DNA of 51,585 nt from NCBI GenBank assembly GCA_016180645.1, contig JACPAV010000040.1:1-51585 (forward strand), read 5' to 3'. Numbering within the stretch: position 1 is the stretch's first letter; the number at the start of each line of letters is the position of its first letter. The DNA is from Nitrospirota bacterium (GTDB lineage Bacteria; JACPQY01). A program made the position numbers and the translations under genes. Below, one piece after another: positions 1-51,585 of the stretch. The notes under the pieces were generated by a model, which was not told where the DNA came from, did not search any database, and saw only the letters and a list, made by a program, of their open reading frames with translations.

Positions 1-27
1 CCGCGTCAACCGAATCGTTCTGGCCAT
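1..27 (-). CDS. 5' start of a gene running off the window (MARTIRLTR...)
   Basis: Minus-strand ATG at 27 with AAGGAGG (32-38) just upstream; frame is open to the window edge. Confidence 0.5.
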
Positions 28-71
28 GAACCCTCCTTGTTGAGGAGAGCATAGCAGATATGGAGAATATG

Positions 72-1070
72 TTAAAGTACATTAGTGGGCATATTTAGCT
101 CATTGTCTACACCGGTGCGTAGATTCCACACGCCAATACCCCGCCGTACCTGACCCCAGCTTGTCAAGCCTAGGGCGACTTTCTCGTTTGAGTCAATGAT
201 GCCGTCACTACATTCACCTGGGAACAACCCGATCAAAGGATCACATTTTAAGTCGGTTGACATTCGGGTGTCCGTGAACCAGTAGGCAAGCGTGTTTCCA
301 CCTAGAGAACTGAGACGATCCGAAATGGCAAGGCTGTTTGCCGTGCGTTCTTTCAAGCTCCTCGGTACAGACACCGCTGAGAGATCAGATAGGCGGAATA
401 CGCGATCGTATTGAAGGTATGCGTAGTCTCGTGACACCTTTATGGAACGTCCTTTTCCAAGGAACCTCGTCTGTCCTGTCCCTAGATCATGGACGTATAC
501 AGGGCTGGTGTCGAAGGGTGCACCTGGGTCTTCGAGGTATATGTCACTGTTCACGGCGTAGACGAGCCAATTCCCGCGTACCGCCCAATCGGTACTCCAG
601 GGATGGTGAAGATTCCCTTCGTATAGTTCAGGGTGCAAGGTCTCAAGTGCTACCAGCCTCAAGTCCAATTCTGGGAGAGACCAGACGCTAAAAGAACCCT
701 GCGCGTTTTTCCCCACGATTGAATTGCGGCTCAAGCCGAGAGGGGAAATTTGCAGCCGGATTTGTCTACCGGGAACACCTCTCTCATCTTCGCCTTTCCA
801 TTTCATGGTGAGGCTGTCCACAGTTAGAACATCATCGCTCGTAAGGTCCTTAACAAGAATACTGTACCGAACTAACTCCGGTGAAATGATTTCCCCCTCC
901 GTCCATGCGGCATACGGCCAAGCAATTCGAACCGCATTGTCGTTACTCGCCCAGAATCTAAGGGGGATGAATCTCTTTCCCTCACTGTCGTCCCCACAGG
1001 AGGACCAGAGTGCAGCGGCCAATACAATAGAATAGCTCTTCCTAATCTTCCTCCAAACGCCGCGATCCAC
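72..1070 (-). CDS. Hypothetical lipoprotein, possibly beta-rich/propeller-like
   Basis: 332-aa ORF; basic N-terminus, hydrophobic stretch and WSSC lipobox-like motif; visibly more AT-rich than neighbours. Confidence 0.6.
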   Translation of the reverse strand: MDRGVWRKIRKSYSIVLAAALWSSCGDDSEGKRFIPLRFWASNDNAVRIAWPYAAWTEGEIISPELVRYSILVKDLTSDDVLTVDSLTMKWKGEDERGVPGRQIRLQISPLGLSRNSIVGKNAQGSFSVWSLPELDLRLVALETLHPELYEGNLHHPWSTDWAVRGNWLVYAVNSDIYLEDPGAPFDTSPVYVHDLGTGQTRFLGKGRSIKVSRDYAYLQYDRVFRLSDLSAVSVPRSLKERTANSLAISDRLSSLGGNTLAYWFTDTRMSTDLKCDPLIGLFPGECSDGIIDSNEKVALGLTSWGQVRRGIGVWNLRTGVDNELNMPTNVL

Positions 1071-1170
1071 CGCTCAAGAGGGGGGGGTGGGGTCAGGCAT
1101 GGGGGTTGACAAGTTTTGAGCACGCACCGGAAAGGAAGTTCAAGGCTTTCAACTCAGCATGACAGCGTTC

Positions 1171-1425
1171 TCATGCAGCGAGCGATTTGCGCCCCCGCAG
1201 AACAACCATGTCCATAACCTGGCTCGTGGAATAGTCAAAAATTTTCCGCCGGCAATGGCCACACCGCTCGTAGGGAAGATCAACAAAAGTATGAACCTTC
1301 CCGCCCACGCGGAGGCGAATGGTCCCCCGTTGGTACCGTAGCGCCTTTGCCCCGCAGAGCGGACAATACTGTACTGCCCTGCTAGATGGAACGCTTCGAC
1401 GAGATAAAGACATAGAATACTTCAT
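1171..1425 (-). CDS. YgiT/MqsA-type zinc-finger protein (putative antitoxin); true start may be slightly downstream
   Basis: CPLCG...PYERCGHC with typical YgiT spacing; directly downstream of a small toxin-like ORF. Confidence 0.75.
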   Translation of the reverse strand: MKYSMSLSRRSVPSSRAVQYCPLCGAKALRYQRGTIRLRVGGKVHTFVDLPYERCGHCRRKIFDYSTSQVMDMVVLRGRKSLAA

Positions 1426-1684
1426 CCCCCGCTATCTTGCGGATGACTCCTTTGGTGTAAATCCACATTCCCGAGTAGTTCGGGCTCTCAATGACATACA
1501 GCTTCTCATGCGCCAAGATTGGTGACTTGGAACGAAGCGTCTTCTTGATGGCGTTGGCATTTACGATGGATTCTACAACATCTTCGACGGACAGACCATC
1601 CCGAAGCCGCTCGATTTCCGCCTTGTCCGTGAACTGAAGTTTCCGGGCGATGGCAAGTTTCTTTATCTTGGCAAGCGGACTCAC
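1382..1684 (-). CDS. Putative RelE/MqsR-like (DUF4258-like) toxin
   Basis: 100 aa, FTDKAEIERLRDGLSVEDVVESI motif, basic, paired with a YgiT finger. Confidence 0.65.
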   Translation of the reverse strand: MSPLAKIKKLAIARKLQFTDKAEIERLRDGLSVEDVVESIVNANAIKKTLRSKSPILAHEKLYVIESPNYSGMWIYTKGVIRKIAGDEVFYVFISSKRSI

Positions 1685-2142
1685 GTACAGATCCTACCAC
1701 CGGACTCTACCCCTGTCGTCCTCGTAGCTACCCTGCGTGCCCATCTTGCTATTCAGAATGGGGGCGTAGCCAGAAGGCGGGTGCGAATTCCGGGGCCTCA
1801 GGGCCCAGGGACGGCGTTCTCGGCCTTTCCGCGCTCCTCCGCTCCTCGATCCATCACCCAGCGTGTGGCTCGGCGCCCCGGCGCGCATGATCCCACCACC
1901 TGCAATCCGCCTGCGGCGGACTCGGAAGAGAGCCGCTTGCGCGCCCGTTTGAGGTGGTGGGATGATGAGGAGAAGTTCCCGGTCGGCGCTCGACATTCTT
2001 CCCATGTGTCACATCCGTGGAAATCCGGCACATGGACAGAAGGCTGGCGGTCAACTCTCGACCACACCGCAGGGTGCGGATTCCAATGCGGCTCAGCCGC
2101 CTGACCGGGTATGTTCCGAACCGGCTCCACGGACGGTTTGAT

Positions 2143-2511
2143 TCAGGCTTGGATCGCTTGAACAGGGACGAGGCGCTTTCCATGGAGATCCACGTCCACG
2201 CTTGCATCGTCCATGGTATTCGTGCCGAGCAGAGGGAGATCCGCCTCATTTGCAAACACGACCGTGGTGCCGACCCATCGATCCAAGACCTTCACCTCGC
2301 ACGGGCCGAAGGATCGCTCGATGATGCTGCCATCTGCCATTTGCAGCTTTAGCGCGCCGCGAACCGGGACCTTGAGGCGCTCCAAGAGATTCTTCGGGAG
2401 GGAGGTATAGGCGGCGCCGGTATCGACCAACACTTCAATTTCCTCACCTTTTCCGGGACCGCCGTTCCCCCAGCCTCCGACGCTGATTTTCGTGGTGAAG
2501 GGCCGTGCCAT
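2143..2511 (-). CDS. Clan AA (retropepsin-like) aspartic protease
   Basis: LVDTGAAYTSLP catalytic motif, MADG flap and PLLG C-terminal motif; start chosen at MARPF. Confidence 0.85.
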   Translation of the reverse strand: MARPFTTKISVGGWGNGGPGKGEEIEVLVDTGAAYTSLPKNLLERLKVPVRGALKLQMADGSIIERSFGPCEVKVLDRWVGTTVVFANEADLPLLGTNTMDDASVDVDLHGKRLVPVQAIQA

Positions 2512-2853
2512 CTGTTTGAGTTTACACCCCGTGCAGGTCGCCGGCAACGCGGAAAAGGGGGCATTCATCATTTCCCAATTCATGCCGGCTCATCACAAAG
2601 CAGAGACGAAAAAGAAGAATGCCCCCTTTCTGTTTTGCAACGAGGGGTATTCTCGACATTGTGACTCTGTCACGCGGATGTGAATCCTTCGCGCAGCGCA
2701 TAACCCTCGGTTCAATCGTCCATTTCTGAACCGGCGTTACTGCCGAACGAAGCCCTTCGTCGCTCTGTCGTGAATCGCCCTCTCGCACTCCCGCGGCATG
2801 GGTCGTAACACCCTGAACCATCGCCCTTCACGGGAAACCCCATCTTCGTCTGA

Positions 2854-2868
2854 CGGCACGATTCCTGC
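2854..2868 (+). promoter_or_regulatory. Sigma54 (-24/-12) promoter of the cytochrome/Qrc-like operon
   Basis: CGGCACG-ATTC-CTGC, GG-N10-GC spacing, about 55 nt upstream of the 2924 ATG. Confidence 0.6.
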
Positions 2869-2923
2869 GAACTCCTAGTGGAAGCAAGGTGATGGAAATT
2901 CTCTTGGCGAAGGAGGTTTGTAA

Positions 2924-3343
2924 ATGAAATATCTGTCGTCACTGATCATTGTACCCATGCTCCTGCTGCCGGCCTTGGCCAAGGCCGGCCCCGACCCGAA
3001 GGAGGTCTTCTCGAGCAAGTGCTCCAAGTGCCACTCGATGAAGCTGGACAAGATCGACAAGAAGGTCTCCAAGGCGGGGAAACGGGCGAAAGGGCCCGAC
3101 CTCTCCGGAGTGGGACTCAAGTACGAGGAGGCTTGGTTCTCGAAATGGCTGAGCAAGGAAGTGGAGAAAGACTCCCTGTACCAGCAGGGGAAGAAGATCA
3201 AACACAAGAAGAACTTCAAGAAAGAGGGAGAGGAAACCCTTAAGGCGATGGCCACCTGGCTCAGCCAGCACAAGACGAAGGTGGAGGTTTCTCCCGAGGA
3301 GGAGGGTGCAGCCGAGGAAGAGGAAGAAGAAAAGGAAGAGTAG
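2924..3343 (+). CDS. Periplasmic monoheme cytochrome c, Lys-rich with acidic tail
   Basis: Signal peptide, CSKCH, GPDL motif, AAGGAGG RBS. Confidence 0.85.
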   Translation: MKYLSSLIIVPMLLLPALAKAGPDPKEVFSSKCSKCHSMKLDKIDKKVSKAGKRAKGPDLSGVGLKYEEAWFSKWLSKEVEKDSLYQQGKKIKHKKNFKKEGEETLKAMATWLSQHKTKVEVSPEEEGAAEEEEEEKEE

Positions 3344-3355
3344 TCCCTCTTATTC

Positions 3356-3844
3356 ATGATGTCACAGACTGTAGGCCGGATCATGCTCGCGCTCCCTTTG
3401 TTCCTACAGGCTTGCAGTCGGCCGGTCAGCCAGCCCGTTGCGTACAACCACAAGGTCCACGTGGCCGGGGAAGAGATGGAGTGCAAAGAATGCCACGCGC
3501 GCGTCGAAATCGGTTTTCAGGCCACTCTTCCCGAACTCTCCGCGTGCGAGGACTGCCACTTGGAAGCACAAGGGGAAGGTCCCGAAGAAGCGAAGGTGGT
3601 ACAGGCGGTAAATGACGCCGAACCGATCGGTTGGGAACGGGTGTACGCGGTGCCGGACCACGTTTTCTTCTCGCATCGACGGCACGTGAAAGTCGGCGAA
3701 ATCGATTGCGTGGAATGCCATGGGGAGGTTCGGGATCGGACTCACCCCTTCACGGTCGCCACGCCGCCCATTTCCATGTCCCGGTGTATCAACTGCCACC
3801 GGGCGAAGAACGCCTCAACCGATTGCGCAGCTTGCCACCGATGA
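3356..3844 (+). CDS. Pentaheme cytochrome c, QrcA/ActA-like
   Basis: Five CxxCH motifs; QPVAYNHKVH and VPDHVFFSHRRH motifs; LQAC lipobox-like. Confidence 0.9.
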   Translation: MMSQTVGRIMLALPLFLQACSRPVSQPVAYNHKVHVAGEEMECKECHARVEIGFQATLPELSACEDCHLEAQGEGPEEAKVVQAVNDAEPIGWERVYAVPDHVFFSHRRHVKVGEIDCVECHGEVRDRTHPFTVATPPISMSRCINCHRAKNASTDCAACHR

Positions 3845-5904
3845 AACGGAGGGATTTCCTCGGCGTGGTGGCTGCATCCGCGGCGGCCTCCACCGCATGC
3901 CATGAAATTAACCTCCAGCGGATCGTGGGAGACGTGCCGGTTCGGCCGGCGCCGTCGCTCCGCCCCGGAATCGAAAAATACGTGGAGACCCTCTGCGGGG
4001 CCTGCGCCGCCGGCTGCGGGATCAGGGTCCGTGTGGTGGATGGCAATGCGGTCCAGGTCGAAGGCCTGAAGGACCATCCGGTCAATGATGGAGGCATCTG
4101 CCCGCGGGGCGCGGCCGAGATCCAGAATCTCTACCACCCGGCCCGGCTGTCTCAGCCGCTCCTTCGAAAGTCAAAACAGGAGCCGATGGAGGGCGTCCCC
4201 TGGGACGCCGCCTTGGCAGCGGCCTCCCTTGAGCTGCGCGCTGCGCAAGAAAGGCGGGCGGGCATTCTGTTCGTCGTGGGACCCACGGCGTCGCCGGCGG
4301 AAGTTGAGGTCGTCACGCGCATGGTCCAGGAACTGCGCGGCGCCGGTGTGGTCCGTCTCGCGGTACCCATGTACGAATTACCCGAAGATGCTTTTCGCCT
4401 CATGCTCGGGGTGGAAAACGCGCGATACGACTTACCCCGCGCGGAGTACATCCTGACGATCCAGTCGGATTGGCTGCAAGCCTCTCATTCCCCCATCGAG
4501 ATGCAGAGAACCTTTGCCGAACTCCGCCGATCGCGCTCCGATCGGCGGATCCGCATGGTTCACGCCGGCAGCCGTCTTTCGATCACGGCGCTCAAATCGG
4601 ACAGGTGGATTCCGATCCGTCCGGAGGGCGGGGCCGCTTTCGCCCATTCCATCGCCGCGGTGCTGCTGGAGAAGGGACGGCACGATCCCAAGGCCGAGTC
4701 CTTGAAAGGTTTTGGGAACTACCGAGAATGGGTTCTTTCGAGATTTGGGGGCGACAACCTTGGGCTGGAATGCGGGGTCGAACCCGAATCCATCCGCGAG
4801 GTCGCCGAGGAGTTTGGGAATCGTCGCCCCGCGATTGCCGTGGGCCGGCGAGGCAGCTTGGCCGAGCAATGCGCCGTAACCGCACTGAATCTGGTGGTGG
4901 GATCTATCGGCGTGGCGGGAGGTATTCTGCCGGGGGGCCGTGTTCCCATCCAAGCCGCTGCTTACTCCACCTCGCCCTCTGCGGATGGCTATCCTGCGGA
5001 GGTGACGGAAGGTAAACGGCCGTCGCCCCAAGTCGTAATACTCTACAAGGCGAATCCTCTTTTTGGCCTGGCCGATTCGACGGCCTGGAGCCGTCTGCTC
5101 GGTTCAGCGTCGATTCGCACTATTGTTCTCGGCTCTTTCGAAGACGAATCCGCCCGGACCGCCGATCTTGTTCTGCCCCTGTCCACACCCTTGGAGAGCC
5201 GCCAGTTCCGTTGGGGGATGACGTTTTCGAGAGAGCCGGTGCTCAGTGTCGGACCGGCCGCGCTTCCGCCTCTCCACGCTACGCGCAGCGGAATGGATGT
5301 CCTTTTCGATTTGGCCGGTCGGAGTGGGAGCAAGTTGCCGTGGGGAAACAGTGAGGAGTTTGTCAACCGGCTCTTGGCCGAGGCAGGGGCCGAAAGCCTC
5401 GCGAAAAAGGGCGGTACGTGGGCCTTCCCCGCCGAGTCCGCGAGGCCGGCAGGCTCCGCGAGATTCGTATTGGGTCCCCCCCCGGTTCCGGAATCGAAAG
5501 GGGCCGGGAAGAAGCTGCGCCTTGATGTTTACCCCCTCCTCGCTTTCCCGTACGGCGAAGGGGCACATCTGCCCTATCTCCACGGACTCACGGCGCCCAG
5601 CGGGCGCGAGGTGTGGTCGAGTTGGGTGGAAATCCATCCGGAAACCGCCGCTCAGCACGGCATTCAAGACGGAGACCGCGTTGAGGTGCGCTCCGACCTC
5701 GGCGCTCTTACAACCGTGGCGCGGGTCGCCCACGGTATCCATCCCTCCGCGGTGGCGATGCCGCTCGGCCTCGGTCGAAAAGCCCTTGGCGTGTTTGCAG
5801 ACGGACACGGCGCCGATCCCACCGCACTGCTGGCGCCCTCATTGGACCCGGATACGCGTCGGCACACCTGGGAAGGGACTCAAGTTGAAGTGAGGAAAAT
5901 CTAG
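3841..5904 (+). CDS. Molybdopterin-oxidoreductase-family subunit, QrcB/ActB1-like, Tat lipoprotein
   Basis: MKRRDFLG twin-arginine signal then STAC; CGACAAGC...C Fe-S motif; C-terminal WVEIHPETA...GDRVEVRS domain; ATGA overlap with the upstream gene fixes the start at 3841. Confidence 0.9.
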   Translation: MKRRDFLGVVAASAAASTACHEINLQRIVGDVPVRPAPSLRPGIEKYVETLCGACAAGCGIRVRVVDGNAVQVEGLKDHPVNDGGICPRGAAEIQNLYHPARLSQPLLRKSKQEPMEGVPWDAALAAASLELRAAQERRAGILFVVGPTASPAEVEVVTRMVQELRGAGVVRLAVPMYELPEDAFRLMLGVENARYDLPRAEYILTIQSDWLQASHSPIEMQRTFAELRRSRSDRRIRMVHAGSRLSITALKSDRWIPIRPEGGAAFAHSIAAVLLEKGRHDPKAESLKGFGNYREWVLSRFGGDNLGLECGVEPESIREVAEEFGNRRPAIAVGRRGSLAEQCAVTALNLVVGSIGVAGGILPGGRVPIQAAAYSTSPSADGYPAEVTEGKRPSPQVVILYKANPLFGLADSTAWSRLLGSASIRTIVLGSFEDESARTADLVLPLSTPLESRQFRWGMTFSREPVLSVGPAALPPLHATRSGMDVLFDLAGRSGSKLPWGNSEEFVNRLLAEAGAESLAKKGGTWAFPAESARPAGSARFVLGPPPVPESKGAGKKLRLDVYPLLAFPYGEGAHLPYLHGLTAPSGREVWSSWVEIHPETAAQHGIQDGDRVEVRSDLGALTTVARVAHGIHPSAVAMPLGLGRKALGVFADGHGADPTALLAPSLDPDTRRHTWEGTQVEVRKI

Positions 5905-6632
5905 TGTCAACCACCGCGCCCGATTCCCATGCAAAGAACAACGGTGGAAAGCACCGATGGGGAATGGTCATCGACCTCGATCGATGCACGGCGTGCGGGG
6001 CGTGCGCCGTGGCGTGCGCCCAGGAAAATAACGCTCCGTTCGGATCACCCACGGACAGTCCGGAGACGCGTGTCATCCGGTGGATGGAAGTTCTGCGCGC
6101 CGCGCAGGACGGAAATCACAACGCGACCGTGCGCATGATCCCGATGCCCTGTCAGCATTGCGAACACCCGCCGTGCACCAAGGTCTGCCCCGTCTATGCG
6201 ACGTATCGGAACCCGGAAGGTCTCGTGCCGCAAATCTACTATCGCTGCATCGGGTGCCGGTATTGCGTGAACGCGTGCCCCTACACCTGCAAATACTTCA
6301 ACTGGACTGAGCCCGAATGGCCCGAAACCTCCGTCCGGGGCCTCAACCCGGATGTCTCCATCCGGCACAAAGGCGTGACGGAGAAGTGCAACTTCTGCAT
6401 GCACCGGCTCCAGCGAGCGAAAGACGACGCGGCCGCGGAAGGCCGGGCGATTCAGGATGGAGACTACCGCACGGCTTGCCAACAGGCCTGCCCCGCGAAG
6501 GCGATCACGTTCGGAAACCTGGATGATCCGTCCACTCAGGTTGCCCGGGCGGCCGAGAGCCCGCGGACGACCCACTTGCTGGAAGACTTGGGCACCGAGC
6601 CGAAGGTCTACTATCTGAGGGAGGGCGCATGA
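5904..6632 (+). CDS. 4Fe-4S ferredoxin subunit, QrcC/ActB2/NrfC-like
   Basis: WGMVIDLDRCTACGACAVAC, CQHCEHPPCTKVCP, CIGCRYCVNACP, KCNFC...CQQACP. Confidence 0.95.
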   Translation: MSTTAPDSHAKNNGGKHRWGMVIDLDRCTACGACAVACAQENNAPFGSPTDSPETRVIRWMEVLRAAQDGNHNATVRMIPMPCQHCEHPPCTKVCPVYATYRNPEGLVPQIYYRCIGCRYCVNACPYTCKYFNWTEPEWPETSVRGLNPDVSIRHKGVTEKCNFCMHRLQRAKDDAAAEGRAIQDGDYRTACQQACPAKAITFGNLDDPSTQVARAAESPRTTHLLEDLGTEPKVYYLREGA

Positions 6633-8296
6633 GATCCATTTCTCCACCGGCGCCCGCATACCTCAAGCCGCCCGTTTTTCTCCCGCCGACCCCCGCCTAC
6701 ATGCCTCCACCCGGGTTTGGCGCGCGGCGAGACTGGGCGTTCTACGTTCAGGCCGGAGGCTTGGTCGGGTTCTGGGGGTTCGCGCTGACGGTGGTGGGCT
6801 GGTTTGCCTGGCGCGCGTTCACGTTGCACCGGCTTGGGGACATCTGGCTGCCGGCCGTCTTCATCGGTTCGCTGGTAGGAGGCGTTTTCCTGCTTCTCGC
6901 CTCGGTCCTGACCTACACCTTCCTCGCCTTGGGCGCCAAAGGATCGAAATCCTATTCCGTGCCGACATTGGAACCGGGAGAAGAGGTCCTGCTGGCCCCC
7001 ATCCTCGGGAAACCGAGCCCCGCTTTTTGGGTGGCGGTTCTGGTCCTCGGCTCCGTGGCCCTGGCGGCCCTCTATGCGTTCAGCCGCCAATTGCAATATG
7101 GCTTGGGCGTGACGGGCCTTGGCCGGCCCGTCTTCTGGGGCTTCTACATCATCAATTTCATCTTCTTTATCGGCATCAGCCACGCGGGCACGCTGATTTC
7201 AGCCATTCTCCGAATCTCCCAGGCCGAGTGGCGCCGCGCGATCACCCGCTCCGCGGAAGTCATCACCGTTCTTGTCCTGTTCTTCGGCGCGGGGAACATC
7301 ATTCTCGACATGGGTCGTCCGGACCGCCTCCTGAACGTCTTCCGATTCGGACGGCTCGAATCCCCGCTCCTGTGGGACGTGTGCAGCATCACCACCTACC
7401 TGACCGGCTCCACCATCTACCTCTACCTTCCGCTCATTCCGGACATTGCGTTCCTCCGGGGCCGTGTTCAAGGATGGCGGCGGCATCTCTACCATCTCCT
7501 CTCTTTTGGGTGGGAGGATACGCCGGAACAAAGGGCGGTCATCGAGCGGGTGATTGCCGTCATGGCCGTCGTGGTCATCCCGGTGGCTATCTCCGTCCAT
7601 ACCGTCGTGTCGTGGGTCTTCTCCATGACGCTGAAACCGATGTGGCATTCCACCATCTTCGGCCCGTACTTCGTCGTCGGAGCCATCTACTCCGGCATCG
7701 CCGCACTTCTCATTGCCATGGCCATCCTCCGGAAGGCGTACCACCTCGAGGACTTCCTGAAGCCCGTCCATTTCAACTACCTGGGGATCCTGATGCTGGT
7801 CATGACCTGCCTGTGGTTCTACTTCACCTTCGCGGAGTTTCTCACGACTTACTTCGGCGGCGTCCCGTCAGAACTGTCCATCTTTTTCTCCAAGATCGGA
7901 GGATCGTTCTCGTGGCCCTTCTGGGCGATGGTGGCATGTTGTTTCCTTCTGCCCTTCACCATACTGGTCCGCGGGAAGGGGCGTTCCGTGGCGGGGTGCG
8001 TGGGGGCCTCCATTTTCGTCGTGATCGGAATGTGGCTGGAGCGCTTCGTCATCATCGTCCCCTCCGGTGTTCGGCCGATGCTTCCCTATCCGCAAAGCCA
8101 CTACATGCCGAGTTGGGTGGAGATTCTTCTCTTTGCCGGGTGCATCTCGGGCTTCTGCCTGCTGTACGTCCTTTTCAGCCGGTTCTTCCCCATCGTCTCC
8201 ATCTGGGAAGTCCGGGAAGGGCGACACCTCGCCGCGGGGGAAGTGGCGAAGCGTGTCCGAACCTATTTCCCGGGGCAAAAAGCGGCATCGGAGTAG
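6629..8296 (+). CDS. NrfD/PsrC-family membrane quinone-interacting subunit, QrcD/ActC-like, with N-terminal extension
   Basis: WGFYIINFIFFIGISHAGTLISAILR, DMGRP, SPLLWD, WHSTIFGPYFVVGAIYSG, GMWLERF motifs. Confidence 0.92.
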   Translation: MRSISPPAPAYLKPPVFLPPTPAYMPPPGFGARRDWAFYVQAGGLVGFWGFALTVVGWFAWRAFTLHRLGDIWLPAVFIGSLVGGVFLLLASVLTYTFLALGAKGSKSYSVPTLEPGEEVLLAPILGKPSPAFWVAVLVLGSVALAALYAFSRQLQYGLGVTGLGRPVFWGFYIINFIFFIGISHAGTLISAILRISQAEWRRAITRSAEVITVLVLFFGAGNIILDMGRPDRLLNVFRFGRLESPLLWDVCSITTYLTGSTIYLYLPLIPDIAFLRGRVQGWRRHLYHLLSFGWEDTPEQRAVIERVIAVMAVVVIPVAISVHTVVSWVFSMTLKPMWHSTIFGPYFVVGAIYSGIAALLIAMAILRKAYHLEDFLKPVHFNYLGILMLVMTCLWFYFTFAEFLTTYFGGVPSELSIFFSKIGGSFSWPFWAMVACCFLLPFTILVRGKGRSVAGCVGASIFVVIGMWLERFVIIVPSGVRPMLPYPQSHYMPSWVEILLFAGCISGFCLLYVLFSRFFPIVSIWEVREGRHLAAGEVAKRVRTYFPGQKAASE

Positions 8297-8304
8297 ACAC
8301 GGAA

Positions 8305-8559
8305 ATGGAACCGACCCGCCGCGCGTTCCTCGCTTTGATCTTTCCATCGAGGCTAAACCTCGATGGCCGCCATCGAGGCTTAGCCTCGGGGTCTGAGCAG
8401 AGGTGTCCATCCTGCGGCGGGGAGAGCGCCGATTCATCCGTTCTCCGCGCGCTCCGCCGATCTTTCGGCATGAACATGACTGAATGGGCCGCGTACTGTG
8501 GATCGTGCAGACGATCCCGTGTGCGTGAGAGCCTCACACGACTGCATTTGACCATTTGA
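8305..8559 (+). CDS. Small CxxC...CxxC putative metal-binding protein (84 aa)
   Basis: Fills the gap between the NrfD-like and SPFH genes; CPSCG and YCGSCRR; seen only as the tail of a spurious long ORF in the track. Confidence 0.5.
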   Translation: MEPTRRAFLALIFPSRLNLDGRHRGLASGSEQRCPSCGGESADSSVLRALRRSFGMNMTEWAAYCGSCRRSRVRESLTRLHLTI

Positions 8560-8571
8560 AGGAGGTCTAGC

Positions 8572-9477
8572 ATGGGCATACATCTAGTCACACTTACGAT
8601 CGGGGCATTGCTCCTGGCCGCTGGAGCCGCCGCTTCGTTCCTGCTCGGGACGCCGCTCGGCATCGCCGGCGGGGTGATCGCCGCGGTTCTGTTCCTCATG
8701 GCGTTCCGCGTGGCCAAACAGTGGCAAAAAGCCGTGGTGCTCCGGATGGGAAAGTTCCAGGGCCTCAAGGGTCCGGGTTTTTTCGGCATCCTCCCCATCC
8801 TGGATGCCATCCCGTACTGGATCGACCTGAGAACGATCACCACGCCGTTCGCGGCGGAGCAGACTCTGACGAAGGATTCGGTACCCGTGGACGTGGACGC
8901 GGTCCTGTTCTGGCGGGTAGTCAATCCCGAACGTGCCGCATTGGAGGTGGAATCTTACGCGGACGCCGTCGCGTGGGCGGCTCAAACGGCCCTGAGGGAC
9001 GTGATCGGGAGCGCCGACCTGTCCGACATGATGGTCGGTCGCCAGAGAATCGATCGCGTGCTGTCCGAGATGATCGAAAGCCGCACCTCGCCGTGGGGCG
9101 TCCACGTCGTTTCGGTAGAACTCCGGGACGTGAAGATCCCGGCCAGCTTGCAGGATGCCATGTCCATGCAGGCCCAGGCCGAACGGGAAAGGCAGGCTCG
9201 CGTCATCCTCGGCGAGTCCGAGGTGCAAGTGGCCGCCAAGTTTGAAGCGGCCTCCAAGAGCTACGCCGACCACCCCGTGGCGCTCCACCTGCGCGCCATG
9301 AACATCCTCTTGGAAGGGATGCGCCAGAACTCGACGGTCATCATCGTTCCCTCCAGCGCGGTGGAAACGATGGGGTTGGGAGCCATGACGGGCCTGACGG
9401 CTTTGGCCAAGGAGTTCGCGGCGCCGCCCACGGACAAAGCCGCGTCGCTCAAACCAGCCGGCCCTCCGGGCCGCTGA
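8572..9477 (+). CDS. SPFH/stomatin (slipin family) protein
   Basis: QTLTKDSVPVDVDAVLFWRV, AQTALRDVIG, QAQAERERQARVI; GAAGGAGG RBS. Confidence 0.92.
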   Translation: MGIHLVTLTIGALLLAAGAAASFLLGTPLGIAGGVIAAVLFLMAFRVAKQWQKAVVLRMGKFQGLKGPGFFGILPILDAIPYWIDLRTITTPFAAEQTLTKDSVPVDVDAVLFWRVVNPERAALEVESYADAVAWAAQTALRDVIGSADLSDMMVGRQRIDRVLSEMIESRTSPWGVHVVSVELRDVKIPASLQDAMSMQAQAERERQARVILGESEVQVAAKFEAASKSYADHPVALHLRAMNILLEGMRQNSTVIIVPSSAVETMGLGAMTGLTALAKEFAAPPTDKAASLKPAGPPGR

Positions 9478-9490
9478 GGAGGGTACCGGG

Positions 9491-10723
9491 ATGTGGGCTC
9501 AAATCATCGTCATCCTGGTCCTCGGGGCCCAGGGAGGGCCCACGCACAACTTCGAGTCGGCGGCATCCTGCGCCAAGTGTCACTCCAGCATCCACGCCGA
9601 GTGGCGGAATACGATGCACGCCCAATCGTATTCCGAGCCAATCTTCCAGATGGTTTTCCATCAGGTGGCGTCGGAGGCCGACCGAAGGTCCTGCCTTGTC
9701 TGCCATGCTCCCCTCGCGCAACGGACCGGCGACTTCACACTGGATGATCCCATCACGCGCGAGGGCGTGACCTGCGACGTTTGCCACACCGTGTCCAATC
9801 TGCCCGAGGTCGGATCGCCGGGCAGCCTCGTACTCAGTCCCGGCAAGACCAAACGGGGACCCTTCGCCGCGGAGGAACTGACCGAGAAAGGCCACAAGAA
9901 CGAATATTCGCCCGCGCATCTCAAATCGGAGTTCTGCGGCGCCTGCCATGAGGTCGTGAACAAGCACGGGTTTCACGTCATGAGCACCTTCACGGAATGG
10001 GCGGAAGGACCCTATCCCCACTCCGGCACGCAATGCCAGAACTGCCACATGCCCGACGACGTCCGCTTTCCGATCGTGGACTCGGACGTGGTGGCGAGCA
10101 TCAAGACGGCCACCTCGCATGGGTTCATGGGGGGGCACTCCCTCATCCAGGTTGAGAAGGCGGCGGAGATTGCGCTCGTCGCCGAGAAGACCAAGAAAAG
10201 CATCGAGGCGATCGTATATGTCACGAACAAGGAGTCGGGCCACAAACTGCCCACCGGCATTCCGACCCGCCAGCTGGTCCTGACCGTGCGCCTCCTGGAC
10301 GAAGACCGCCGGCGCGTACTGGAGGAAAAGACGGCGGATTTTCGGCGCGTGGTGGCGGATGCGACGGGTCGCGAGATTGACGCCGACGATCCCGCCGGGA
10401 TGCTGCTCAATGCGACGCAGGTCCTGCGCGACAACCGTCCCTCGCCCAAGGAAACGGTTCGGGAATCCTTCTCGTTCAAAGCCCCTGAGCCTCCAAGGAC
10501 TCTCCATGTGGAGGCGGTGCTCGAATACCACCTCAAGCCCGATGTGCCGGGCCGTGGGCCGACCCACATCGAAATGGCGCGCGCGCAGTTCCCGCTGGAA
10601 GTGGAGGCGGGAGGGAGTCTGCTGAAGTCCGCCTGGATCCCGCTGGCCGTCCTCGGCGCCGCCTGGGCGCTGGTTTATCTCTTCCGGCGCGCAGGAGGCG
10701 CAAGCCGTGCCGGAAGCGACTAG
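9491..10723 (+). CDS. Pentaheme cytochrome c (c554/c552-like) with beta-rich C-terminal domain and C-terminal membrane anchor
   Basis: CAKCH, CLVCH, CDVCH, CGACH, CQNCH; GHKLPTG motif; terminal hydrophobic helix followed by RR. Confidence 0.88.
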   Translation: MWAQIIVILVLGAQGGPTHNFESAASCAKCHSSIHAEWRNTMHAQSYSEPIFQMVFHQVASEADRRSCLVCHAPLAQRTGDFTLDDPITREGVTCDVCHTVSNLPEVGSPGSLVLSPGKTKRGPFAAEELTEKGHKNEYSPAHLKSEFCGACHEVVNKHGFHVMSTFTEWAEGPYPHSGTQCQNCHMPDDVRFPIVDSDVVASIKTATSHGFMGGHSLIQVEKAAEIALVAEKTKKSIEAIVYVTNKESGHKLPTGIPTRQLVLTVRLLDEDRRRVLEEKTADFRRVVADATGREIDADDPAGMLLNATQVLRDNRPSPKETVRESFSFKAPEPPRTLHVEAVLEYHLKPDVPGRGPTHIEMARAQFPLEVEAGGSLLKSAWIPLAVLGAAWALVYLFRRAGGASRAGSD

Positions 10724-10842
10724 GACGGTCGACCCGGCCGGCGTTCGTCCGGCCGCGGCGTCCCTCCTTCCGCAGCGAAGGGAAAAAACGAGTGAGCGAG
10801 GTTAATCATAACCGCCGTCGAATTCTTGAGTGGGAGGTGTTC

Positions 10843-11283
10843 ATGCCGAAATCAATGCAATTCTCTCCTTCGGTCCGGGTTCTCGTCCTGCTGCTCACGG
10901 CTTACGGCTCACTGCTCACCCTGTCCGCGTGCGGTGATCCCTTCTCGCGCGGTGAAGCCAAAGAAGAAGTTGTGGTGAACGGGACAGTCGCGGCGCCCGA
11001 AGGGGTTGTCGTCGAGGACAAGATCGAGCTCAGTTTCAGCAGGGACGTCTACCCCATCCTTCAATCCAAATGCTCGGGCTGTCACGCCGGCGCGGGGTTT
11101 GGGTCCTACAAGCTGTCGGGCGTCGTCGCCAGCGACTACCCCACGATCAAGGCCCTTGTGAACACGGACTCGCCGGCGGAAAGCAAACTTCTTGTGAAGG
11201 GGATCACCATGGCCCTCACGGCCGGTTCGGCCGAATACGAAACCATCAAAACGTGGATCACCCAAGGCGCGGCTAATAACTGA
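10843..11283 (+). CDS. Monoheme cytochrome c lipoprotein (planctomycete cytochrome c domain-like)
   Basis: LSAC lipobox; SFSRDVYPILQSKCSGCH and IKTWITQGA motifs; GGAGG RBS before 10843. Confidence 0.8.
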   Translation: MPKSMQFSPSVRVLVLLLTAYGSLLTLSACGDPFSRGEAKEEVVVNGTVAAPEGVVVEDKIELSFSRDVYPILQSKCSGCHAGAGFGSYKLSGVVASDYPTIKALVNTDSPAESKLLVKGITMALTAGSAEYETIKTWITQGAANN

Positions 11284-11306
11284 AAGAAAGGCCCGTGCGA
11301 TATCTA

Positions 11307-11409
11307 AGAGCCTCTAGCAGAAGGCCGATTCGTAGGGGAGCATCTTCAGATGCTCCCTCTTGTCGGGAGGGTCTGAAGACCCTCCCCTACGCATTTTGTT
11401 AGAGGCTCT
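11307..11409. repeat. GTAG-type REP doublet (BIME-like), bounded by AGAGCCTCTA/TAGAGGCTCT
   Basis: GTAGGGGAGCATCTTCAGATGCTCCC followed by GGGAGGGTCTGAAGACCCTCCCCTAC. Confidence 0.8.
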
Positions 11410-11424
11410 GAAAAGGAGAACACA

Positions 11425-12870
11425 ATGAGAAAAAACAGGGTCAAAACATTCAAAGGGTGGACCTTCGGCTTTCTGGCCATGTCCGTGTGTGCCGGAGTCC
11501 TGCTCGCAGGTTGCGGCAGCGAAACCGCTGACGTCGATCTCACCACGGCCAGCGTGGCCAACGGGGGCCTTCTCTACGACAAGTGGTGGAAGGTATCCAA
11601 ACTGACCACGACCGAGCCCACGGACACCCATGCCCTTTATCCGGCCGATGGGAAACAGAAGGGAGCCGACACATGGCGGTGCAAGGAATGCCACGGCTGG
11701 GACTACAAGGGCAAAGACGGCGCCTACGCCAAGGGCAGCCATTTCACTGGCATAACGGGGATAAACGCGGCCGCCGCCAAGGGGGCAAGCAAGGTCTACG
11801 ACGCCCTCCGTGGGAAACCCAATGCTTCCCACAATTTCGCGACGGTGTTGAGCGACGCCGAAGTGAAGGATCTGACCCGGTTCGTCCTGGAAGGTTTGTA
11901 TGATTCCGGTGGCGTCGTGGGTTCGGACAAGAAGGCCACAGGCGGCGACGCGACTCAGGGCAAGACGGTCTACACGACTACCATGAGCTGCAACAACTGC
12001 CATGGGGATGACGGGATGAAGATCGAGTTCCATGACGAGGAATACCTCGGCGATCTCGCGCTCGACAATCCCTGGGAGTTTCTCCACAAGGCCCGTTTCG
12101 GGAACCCCGGCTCCACTATGCCCGGAACGGTTCCGCAGAGTGTGAGCAATGACGTGTTGCCGAACCTGCTGGCCTACTCGCAGTCGCTTGGAGCGGCGTG
12201 GGCCTCCGCGTCCCTGAAGACAGGCGGGCTCATCTACGACAAGTGGTGGAAAGTATCCAAGAAGACCACCACCGAGCCCACGGGCAATCACGCCTTGTAT
12301 CCGTCGACCGGTAAGCAGAGCGGAGCCGACACGTGGCGCTGCAAGGAATGCCACGGCTGGGACTACAAGGGAAAGGACGGCGCCTATTCCAAGGGCAGCC
12401 ACCTGACGGGTATCGCCGGTATCATCGGCGCAAAGGACAAAACCCGCGTGCAGATCGGCGACGCCCTGAAAGGTGTGTCCGTCGCCGGCCACACTTTTAG
12501 TTCACTGCTCAGCGATGAAGAGCTGGCATCGGTGACCAAATTCATCAAGACCGGGATCATCGATATGGCCACCTACGTTGATTCATCCACAAAAGCGGGA
12601 AAGGGCGACTCGTCCAACGGGAAAACACTGTTCGATGGCAAGGCGCAATGCTCAAGCTGCCACGGGACGGATGGCAAGAAGATGAACTTGGCCCACGAAC
12701 CGCCCGAGGAGGAATACATCGGCGACATGGCGAACGACAATCCCTGGGAGACGCTCCACAAGATCCGGATCGGTCACCCGGGTGCAACCATGCCGAGCGG
12801 TCTGCAAGACAACGGCCTGACCGACAAAGAAACAGGAGACGTCCTGACGTACGCCCAATCTCTCAAGTGA
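11425..12870 (+). CDS. Tetraheme cytochrome c lipoprotein built from two tandem diheme modules
   Basis: LAGC lipobox; two copies of GGLxYDKWW...WRCKECHGWDYKG, followed by CNNCH and CSSCH domains with NPWE.LHK.R.G.PG..MP. Confidence 0.9.
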   Translation: MRKNRVKTFKGWTFGFLAMSVCAGVLLAGCGSETADVDLTTASVANGGLLYDKWWKVSKLTTTEPTDTHALYPADGKQKGADTWRCKECHGWDYKGKDGAYAKGSHFTGITGINAAAAKGASKVYDALRGKPNASHNFATVLSDAEVKDLTRFVLEGLYDSGGVVGSDKKATGGDATQGKTVYTTTMSCNNCHGDDGMKIEFHDEEYLGDLALDNPWEFLHKARFGNPGSTMPGTVPQSVSNDVLPNLLAYSQSLGAAWASASLKTGGLIYDKWWKVSKKTTTEPTGNHALYPSTGKQSGADTWRCKECHGWDYKGKDGAYSKGSHLTGIAGIIGAKDKTRVQIGDALKGVSVAGHTFSSLLSDEELASVTKFIKTGIIDMATYVDSSTKAGKGDSSNGKTLFDGKAQCSSCHGTDGKKMNLAHEPPEEEYIGDMANDNPWETLHKIRIGHPGATMPSGLQDNGLTDKETGDVLTYAQSLK

Positions 12871-13038
12871 TGCGGGCTTTCGAAGATGCGGAGTCGCTGG
12901 GGGCATCGCGCCGGAGCGCCGGGGTGATGCCCCCGGAGCGGGGACGGGGGCAAGAGTGTCCAGGAGGGGAGATCCCAGGGGGATCTGATCGACTCAGCTC
13001 GACTTTTGCCATTTTTTGAAAGGTTTATGTTGGTCATG

Positions 13039-13169
13039 ATGCGTAGGGGAGGGTCTTCAGACCCTCCCGACAAGAGGGAGCAATTCGTAGGGGCGGATCT
13101 TTAGATCCGCCCGTATTGGGAGCATCTGAAGATGCTCCCCTACGAATCGGCATTCTATCAGAGGCTCTA
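13039..13169. repeat. GTAG-type REP cluster, inverted copy of the 11307-11394 element with a third REP inserted
   Basis: Reverse complement of the left element plus an extra GTAGGGGCGGATCTTTAGATCCGCCC unit. Confidence 0.8.
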
Positions 13170-13474
13170 AGCGACGGATCCCGGAGGGAACGCAGCGATC
13201 CCGACACCGACTTCAGTCTTCGGATGCGCCAAGTATCCCTGCACCGCCGAAGCGATGGAGGATGTCACGGTGGAGTTCGTCGGCCGGAGTCCTCTCATGA
13301 CCATCCTGGGAAAACACCCACACCTGTTGTTTCCACGCGGCAGCCCATCCCGTGGAGGAGTACAATTCCGGCGGCGGTCTTGATGCCCTCTACGGGCCGC
13401 ACCTGCGGCATGACGCAGGCGTGTAGCGGGCAGTGAATGGGCTGATGAAGGCTGCGCTTCGCCGGCCTGTTCTG

Positions 13475-13509
13475 AGAGAAACACACCGGCGCAGAGGCTC
13501 CTGCGCCGG
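13475..13509 (-). terminator. Intrinsic terminator after the small Cys-rich lipoprotein gene
   Basis: 9-bp stem CCGGCGCAG/CTGCGCCGG followed on the minus strand by TGTGTTTCTCT. Confidence 0.6.
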
Positions 13510-13535
13510 CCGCTAGAAAATCTTCCGGGGTCGGA

Positions 13536-13871
13536 TCAGCTCAAGTCTGACTTGCAAATGTCCGTCTTGGTCTGTTCGATCGAAGTCAGGATCTCCGAGC
13601 ACTCCGAATCGCTGATCGCTTCCCCCGGGTCGTCGCAGGTATATCCTTGGGCCAGGAGGTCGCAGTCGGCCTGATTGACCCCGGTTGGAAGCGGCTTGCA
13701 TGCGCAGATCTTGTTAAAAAGGGTCAAGCAACTCCCCCCCGTCACGGCCGCCTTGGTCTTGCCGGCCGGGCATGAGATCTCCGCTTCGTCGTCGCTGCAC
13801 GCGTAGAGGGCAGCCATGGCAAGAGTGGCAACCGTGGCTAGAATGGACTAGCTCTTGAATGAATATTTCAT
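13536..13871 (-). pseudogene. Small Cys-rich lipoprotein with an in-frame TAG at codon 8
   Basis: Reads MKYSFKS*SILATVATLAMAALYA-CSDDE; TAG at 13848-13850; the mature part has eight further Cys. Confidence 0.65.
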
Positions 13872-13995
13872 GATCTTCACCGCCTTTCGCCCCGCCTTGT
13901 ATCCGGCGGCTTCCGGGAGGTCAAGCAAAATGTGGCTTGCGGCCGGCCTTGCAGGGCTCTTCCCCCGTTGAGGATCCGCCCTGGCAGGACCGTTT

Positions 13996-16900
13996 TCATG
14001 AAGATCGACTTTCTCTTTCCACCCAGGCGTAAAGGGCCGGCAGGACGATCAGGGTCAGCAGGGTCGATGTCAATACGCCGCCGATGACGACGGTGGCCAG
14101 CGGTCGCTGGACCTCCGCCCCGATGCCCGTGTTGAGGGCCATCGGCAGGAATCCGAGGCTGGCGACAAGGGCGGTCATGAGGACCGGCCGGAGGCGGATG
14201 AGGGCGCCCTCTCTCGCCGCCGAACGCGCGTCGGCTCCTTCCGCCCGCAGTTGGTTGAAGAATGTCATGAGCACCATTCCATTGAGCACGGCGATCCCCG
14301 TGAGGGCGATGAACCCGACCGCGGCCGATACGCTCAGCGGGATTCCGCGAAACGCGAGGGCGAAAACGCCTCCCGTTACGGCCAGGGGAATCCCGGTGTA
14401 GATCAACAGCGCCTGCTGGAGCGTGCCGAACGTCCGCCACAAGATAAGAAAGACGGCCGCCAGAATAAGAGGCACGATGACGGCCAATCGTTTCCGCGCT
14501 CGCTCAAGGTTCTTGAACTGGCCGCCCCAACTGAGAGAATAGCCTTCGGGAAGGTTCAGGTTTTCCGCCACGGCCCGCTTGGCCTCCTCCACGAAACTCA
14601 CGATGTCCCTCCCGGAAAGGAACACCGCCACGGCCGCGTACCGTTGCGAGTAGTCGTGCGAGATGGTCGTAACCTCGCCCTTGATCTTGAAGCCGGCGAC
14701 CTTGCGCAAGGGGATGCTTCCCCCGTCTATGCCGACGGGCAGGGACTTAATCGTCTCGATGTTCTCGCGCTTTTCCTCCGCCACCCTCAGCACGATTGGG
14801 AACCGCCATTGTTGCTCGTAGAAACTCCCCACTTCCTTGCCGGCCATGGCGGCCTCCAAGAGGTCGTTGACTTGGTGGATGTTCAAGCCGTAACGGGCGA
14901 TGGCCGTGTAATCGGGGTGGGCGCTGAGGACCGGGCTCTTTCGCAGCGCGGTCAGGGCGTCCATCTCCACCGCCTCGGCTCCTGGTACTTTCTCAAGGAC
15001 GGTGATGGCTTTCTCGATGAGCTCGGTCAGCAGCGGCAAATCCTTTCCGTAGATCCGCAGCGTCACGTCGGCGCGACTGCCCTCGAGGATTTCGCTGACG
15101 CGCATCTCGATGGGCTGGTTTTCGCTGACCTCCTGGCCCGGCGTCGCACGCTCAAGGGCCTCTTTGATGGCCCCATAAAGCTCTTTCTTGGTCCGCCGCC
15201 CGCCATGGGCCGTGGCGGGCCACTGGGAAAGGTCCTTTTTCAGAATCACGAAGGTGTCGGAGAGGTGTACGCCCATCGCGTCCATCGCGGCTTCGGCCGT
15301 CCCGACCCGCGAATAGACCTCCTCCACTTCAGGGAAGTCCGCGATCACCCTGTCGCTCTTCATCTGCATCCGCAGGGAGGCGTCCACGCCGATGTCCGAT
15401 GACCGGGTCAGGTTGATGACGAAATCTCCTTCATCCAAAGGCGGCATGAAGTCCGCGCCCATGCGGCGATAGACGAGCAGGGCGGCGACGAGCAGGACGA
15501 CCGCGGGGGCCAGGGCGATGGCGCGATGCCGGAGGCTTGCGTCGAGAACCGGCCGGTACATCCTGCGGAAGAGCCTGAACACGAGGGTCTCTTTTAGCTT
15601 CCCCGCCCTTACCGGCCTCAAATACAGATAAGCCAGGATCGGCATCAGGAAGACCGCAACGATAAGCGAGGCGCCCAAAGCCATCAATACTGTCACGGCC
15701 ATCGGCTGGAACAGTTTTCCTTCGATCCCTTCAAGGGCCAGAATCGGCACATACACGAGCATGATGATCAACATGCCAAGAGTGACCGGTTTGATCACCT
15801 CTGATACGGAATCCAAAATCAGATCCATCCGTGAGTCGGACGCGAACGGCACTCGCGACATCTGACGGCGGCCAGGGATGGCCGCATCCTGAAGCGAGTG
15901 GCGGGAACCGGGATCGCCCCCTTCGCTCGTGGGCCTTGCCAGGCCTCGCGTAAGGCCCACGTCCGGGGACGACGATCGGAAGGTTGATACAGTCTTTGCG
16001 TCGAGTTTGCCGTTATTTTCCTCCAATCGGCGGAGCGTGTTCTCGATGATCACTATGGCGGCATCCACCAGGAGGCCGAAGTCGATGGCGCCCAGGCTCA
16101 TCAGATTGGCGGAAACACCCAGCCACCTCATCCCGATAAAACCGAAAAGCATCGACAGGGGAATGGCGAGAGCAACGAATACGGAGCCGCGCAAGTTGCC
16201 CAGGAGAATGACCAGGACGGCGATGACCAGGGCCGCCCCTTCGGCGAGGTTTTTCGCCACGGTTTTCAACGTTGCGTTGACGAGGTAGCTCCGGCTGTAG
16301 ACAAGCTTGAGCTCCACGTCGGGCGGCATGGGGGCCACCTTGAGTGCCCGCTCTGCGTCCGTGGCCACTTGCCGGGAGTTGGCTCCGGCGAGCATCAAGA
16401 CAAATCCCAACACCGTCTCCTCGCCGTTGTAGGTCGCTCCGCCCACCCGCTGGGAATAGCCCTCGCGGACGTCCGCCACCTCGGACAAGGCCACGGGCTT
16501 GCCGCGCACGTCCAGCTTGATGGGGAGGCCGCGGATCTCCTCGAGGTTTTCCACGCGGCCGGAGGTCCTGACGATCACTTGCCTGCCCTTGGGCTGGATA
16601 TAGCCCCCCCCGAAGTTCTCGCCGAGCGCCTCCAGGCGCTCGGCGATCTGTTCGATGGTGAGGCCGAATCGCTCCAGCCTCTCCGGATGGATTTCGATGT
16701 GAATCTCCTTCTTGTAGCCTCCGATGGAGTCCACCCCCGCCACGTTCTTGATCGACCGCTTGAGATAGGGCACGACAACGAAGTCGTGGAGCGTTCGGAG
16801 GTGGAGGAGACGCTCCTTCTCCGGCTTGGAAGCCAGGGGACTGCCGGGTTTGGCCAGCACCACGTACATGGCCACCTCGCCCAAGCCCGTGGTGATCGGC

Positions 16901-17289
16901 GCAAGCTCCGGAGAGAGGCCCCCCGGCAGCTCGCCTCGGACGCTCTGAAGCCTTTCCGCGACCTGCTGACGCGCCCAGTAGATGTCGGTCCCGTCCTCGA
17001 AATTGATGATCACCTGGGAGAGGCCGTATTTGGAGAGCGATCGCGCCTCCTTGACGCGGGCGATGCCGCTCATTTCGGTCTCGATGGGAAAGGTGACGGT
17101 CTTCTCGATCTGCTCCGGGTCCAGGGCCTTGGTGTCGGTGTTGACCATGACCTGCACCGGCGTGATGTCCGGCACGGCGTCCACGGGCAAATTCGCCACG
17201 AGATAGGCGCCGATCGCGGCAACGGCGGCAAACAGCAGGAGGACCGTAGTTCGATTTCGAAGACTTTGTTGAACCAGCCAATTCAGCAT
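13996..17289 (-). CDS. czcA: CzcA/CusA heavy-metal efflux RND permease
   Basis: DAVPDIT, LMSLGAIDFGLLVD, RLRPVLMTALVASLGFLPMA, GAEVQRPLATVVIGG. Confidence 0.95.
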   Translation of the reverse strand: MLNWLVQQSLRNRTTVLLLFAAVAAIGAYLVANLPVDAVPDITPVQVMVNTDTKALDPEQIEKTVTFPIETEMSGIARVKEARSLSKYGLSQVIINFEDGTDIYWARQQVAERLQSVRGELPGGLSPELAPITTGLGEVAMYVVLAKPGSPLASKPEKERLLHLRTLHDFVVVPYLKRSIKNVAGVDSIGGYKKEIHIEIHPERLERFGLTIEQIAERLEALGENFGGGYIQPKGRQVIVRTSGRVENLEEIRGLPIKLDVRGKPVALSEVADVREGYSQRVGGATYNGEETVLGFVLMLAGANSRQVATDAERALKVAPMPPDVELKLVYSRSYLVNATLKTVAKNLAEGAALVIAVLVILLGNLRGSVFVALAIPLSMLFGFIGMRWLGVSANLMSLGAIDFGLLVDAAIVIIENTLRRLEENNGKLDAKTVSTFRSSSPDVGLTRGLARPTSEGGDPGSRHSLQDAAIPGRRQMSRVPFASDSRMDLILDSVSEVIKPVTLGMLIIMLVYVPILALEGIEGKLFQPMAVTVLMALGASLIVAVFLMPILAYLYLRPVRAGKLKETLVFRLFRRMYRPVLDASLRHRAIALAPAVVLLVAALLVYRRMGADFMPPLDEGDFVINLTRSSDIGVDASLRMQMKSDRVIADFPEVEEVYSRVGTAEAAMDAMGVHLSDTFVILKKDLSQWPATAHGGRRTKKELYGAIKEALERATPGQEVSENQPIEMRVSEILEGSRADVTLRIYGKDLPLLTELIEKAITVLEKVPGAEAVEMDALTALRKSPVLSAHPDYTAIARYGLNIHQVNDLLEAAMAGKEVGSFYEQQWRFPIVLRVAEEKRENIETIKSLPVGIDGGSIPLRKVAGFKIKGEVTTISHDYSQRYAAVAVFLSGRDIVSFVEEAKRAVAENLNLPEGYSLSWGGQFKNLERARKRLAVIVPLILAAVFLILWRTFGTLQQALLIYTGIPLAVTGGVFALAFRGIPLSVSAAVGFIALTGIAVLNGMVLMTFFNQLRAEGADARSAAREGALIRLRPVLMTALVASLGFLPMALNTGIGAEVQRPLATVVIGGVLTSTLLTLIVLPALYAWVERESRSS

Positions 17290-17300
17290 GGGATGACCTC

Positions 17301-18569
17301 CTATTGAGTCGCGAGTAGGGACAGCACATCCCGTTCACCGGCCAAGCCGAGCAAGTCCAGAACCTTGTCGGCGAGCGAGAACTGCGCATCGAGCGCCCGA
17401 AGGCGCGTCTCCGCGATTTCCGAATCGAGTTCGAGGAACGTGAGCAGGTCCAGGCGACCCTTCCGGAATTCTTCGTCGGCCTCTTTCAGCCCCGCGTCCA
17501 GTTCCTTCGACAAAGATTCCGGGTATCGCTGCACCGCAAATCGGGCGGCCTCGTATTCGTTCCAAAGCCGTCCCAATCGGGCCTCGATCTGCTGCTCGGT
17601 GAACCGAAGTAGCCGCCGCTTGGCCTCGATCTTTCGTTCGGAGCTTTCGATGCCGGCGATGTTCCGGTTGAGCACCGGGACAGGAAGCGAGATCCCCGCC
17701 CCGATCAGGCGTTGAGCCGTTCCGCCTCTCTCATGTTCGTAGAAAATTCCCGGCGTAAAGTCCGGCTTCGCTTCCAGTTGCGCGAGGTCTTTCTCCTTCC
17801 GCGCCGCGCCCAGGCGAATTTTCCCGGCGGCCAACTCGACGTTGCCTTCCATCGCGGCGGCGAGCCACTTCGCTCGATCGACGGCGCCCGATCCGCTAAG
17901 CCGTGGAATTTCGATATCCGGCGGCGGGGTGGAATGGAGGCCTGCGTAGAAGTTCAGCCCCTCGAACGTTGCTTTGACTTGCCCTTGGAGTTGCATGGCT
18001 TCGGTCGCCAGATTGGCCAGGCGCCTCTCCACCAATCGACGCTCAACCTTCTGTTGGGGTGAAGGCAGGAGGTGGCCGGTCAAGTACGTGCGAATCAATT
18101 CGAACCTATTCTGTCGCTCCTCATTGACCTCCGTTTTCCGCCGGCCGGTCACATACTCGTAGGCAAGCGCAACCACCTCCCGGATGACGAAGAGTTCCGT
18201 CTCCCGCAGGTCTGCTTCGGCTCCTTCCGTATCCAGCTCGCCGATTTCGCGTCGCAATCGTTGCTTGCCGGGATAGAAAACGGGCTGAGACACGGAGACC
18301 TCGAACAGCGCCCCTGTTCCGGACTCGCTCTTCAGCCCGCCGGCAAGATCCGCGGAGGGGTTCTGCCATGCCCCCGCCTGGCGGGCGGCGTAGCGCTCTT
18401 GTTCGACGCGGGCTCGGAGCGACGCGATCGATTCGCTCCGCTCCAGCGCCCGTTCGATCAAGGCGGCAAGCGTCACCGCGCCTTCAGTCTGCTCGGCGGC
18501 CATCGATCTCCCGCCCCCGCCGTCGAAGGCTATGAGAATGGCAACCACGGTCATCAAGAATCGACGCAT
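17301..18569 (-). CDS. TolC/CzcC-family outer membrane factor
   Basis: Signal peptide, helical repeats, GISLPVPVLNRN motif; GGAGG RBS before MRRFL; directly upstream of czcA. Confidence 0.85.
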   Translation of the reverse strand: MRRFLMTVVAILIAFDGGGGRSMAAEQTEGAVTLAALIERALERSESIASLRARVEQERYAARQAGAWQNPSADLAGGLKSESGTGALFEVSVSQPVFYPGKQRLRREIGELDTEGAEADLRETELFVIREVVALAYEYVTGRRKTEVNEERQNRFELIRTYLTGHLLPSPQQKVERRLVERRLANLATEAMQLQGQVKATFEGLNFYAGLHSTPPPDIEIPRLSGSGAVDRAKWLAAAMEGNVELAAGKIRLGAARKEKDLAQLEAKPDFTPGIFYEHERGGTAQRLIGAGISLPVPVLNRNIAGIESSERKIEAKRRLLRFTEQQIEARLGRLWNEYEAARFAVQRYPESLSKELDAGLKEADEEFRKGRLDLLTFLELDSEIAETRLRALDAQFSLADKVLDLLGLAGERDVLSLLATQ

Positions 18570-18680
18570 ATAGGAAACCTCCAAATCGCAATCGGATGGA
18601 TTCCAAGCCATTCAGGCTTGAGTCTGGAACAACTTGAAACGGGCGCCTGCCTTTGAATGAGGGCAGGCGGGGAGAAAGAA

Positions 18681-19115
18681 CTAGATCAGGAGGACGACCG
18701 CGCGGAGGTGGCGAAGGGACGGAGCGGCTCTCGCCGTGGAGTAAGGGAGGAGGCTATCGGTCACACGCGGGATGAGAGACGAAACGACGAGGGATCGGAT
18801 GGACACGAGCGAGGATGGAGAAGGAGAAGGAAATCTGTCCGCGAGCATCAGCGGATCGTTGAGACCGGCGGTGATGAGCGGAATATCCACGCAGGGCTCG
18901 CTGTGAACTTTCACCGGTTTGTCCCCTTCGCTCCGCTTCGGGGACGACGATTTGATGGGCCATGGGGTCTTCGCGTCGTGGGCGTCGCACCCCCCCACCT
19001 CGATGGCCATCCGCCCTCCCTCGATGCACAAGACAATCGTTTCCGATCCTCCCAACCCAATCCCGATATAGGCCAGGAGCGCGAGCCAAACGGCCGACTT
19101 TTTCCTCCTGTGCAT
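18681..19115 (-). CDS. Small Cys/His protein preceding the efflux operon (CzcI-like position)
   Basis: Signal-like N-terminus, LCIE..GCDAH..PCVD, terminal VVLLI tail typical of genes upstream of czc/cus operons. Confidence 0.5.
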   Translation of the reverse strand: MHRRKKSAVWLALLAYIGIGLGGSETIVLCIEGGRMAIEVGGCDAHDAKTPWPIKSSSPKRSEGDKPVKVHSEPCVDIPLITAGLNDPLMLADRFPSPSPSSLVSIRSLVVSSLIPRVTDSLLPYSTARAAPSLRHLRAVVLLI

Positions 19116-19270
19116 ACCGGCATCCTTGCATCCATGACGGGGCTTGTCAACATCGGTATCCTTCACAAAGATGGGCATGGGGTTGATTGGGAGTGAGGAT
19201 CGTAATAAGATAGCCGTCGGCACATGAAGGAACCGATGGCGTCAAGGATGACGATAGGGGTAGGCGCGGG

Positions 19271-20203
19271 GTGGAACGCGTAGTTCTCGAGCCGTTTGAA
19301 GAGTCCGTCCAGCTCCGGAAGAAGCGGAAGAAAGTCGATGGTCTGCTTCAGCCGCTCAGACAGGAATTGGGCACGGTTCTGGACCTCGTTATGCGCCAGG
19401 GGGCCCCGTCGTGGAACAAGCTGTTCACTCTTCTGGCCGAGGCGGTTCCGCAGATTCGACTTCAACCGGATGTCTGGCTGGAGCGTGTCTTCCACTACGA
19501 TGTCGAATCGTACAGACAGAATTTCGTTTTCGATCACTCCCTCTATGTTTGCATCCTGGCCGTCGCAACCAGCCCGGACTGGAATGTCGAGGGGGAGGAC
19601 CTGCTCATCCTGGCCTCGGCGGCGCTCCTGCATGATGTGGGGATGCTCACGGTTTCGACGGAAACTCTCCAAGCCCAGCGCGCACTCACGCCCGAGGAAC
19701 GCCGTATCGTGGAGGAGCACCCCACTCGCGGATCGAGTCTGCTCGCGGGGGCCGGCCTGAAGAAATCGATCGTCCGCCTCGTGGCGCAGGAGCACGAACG
19801 CATGGACGGCTCGGGGTATCCAAGCCGGCTCAAAGACAAGGACGTGGACCGTCTTGTTCAGATCCTCGGCCTCTGCGACACGATCGAGAGCGTGACGCAT
19901 GTGCGACCGCACCGGGCGGGCAGGGCGTTTCTGGACGCGTTCCACGCGCTCATCCTTGAGAGTTCCTCGCTCTTCCCGCAGGCCATGTGGATGGCGGCGC
20001 TGCGCCGACTCACGCCGTATCCGGCCGGAACGCTCGTCCGGCTGTCGACGGGAAAACTGGCCCGAGTGGTGCGTCCCCTCACTCAGCACCCGATGCGGCC
20101 GATGGTGGAATCGCTTGGCGAACCCGGGGAACCCCCGGACGAATCCACCGTGATGGATCTGCGACGCCATCCGATGGTGCACATTGTCGAGGCGCCGGCA
20201 TGA
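19271..20203 (+). CDS. HD-GYP domain cyclic-dinucleotide phosphodiesterase
   Basis: LLHDVG, EHPTRG, HERMDGSGYP, RPHR and C-terminal YPAGTLVRLSTG motifs. Confidence 0.88.
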   Translation: MERVVLEPFEESVQLRKKRKKVDGLLQPLRQELGTVLDLVMRQGAPSWNKLFTLLAEAVPQIRLQPDVWLERVFHYDVESYRQNFVFDHSLYVCILAVATSPDWNVEGEDLLILASAALLHDVGMLTVSTETLQAQRALTPEERRIVEEHPTRGSSLLAGAGLKKSIVRLVAQEHERMDGSGYPSRLKDKDVDRLVQILGLCDTIESVTHVRPHRAGRAFLDAFHALILESSSLFPQAMWMAALRRLTPYPAGTLVRLSTGKLARVVRPLTQHPMRPMVESLGEPGEPPDESTVMDLRRHPMVHIVEAPA

Positions 20204-22335
20204 CGGGCGCCCACCCCCGATCGCGCCTCGAAAGGGTTTTCCAGCGAAGGAAAAAGACGCTGGCGATTTCCGTGATCGTGGCCATCGTCGTGGGATTTAC
20301 TTTTCTTCTCTTCCGGAGATCGGTCTATCGGACTCATTCGAGCATCGAACTGGCATCGGCGCAATCGCCCGGGGCGCCGATCTTCTCGGGAATGGATCTC
20401 ACCACGGAGCTCCAGGTGATCCGAAGCCTAGCGGTGATGACCCTGGTGGCCCAGGAGTTGGGACGCATCCCCAAGGGGGTGACCGACGAGGAAGCCGCCC
20501 GGAACCGTGTCTTCCAGGAGACGGCGGCGGAAATACAGGGAAAAGTCTCCGTGGCGCAAAGAGGCCATACGCACATCATCGATATTCTCGTGGAATCCAA
20601 CGACGCCCGCGAGGCGCGCGATGTCGCCAACTTCACCGCATTCGCCTACAAGCAATATCGGAGCCGACGCAGCACGGAGAGGGGAGAATGGGCGGAACAG
20701 GCTTCCAGCGTCTACAAGTCGAAGATCGAGTCCGCCCTTCAGGATGCCGAGGCGAAACTCAACGCCTTCAAATTGACGCACCGGATGGTTGAAGGCCACT
20801 CGGCCCTCCAGGTTCACTTGAACCGAATCCTGGATTTGGACGAACAAACATTGCGCATCGACCAGCAATCCCGCCGGGCTCGGGATTTGATCCAAGCCCT
20901 CGGACAACCGCAGACGGCCCGGGCCGATACCATGCCTTCGCTGGAAATCATGGACGCGCCGACGGGCTACGATCTGATCCGGAATGAATATCTGGACCTC
21001 CTGTTCAAAAGGCAGGAGAAACTGACTTTGCTGACCGAATCACACCCCGAGGTGGTCGAATTGGATCGGCAGATCGACGAGACCAAGAACCAGCTGATCC
21101 GCTCGCTCGACTTGATGCTCCAGGATCTGGATGTCAAAACCCAATACCTGGCCGGTCAAAAAAACACGTTGGAGAAGGCGAATCTGACGTACCTCTCCGA
21201 TGAGGTGGAGTTTGCCAAACTGTCACGCGAGGTGGAGCGACTTCAGACCATGCTCGACCGCGCGGAGCAGAACTGGCAGACCGCGCAGATCGAGGATTCG
21301 ATTCGATCGGACTACGTGCGCGTTCTCGAACTGGCGCTCCTGCCCCATTCGTCGCTCCGCCGGTTTTCGCCTCTACCCCTCGCCGCGATCATCCTGCTTG
21401 GCATTCTTATCGGCGTAGGAATTGCCTTTGTTCAGGAGTCCTACCAGTTCACCCTCCATACGGTGAGCGATGTCGAATCGCAACTCCGGATGCCCGTTCT
21501 GGCCGTGGTGCCGCACGCAGAGTCCAAGAGGCCACCGGGGGCACAACGCAGCGTTGCGGATGGAATGCGCGCGCCGGCGGCCCCGGTCTTCGCCTCGATG
21601 ATCACCCACTATCAACCGCAATCTTACGAGGCTGAAAGTTTCCGCATTCTTCGGGCGGCCATCTGGAAGAAACATCCCTCATGCAAAGTGGTGTTCATGA
21701 CCAGCAGCGTGCCGGGAGAGGGGAAAACCTTTGTGGCCTCGAACCTGGCGATCGCTTGCGCACAGGCCCATCAGGCAACGCTGCTCCTCGAGGCCAATGT
21801 CCGGCGACCCGCCCTGCATACCGTTTTCCCCTTCGAACCCGACACCGGATTGACCCACGTGCTTACCGAGGGACGGAGTGTAATGGAATGTGGAAAAGAT
21901 CTATACCATTTTCTACTGGCCGGCATCGCGCCGTCCAGCCTCCAGGCCAGTCCCGGATTGGACAACCTGCGAATCCTCCCGGCCGGCCCGGAACTCCTCA
22001 GCCCGACCGAGGCGGTGGATGAATTCATCCGTCGCGGCCTCCTCAATCAACTCAAGCGCGACTACGACGTGATCGTGATCGACGGCGCCCCCTTGGTGGC
22101 GGTGGCCGACTCTTCCCTGATGGCGCCCGTGGCGGACAGCGTCCTGCTGGTCTATCGGGTGGGCCGTACGACCCGCGCGATGGCCCGAAGGGCGCTGGAC
22201 CACCTGAAAACGCTCAACGCGGATGTCATGGGTGTGGTTCTGAATGATGTCGAGATGGCGGCTGCGCCAAGCGCCTACCTGGCGTCGGACGTGGGATCTT
22301 CCCCGAAGAGCCCCGGATCGCGGGCCCCGGTCTGA
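20200..22335 (+). CDS. Wzc/GumC-like polysaccharide co-polymerase with tyrosine-kinase-type domain
   Basis: Two TM helices flanking a coiled coil; AESFRILR, Walker A SSVPGEGKT, YDVIVIDGAP; ATGA overlap with the HD-GYP stop. Confidence 0.85.
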   Translation: MTGAHPRSRLERVFQRRKKTLAISVIVAIVVGFTFLLFRRSVYRTHSSIELASAQSPGAPIFSGMDLTTELQVIRSLAVMTLVAQELGRIPKGVTDEEAARNRVFQETAAEIQGKVSVAQRGHTHIIDILVESNDAREARDVANFTAFAYKQYRSRRSTERGEWAEQASSVYKSKIESALQDAEAKLNAFKLTHRMVEGHSALQVHLNRILDLDEQTLRIDQQSRRARDLIQALGQPQTARADTMPSLEIMDAPTGYDLIRNEYLDLLFKRQEKLTLLTESHPEVVELDRQIDETKNQLIRSLDLMLQDLDVKTQYLAGQKNTLEKANLTYLSDEVEFAKLSREVERLQTMLDRAEQNWQTAQIEDSIRSDYVRVLELALLPHSSLRRFSPLPLAAIILLGILIGVGIAFVQESYQFTLHTVSDVESQLRMPVLAVVPHAESKRPPGAQRSVADGMRAPAAPVFASMITHYQPQSYEAESFRILRAAIWKKHPSCKVVFMTSSVPGEGKTFVASNLAIACAQAHQATLLLEANVRRPALHTVFPFEPDTGLTHVLTEGRSVMECGKDLYHFLLAGIAPSSLQASPGLDNLRILPAGPELLSPTEAVDEFIRRGLLNQLKRDYDVIVIDGAPLVAVADSSLMAPVADSVLLVYRVGRTTRAMARRALDHLKTLNADVMGVVLNDVEMAAAPSAYLASDVGSSPKSPGSRAPV

Positions 22336-22544
22336 TGGTAAGGCCTTAGGGGTAAAACGATCTGGTTGTTTCCGCGCCAAGCATGTGGGCACTGGCTCAC
22401 ATACGCCGTCATCATGAGGCAAAATTGACTTGACAGATATTAAAGGAGTGTGATAAACGCCAAATTGCCTAATGCGAAAAATCGGTGGAGCGAACCGACC
22501 CAAGGAGGGGCAGTGATACGGGAGGTTGGTTGAAAGAGGAAAAA

Positions 22545-25500
22545 GTGCTGATTACAAAACGGGGAGTCGAATCACTAACAGTCACTCTCCTACTCTCTCT
22601 CTCTCTCTCTCGGCTGCCGCGAAGAGAAGCCTGAATCTCAGATACATCCACAATCAGTAGGTGCGACAGCCAAGGACGGCGGGGCCGCCCAGACGGCCAC
22701 GAGAGGCAAGCCCGAAGACTCTCAGGGCGATCCAACGGGCACTTCGGGTGGGCAGGCGGCGAGCGGCGCGGGCGACAAGAAAGGTCAGGGAAAGCCGGGA
22801 TCCGATCTCTCCGACCGGGCGGAGACGGGAGACCTCCGTCCGGAAGAATTTGTCCTGATCGTCATGGAGAATCTTCTTACCTACGCTCCGTTCCGAGCCA
22901 ACGGGCCACTACCGGACGCTTACGTCGGCCGAACGTTCAAGAATCGGAGTTCATTCAAGTCCGATGGCAAGCTCGTGGTGGACGTTGTCGATAACGCCGA
23001 TGGGGGACTGATCGAAGCGAAAGAAACGATCTCCGGGGTGCCTCAGCAGTTGCAGCTTCGCCAAACGCCTCCGACTTTGGAGGAGTTCACAGCCGGGCAC
23101 AAGGTGATCAAGTTCATGTCGGACGGCCGAGTGGACATTCTGGATTCCACGGGCGGGCTGATCTCAACCTCTACCGGGAAGTTCTTCACGGACCCATCCG
23201 GAGCGACATGGATGTACAAGACCATCGGCGGAGCCGACAAGGGCAAGGACGCATGGGCGATCAAGGGAGAGGTTCCATCGAAACTTGAAGGCTATTCGCT
23301 CGTGTTCGAGACGAACTTTCGGAACCCGAACAAGGCGCTCGACGTGTTCGACGGCGGGGTTTACGTCAAGCGCGATTTCTCGAACAACGGCGTCCTCACC
23401 ATCCGCGACAAGCCTGACAAGTTTTCCCTGGTCGTCCTCGGCAACGCCTTCCAACGCAACCGCGCCCACATCACGGGAAAGGTCCACGTGAGCGGCAATC
23501 TCAAACTTGTAGGCGAAGACGATGTTTCCGATGCGGGAGACGGTGAGGAACCGGAAGGCGATGGAGATTCAGGCGGCGCCGGCAAGCCGGATTGTCCCGG
23601 CAACTCGTGCAACTCCAACGCCGGCGGTGGTGGCCAACCCTCCGACCCCGGCTCTCAGGGCAACGGCAAGCCGGAGGACCCCGGCAGCCAGGGGAAGGGT
23701 CAAGGGCAAGACACGCCAAAGAAACAGGCGGCTTCTCCTCCAGAGGCAGAGCCATTCGTGAAACTTGATGGTTTCCTTTTTGTCGGCGGTCAGTTGGAGT
23801 CCCATGTCTCGTTGCGGATCAACAATCTGAGAATGTCCCAGATGGGATCTGATCTTATTTTCAGTAGCTTGTACGGAGCTACGGTTGGTTCTGATGTAGA
23901 GTGGGTTGCAACGACGCCGCTACAAGACCTTGTCGGCGAACCGGGAGTTGCGATTTCTGTTTATCGCGCCGGCTCGACCGCATCTCTCACACCGCCTCGA
24001 AGCCTGCTCCATCCTCGTGCCCTTTCGGACATCTCACGCATCCGCGATTTGTACCGCAAGGCTGAATTCGGCGAGATCAACCCGGTTCTTGAAGAACTGG
24101 AGGCGGAAGGAATCGTAAGTCTCGTTGTCGGGAACAGCGAGAACTTTCCGACTTTGATTGAGGCAACGGGTGTTCCCGGCTTCTTGGTCGGCCTCCACGA
24201 CACGATCAAGGAATTTCATGCAGAAGGAAGACAAGATGTCCGGTTTGTTGGCGCCCGATTTGTCCCGCCCCTTTTCTATTTCGGCGAATTCATTCTGGAC
24301 GGTCAGCCGGCATCCAATGTCATTGTGCACCCCACGTCGCCAACAATCGTCGTGGCTTCCGACGCGATGCTTGGCGCCATCCTCGCAACCTATTCGGAGT
24401 ACCTCGGCGACCCGGAAGGAACCGCCTTGAGAGCTTCGGAATGGGAGCAGCTCAGGAGTCAATTGGTCCGACAGGCGTCGTCGTCAACCTTGGCTCCGAG
24501 GCGGGATGACCTTTGGACGGTCGGCCAGTTGCCCGGAGGGTGCGGCTATCTCAATGACCACAAGCCGATCCACTATCGACAACTCGACGCCTTCACATTC
24601 GGCCCGACGGGATTGACGCCTCATCTGTTTGGCGCGTCGACTCCACCATCGCTGCCGGCCCCTCTCTGCGAGGGGCCGGTGGTGTCCTCCGCGCAGCCCG
24701 GCGGCTCCACGGTCTCAGCGCCGCGCCCGGGTCCTCGGTGGGTGTTCAGCAACACGTTCAATTGGACTCCCGGTGTGGCTCAGGTCCACGGGGCGGTTAC
24801 GGTGATGACCGAGTTGTTGGAATATTTCGCGGAGGAAACATTCCGACCGAAACCCCCGGCCCAATTCGAACCGACCTGCATCCCATTCGACACGGGTCGG
24901 CCGTGCACCTCCAATCCTGGTGATGCCCCTGCCGATATCGCCAACCGGCTGTCGTTGCGCACTGCGATTGAAGATCTCGCCGACAAGCGCACGATGGCCA
25001 ACGGGCTCTTTTGTTTTGATCTCTTTTGGTGCCGCGGAGCATTCGGGGCTTGCAGCAGCAGTTGCCGCGCTTCCAACATCAGTTGGCTGTGCCTGGATTG
25101 CGTCCGGAGGAACTGTCCCCAAGCCCTTGCCCAGTGTCAACCCTCCGTGCTCGGGTGGGCGCCAGACTTGTCAGCGATTCTGCAGCAGGAAATCAGCGCT
25201 CTGGGGTATCGCGCCACGATAGTTCCCACCTCTGAATCCAATTTTGATGCGATGAAGAACAGGATTGATGCCGGTGAAGGCCCTTCGATTCTTGTCGCCA
25301 GTGCGGTGGCAGACGCTCCAAAGGATGTGGCGCATGGCCAATCCTTTCTTCAGGTTGGCGTAATGGAAAGGTTCATCGGCTCGGGTGAGGATTGTCGGAT
25401 AAAGGACATTTTTTCGCCGGATCAAGAGTTCGTGTATCTGGTGCAACCCGATGGTTACTCCGTGTCCTTGCAGAGGGTGGGCAAGGATTTTGGGGACTAC

Positions 25501-26739
25501 TGGTGGTGGAACGCCATCATCGTGGAAACACCGGTGGAAGACGTACGTTCACTTCCGGATGCGGATGGAGATGGATACGGCGATGTGACGAGGCTCTTCG
25601 ATCCCATCGTTGACTGCAAAGTGAGGCGAGTCGAGGTCAAGCCGCCCGAGGGCTGCAGGAAATTCCGGGGCAACGCGCCCTATTCCCCAGCCCAGTCCCA
25701 GCTCGATTGCGACGATTCCAACTGCGACATCAACCCCGGGGCGTCGGAGCGCTGCAATGATATCGATGACGACTGTGACAGCGCGATCGATGAAACCTTC
25801 CCGGACAAGGGGAAGGGTTGCTCGGCCGGCATCGGTGAGTGCAAGAAAGACGGGGTCAACGTGTGCAACAGCGAGCATACGGGAGTCGTCTGCAACGCCA
25901 AGCCGGGGGATCCCACTCCGGAAGAATGCGACAACAAGGACAATGATTGCGACGGTCTTGTGGACGACGATCCGAACAACACTCAGCCGTGGGGCCGACT
26001 CCTGAGTTGTTTTGACGGCCAGGGGACACCCGGAGTCGGCATCTGCAAGTACGGATGGAAAACTCAGCAGTGCTCGGCAGGCACGTGGGTGGATATCAGC
26101 ACCGGTTGCCCCGGGCAGGTGACAGCCCAGACAGAGGTCTGCAACCACCAGGACGATGACTGCGACAGACAGACGGACGAAGGCAACGAGGATAACGACC
26201 CTGTAGCCCTGTGTGCATTACCCCCTGACTGCGATGACAAGAACCCCGCGCGGTACCCCGGGAATACCGAGATCTGCGACGGTTTGGACAACAACTGCGA
26301 TGGTCAGGTGGACGAAGGGATCAGCGGCACTCAGTGCAGCACAGGATACCCCGGCATCTGCTCCACGGGAGTGGTTTCGTGCGGCTGGCTCTTCGGATAC
26401 ATTTGCTGGGCTGATGTTTGGCCTGGTTCGCGCTCCGAGGGATCTACTTGTGCAGACCGCAACGGCCAAGACGACAATTGCGACGGACTTGTGGATGAGG
26501 GGACGTCTCACCCGGAGGTCTGTGATGATGTCGACAATGATTGCGACGGGTGCGTCGACTACGAGATCATCCGGGTTTCCGGTCGAAGAGTGTGCTTTAA
26601 CACCTGTCCATCTCCGATCATCGACCCGAATTGCGTTGAAAGTGGCTGTTTTACGGAGCCTGACCATGATGAATACCGTGATACGTGTTGCACCACGGCC
26701 CTGTGCCAATTGGCTATTCATCGGCAGTGTCCCAACTGA
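22545..26739 (+). CDS. Giant Cys-rich lipoprotein with putative metal-binding-motif repeats, frameshifted at a (CT)9 tract in its signal peptide (track ORF 22864-26739 is the downstream part)
   Basis: Main frame is open back to 22579 and contains LSLGC-REEK; GTG 22545 with GAGG RBS supplies the signal N-terminus in another frame; six CxxxDxxCD..DE-type repeats in the C-terminal third. Confidence 0.75.
22593..22611 (+). repeat. (CT)9C dinucleotide microsatellite
   Basis: Read directly from sequence. Confidence 0.95.
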
Positions 26740-26760
26740 ACCAGTCGCGGAGGCGTTAAT

Positions 26761-27492
26761 ATGAACAGAATAGAAATGCGAACGGCGATCCGGGCCGTTG
26801 TCATTTGTGCTGGGCTAGGAATGGCTTCATGTGAAAACAATGAAAGTAGCGGGCCTGTTGCTCCCGTGATCTGTCCGACGGAGGAGGAGATGGCTTGCTT
26901 TCGCAAGATGTCGGAGGCCACCGACGCGCTGCCACGCTGTTGGAAGCACGAGGGCACCTGTCCTGAGTCCGTCTCGGGCTGCGGAATCCTCCAAGCGGAT
27001 CGAAACACCTGTGTGTGGCCCGATGGCGCCAAGCTGACCGGGTACAGCCAGCCGGAGCTCGAACTGATACTTTCCGACGGCACCGCATGCTACAAATCGC
27101 GCTTCGTAAGCACATCCGAACATCGGATTACACTGGGGTCTCAATCGTTCCGCTACCTATTTGAAGGCGACATTCGGGCGGGTGGAGCGTTTACCATCGA
27201 GTGCGACGATGGATCCAAGAGTGGGCCTTTCACCACCTCTCAATTGACCCAATGTGCAGCCGCGGCGGCTGGGACAGCGGGGTCCAAAACAACGACCCAA
27301 GCGCCTAGCAGCCGTGAAATCTGGTGCTGTTCAACAACTACTCCGCCGTCATGCCCGCAACCGATCAAGATTGCTCCGCCCGTCGCCTCTAGTCCGACGG
27401 AAACTAGCTCTCCGAACGCTGGCGGAACAAGCGCGTCGGAGGTTCCTGGGTCAGTCGGGTTGTTCGAGCGGATGATGGGGCTGCTGCGGTAG
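26761..27492 (+). CDS. Cys-rich hypothetical lipoprotein
   Basis: MASC lipobox, many Cys, Ser/Thr/Pro-rich tail, GGAGG RBS. Confidence 0.7.
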   Translation: MNRIEMRTAIRAVVICAGLGMASCENNESSGPVAPVICPTEEEMACFRKMSEATDALPRCWKHEGTCPESVSGCGILQADRNTCVWPDGAKLTGYSQPELELILSDGTACYKSRFVSTSEHRITLGSQSFRYLFEGDIRAGGAFTIECDDGSKSGPFTTSQLTQCAAAAAGTAGSKTTTQAPSSREIWCCSTTTPPSCPQPIKIAPPVASSPTETSSPNAGGTSASEVPGSVGLFERMMGLLR

Positions 27493-27516
27493 AATCCTGC
27501 GGGTGGGGCCGGTGGC

Positions 27517-28995
27517 ATGGTTGGCTTCTTCGGTGTTCGAAATCTGCTCTTTGCGACTGCGGTCATAGGCGCCTCAACCGGTTGCCAGGTACAGAAGGAT
27601 ACCACGCCTCCCAAGTTCACAGGCCTCGCTACCGCCACTGCAATTTCCACCTCGGAGATCGAACTTTCCTGGGAACCGGCAACGGACGATACGACCCCAC
27701 CGGAACGAATCGTCTACGACCTCTGCCAATCCACGGCCCCCGGAAAGTGTTCCGAGTTCTCGGACCTTCAGACGACCCCTCCTGGGGCATTCGATTTCAC
27801 GGTCTCGGGTCTCAATCAGGGGACGAGATATTACCTCGTCGTTCGGGCGCGCGATGAGGCGGGGAACCTCGACGACAACACCGTCGAGAGAAGCGCGCGC
27901 ACGATCCCGACTGCGGTTGTGAGAAGCATTTCGGCCGGCAGCGGCACAACGTGCGCCTTGTTGTCCGATGGAACTGTGAGATGCTGGGGTGAAAACCGCA
28001 TCGGACAACTGGGAAATGGCACTCGTCCGGATGGATCTTTGACGCCTATAGAGGTATCCAGCTTGACCGGCGCCTCTGCTGTGTCTTTGGGCGGTTTCCA
28101 CACCTGCGCTCTCTTGCACAAGGGGGAGATTCGATGTTGGGGGGACAATGACTTCGGGCAGTTGGGGCTTGGTGCTTTCCCTCTAGCTGATACTCCCATG
28201 ATGGTGAAAGGGGTCAACAATGTGGTACAAATCGCTGCGGGAGGAGATCACACCTGCGCTCTCACGGCGGACGGTGCGGTCAGTTGCTGGGGGAGTAATG
28301 TAGCGGGCGAACTTGGGGCCGGATCAGGGAAAGTGGGTCCGCAGATCTGCATGTACTCTGACGCTTGCAGCCTCACTCCTGTTGAGGCCAAGATCGGCAG
28401 CGGTACGGTGACCTCGGTCAGCGCGGGTGGGACGCACACGTGTGCGGTGTTTGCCGATCGAACGGTTCGCTGCTGGGGATGGAACTTATACGGCCAGCTC
28501 GGGGATGGGACCACGGCTGAGCGCTCAGGTGCCGTGCAAGTCAGTGGAGTGGATGACGCAGTAGCCGTCGACGCCGGAGACCTCCACACGTGCGCCCTCA
28601 CCGCCAGTGGGACGGTGAAATGCTGGGGGGATATTCCATCAGGCCGGCTACCACCCGGTACTGCGCCTGGAAAGGTGAGAACCGTGCTGGACGGTGTCCA
28701 GTCGATTTCGGGGGGGTTTACTCACGTCTGCGCCGTGTTGACGAACAGGTCTATGAAATGCTGGGGAGCCAATGAGTCGGGGGAAGTTGGAGACGGATCC
28801 CAGGTTTTTCAAGCGGCGCCTGTCCCTGTGGTCTTGGAGTATCCTGTGTCCACCGTTGCCGTGGGTCTGGCCCACACCTGTGCGCTGACCCAATCAGGGC
28901 AAGTGATGTGTTGGGGCAACAATCAAGTGGGGCAACTCGGGGACGGCACAACCATCAATCGCATGACACCCGTGCCAGTCGTCGACTTGCCCTGA
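27517..28995 (+). CDS. Lipoprotein with fibronectin type III domain and RCC1-like beta-propeller
   Basis: STGC lipobox; IELSWEPATDD...YYLVVRARDEAGN; seven HTCAL...CWG.N..GQLG-type repeats. Confidence 0.9.
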   Translation: MVGFFGVRNLLFATAVIGASTGCQVQKDTTPPKFTGLATATAISTSEIELSWEPATDDTTPPERIVYDLCQSTAPGKCSEFSDLQTTPPGAFDFTVSGLNQGTRYYLVVRARDEAGNLDDNTVERSARTIPTAVVRSISAGSGTTCALLSDGTVRCWGENRIGQLGNGTRPDGSLTPIEVSSLTGASAVSLGGFHTCALLHKGEIRCWGDNDFGQLGLGAFPLADTPMMVKGVNNVVQIAAGGDHTCALTADGAVSCWGSNVAGELGAGSGKVGPQICMYSDACSLTPVEAKIGSGTVTSVSAGGTHTCAVFADRTVRCWGWNLYGQLGDGTTAERSGAVQVSGVDDAVAVDAGDLHTCALTASGTVKCWGDIPSGRLPPGTAPGKVRTVLDGVQSISGGFTHVCAVLTNRSMKCWGANESGEVGDGSQVFQAAPVPVVLEYPVSTVAVGLAHTCALTQSGQVMCWGNNQVGQLGDGTTINRMTPVPVVDLP

Positions 28996-29168
28996 ACCCG
29001 TGCATGCTTGGGGTCAGTCGTCATGGCCGAATGGCCACCCGCGAACGATGAAAATGGGGCGCGCCCTCTTGAGGTGGGTCGCGCCATGCCCACTAGATAT
29101 TGCGCTCCGGCCCCGGAATCGGATTGCGGACGGCGAGACGGGTTCGGCGCTAGCGGGGGGGGATGTTC

Positions 29169-29205
29169 TCCCTCTTCTCTCGTGGGAGAGGGGTGGGGTG
29201 AGCGG
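29169..29205. repeat. REP-like palindromic element between convergent genes
   Basis: CCCTCTTCTCTCGTGGGAGAGGGGTGGGGTGAG. Confidence 0.5.
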
Positions 29206-29224
29206 TTGAACGGTTGCCCCTGCA

Positions 29225-30937
29225 CTACTTGAACGAAAGGGTGTCGCGTTTGATCTGCAACTGGCGCAGGCGATAGCCGAGCTGGCGGCGGCTCAATCCG
29301 AGGAGCTTGGCCGCCTTTTTCTGAATCCCGCCCGCCAGGGTCATCGCCTCGATGATCTTGGCCCGTTCGATCTTCTTCAGTGTCAGCTCTCCATCAGAAA
29401 TCGGCAGGCTTGCGGTGACTTCCGGCCTCCCCCTGTAAACGATTTCAGCCGGCGCCGCCCCACTCCGCTCCGCTTCGGGGACGGCGATCGGATGCGCCAT
29501 GTGGACCGGCGCCGTGGGAAGCAGGAAATTCTCCGGCCTCACGGGTCCGCCCGGAGAGAGGATCACAAGACGCTCGACAAAGTTCTCCAGTTCACGGACG
29601 TTTCCCGGCCATCCATAGGCCCGCAGGGCTTCAATCGACTCAGGAGTGAGCGAGACCGCCTTGCCGTGCTCCTCACCGGCCCGATCGGTGAAGAAGGCGG
29701 CCAGCCGGCCGATGTCCTCACGCCGTTCGCGCAAGGGAGGTAGAGTAATGGGAACGACGTTGAGGCGATAGAAGAGATCCTCTCTGAACGTCCCTTTCCG
29801 AACCATTTCCTCCAGAGGCTGGTTCGTCGCCGCGATGATCCGTGCGTCCACCCGGATCGTCCGCGTTCCACCCACGCGCTCGAACGTGCGATCCTGGAGC
29901 AGCCGAAGTAATTTGACCTGCACAGACAGTGGCACATCCCCGATCTCATCCAGAAAGAGCGTTCCTCCTGCGGCCGTCTCGACCAGGCCCGGTTTGTCCT
30001 TCACCGCCCCCGTGAAAGAACCCTTCTCATGGCCGAACAGCTCGCTTTCGAAAAGAGTTTCCGGGATGGAAGCACAGACCACCTTGACGAAGGGGCCGCG
30101 GGCGGAACGCCCCGCGCCACCCTCCTTGCTCCGCTGCGAGGACGGTGGAAGGAAGCGTGATGGAGTCCCTGCACCGTGCAGCATCCGCGCGATCAACTCC
30201 TTGCCGGTCCCGCTCTCGCCGCGGATCAGAACGGCCGTCTTGACGCGGCTGACCCGGTGAACCATCTCGATGATCGGCTTCATCGCGGGACTGTCCGCGA
30301 TCAGCCGATTCGAATCGCCCTTCACGCCGGGGGAGAGGAGCTTGACCATCGAAGCGGGAACCGCAACGCCGCTGAAGGCCGCCAGCAACTTGCCCCAAAG
30401 ATTGGCCATCGTATACAGGAGCCGGCTCAGCTCCCAAACCGTTTCACGCGAAGCGGCGTCATACTCCACCCCCAGCAGACCCAGAATCCGGCTTGCCGAC
30501 TTCACGGGCACAAATAGAAAACATGTCTCCGCCTCGTCCGTTCCCTGCCGAAGCCGGTTCCATACCGTGGATTCGGCCTTCAGCCGGGACACGCCCGCAA
30601 CAAATGGGCCACCGTTGTCGAACGCCTTCCCCACCAATCCGTGGCCGGGCGTGAATTTGCCTTTCGCTTTCTCATCCGGGGTGAGACCGTAGCCGGCCGC
30701 GACCCGCAGATTTCCCGTGGTGGGATCCTGCTCGATGAATACCGCGCGAGGATGCCCCAGCATCTGGCACAGGACATGGAGCCCTCTCCGGATCTGCTCG
30801 TGGGGTGGGAGATCGAGCCGGAAGGCTTTGCTGATTTCATAGAGAATCTCGAGCTCGTTGGTTCGACTGCGCTCGATCACCCTCCGGGCGGCCTTGGGAA
30901 TGGACGTCAGGGCGGGCGCTTCAATTTGAGATCGCAT
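29225..30937 (-). CDS. NifA-type sigma54 enhancer-binding protein (GAF-AAA+-HTH)
   Basis: N-terminal GAF; GESGTGKE, ESELFGHEKGSFTGA, FLDEIG, WPGNVRELEN; Fis-type HTH. Confidence 0.92.
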   Translation of the reverse strand: MRSQIEAPALTSIPKAARRVIERSRTNELEILYEISKAFRLDLPPHEQIRRGLHVLCQMLGHPRAVFIEQDPTTGNLRVAAGYGLTPDEKAKGKFTPGHGLVGKAFDNGGPFVAGVSRLKAESTVWNRLRQGTDEAETCFLFVPVKSASRILGLLGVEYDAASRETVWELSRLLYTMANLWGKLLAAFSGVAVPASMVKLLSPGVKGDSNRLIADSPAMKPIIEMVHRVSRVKTAVLIRGESGTGKELIARMLHGAGTPSRFLPPSSQRSKEGGAGRSARGPFVKVVCASIPETLFESELFGHEKGSFTGAVKDKPGLVETAAGGTLFLDEIGDVPLSVQVKLLRLLQDRTFERVGGTRTIRVDARIIAATNQPLEEMVRKGTFREDLFYRLNVVPITLPPLRERREDIGRLAAFFTDRAGEEHGKAVSLTPESIEALRAYGWPGNVRELENFVERLVILSPGGPVRPENFLLPTAPVHMAHPIAVPEAERSGAAPAEIVYRGRPEVTASLPISDGELTLKKIERAKIIEAMTLAGGIQKKAAKLLGLSRRQLGYRLRQLQIKRDTLSFK

Positions 30938-30971
30938 CGTTCAATGTACTCGCGGCGCAAGAGTGTACCTC

Positions 30972-30989
30972 TTGTACAATATTGTGCAA
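30972..30989. promoter_or_regulatory. Candidate upstream activating sequence
   Basis: Near-perfect palindrome TTGTACAATATTGTGCAA (TGT-N10-GCA) about 190 nt upstream of the sigma54 promoter. Confidence 0.55.
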
Positions 30990-31047
30990 CAAGCTGGGTC
31001 ACCGTTGCCCGCTCCAGACGGACCGGGTCGACCGACTTCTAATCCAT

Positions 31048-31073
31048 CGTCGTTCCCGCGAAGGCGGGAATCA
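31048..31073. repeat. REP-like hairpin (TTCCCGC-GAAG-GCGGGAA)
   Basis: CGTCGTTCCCGCGAAGGCGGGAATC. Confidence 0.6.
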
Positions 31074-31178
31074 ATCCTGAATCCCGCGATCTTCCTGCGG
31101 GTTCCTGCTCCCGTAGAAACGACGAAACGATTCGGGACCGATTTCATCGCCATGACCGTGATTTCCCTTCAGTTCCAG

Positions 31179-31193
31179 TGGCACGACCGTTGC
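31179..31193 (+). promoter_or_regulatory. Sigma54 (-24/-12) promoter of the urea operon
   Basis: TGGCACG-ACCG-TTGC, exact consensus. Confidence 0.88.
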
Positions 31194-31255
31194 GTATGAC
31201 AGGGAGCACTTATGACGCAATGCGTTAAGACTGGGATTTTTGTAAAGGAGGACGA

Positions 31256-32416
31256 ATGAACATTTCACGGTTTTTCCCACGGCCCCACCGCGCCGCCGTG
31301 TCCGCGGCCGCACTGATGCTCTGGCTGGGCCCACAGGCCGCGGCCCGCGCGGATGACAAGCCCACGGTGACCCCTTATGGTTTGGTCGAGTTCGACGCGG
31401 TCTATAGCACTCGGAATACCAATCCACTCGATCCGAATCAGTTCAACGGATATCTGACGGCGGCGGCGCCGGACGCAATTCCCACGGGGAAGACGGATAG
31501 CACGACGGGGGCCCCGATCACCGTCAAGGGCGACAAGGCCACATCCACCTTCAATCCACGGTTCACCCTTCTTGGCATCAAGGCCGAGCACGAGGGACTG
31601 AAAGCCGTGGGGGAGTTCGATTTCTACGGCAGCGATGGAATCGGGTTGATCGCGCCACGCTTGAGACTCGGCTACATCGATCTCACGACGGAGAACGGCC
31701 GGGTGACGCTCGGCCAGGATTGGCTTCCCATCATGTCCTCCCATCCGGCTGCCATGGATTTCTCCATCATGGGCTACGGGGGCAATCTGTGGATTCGTCT
31801 TCCCCAAATCACCTACCGGCACAAGGCGAGTGACACCTTTGAGGTCCTGGGGACGCTGTTCAGGAACGAGCGGAGTGGGTTCACCGATCCAAGCCTTCTG
31901 CCGTATGTCGGCGCCCGCGCGGCCTACACCGGCTCAGGGCTGTTTGCGCTTTCCGCCGCCTTCCGATCGTTCAAGGTCGATGCGGGTGGAAAGGAAGAGG
32001 GGGCCACCTCGTACCTCGTGGGAACCGAGGTGTCATTGCCTGCCGGACCGGTGACCCTGTCCGGAGAGTTGGGTCTCGGAGCGGGACTCGGCAACGAGTT
32101 CTTTCGGTTCGGCCAGGCCATGAACGGAAAGGATCCGGTCATGACGATCGTGGGATGGGCCAACGTGGTCTACCCGATGGACGATTGGACGTTTGCGCTG
32201 GGGTACGGGCATGACAACCCCAAGAATGACGATCTCAAAGGCTCGGCGGGCGGTCAGTACACCGTCAATCAGCGCATCTTTGGGAATGTCGTGAAGCACA
32301 TCTATAAGGGATTCAAGGTCGGCGGCGAAGTGACCCAGGCGATGACGTCTTGGGTGGGCGATACGAAGAGCTACGCCGGCCAACAGGTCATGCTTTCCGG
32401 CTTCTACAGCTTTTGA
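31256..32416 (+). CDS. Outer-membrane porin (DcaP-like)
   Basis: Signal peptide; YGLVEFDAVY, EFDFYG, PRLRLGY, LGQDW, RLPQITY; terminal YSF. Confidence 0.75.
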   Translation: MNISRFFPRPHRAAVSAAALMLWLGPQAAARADDKPTVTPYGLVEFDAVYSTRNTNPLDPNQFNGYLTAAAPDAIPTGKTDSTTGAPITVKGDKATSTFNPRFTLLGIKAEHEGLKAVGEFDFYGSDGIGLIAPRLRLGYIDLTTENGRVTLGQDWLPIMSSHPAAMDFSIMGYGGNLWIRLPQITYRHKASDTFEVLGTLFRNERSGFTDPSLLPYVGARAAYTGSGLFALSAAFRSFKVDAGGKEEGATSYLVGTEVSLPAGPVTLSGELGLGAGLGNEFFRFGQAMNGKDPVMTIVGWANVVYPMDDWTFALGYGHDNPKNDDLKGSAGGQYTVNQRIFGNVVKHIYKGFKVGGEVTQAMTSWVGDTKSYAGQQVMLSGFYSF

Positions 32417-32441
32417 TCGATATCAATAAGGAGGATTCAGA

Positions 32442-33806
32442 ATGAACATGCAACAGACAGGTAGAAAAATGAGGGCGATGATCGGGGGAATCGCGGCGCT
32501 GGCGGCGATTTCGATGACCACGCTGTCCGGCGTGGGTCGTGAGGCCCAGGCGGCCGGAAAGCCCACGTGCCCGATCAAGGTGGGCATCCTGCACTCGCTC
32601 AGCGGCACGATGGCCATCAGCGAAGTGTCGCTCCGCGACGTCCGCATGATGGCGATCGACGAAATCAATGCGAAGGGCGGCGTGCTCGGCTGCCCGATCA
32701 AGCCGGTGATTGAAGACCCGGCGTCGAACTGGGACCTGTTCGCGGAGAAGGCCAAGAAGCTCCTGCTCCAAGACAAGGTGGCCACGGTGTTCGGATGCTG
32801 GACGTCCGTCAGCCGGAAATCGGTCCTGCCGGTTTTCGAGAAAAACAACGGCCTGCTTTTCTACCCCGTTCAATACGAGGGTGAAGAGTGTTCCCGCAAC
32901 GTCATCTACACGGGCGCCGCGATCAATCAGCAGGGTACGATCGGGGTGGACTACTTCATGAGCAAGGACGGCGGCCAGAAAAAGAAGTACTACCTCATTG
33001 GGACGGACTACGTCTATCCGCGCACCACGAATAAGGTGCTCCGTGCGATGCTCCTGGCCAAGGGGGTTCCCGCCAAGAACATCATGGAGGAGTACACGCC
33101 GTTCCATCACCAAGACTACCAGACGATCATCGCCAAGATTAAGCGCTTCTGCGCGGGCGGCGATGCCGGCGTGATCAACACGATCAACGGCGACAGCAAC
33201 GTGGCCTTCTTCAAAGAGTTGGCCAACCAGGGAGTGACGGCGGACAACTGCCCGGTCATCTCGTACAGCGTGGCTGAAGACGAACTTCGCGGATTGGACA
33301 CGAAGCCGCTCGTGGGGCACTTGGCCGCGTGGAACTACTTTCAATCCATCGACTCGCCGGCCAACAAGGAGTTCGTGAAAAACTTCAAAGCCTACGCCGC
33401 GAAGAACAAACTCCCTGGCGGCGCGAAGCGCGTGACGGACGACCCCATCGTGTGGTCGTACTACGAGATCTATCTCTGGAAAGCGGCGGTGGAGAAGGCG
33501 GGAACGACGGACGTGGACGCCGTGCTCAAGGCGCTCCCGAGTCTCAAACTCGACACGCCGGCCGGCGAGATCGTCGTGGATCGAAAGAACCACCACACGT
33601 CGAAGCCCGCCTACATCGGGCGGATCCTGGCGGATGGGCAGTTCGAGATCATCTGGCAGAGCAAGGGTCTCGTGGATGCCGTTCCCTGGAGCGAATACAC
33701 CTATCCCGAACGGGGATGCGATTGGAGCAACGGCGGGAAGGGGACCTTTGACGTGGTCGGCGGCGAGAAGATTTATCTCGACGCAAACGTAAAGCCGATC
33801 GAGTAG
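32442..33806 (+). CDS. urtA: Urea ABC transporter substrate-binding protein
   Basis: IKVGILHSLSGTMAISE, FGCWTSVSRKSVLPVFE, FYPVQYEGEE, DYVYPRTTN. Confidence 0.97.
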   Translation: MNMQQTGRKMRAMIGGIAALAAISMTTLSGVGREAQAAGKPTCPIKVGILHSLSGTMAISEVSLRDVRMMAIDEINAKGGVLGCPIKPVIEDPASNWDLFAEKAKKLLLQDKVATVFGCWTSVSRKSVLPVFEKNNGLLFYPVQYEGEECSRNVIYTGAAINQQGTIGVDYFMSKDGGQKKKYYLIGTDYVYPRTTNKVLRAMLLAKGVPAKNIMEEYTPFHHQDYQTIIAKIKRFCAGGDAGVINTINGDSNVAFFKELANQGVTADNCPVISYSVAEDELRGLDTKPLVGHLAAWNYFQSIDSPANKEFVKNFKAYAAKNKLPGGAKRVTDDPIVWSYYEIYLWKAAVEKAGTTDVDAVLKALPSLKLDTPAGEIVVDRKNHHTSKPAYIGRILADGQFEIIWQSKGLVDAVPWSEYTYPERGCDWSNGGKGTFDVVGGEKIYLDANVKPIE

Positions 33807-33827
33807 ACCTTCGGTTTGTGAGCACCT

Positions 33828-33869
33828 CCGCGTCTGCGGGTGGGCGACCGTCGCCCGGCCCGCAGACGC
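33828..33869 (+). repeat. Long GC-rich hairpin between urtA and urtB
   Basis: GCGTCTGCGGG..GGGCGAC/GTCGCCC..CCCGCAGACGC; possible mRNA-stabilising or REP-like element. Confidence 0.6.
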
Positions 33870-33946
33870 GTTCCTACATGGAAGGGGGCCGAACGATGGG
33901 AGTCAGGCGCCGCGCTGAGCACGGGCGGAAGGCGACCTCGCTCTTC

Positions 33947-35650
33947 ATGAATGCACGGCGCGTTGTCTCCTTTTCCCTGGCAGTTCTCTCGGGATTCCTA
34001 TCCCTTCTTCCCCACGCCTTCGCCGACAGCCGCCTGGCGGATGCCGCGGAGCGAATTCGGAGCGACGACCCGACCGTTCAAATGGCGGCCGTGATGGAGC
34101 TGCGCGACCTCGGGGACCCTGCCTCTCTGCCTCTTCTGCGGGCCATGGAGGAGGGCGCCGCGTACCGCTGGGAATTCGCGCCGGGAATTGTTCGCCTTGT
34201 GGTGGTCGATAAACCGGTGGACGAGCAGGGCGTCGAGTGGCTTGTCCTCCGAGAGCCGATTTCCGGGGAGGTTCTGAGTCGTCTCGACGGTTCGAGCATG
34301 GAGGCCCTCGCGCAAGAGGAACACCTTTCCCGGCTTTCGCTCCCTTCCGCCGATGCCCGGCGATTGGTCAAGTCGGCCTTGGAACGGCTGAAGCTTTTCG
34401 ACGCAGACCCCGCTTTTCACCGAGCCGCGGCAACCAAGATCGGAAACGAAGAAGATGACTCGGCCCTCCCCGTTCTCCTGCACGCGCTGGAGAAAGAAAA
34501 AGATCGGTGGGCGAGGCACGCCCTCCATGAAGCGGTCCACCAAATCCGGCTGCAGAGCCCGGATCCACAAGTCCGCCGGAAGTCGGCGGAGGAATTGGGG
34601 AGGATGATTGGGCTTCAGGCATTGTCGAGGATGAAGGGACTTTTGAATGGCGAGTTGAAAGAAAAGGACCCTGCCGTCCGAGCCGCTCTGGAGTCGGCTG
34701 TTCGAAGGATTGAAGGTCGGCAGGGATTGTCGATTGCAGTCGGAACGGTCTTTAACGGCATCAGCCTCGGCTCGATTCTACTCATGATGGGCTTGGGCCT
34801 GGCGATCACGTTCGGCCTTATGGGCGTGATCAACATGGCCCATGGAGAAATGATGATGATCGGCGGATACGTGGGGTTCGTCCTCCAGGAGTGGTTCGCG
34901 GCCCACCTTCCCCCGGCCATGCACGATCATTATTTCCTGGCGGCCCTTCCGGTTTCGTTCATGGTGGCAGGCGCCGTAGGGTGGGCGCTGGAGAAATCGG
35001 TCATCCGATTTCTGTACGGTCGGCCTCTCGAAACGCTCCTCGCCACGTGGGGAGTCAGCATGATCTTCCAGCAGGCCGCGCGCGTTTATTTCGGCGATCT
35101 TACGGGAGTGAACGCGCCCTCCTGGCTCAGGGGCGGGGTCGAACCCATGGTCGGACTGGTCCTTCCCTACGGGAGAATTTTCATCATGGGGCTGGGTGGG
35201 CTCACTCTTTTCGGGATCCATGTTCTCCTGACGAAAACTCCGCTCGGTCTGAGAATTCGCGCTGTGACGCAGAACCGGGACATGAGCGCGTGCCTCGGCA
35301 TCTCGACACGCAGGGTCGATGGGTGGACGTTTGCTCTCGGCGCGGGTCTTGCCGGATTAGCCGGCTGCTCGTTGAATCTGATCGGAACGGTTGATCCTGA
35401 AGTGGGTAAGTACTACATCGTGGAATCGTTCATGGTGGTGGTGGTGGGCGGCGTGGGCAAGCTCGCCGGCACACTGGCGGCGGCGCTCGGTATCGGCGTG
35501 ACGACCAAGATCCTTGAGCCCCTCATCGGCGGGACGGGCGGCTCCATCTACGCCAAGCTCGCCATCCTCGGCGCGATCATTCTGTTCCTCCAGAGGCGCC
35601 CATCGGGCATCTTTGCGCCCAAGGGCCGCCTGGTCGAGAAGGACGGATGA
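33947..35650 (+). CDS. urtB: Urea ABC transporter permease with N-terminal HEAT-like periplasmic domain; start uncertain
   Basis: GLAITFGLMGVINMAHGEM, LYGRPLETLLATWG, SFMVVVVGGVGKL. Confidence 0.93.
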   Translation: MNARRVVSFSLAVLSGFLSLLPHAFADSRLADAAERIRSDDPTVQMAAVMELRDLGDPASLPLLRAMEEGAAYRWEFAPGIVRLVVVDKPVDEQGVEWLVLREPISGEVLSRLDGSSMEALAQEEHLSRLSLPSADARRLVKSALERLKLFDADPAFHRAAATKIGNEEDDSALPVLLHALEKEKDRWARHALHEAVHQIRLQSPDPQVRRKSAEELGRMIGLQALSRMKGLLNGELKEKDPAVRAALESAVRRIEGRQGLSIAVGTVFNGISLGSILLMMGLGLAITFGLMGVINMAHGEMMMIGGYVGFVLQEWFAAHLPPAMHDHYFLAALPVSFMVAGAVGWALEKSVIRFLYGRPLETLLATWGVSMIFQQAARVYFGDLTGVNAPSWLRGGVEPMVGLVLPYGRIFIMGLGGLTLFGIHVLLTKTPLGLRIRAVTQNRDMSACLGISTRRVDGWTFALGAGLAGLAGCSLNLIGTVDPEVGKYYIVESFMVVVVGGVGKLAGTLAAALGIGVTTKILEPLIGGTGGSIYAKLAILGAIILFLQRRPSGIFAPKGRLVEKDG

Positions 35651-36789
35651 CTCTGTCACCCACCCAGACTCGGAAGCTGGCCCTCGGCGTCACTGCGGGC
35701 GTCGCGGTCGTCATCGTGATCCCTGTTCTAAACCTCCTGCCAAAAACGTCCGCCGTGTACGTCTCGGATTTCTATCTCAACCTGTTTGGGAAGTACCTGG
35801 CGCTGGCGATCCTCGCCCTCGGAATGGACCTCCTCTGGGGGTACGCTGGCATTTTGAGCCTCGGCCAGGCGGTCTTCCTCGGCCTGGGCGGATACACGAT
35901 GGGCATGCATCTCATGCAACAGATGGTGGGGCAGGGAAAGTACGGGGAAAACATTCCCGATTTCATGGTTTGGAACCAGATCAAGGAGCTGCCGTTTCAT
36001 TGGAAACCGTTCGACAGCTTCCCGAATACCGTGCTGGGTATCCTGCTGGTCCCCACGTGCTTTGCGCTTGTGTTTGGGTTCCTGACGTTCCGGACGAGGA
36101 TCCGCGGTGTGTACGTGAGTATCCTGACGCAGGCGCTGGCGTTTGCAACCTGGCTTCTGTTCAACCGGAACGAAATGGCCCTCGGCGGGACCAACGGTCT
36201 GACCGACTACAAGATGTTGCTCGGTTTCTCGCTGCTTTCCCCTGCAACGCAGAGGGGTCTCTATGTGGTCACGGCGCTGACGCTCGTATTCGCCCTGCTC
36301 GCGTGCATGCTGCTGGTCCGATCCAAGTTCGGGCAGATCCTGCGCGCCGTGAGGGATGCCGAGACGCGCCTTCGGTTCTCGGGGTACTCCACCACCGGGT
36401 ACAAGGTCGCCGCTTTCTCCATCGCCGCTCTTCTGGCCGGCGTGGCGGGCGCGTTGTATGTGCCCCAGGTTGGAATCATCACACCGAATCAGATCGGCGT
36501 GCTCCCGTCGCTTGAAGTCGTCGTCTGGGTGGCCGTGGGCGGCCGGGGAACGCTCTTTGGCGCGGTGCTCGGGGCGATCGTGGTCAATGCGGCGCGCAGT
36601 TATCTGACGGCGAAATATCCCGAGCTCTGGCCGTTCGTTTTAGGCGGGCTGTTTGTGGGTGTGGTCCTTCTCTTCCCGAGAGGGCTCGTGGGCCTGCCGA
36701 ACCAGGCCGCAAAATGGCTCGAACGATTCAGGACGTTCATGGAAGTCTGGCGCGCCGGCACGATCGGGGCGGGTCCTCATGCCCGCTGA
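35647..36789 (+). CDS. urtC: Urea ABC transporter permease
   Basis: DLLWGYAGILSLG, PDFMVWN, GGTNGLT, WVAVGGRGTL. Confidence 0.95.
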   Translation: MTLSPTQTRKLALGVTAGVAVVIVIPVLNLLPKTSAVYVSDFYLNLFGKYLALAILALGMDLLWGYAGILSLGQAVFLGLGGYTMGMHLMQQMVGQGKYGENIPDFMVWNQIKELPFHWKPFDSFPNTVLGILLVPTCFALVFGFLTFRTRIRGVYVSILTQALAFATWLLFNRNEMALGGTNGLTDYKMLLGFSLLSPATQRGLYVVTALTLVFALLACMLLVRSKFGQILRAVRDAETRLRFSGYSTTGYKVAAFSIAALLAGVAGALYVPQVGIITPNQIGVLPSLEVVVWVAVGGRGTLFGAVLGAIVVNAARSYLTAKYPELWPFVLGGLFVGVVLLFPRGLVGLPNQAAKWLERFRTFMEVWRAGTIGAGPHAR

Positions 36790-37564
36790 TCCCCGTTCCG
36801 GCGATTCCCGCACCGGAGGGTCGGATGGGACCATCCTCTACCTGGAAGGCGTCTCCGTGAGCTTTGAGGGATTTCGGGCGCTCAACAATCTCAACTTTGT
36901 CATGCGGAAAGGGGAGCTTCGTTTCGTGATCGGGCCGAACGGAGCGGGAAAAACGACGCTCCTGGACGTGGTGTGCGGCAAGGTCAAACCAATTGAAGGC
37001 CGGGTTCTCTTCAGCCATTATGTCGATCTTCTGCCGCTCAGGGAATACGAAATCGCCCAGTACGGGATCGGAAGAAAATTCCAGACGCCCACCATTTTCC
37101 CGGACCACACGGTATTCGAGAACGTCGGCCTGTCTCTCACGCGCGACCGCCGGATCTGGTCCACTTTCTTTTCACGATACACGCCGGCGGAACGCGAAAA
37201 AGTGGACTCCATACTGGAACGGGTCGGTCTTCTCGACATGCGAGCCTCGTCGGCGGGCATTCTGTCCCATGGACAGAAACAGTGGCTCGAGATCGCCATG
37301 TTGATCGCTCAGGAGCCGCAGGTTCTTCTGCTCGACGAGCCGGTGGCTGGGATGACGGGAGACGAGCGCGAGGCCACAGGCCGCCTCATTGAATGGCTGG
37401 CCCGGCGCCATTCGGTGCTGGTCATCGAGCACGATATGCACTTCGTCCGGCAGTTCGCCCGGACGGTCACGGTTCTCCATGAGGGCTCGGTCCTTTGCGA
37501 GGGACCCATGCAGAAAATCCAGGAGGACCCGCGGGTGATCGAAGTCTACCTCGGGAGGGAGTAG
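36779..37564 (+). CDS. urtD: Urea ABC transporter ATP-binding protein
   Basis: IGPNGAGKTT, GIGRKFQTP, LSHGQKQWLEI, DEPVAGM. Confidence 0.95.
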   Translation: MPADPRSGDSRTGGSDGTILYLEGVSVSFEGFRALNNLNFVMRKGELRFVIGPNGAGKTTLLDVVCGKVKPIEGRVLFSHYVDLLPLREYEIAQYGIGRKFQTPTIFPDHTVFENVGLSLTRDRRIWSTFFSRYTPAEREKVDSILERVGLLDMRASSAGILSHGQKQWLEIAMLIAQEPQVLLLDEPVAGMTGDEREATGRLIEWLARRHSVLVIEHDMHFVRQFARTVTVLHEGSVLCEGPMQKIQEDPRVIEVYLGRE

Positions 37565-37569
37565 GTCCT

Positions 37570-38265
37570 GTGCTGGAAGCCTCGGAACTTAATGTCTTCT
37601 ACGGGGAGAGCCACGTTCTGCACGATGCGCGCCTGAGGGTTGAAACCGGCCAGGTCGTCTGCCTGCTGGGGCGAAATGGCGTGGGAAAGACGACTTTCCT
37701 GAAAACCCTGATGGGCCTGCTTCCCGCGCGATCCGGCCGGATCAGGTTGGGGGGAACGGATATCACTTCGCGCCCACCCTACGAGCGGGCGCGGCTCGGT
37801 CTTGGCTACTCGCCGCAGGGACGGGAGATCATCCCCAGCCTCACGGTCCGCGAGAACATCCTCCTGGGCCTCGAAGCGCGCGGCATCCGGAAGAGGGAAG
37901 TTCCGGACGCCGTCCTTCAGTTATTTCCGATGCTGGAGAACTTCCTTGAGAAGCGGGGAGGGGATTTGAGCGGCGGCCAACAGCAACAGTTGGCGATCGC
38001 GCGCGCGCTGGCCACCCGACCCCGCGTGCTCCTGTTGGATGAGCCCACGGAGGGGATTCAGCCCTCCATCATTCTCGAGATCAAGGCTGCCATCCAGAAA
38101 ATCAAGGCGGGTGGTGAGACGGCGATCCTTCTCGTCGAGCAGTACCTGGCGTTTGTGCGGAGTGTGGCCGACCGGTTCTACGTGATGGAGAAAGGATCGA
38201 TCACCGCGGAGGGGGATATCGGCGGACTCACGGATGATGTCGTTCGAAAACATCTCGTGGTATAG
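37570..38265 (+). CDS. urtE: Urea ABC transporter ATP-binding protein
   Basis: [38 protein letters not shown] start after urtD. Confidence 0.95.
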
Positions 38266-38273
38266 GACGCAGA

Positions 38274-38576
38274 ATGCATCTTGGTGTCAAAGATCGCGAG
38301 CTTCTCCTCGTGTACGTGGCTGCGCAATTGGCGAAAGAGCGCCGGAACCGAGGACTGAAACTCAACTACCCCGAATCGGTCGCGTTGATCACCTCCGCCA
38401 TCCTCGAAGGGGCGCGCGAAGGAAAATCGGTAGCCGATCTCATGGAGCTTGGCGCCCAAGTGCTGAAGCGCCCGGACGTGCTCGAAGGGGTGCCTGAGAT
38501 GATTTCCGAGGTGCAGGTCGAAGCCACGTTTCAGGACGGCACGAAACTGGTCACGGTCCATCATCCCATCCGATAG
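38274..38576 (+). CDS. ureA: Urease gamma subunit
   Basis: [27 protein letters not shown]. Confidence 0.98.
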
Positions 38577-38580
38577 CGCC

Positions 38581-38931
38581 ATGGTCCCAGGAGAGATCAT
38601 CCCTCAATCCGGCGAAATCGAGCTCCACCAGGGCAGGACGACCACGAAGATGCGCGTGGCCAACACCGGTGACCGCCCCATCCAAGTCGGCTCCCATTTT
38701 CACTTCTTCGAGGTGAATCGCGCGCTGAAGTTTGATCGTGCAAACGCGTTTGGACTGCGACTCGCGATTCCAGCGGGAACCGCCGTGCGTTTCGAACCCG
38801 GCGACGAAAAAGATATCGAGTTGATCCCCTTCGAGGGTCGTCGAAGACTCCGTGGGTTCAACGGCCTGACGGAAGGCGCCTCCAAAGCACGGGCGATGGC
38901 CCGCGCGAGGAAGCGGGGGTTCATCGCATGA
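38581..38931 (+). CDS. ureB: Urease beta subunit
   Basis: [30 protein letters not shown]. Confidence 0.98.
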
Positions 38932-40640
38932 GAATCTCCCGAGGACGGTTCGCCGCCATGTACGGTCCCACCGTGGGTGACCGAATTCGTCTCGGCGACA
39001 CGGACCTCTGGATCGCCATCGAGCGGGATCTTACCCGTCCGGGTGAGGAGGCCAAGTTTGGAGGCGGGAAGGTCGTGCGTGACGGCATGGGTCAGTCCGC
39101 GGTAGCCACGCGGAAGGGCGGCGCTCCAGACCACGTTATTACGAACGTCGTCATCTTGGATCATTCGGGGATCGTCAAGGCCGATGTCGGAATTCGTGGC
39201 GGGATCATCGTGGCCATCGGGAAGGCCGGGAACCCGGATACCATGGACGGCGTTCATCCGGCCCTGGTGATCGGCGCATCGACCGAGGTGACCAATGGAG
39301 ACGGAATGATCCTGACCGCGGGGGGAATTGACACGCACATCCACTTCATCTGTCCGCAGCTTGTGGAGACCGCTCTCGATGCCGGACTGACGACGCTCAT
39401 CGGCGGGGGCACGGGTCCGGCCACGGGTACCCGCGCCACAACCTGTTCGCCCGGCGAGTGGAACATCGCCAAGATGATCGAATCCGTGGAAGGGATGCCG
39501 ATGAACTTCGGGTTTCTCGGCAAAGGCAACGCTTCCGGAAAAGAACCGCTGCGGGAACAGATCTTGGGCGGCGCCATCGGACTGAAGCTGCATGAGGATT
39601 GGGGGACGACGCCGCAGGCCATCGATACCTGCCTTTCCGTGGCCGACGAAATGGACGTTCAGGTTGCCATTCATACGGACACCCTGAACGAATCGGGGTT
39701 CGTCGAGGATACGATCGCGGCGTTCAAGGGACGCACGATCCACACGTATCACACGGAAGGGGCAGGGGGAGGGCACGCGCCGGACATCCTCAAGGTCTGC
39801 GGGGAGAAAAACGTGCTCCCTTCATCCACCAATCCAACGCGCCCGCTTACGGTGAACACCATCGCCGAACATCGGGACATGCTGATGGTCTGCCACCACC
39901 TCGATCCGAATCTCCCCGAAGACATCGCCTTCGCCGATTCCCGGATCCGCGAGGAAACCATCGCCGCCGAGGATATCCTGCACGATCTCGGGGCGATCAG
40001 CATGATGTCGTCCGACTCGCAGGCCATGGGGCGCGTCGGCGAAGTGATCACCCGCACGTGGCAGACCGCGCACAAGATGAAAGTCCAGCGCGGAAATCTT
40101 CCGCAAGACAAAGCGGAGAACGATAACTTCCGAGTCCGTCGATACGTGGCCAAGTATACGATCAATCCCGCCATCGCCCACGGGATCGACCGGTACGTGG
40201 GTAGTGTGGGGGTGGGAAAATGGGCGGACCTTGTGCTATGGAAGCCGGCCTTCTTCGGGATTAAACCGGAATTGGTGTTCAAGGGGGGATTCATTGCGTG
40301 GTGTCAGATGGGAGATTCCAACGCCTCCATTCCGACTCCGGAACCCGTCTGGGGAAGACCGATGTTCGGCGGATTTGGGCTGGCCTCTCCACGATCCTCC
40401 ATCATGTTTCTTTCCAAGCAGGCTTGGAAACGGGGTCTCCACAGGAAGTTGAGACTCGAAAAAACCGTGCGACCCATCGGGTCGGTCCGGAAACTCACCA
40501 AGAAATCCATGGTGCTGAACGACGTGCTTCCCAAGATGGAGATAAACCCCGAAACGTATGAAGTCCGTGCCGACGGCGAACACCTGACGTGCGAGCCTGC
40601 CGCGAGTCTTCCCCTGGCGCAGCGCTATTTCCTTTTCTGA
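38928..40640 (+). CDS. ureC: Urease alpha subunit
   Basis: [44 protein letters not shown]. Confidence 0.99.
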
Positions 40641-40646
40641 TCACGC

Positions 40647-41336
40647 ATGGAGCCTCTCGATCGGGTGGCCCTCCTTCAGCTCCTGCGGCTGTCCGACTCG
40701 GCGCTCCCCGTGGGCGCCTTCGCGCATTCCTTCGGGATCGAAACGCTCATCGCCAGAGGTCTGCTTCGAAATGCCCCGGCGTTGGACAGCCTGCTCAGGG
40801 CCGAACTCCGTCTGCGCCTCCTCCGGGGGGATCTAGGCCTGCTCCGCCGGTCCTTCGAATCGGCGAAGGAGGGGCGGGTCAAGGAGCTGATCGCCGTGGA
40901 TCATGAGATTTCTGCGCGGCAGGTTCCAACCGAGGTTCGTCGAGCCAACGGCCAAATGGGCCGGGCCTTGCTGGCACTCGTCCGGGATTCTTCCGGTGGG
41001 TCGGTGGCCGGCGAACTTTCAGACAGTGTGGACCAGCGGCTCATGGACGGCCAGTGGATCGTCGTGTTCGCCGCCTCCGCTGCGCTATTTGGGCTGCCGT
41101 TCGATGCCACCGCGGCTGCCTACGTTTACAGCCACATGGCGGCCCGAATCTCGTGCGCCGTCCGCTTGATTCCGCTGGGCCAGACCGAGGGGCAAATCGT
41201 TCTTTCCAATGTGCTCCGGACTTTCGCGACGCTTCCCCTTCCGACCGCTGAAGATGAAATCTCCGATTTTCCGGGCGCGATGGACATCCGAGCGATGGAG
41301 CATGAACGACTCGATATGAGAATCTTCAGGAGTTGA
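40647..41336 (+). CDS. ureF: Urease accessory protein UreF
   Basis: [36 protein letters not shown]. Confidence 0.92.
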
Positions 41337-42022
41337 TGGTGACGCATTCCCATTCACCCGTACGGCGATTGGGGATCGGCGGCCCGGTGGGCGCGGGAAA
41401 AACCGCCCTGACGCTTCAAATCTGCAAGGCCGTCAGGGACCAGCTCAGCCTCGCGGTCATCACGAACGATCTGTATACGCGGGAGGACCAGGAGTTCCTC
41501 GTGCGAAACAATGCCCTCTCGGCCGATCGCATCATCGGCGTCGAAACCGGCGGCTGCCCCCATAGCGCCGTGAGGGAGGATGTTTCTCCGAACATGGATG
41601 CCGTTCACGAATTGCTCCACCGCCACTCGAAACTGGACCTGATTCTGATCGAGAGCGGGGGAGACAACTTGGCCGCGACATTTTCACCGGAACTGGTGGA
41701 TGGATTCATCTACGTGATCGACGTGGCGGAGGGTGACAAAATTCCGAGGAAAAAGGGTCCCGGCGTCGTCCTCTGCGATCTGTTGATCATCAACAAAATC
41801 GATCTCGCGCCGTACGTCCGAGCGGACTTGGAGGTCATGCGGCGAGATTCCGAGGCCGTGCGGAAGGGCCGTCCCTTCATCTTTACGAACCTCATGACGG
41901 GTGAGCACATGGATCGGGTGCTCGAATGGTTGATGCACTGGCTCAAAACGCTGCCGGCTCAACGCCCCTGGGCAATGGACGAAGCGCACGCGCATGAAGG
42001 CCGTTCTCACCGCCACGTTTGA
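41336..42022 (+). CDS. ureG: Urease accessory GTPase UreG
   Basis: [27 protein letters not shown]. Confidence 0.97.
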
Positions 42023-42821
42023 GGCCGGACTCGATGGGAAAACGATCCCGAAGATCCGCCAAGAACCTCCGCTAACGGCCAACTGGACCGACGGTCCGAA
42101 CGGCTGCATCCTCTACACCTCCAATCAGGCGGGAGTCCTGCTTGGGGGTGACGAGCACACATACAACTATCGAGTCCACCCTGGAGCGCATGCCGTCATC
42201 ACCGGCGTGTCGGCCTCCAAGTACGGATCGCAACGACAGGCTGCCGCCAGCGAGCAGACGCTGTTGCGTGTTGATGACGGTGGGATCCTGGAATGGATCC
42301 CGGAACCCCAAATCGTCTTTGCGGGGGCCAATACACGACAAGACGTGAAGGTGGAGATCGCTCCTTCATCCCGCCTCATCTTCTTTGCGCTTCATTCGGT
42401 GGGCCGGGTCGCTTCAGGGGAACGGCATCGCTACGAACGGTGGCAACAGAGGGTCGTGATCCTGCGCGGCGACGAACCGCTCCTGATCGAGACCTGGGAT
42501 GTTCGGCCGCGGGAAGCCGGCGCGGAAATCGAAACTCTCATGGAAGGGTATTCCTATGCAGGTCTGGGATTCGTCGCCGACGGACAAGGTGAGACGCTAC
42601 CCCTGCTGGCGCGATCGCTCGGTCCGGTCCTTGGGGAGGGTGACGGTGGCGATGTGCGACCGCCTTGGATTGGGGGCGTTTCGACGGCCCGAACCGGCGA
42701 TCTCGTCATCCGGTGGTTGTGTGACTCCGCTGCCGACAGTCGCCGCCTCATGATGGAAACCTGGTCCATCGCCCGCCGGGCGCTCCTGGGCCTGGACCCT
42801 CCCGAGCTGGGCAAGTTCTGA
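41994..42821 (+). CDS. ureD: Urease accessory protein UreD
   Basis: [28 protein letters not shown]; operon position. Confidence 0.85.
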
Positions 42822-42829
42822 CGCCGCGT

Positions 42830-44137
<1,308 letters not shown>

Positions 44138-44231
44138 GTTTGGATGACCGGAAACGTATTCGCCTTTTCGCGATCGTGCAAGTCTCTTCATGCTCCCGCA
44201 TTCGTCAGCAGTGACGTGTTTGCATCATGGC

Positions 44232-44260
44232 ATGACATCGATACGTAAGGGCGATAGAAT
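44232..44260 (+). promoter_or_regulatory. Sigma70-type promoter giving a leaderless antitoxin transcript, with an overlapping palindrome
   Basis: ATGACA-17 nt-TAGAAT, ATG at 44267; TCATG-G-CATGA palindrome at 44225-44235. Confidence 0.55.
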
Positions 44261-44266
44261 TCGGGA

Positions 44267-44515
44267 ATGCGAAAAACATTGATCCTTGCGGGCGATGTGG
44301 CCGCCAAGCTTCACCGGATTCAGAAATCCCGCAAGGCGAGCTTCAAGGACGTGGTGAACGAAGTTCTTCGAGAGGGGCTGAAGCATTTGTCCGAGCCGAA
44401 GCTGAACCGAATTCCTTATCGGACAGAATCCGCTTCGCTCGTCCGATGCTTGATCGAAGGCATCGACGATGTGTCGGAGGCGATTGCTGCTGCGGAAGGC
44501 AACGCCTCCAGGTGA
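44267..44515 (+). CDS. VapB-type ribbon-helix-helix antitoxin
   Basis: MRKTLILAGDVAAKL...SFKDVVNEVLREGL; GTGA overlap with a PIN remnant. Confidence 0.8.
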   Translation: MRKTLILAGDVAAKLHRIQKSRKASFKDVVNEVLREGLKHLSEPKLNRIPYRTESASLVRCLIEGIDDVSEAIAAAEGNASR

Positions 44516-44598
44516 TTTTCAACGACTTGACGCTTTGCTCCACCGACGGCGATTTCGCTCGTTTCCGCGGCCTCCGCTGGCAGAATCCTCTGGCCTGA
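44512..44598 (+). pseudogene. Internally deleted VapC/PIN toxin remnant
   Basis: 28 codons, MIFNDLTLCSTDGDFARFRGLRWQNPLA, matching the typical VapC C-terminus. Confidence 0.8.
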
Positions 44599-44599
44599 A

Positions 44600-45691
44600 T
44601 CACGCACGGAGCCTGAAGCACTTCAATTCTGTCGGAGGGACAGTCCTTTCGTCCCAACTCGGCAGGATCTTGAAACCGGTGATGCCGACGTAGACCTCGC
44701 GGCCGGTTTCGAACCCGCTCGCCACCGAGATCCCCTCGGGAACGTGAGCGATGACCCGCTTTCCGTCACCGACATCCAATACCAACTCGATCACCGGCCC
44801 TCTGAAACGTGCGCTCTCGATTTGCGCCGGCACTTGCATGGTTTCCTGGCGGGAGGTGACGTACACGTCGTGCGGCCTGAAGAAAACCCGCACCTTGCCG
44901 CCGGGAGGGAATCCGTTGGCGCTGAACTCGAATCCGCCCCAATGCGCGAGACCGGGCTCGACCACGTCCGCTTCCATGAAATTCGATTCGCCGACGAACT
45001 CCGCCACGAAGTTGGTTGCGGGATGATCGAAAATCTCCCGCGGTGTGCCGTCCTGCTCGATGCGGCCGTGGTTCATCACGATGATGCGGTCGGCCACTTC
45101 CAGCGCTTCGTGCTGATCATGGGTGACGAACAGCGTCGTCGTCCGCGTTTTCTCGTGCAGCCGCCTGATCCATTCGCGAAGCTCCTCCCGCACTTTCGCG
45201 TCCAGCGCCCCGAATGGTTCGTCCAGCAGGAGCACGGCCGGACTCGGGGCGAGCGCCCGGGCAACCGCTACGCGCTGCCGTTGGCCCCCCGAGAGTTGTG
45301 ACGGGAACCGGCGCTCCAGTCCTTTGAGCTGAACGAGTTCGAGGAGTTCGGTAACGCGCTGCTCGATCTCAGTCCGCCTCGCCTTTCTCACCTTGAGGCC
45401 GAAGGCGACGTTGTCCCACACCCGCATGTGCCCGAAAAGGGCGTAGTGCTGGAAGACGAACCCGACGTTGCGTTCCCGGGCCGAAAGGCCGGTGGCCTCT
45501 TTCCCGGTGAGGAGAACGTCGCCGCCGTCCGGTATCTCCAACCCGGCGACGATTCTGAGAAGCGTGCTTTTCCCGGAACCGCTGGGACCGAGGATGGCGA
45601 CCAGGCTCCCGGTTTCCACTTGGATGCTCACGTCGTTCACGGCCGTAAAGCCGTTGAATCGCTTGGTGAGGCGTCTGATTTCGATGCTCAC
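44600..45691 (-). CDS. cysA: Sulfate/thiosulfate ABC transporter ATP-binding protein
   Basis: [41 protein letters not shown] start overlapping the cysW stop. Confidence 0.95.
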
Positions 45692-46527
45692 TGGATGTCC
45701 TCCCTTGTCTTCCATTCCATGATGCTTCTCACGGCCAGCGTCACCAGGGCGAGAAGGGTGAGCAGCGAAGCCACGGCGAACGCAGCAGTGAGGTGATATT
45801 CGTTGTAAAGAATTTCGACGTGCAGGGGGACCGTGTTGGTCAGCCCCCTCACGTGGCCGGATACGACCGAGACCGCGCCGAACTCGCCCATCGCTCTCGC
45901 GTTGCAGAGGATTACGCCGTAGAGGAGACCCCACTTGACGCTTGGGAGCGTGACGCTCCGAAACGTCTGCCATCCGTTTGCGCCGAGGACGGCGGCCGCC
46001 TCTTCCTGCTCCTTGCCTTGCTCTTGCATGACGGGGATCAGTTCGCGCGCGACGAAGGGGAACGTGACGAAGATCGTGGCGAGGATGATCCCCGGCGTGG
46101 CGAAGATGATTCGGAGGTTGTGTTCCACCAGCCAGGGGCCCAGCCAACCCTGGAGACCGAACAGGAGGACGTAGACGAGACCGGACACGACAGGCGAAAC
46201 GGAAAAGGGCAGGTCGATCAGCGTTACGAGCGTCTGTTTCCCACGGAACTCGAACTTGGCAATGGCCCACGCCGCCGCCAATCCGAAGAGCGTGTTGAGT
46301 GGCACCACGATGGCCGCCGTGAGGAGAGTCAGCCGAATGGCGTCCAGAGTCATCGGCTCCCGGATGGCGGCCCAATACATCGCAAGGCCCTTTTGGAACG
46401 CCTGAGTGAACACCGCAACGAGCGGGGTAAAAATGAACAGGCCGAGAAAGACCAGCGCCGTGCCGATCAGGAGCCTGCGGACCCACGCGGGCTCGGCGTC
46501 CATCTTTCGTGCAACGTCGGATCTCAT
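45688..46527 (-). CDS. cysW: Sulfate ABC transporter permease
   Basis: [40 protein letters not shown]. Confidence 0.96.
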
Positions 46528-47402
46528 CGCCTGGCGCTCCGTGCCTGAAGAATGTTCACGGCGAAGAACAGGAGAAACGAAGCGATGAGCATCGCCACGG
46601 CCACGGCGGTCGCCCCGGCATAGTCGTACTGCTCGAGCTTCGTGATGATGAGCAGCGGCGCGATCTCGGTCTTCATCGGCATGTTCCCGGCGATGAAAAC
46701 AACCGATCCGTACTCGCCCACGGCACGTGCGAAGGCCAGGACGAAGCCGGTGAGGAGCGCGGGAGCCAGTCCCGGTAGGATCACGCGGAGGAACGTCTGG
46801 AAGCGGCCGGCGCCCAGGCAGGCCGCCGCCTCTTCGACATCCGGATCGAACGCTTCCAGGACCGGTTGCACGGTCCGAATTACAAACGGCATCCCGATGA
46901 AAACGAGCGCCACCACCACGCCCAGCGGCGTGTACGCCACGCGAATCCCGAGCGAGGCCAGCGGGGCTCCGAGCCATCCGGTCGGCGCAAACAGGAAGGT
47001 GAGGGTGATCCCGGCGACGGCGGTCGGGAGCGCGAACGGGAGGTCTACGAACGCATCCACAAACCGCCGTCCTGGAAACCGATAGCGCGCCAGCACCCAT
47101 GCTGTCAGCAACCCGAAGGGGAGGTTGATCACAGCGGCGACGAGCGAGGCTCCGAAGCTGAGACGATACGAGGCCAGTACGCGCGGCGACGTGACGATTC
47201 CCAGGAAATCGGGCCAGGCGAGCGTGGCCGCTTTCAGAAACGTTGCCGAGAGCGGGATCAACACGATGAGCGTGAGATACGTCAGCGTGAATCCCAGCGT
47301 GAGTCTGAACCCGGGGAGGACGCGGCGGCGAGGCCGGGCAAATCCCCCCCACCCCCCTGAGGAGGGGGGAGGGGGGGCACTGAGGGGAGGATTCGTCACC
47401 AT
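46524..47402 (-). CDS. cysT: Sulfate ABC transporter permease
   Basis: [41 protein letters not shown]. Confidence 0.96.
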
Positions 47403-48434
47403 TCATCTCCCCGGCTGATAGATCTGATCGAAGATGCCGCCGTCGCTGAAATGCGTTTTCTGGGCCTTCTGCCAGCCGCCAAACACCTCATCGATGGTGA
47501 AGAGGTTCAGTTTGGGAAAGCGGTCGGCGGTTGCGGCGGCCACGGTGGGATCGCCCGGCCGGTAGAAGTTCCGGGCGGCAATCTCCTGGCCTTCCGGCGA
47601 GTAGAGGTACTCGAGATACGCCTGGGCCACGGCCCGCGTCCCGTGCCGGTTGACGACCTTGTCCACGAGACTCACCGTCGGCTCCGCGAGAATGCTGATG
47701 GAAGGGACGACGAGATCATATTCACCGGGGTTCAACTTCCGCGTAATCAGCAGGAGTTCGTTCTCCCAATTGATCAGCACGTCGCCGATGCGGCGTTCGA
47801 CGAACGTGGTCGTCGCGCCGCGGGCGCCGGAGTCGAGGACCGGCACGCGCTTGTAGAGCGCGGTCACATAGTCCTTGGCCCTGAGCTGATCGCCGCCGCT
47901 TTTCCGCAGGGCATAGCCCCACGCCGCCAGGTAGTTCCAGCGCGCGACGCCGGATGTCTTGGGATTGGGCGTGATGACCGAAACGCCCGGCTTCAGCAGG
48001 TCTTCCCAATCCTTGATGCCCTTCGGATTGCCCTTGCGCACGAGGAAGGCCAGCGTCGAGGTGTACGGCGAGCTGTTGCGCGGGAGGCGCTTCTGCCAGT
48101 CCTTTGGAAGGAGGCCGGCCTTCTCGTTGATGGCGTCCACGTCGTACGCCAGCGCGAGCGTTACGACGTCCGCCTCCAGCCCGTCGATCACGGAGCGGGC
48201 CTGTTTGCTGGAGCCGCCGTGGGATTGATTGACGACGACGTCCTGTCCCGTCTTTGCTTTCCAGAACTTCGCGAACGCCGCGTTGAAATCCTGGTAGAGT
48301 TCGCGCGTCGGATCGTACGAGACGTTGAGGAGCGTGATGGGGCCTTTGGCGAAGGCCGCGGGCGCTCCGGGAATGTCGAGAACGGCGATCAGGGTGATCG
48401 CGGCGATCGTTCGAGTGATGCTGTGAATAAACAT
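47403..48434 (-). CDS. sbp: Sulfate-binding periplasmic protein
   Basis: [45 protein letters not shown] before MFIHS. Confidence 0.96.
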
Positions 48435-48460
48435 GGAAGTTTCTCCTTTGTGTCTTGTTT

Positions 48461-49825
48461 TCAAAACGCGACTTGGAAGCGGTTGAGAACGACTTTCTCG
48501 CTCTCACGGTCTTTTCGGTCCTTCGCGCCTCCCGTAAATCTCGTCTGTTCGTAGTCGAAGACGAGCTTGATGTTCTTGTTCAGATGCCAGTTGAGACCGC
48601 CGGCCAGCGCGATGGCGCTCCGGGCCGATTTGGCAGGATCGGCAAAGTCCGGAAAGGCCGCCTGGTCCACCCGCAGGAAGTGGTACCGCGCGGCCAGTTC
48701 GAGCGCTCCCCACCCGCCGCCCGGCGGATCGAACGGGCGTTTGATCTTGGGCGCCTTGAAACCTGCGTCCTCTCCCGTGAGGAATAACGTGGCGGCCGCT
48801 TGGAACGCATCGTTCTTCAACGTCACGTGCGTTTCCGCCTTCTTGACCTCCTGCGAGGATCGGGCGTATTCCGTCGCGAGGCTGAGTGACCTCCAGTAAT
48901 AGTAGGCCTGTGGTTCCAGACGCGAGCGGGTTCCGCCGGCCAGCACCTCGGAGCCGTAGCTGAAGAAGGTTGCCTGGCCGGGCGTTTTGTAAGTGGGCAG
49001 GTTGGCCGAGCCGCTTTTCCCCTGCTGGTTGCCGTAAGTTACGGCTGCGCCCAGACCCAGACCTTGGGCCGCCCAGACCGAGGTATTACGGAAAGGATGA
49101 GCGAATACGCGGCCGACAAGGTCCTTGGCGTCATGGTTATCGCCGTCTCCGCTTCCGCCGTCGACGACTCCGTTGAATACCCCGAGGGCATAGCTCGCGG
49201 CGCCGCCCGAGAGATCGCCGGAGAGCTGCAACCCGATGTCGCGGTTCGGGCCGATCGACGTGGGGAAGCCCCGCTCAACGAACACGATGTCGGTTCCCGA
49301 TTGGAGACGTTCGAGGTCGAACGGCGCCTTGAACTTCCCGGCGCGCAGTTTGGCCCAGGGCCAGTATCCGATATCGAGGTACGCCTCCTGCACGGCCGCC
49401 TGCCCGTTGCCCCAGTCCGGCAGGAACCGGAAGTCGAACCACTTCGAGACGGTCCCCTCGAAGCTCGGGCGGACCCGCCGGAGAACGAAGGTGTTCACGT
49501 CCGACTTGTCCTCGTCACCGAAGAAGAGCCGGGCGTCCGACTGGATGTAGCCACGGAGTTTGAACTGGTAGCTGCCGTCCGGCGCTTTCAAAAAGAAACC
49601 GTCCGAGCCGGCGCCGACGAGGCCGGCCTTTTTCGCCGCTTCGGCGGCGGCTTCCTTTTCGTTCTCCTGTTTCCGTTCCACGATTCGGAGGCGTTGGTCG
49701 AGGACTTCGATCCGCTCCTCCGTTGTCGCCTTCGGCGACTGTTCTTCAGAGCGTGCCGGTGGCGCGAATCCCATGATCGCGCTACCGAGTGCGCCCGCCA
49801 TCACGAACCACCGTGAGTTCCACAT
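48461..49825 (-). CDS. OprO/OprP-family anion-selective porin
   Basis: Signal peptide, coiled coil, [29 protein letters not shown], terminal F. Confidence 0.9.
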
Positions 49826-49946
49826 GACATTGCTCCTTTTCGTTACCCCCTGTTACGGGGTTCACGGGATCCTCCGGTCGTCCGGTCGGGTCGCCTTGCC
49901 ATTCAATTGCGCCTCCGTGGGTTCGGTCGGCCTGTTTTTCGCCGGG

Positions 49947-50141
49947 TTACCCCAGCCGTTTGCGCTCGATGCGCTCGATCTGTATGGGCCGGCCCTGGTG
50001 ATACGTGATCACCACGGTGCCGAACTTGAGTCCGCGAGCCGCCTGCTCGATCTCCTCCCAGGGGAGTTCAAGGACAAGTTCCCGCGCCTCGGGGCGTTCC
50101 CGCGAGGGTTTTTCCGTTCTGAGATCAACTGCCGCTTCCAC
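49947..50141 (-). CDS. YezD/DUF2292-family small protein (sulfur-starvation associated)
   Basis: GLKFGTVVITYHQGRPIQIERIERKR; AAGGAGG RBS; first gene of the sulfate uptake operon. Confidence 0.85.
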   Translation of the reverse strand: MEAAVDLRTEKPSRERPEARELVLELPWEEIEQAARGLKFGTVVITYHQGRPIQIERIERKRLG

Positions 50142-50253
50142 GATGGATTCCTCCTTTTGGAAATGGAACGTGGATAGACCAACGAACTGTTGTGTCTTTG
50201 GGAGGGACCACCCCGCGGATGAAACCCGCGGTTACGCAGACAGGGGGTGGCCC

Positions 50254-50358
50254 CTATCTACAGATACAGCGGCAGCAGAAGAGAGAAGAAGAAAAATGAA
50301 CAGGGCGGGGCATCGGACTCGACGCCGTTTCGATTCGGTTGACTGATTGCCTGTTCAT
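50254..50358 (-). CDS. Putative Cys-rich leader peptide (34 aa; 19 aa from the inner ATG at 50313)
   Basis: MNRQSVNRIETASSPMPRPVHFSSSLFCCRCICR*; 4 Cys in the last 7 codons; upstream of the sulfate operon. Confidence 0.7.
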   Translation of the reverse strand: MNRQSVNRIETASSPMPRPVHFSSSLFCCRCICR

Positions 50359-50367
50359 GATTTTCCA

Positions 50368-50396
50368 CTTGTATCCCAACCCTCCCTTTTTGTCAA
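50368..50396 (-). promoter_or_regulatory. Sigma70-type promoter of the leader/sulfate operon
   Basis: TTGACA (50391-50396), 17 nt, TACAAG (50368-50373). Confidence 0.7.
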
Positions 50397-50449
50397 GATG
50401 CTGAAAATGAGGTTGACGCCGGCGCGATTGCGGGGCATGTCATGCGTGA

Positions 50450-51481
50450 ATGAATGTGAAGTCGTGTGCGATCATGTTTGTCGCTGGAATGGTGGGTATC
50501 GGAACCGCCGCTTGTGGCCATCGATCCGGCGACAGAATGGAGCTTTCGATTCCGAACTTCCCGGCGCTCCAGGATCCGTCCTTCGCCATCGATCCGGTCC
50601 AGCTCCAAGCCGAAGCGAATTCCTACTGTGCTGACCCCGGGGCGGGCGACCCGGCGGCCGGGTTCTTCCTGGGCGAGCTTCCCATCGGGGCGTTCGATAC
50701 TTTGTGCTCCGTGCCGCCGGAGAGACAGTGGGTGGGTCCCCTCCTGGGGCTGCTCCACCTCTCCGGATACTTTGGAGGCATTTGGCTCAAAGGGGCACTC
50801 TCCGCATCCGGCGGGGGCCTCGGGTGGGAGGGAGTGGGACAGGAGGTCCCCGCAGATGGTTCGGCGAGTCGTGCTGTCGAAATTCTTGCCGAGGATCGAT
50901 TGGCGGCTGCGCTCAGTCCCATCGAATCGAGTTTGTCTGCGGCATCGCGAGAGGTTGTTCCAGCCTTGCTGGCGATCTACGGCTACAACCTCGGGTACCT
51001 CCGAACTCTGATCGAGCATTCTCCGGCGGGCATGCAACTCCCCACAGGAGTTCTTGAATGTGATTCGTTCCTGGGCTGCACGAGCACGGCGGTGCGACTC
51101 GACATTCTTGAGAAAAATCGCGCGCTCATCCTGAATCTGTCCGCACCGCCCTCCGAACCATGGCGGGAGTGGGCCGAGACCGTCTCGCGGATCGAAGAGA
51201 GCACCACGGGTTCGGGACGAAGCGTGTGGGAGGGGATTCTGTCCGGCTCGGTGGTGAGGCCGGACGCGTACGGTCCCCTGTTGGCCTTGAGCGCGGGGTA
51301 TCTCATGGCGAGCGAAGCCGCGGTCCTCATCAACATGGATGCGTGGGCGTCTGTGGACCCGGGCAAGTCTCGCTGCGGGCTGCTCCTGGACGCGGGTCTC
51401 GAGGTCTGGTCCGCAAGCTATTTCCTTGGACTCGTCTCCCCAGCTCCGGAAGGCACCTTTCCGCGGCTGAGGTGTCCATAG
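50450..51481 (+). CDS. Hypothetical lipoprotein, mostly helical
   Basis: 343-aa ORF with TAAC lipobox; no family recognised. Confidence 0.7.
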   Translation: MNVKSCAIMFVAGMVGIGTAACGHRSGDRMELSIPNFPALQDPSFAIDPVQLQAEANSYCADPGAGDPAAGFFLGELPIGAFDTLCSVPPERQWVGPLLGLLHLSGYFGGIWLKGALSASGGGLGWEGVGQEVPADGSASRAVEILAEDRLAAALSPIESSLSAASREVVPALLAIYGYNLGYLRTLIEHSPAGMQLPTGVLECDSFLGCTSTAVRLDILEKNRALILNLSAPPSEPWREWAETVSRIEESTTGSGRSVWEGILSGSVVRPDAYGPLLALSAGYLMASEAAVLINMDAWASVDPGKSRCGLLLDAGLEVWSASYFLGLVSPAPEGTFPRLRCP

Positions 51482-51585
51482 AGCATCTAAATATAACCAC
51501 TAATGTACTCTAACATATTGATCGCCCAGGCTTCTGATGGACTTGGGGTTCCTGTTCATGCGCCGCAGGCTGCGGCCGAGGACTA

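What the first reader, a model, noticed from the sequence alone, without database searches (positions are those of the whole stretch)
50135..50396. Candidate cysteine-sensing leader-peptide attenuator controlling sulfate uptake
Seen: TTGACA-17-TACAAG promoter; 9 nt later an ATG with no SD (near-leaderless) opens a 34-codon ORF ending SSSLF-CCRCICR-TAG. After the stop comes a GGGCCACCCC/GGGGTGGTCC stem enclosing a CCGCGG hairpin. Then TCCACG-TTCC..TCC-AAAA-GGAGGAA..CGTGGA can pair over the yezD SD and GTG. The end of the leader (GTAGATAG) is complementary, with one mismatch, to CTATCCAC in the 5' arm of that sequestering stem. Known: leaderless poly-Cys small ORFs attenuate cysteine-related operons in mycobacteria. 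Inference: ribosome stalling at Cys codons flips the structure and frees the yezD-porin-sbp-cysTWA operon. I am not aware of this being described for such an operon in a diderm of this type.
Basis: partly seen in the sequence, partly recalled or inferred. Interest (0 to 1): 0.82.

Follow-up and report, generated by a model that had tools for sequence, protein, structure and literature searches.

The report
Cysteine-sensing leader before sulfate uptake genes
A 34-codon mini-gene ending in four cysteine codons sits in front of this bacterium's sulfate-uptake genes and is kept in its one available relative; it likely lets a ribosome stalled for lack of cysteine unmask the next gene's start, a control shown so far only in mycobacteria.

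Summary
The leader ORF (50254-50358, -; ...FCCRCICR*), the promoter-like site and the stems are as described. The only same-family genome held (G001) keeps TTGACA-17-TACAGT, a start 7 nt later, a 32-codon ORF ending FCCCICR*, 21 identical nt across the stop, and the same alternative helices. A promoter-proximal Cys-rich ORF precedes 9 of 224 related yezD/porin regions (7 outside this family); nine control residues give 0 and Met gives 1. So a cysteine-sensing leader is very likely. Instead, in both genomes the Cys codons are predicted to pair with the first codons of yezD (probability 0.98-0.99 on free RNA); a ribosome on the tract lowers the cost of opening the yezD start by 10-14 kcal/mol. 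No U-tract terminator. This works like mycobacterial Ms5788A translational attenuation. Nothing is shown experimentally; the structure rests on two genomes. Earlier notes of this scan report poly-Cys leaders on other DNA (Acidobacteria, Myxococcota, other sulfate-uptake operons). New variant of a known kind.

The parts
50391..50396 (-). -35 hexamer TTGACA of a likely sigma-70 promoter
   Evidence: Sequence; same hexamer at the same place in G001. TSS not mapped.
50368..50373 (-). -10-like hexamer TACAAG (17-nt spacer; lacks the final T)
   Evidence: G001 has TACAGT at 17 nt; not called by the consensus scanner.
50254..50358 (-). 34-codon leader ORF, no SD, start 9 nt after the -10
   Evidence: G001 has a 32-codon ORF 7 nt after its -10, N-terminal part not alignable, ending FCCCICR*.
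50260..50277 (-). Cys tract C-C-R-C-I-C (likely sensor codons)
   Evidence: 4 Cys in both genomes, TGC and TGT mixed; 2 of 9619 short ORFs genome-wide are this Cys-rich at the end.
50296..50358 (-). Predicted hairpin burying the leader's own start codon (50350-50358 with 50296-50304)
   Evidence: 9 bp in both genomes with different sequence; z -2.6 and -2.1. Role inferred.
50235..50262 (-). Hairpin A over the last codons and stop; predicted on free RNA
   Evidence: P 0.96 (G000), 0.95 (G001); two U-G to U-A changes keep pairing; z -2.9.
50205..50253 (-). Stem B (GGGCCACC / GGTGGTCC), exclusive with A, enclosing hairpin C (50213-50231)
   Evidence: Arms identical in G001; C differs in sequence but pairs in both; B reaches P 0.77-1.00 with a ribosome on the middle Cys codons and 0.00-0.01 on free RNA.
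50137..50174 (-). Hairpin D over the yezD SD and GTG (this genome only)
   Evidence: Present in all computed states; no equivalent over the SD in G001.
50129..50136 (-). yezD codons 2-4 (AGCGGCAG), predicted partner of the Cys tract (50268-50275): helix E
   Evidence: P 0.99 on free RNA; G001 has a 10-bp equivalent, P 0.98; null tests.
49947..50141 (-). yezD / DUF2292 (OscA-like), 64 aa, GTG start, SD AGGAGG 50150-50155
   Evidence: PF10055 44.1 bits over cut-off; NF033785 OscA E 5e-9, below its cut-off.
48461..49825 (-). OprO/OprP-family porin
   Evidence: PF07396.
44600..48464 (-). sbp, cysT, cysW, cysA (sulfate ABC transporter)
   Evidence: TIGR00971, TIGR02139, TIGR02140, TIGR00968, all over cut-off.

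Best explanation
[quoted passage not shown] With cysteine plentiful the ribosome finishes and leaves; hairpins A and C fold, the Cys tract pairs with yezD codons 2-4 (helix E, stacking on hairpin D here), and the leader's own start codon is buried, so the message stays off. With cysteine scarce the ribosome sits on the tract, E cannot form, A is broken and stem B forms (in G001 this also withdraws an anti-SD segment). Passing the effect on to porin-sbp-cysTWA is inferred to occur by polarity (Rho is present). Shown: sequence, conservation in one relative, enrichment of the architecture, computed folding. Inferred: transcription start, translation of the leader, stalling, the folding switch in vivo, polarity.
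For: Conservation in G001 of promoter spacing, ORF length, Cys tract, stop and helices while the leader's N-terminal part has diverged. Promoter + start within 4-20 nt + 3 or more of one residue in 5 codons: Cys 9 of 224 regions (215 after removing overlaps; 7 hits outside this family, about five independent since L168/L174 and L169/L175 are alike), H, Y, F, N, D, E, K, Q, W 0, M 1, reverse strand 0. Helix E P 0.99 and 0.98 on free RNA, lost under a ribosome; opening cost of the yezD start (-20..+20) falls from 30.2 to about 16 (G000) and 20.9 to about 10-12 kcal/mol (G001); holds at 15 and 37 C and for two transcript ends; shuffling the tract reaches the observed drop in 1 of 60 and 0 of 60 trials. 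Tract:start duplex as strong as observed in 39 of 1193 (G000) and 0 of 1193 (G001) SD-led gene starts, and in 4 of 112 and 0 of 112 other yezD starts. In G000 the free-RNA cost (29.9 for -18..+13) is above the 95th percentile (23.7) of 120 sampled genes and the ribosome-bound cost (15-16) is near the median (13.8). L168 and L174 pair their Cys tract directly with the porin SD and start. The Rrf2 type found beside yezD elsewhere (motif in 63 of 224 regions) was not found in G000 or G001: their 3 Rrf2 proteins score 58-76 bits against 233-250 for the 9 model members themselves. Precedent: Ms5788A (10.1101/834739).
Against: Only two genomes carry this architecture, both possibly from one sampling site (G001's sequence lies in run X1), so covariation counts are few. 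Helix E was noticed in the folds and tested afterwards; the promoter test was designed after I had seen several hits. In G000 alone E is modest: 378 of 3000 synonymous recodings of yezD do as well, 12 other windows within 2.5 kb pair better, and swapped tracts pair almost as well as cognate ones (-25.0 vs -27.6; -19.4 vs -20.5); Ala-Ala codons complement Cys codons by nature. In G001 E lies at +13..+22, so a strict 30S footprint (-18..+13) changes only from 10.6 to 8.4-9.4 kcal/mol. SD-only accessibility does not change in either genome. The model does not explain why stem B is the most conserved part in G000, where B forming does not lower the opening cost. A ribosome at the stop codon blocks E as well, so sensing depends on dwell time. 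No expression data.
Confidence: 0.58

Rival explanations
1. Same Cys sensor, but the output is transcriptional: the A/B/C switch controls an RNA polymerase pause or Rho-dependent termination between the leader and yezD, and helix E is incidental.
For: The strongest nucleotide conservation is in A and B (21 + 9 identical nt), which flip cleanly with ribosome position in both genomes. The leader is C/U-rich just before the Cys codons in both. Rho is present in both. Rho-dependent control was proposed for actinobacterial Cys leaders (PMC1262725, passage read, where the authors call it weak). L090 and L295 use clear intrinsic terminators after their Cys leaders.
Against: No hairpin followed by a U-tract in G000 or G001. 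The 104-112 nt between stop and yezD are mostly paired, a poor Rho loading site (inference). Does not account for E in both genomes.
Confidence: 0.24
2. One reading: stalling frees GTAGATAG to pair with CTATCCAC and open hairpin D over the yezD SD.
For: 7 of 8 pairs are possible and D is in the MFE.
Against: Probability 0.00 in all six states; GTAGATAG is taken by hairpin A or covered by the ribosome. Neither D nor CTATC is in G001.
Confidence: 0.05
3. The ORF is not a sensor: the conserved core is a protein-binding site, a small-molecule-binding RNA or a DNA inverted repeat for a repressor, or the ORF makes a small Cys-rich peptide acting on its own.
For: TGTAGATAG...CTATCTGCA in G001 is a near-perfect inverted repeat and resembles the TCTAT..ATAGA-like sites seen at Rrf2-led yezD promoters (read by eye). 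Translation is not shown.
Against: The helices use G-U pairs, which suit RNA; the site is over 100 nt from the promoter; no Rfam match; only the Cys codons and stop are conserved, in frame with a promoter-proximal start in both genomes; unrelated Cys leaders recur before the same genes.
Confidence: 0.13

Closest known systems
Mycobacterial polycysteine leaderless sORF attenuators, esp. Ms5788A (bioRxiv 10.1101/834739; read: abstract, parts 1, 3 and 4 of 6, and search passages; Table 1 is an image and the supplements are closed)
   Same: About 30 codons, (near-)leaderless, Cys run at the 3' end, about 100 nt to the next gene, no intrinsic terminator, Cys tract pairing with the next gene's initiation region, small first gene with polarity to the rest.
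   Different: No sequence relation tested or expected; porin-bearing lineage; predicted partner is the start codon and first codons, not mainly the SD; extra A/B/C switch and a hairpin over the leader's start. Ms4533 is listed there as responsive; that it is a sulfate-binding protein is my recall, not from a call, and if right, control of sulfate uptake by such leaders is already known.
uORFC-8-2 before cysS in Rhodobacterales (PMC8632094, passage read)
   Same: Predicted Cys-codon uORF attenuator in a diderm.
   Different: Two tandem Cys codons, intrinsic terminator with U-run, target cysS; predicted only.
Predicted Cys leader peptides before cys/cbs operons in Actinobacteria (PMC1262725, passages read)
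   Same: Cys run near the stop, no terminator, pyrimidine-rich stretches.
   Different: No conserved hairpins there; here two genomes share alternative helices.
Classical trp/his-type transcription attenuators (as described in 10.1101/834739)
   Same: Leader with a run of cognate codons and mutually exclusive hairpins set by ribosome position.
   Different: No terminator hairpin with U-tract; output predicted at translation.

Membership tests
Polycysteine leaderless-sORF translational attenuator (Ms5788A type) | Short ORF (<150 nt) with at least two consecutive Cys codons | tested here: met
   105 nt, CC-R-C-I-C; G001 99 nt, CCC-I-C.
Polycysteine leaderless-sORF translational attenuator (Ms5788A type) | First ORF of an operon tied to cysteine or sulfur metabolism | tested here: met
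   Precedes yezD-porin-sbp-cysTWA; upstream gene is divergent.
Polycysteine leaderless-sORF translational attenuator (Ms5788A type) | Transcript starts at the AUG/GUG (leaderless) | tested here: inconclusive
   Start 9 nt (G000) and 7 nt (G001) after the -10, no SD: fits 0-3 nt of leader, but no TSS data.
Polycysteine leaderless-sORF translational attenuator (Ms5788A type) | Cys tract pairs with the downstream ribosome-binding region | tested here: inconclusive
   Predicted pairing with start codon and first codons in both genomes; strong in G001, modest in G000; SD itself is not the partner.
Polycysteine leaderless-sORF translational attenuator (Ms5788A type) | Downstream expression responds to cysteine and needs leader translation | not testable with these tools
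   Needs reporters or ribosome profiling.
Classical transcription attenuator (trpL/hisL type; uORFC-8-2) | Leader peptide with cognate codon run | tested here: met
Classical transcription attenuator (trpL/hisL type; uORFC-8-2) | Mutually exclusive hairpins set by ribosome position | tested here: met
   A versus B in constrained folds of both genomes; computational only.
Classical transcription attenuator (trpL/hisL type; uORFC-8-2) | Intrinsic terminator: GC hairpin followed by a U-tract | tested here: not met
   None on the - strand; none in G000 or G001, found in L090 and L295 by the same script.
Known riboswitch or T-box | Match to an Rfam model | tested here: not met
   4 weak unrelated matches, all below gathering score, in 49700-50600.

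The most novel reading that the evidence does not exclude
A one-shot, multi-helix cysteine switch: the leader buries its own start codon, the Cys codons lock the start of yezD, and YezD in turn acts on the conserved small hairpin boxes behind its gene to turn on the sulfate porin and transporter. Cys leaders with different outputs have repeatedly replaced the Rrf2 repressor in front of this operon across phyla.
Probability: 0.15. Interest if true: 0.75.

Novelty: new variant of a known kind. Interest (0 to 1): 0.5.

Why it matters
Cysteine-codon attenuation has been demonstrated only in mycobacteria in the papers I found. This locus, and seven unrelated leaders found before the same porin or yezD gene, suggest it is a recurring way to control sulfate uptake in porin-bearing bacteria, alternating with an Rrf2 repressor and using at least three outputs (terminator, SD pairing, start-codon pairing). 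It gives a compact element with named compensatory mutations to test, and a route to the function of DUF2292/YezD.

Tried and rejected
Rfam: nothing. Second copy of the 17-nt core in G000 or G001: none with 0-1 mismatch besides the locus; 3-mismatch hits equal the control. Cys leaders at other sulfur genes: none in the stretches scanned around the cysK-like and NIR_SIR hits of G000 and cysH, cysK and NIR_SIR hits of G001, so no multi-locus regulon is shown. More members of this exact structure: the GGGCCACC arm was in none of 126 other yezD upstream regions; DUF2292 searches of 251, 151, 201, 201, 201, 251 and 121 genomes of other groups gave 25, 15, 10, 2, 9, 6 and 4 genomes with a match and only one Cys leader (L295). 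L112, L064 and similar tail hits were rejected as off-frame reads of Rrf2-led or coding DNA. Sequencing runs: no RNA holder listed; contigs of 4 DNA runs of one study show no variant in the leader. SD-only accessibility did not separate the states. Whether gene callers have annotated the leader could not be looked up. Literature searches: (listings); none listed a Cys leader before yezD/oscA or a sulfate porin; PMC11109978, PMC10727445 and PMC13236596 were read as search passages only and add no such case; subscription papers are not covered and no supplements were read.

Full report
Observation. On the - strand the window has TTGACA (50391-50396), 17 nt, TACAAG, 9 nt, and an ATG at 50358 that opens a 34-codon ORF ending FCCRCICR-TAG, with no SD. 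The -10 lacks its last T and the consensus scanner did not call it. 112 nt after the stop starts a 64-aa DUF2292/YezD gene, then an OprO/P-type porin, sbp, cysT, cysW, cysA and a chromate transporter. In this genome 2 of 9619 short ORFs with tails outside long ORFs have 4 or more Cys in the last 8 codons; this is one. Rfam has no match.

Conservation. Of 60 relatives offered, one (G001) is of the same family and the rest share only the domain; a source names G001's porin 'Nitrospirae bacterium'. G001 keeps the layout: TTGACA-17-TACAGT, 7 nt, ATG, 32 codons ending FCCCICR-TAG, then yezD 104 nt later. The N-terminal codons do not align, but 21 nt across the stop and the 9-nt GGTGGTCCC are identical. 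Its sequence also lies in run X1, so the two genomes may come from one site; they are different genera with porins 62% identical.

Related operons. I fetched 160 loci with this porin and DUF2292 loci from seven group searches. Most have no Cys leader: 2 of 126 other yezD loci with 450 nt of upstream DNA had a short ORF with 4 Cys in 6 codons (L131, L295; control residues 0-2), and 63 of 224 regions show an Rrf2 motif. Requiring a TTGACA-like hexamer, 16-18 nt, TA-led hexamer, a start within 4-20 nt and 3 of one residue in 5 codons gave Cys in 9 of 224 regions (215 after removing overlaps): G000, G001, L090, L117, L168, L169, L174, L175, L295. H, Y, F, N, D, E, K, Q and W gave 0, M gave 1, the reverse strand 0. 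I set this test up after seeing several of the hits, and two pairs are close kin, so it is about five independent outside cases. Their Cys codons mix TGT (30) and TGC (18). Outputs differ: L090 and L295 have intrinsic terminators; L168 and L174 pair the Cys tract with the porin SD and start. G000 and G001 have 2 and 1 Rrf2 genes, none close to the yezD-linked type (58-76 bits against 233-250 for the model's own members); G001 is 84% complete.

Folding. On free RNA both leaders fold hairpin A over the stop (P 0.96, 0.95), hairpin C, and helix E between the Cys codons and the first codons of yezD (P 0.99, 0.98). With a ribosome on the middle Cys codons E is lost, A breaks and stem B forms (P 1.00 at Cys31 in G000; 0.77-0.92 at Cys28-29 in G001). 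Opening the yezD start (-20..+20) costs 30.2 kcal/mol free against about 16 bound in G000, and 20.9 against 10-12 in G001, at 15 and 37 C and two transcript ends alike. Shuffled tracts reach that drop in 1 of 60 and 0 of 60 trials. The duplex is matched by 39 and 0 of 1193 SD-led starts and 4 and 0 of 112 other yezD starts; against this, 378 of 3000 synonymous recodings match it in G000 (5 of 3000 in G001), other windows in the G000 operon pair better, and swapped tracts pair nearly as well. With a strict -18..+13 footprint G001 changes by only 1-2 kcal/mol, and SD-only accessibility does not change. Both leaders also bury their start codon in a 9-bp hairpin of different sequence (z -2.6, -2.1). 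No U-tract terminator is present; Rho is.

Mechanism. That the ORF senses cysteine by ribosome stalling is likely (about 0.87 summed over the three sensor readings). Transcription start, translation, stalling and in vivo folding are all inferred. The model leaves unexplained why B is so conserved in G000.

Comparison. It works like Ms5788A, where the poly-Cys tract pairs with the next gene's ribosome-binding region and distal genes follow by polarity (10.1101/834739). It meets two defining features, two are inconclusive and one is untestable here. It fails the terminator test for classical attenuators. Cys leaders are also predicted in Actinobacteria (PMC1262725) and before cysS in Rhodobacterales (PMC8632094). 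oscA is co-transcribed with a sulfate-binding protein gene in Pseudomonas (PMC3596284, passage). Six searches listed no Cys leader before yezD/oscA or a sulfate porin; supplements were not seen, and Table 1 of the preprint, which names the mycobacterial target genes, is an image. Earlier notes of this scan describe poly-Cys leaders before sulfate operons in at least 13 other genomes; none resembles this DNA by sequence. They are unchecked notes and I do not count them as support.

Verdict. New variant of a known kind, interest 0.5.

Noticed in passing
window 49872-49887 (-), weaker copy 49913-49928 (-); many yezD loci: A small inverted-repeat box, ACC(G/A)G-ANNN-C(C/T)GGAG, follows yezD in 72 of 129 other loci, 0 on the reverse strand. 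The arms covary: 57 CG/CG, 18 CA/TG, 1 CC/GG, 2 broken, no G-U; often two copies. Candidate YezD/OscA-linked RNA hairpin or DNA site; no Rfam match.
   Followed up: partly
L090, L117, L168, L169, L174, L175 (before the porin); L295 (before yezD): Unrelated promoter-proximal poly-Cys leaders before the same operon, with terminator or SD-pairing outputs. L169 and L175 have both an upstream Rrf2 motif and a Cys leader.
   Followed up: partly
L131:2981-3061; L044 just before the porin: Cys-rich short ORFs inside operons: in L131 overlapping the stop of a cysA-like gene ahead of yezD, in L044 after a sulfite-reductase-like gene and overlapping the porin start (gene names read by eye).
   Followed up: no
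Upstream of yezD in L023, L025, L033, L112, L119, L136 and others: Rrf2 gene next to yezD, in tandem or divergent, with a TCTAT..ATAGA-like site over the promoter: the usual control of this operon elsewhere.
   Followed up: partly
window 42830-44191 (-): A chromate efflux transporter gene (TIGR00937) lies about 400 nt after cysA on the same strand, beside a divergent-ending urease cluster.
   Followed up: no
G000 whole genome: No strong CysH/PAPS reductase match (best E 1.3e-8) in this 97% complete genome, whereas G001 has one (E 3e-48); the route of sulfate reduction here is open.
   Followed up: no
window 50450-51481 (+): Divergent 343-aa ORF with a lipoprotein-like N-terminus and no NCBIfam match.
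   Followed up: no
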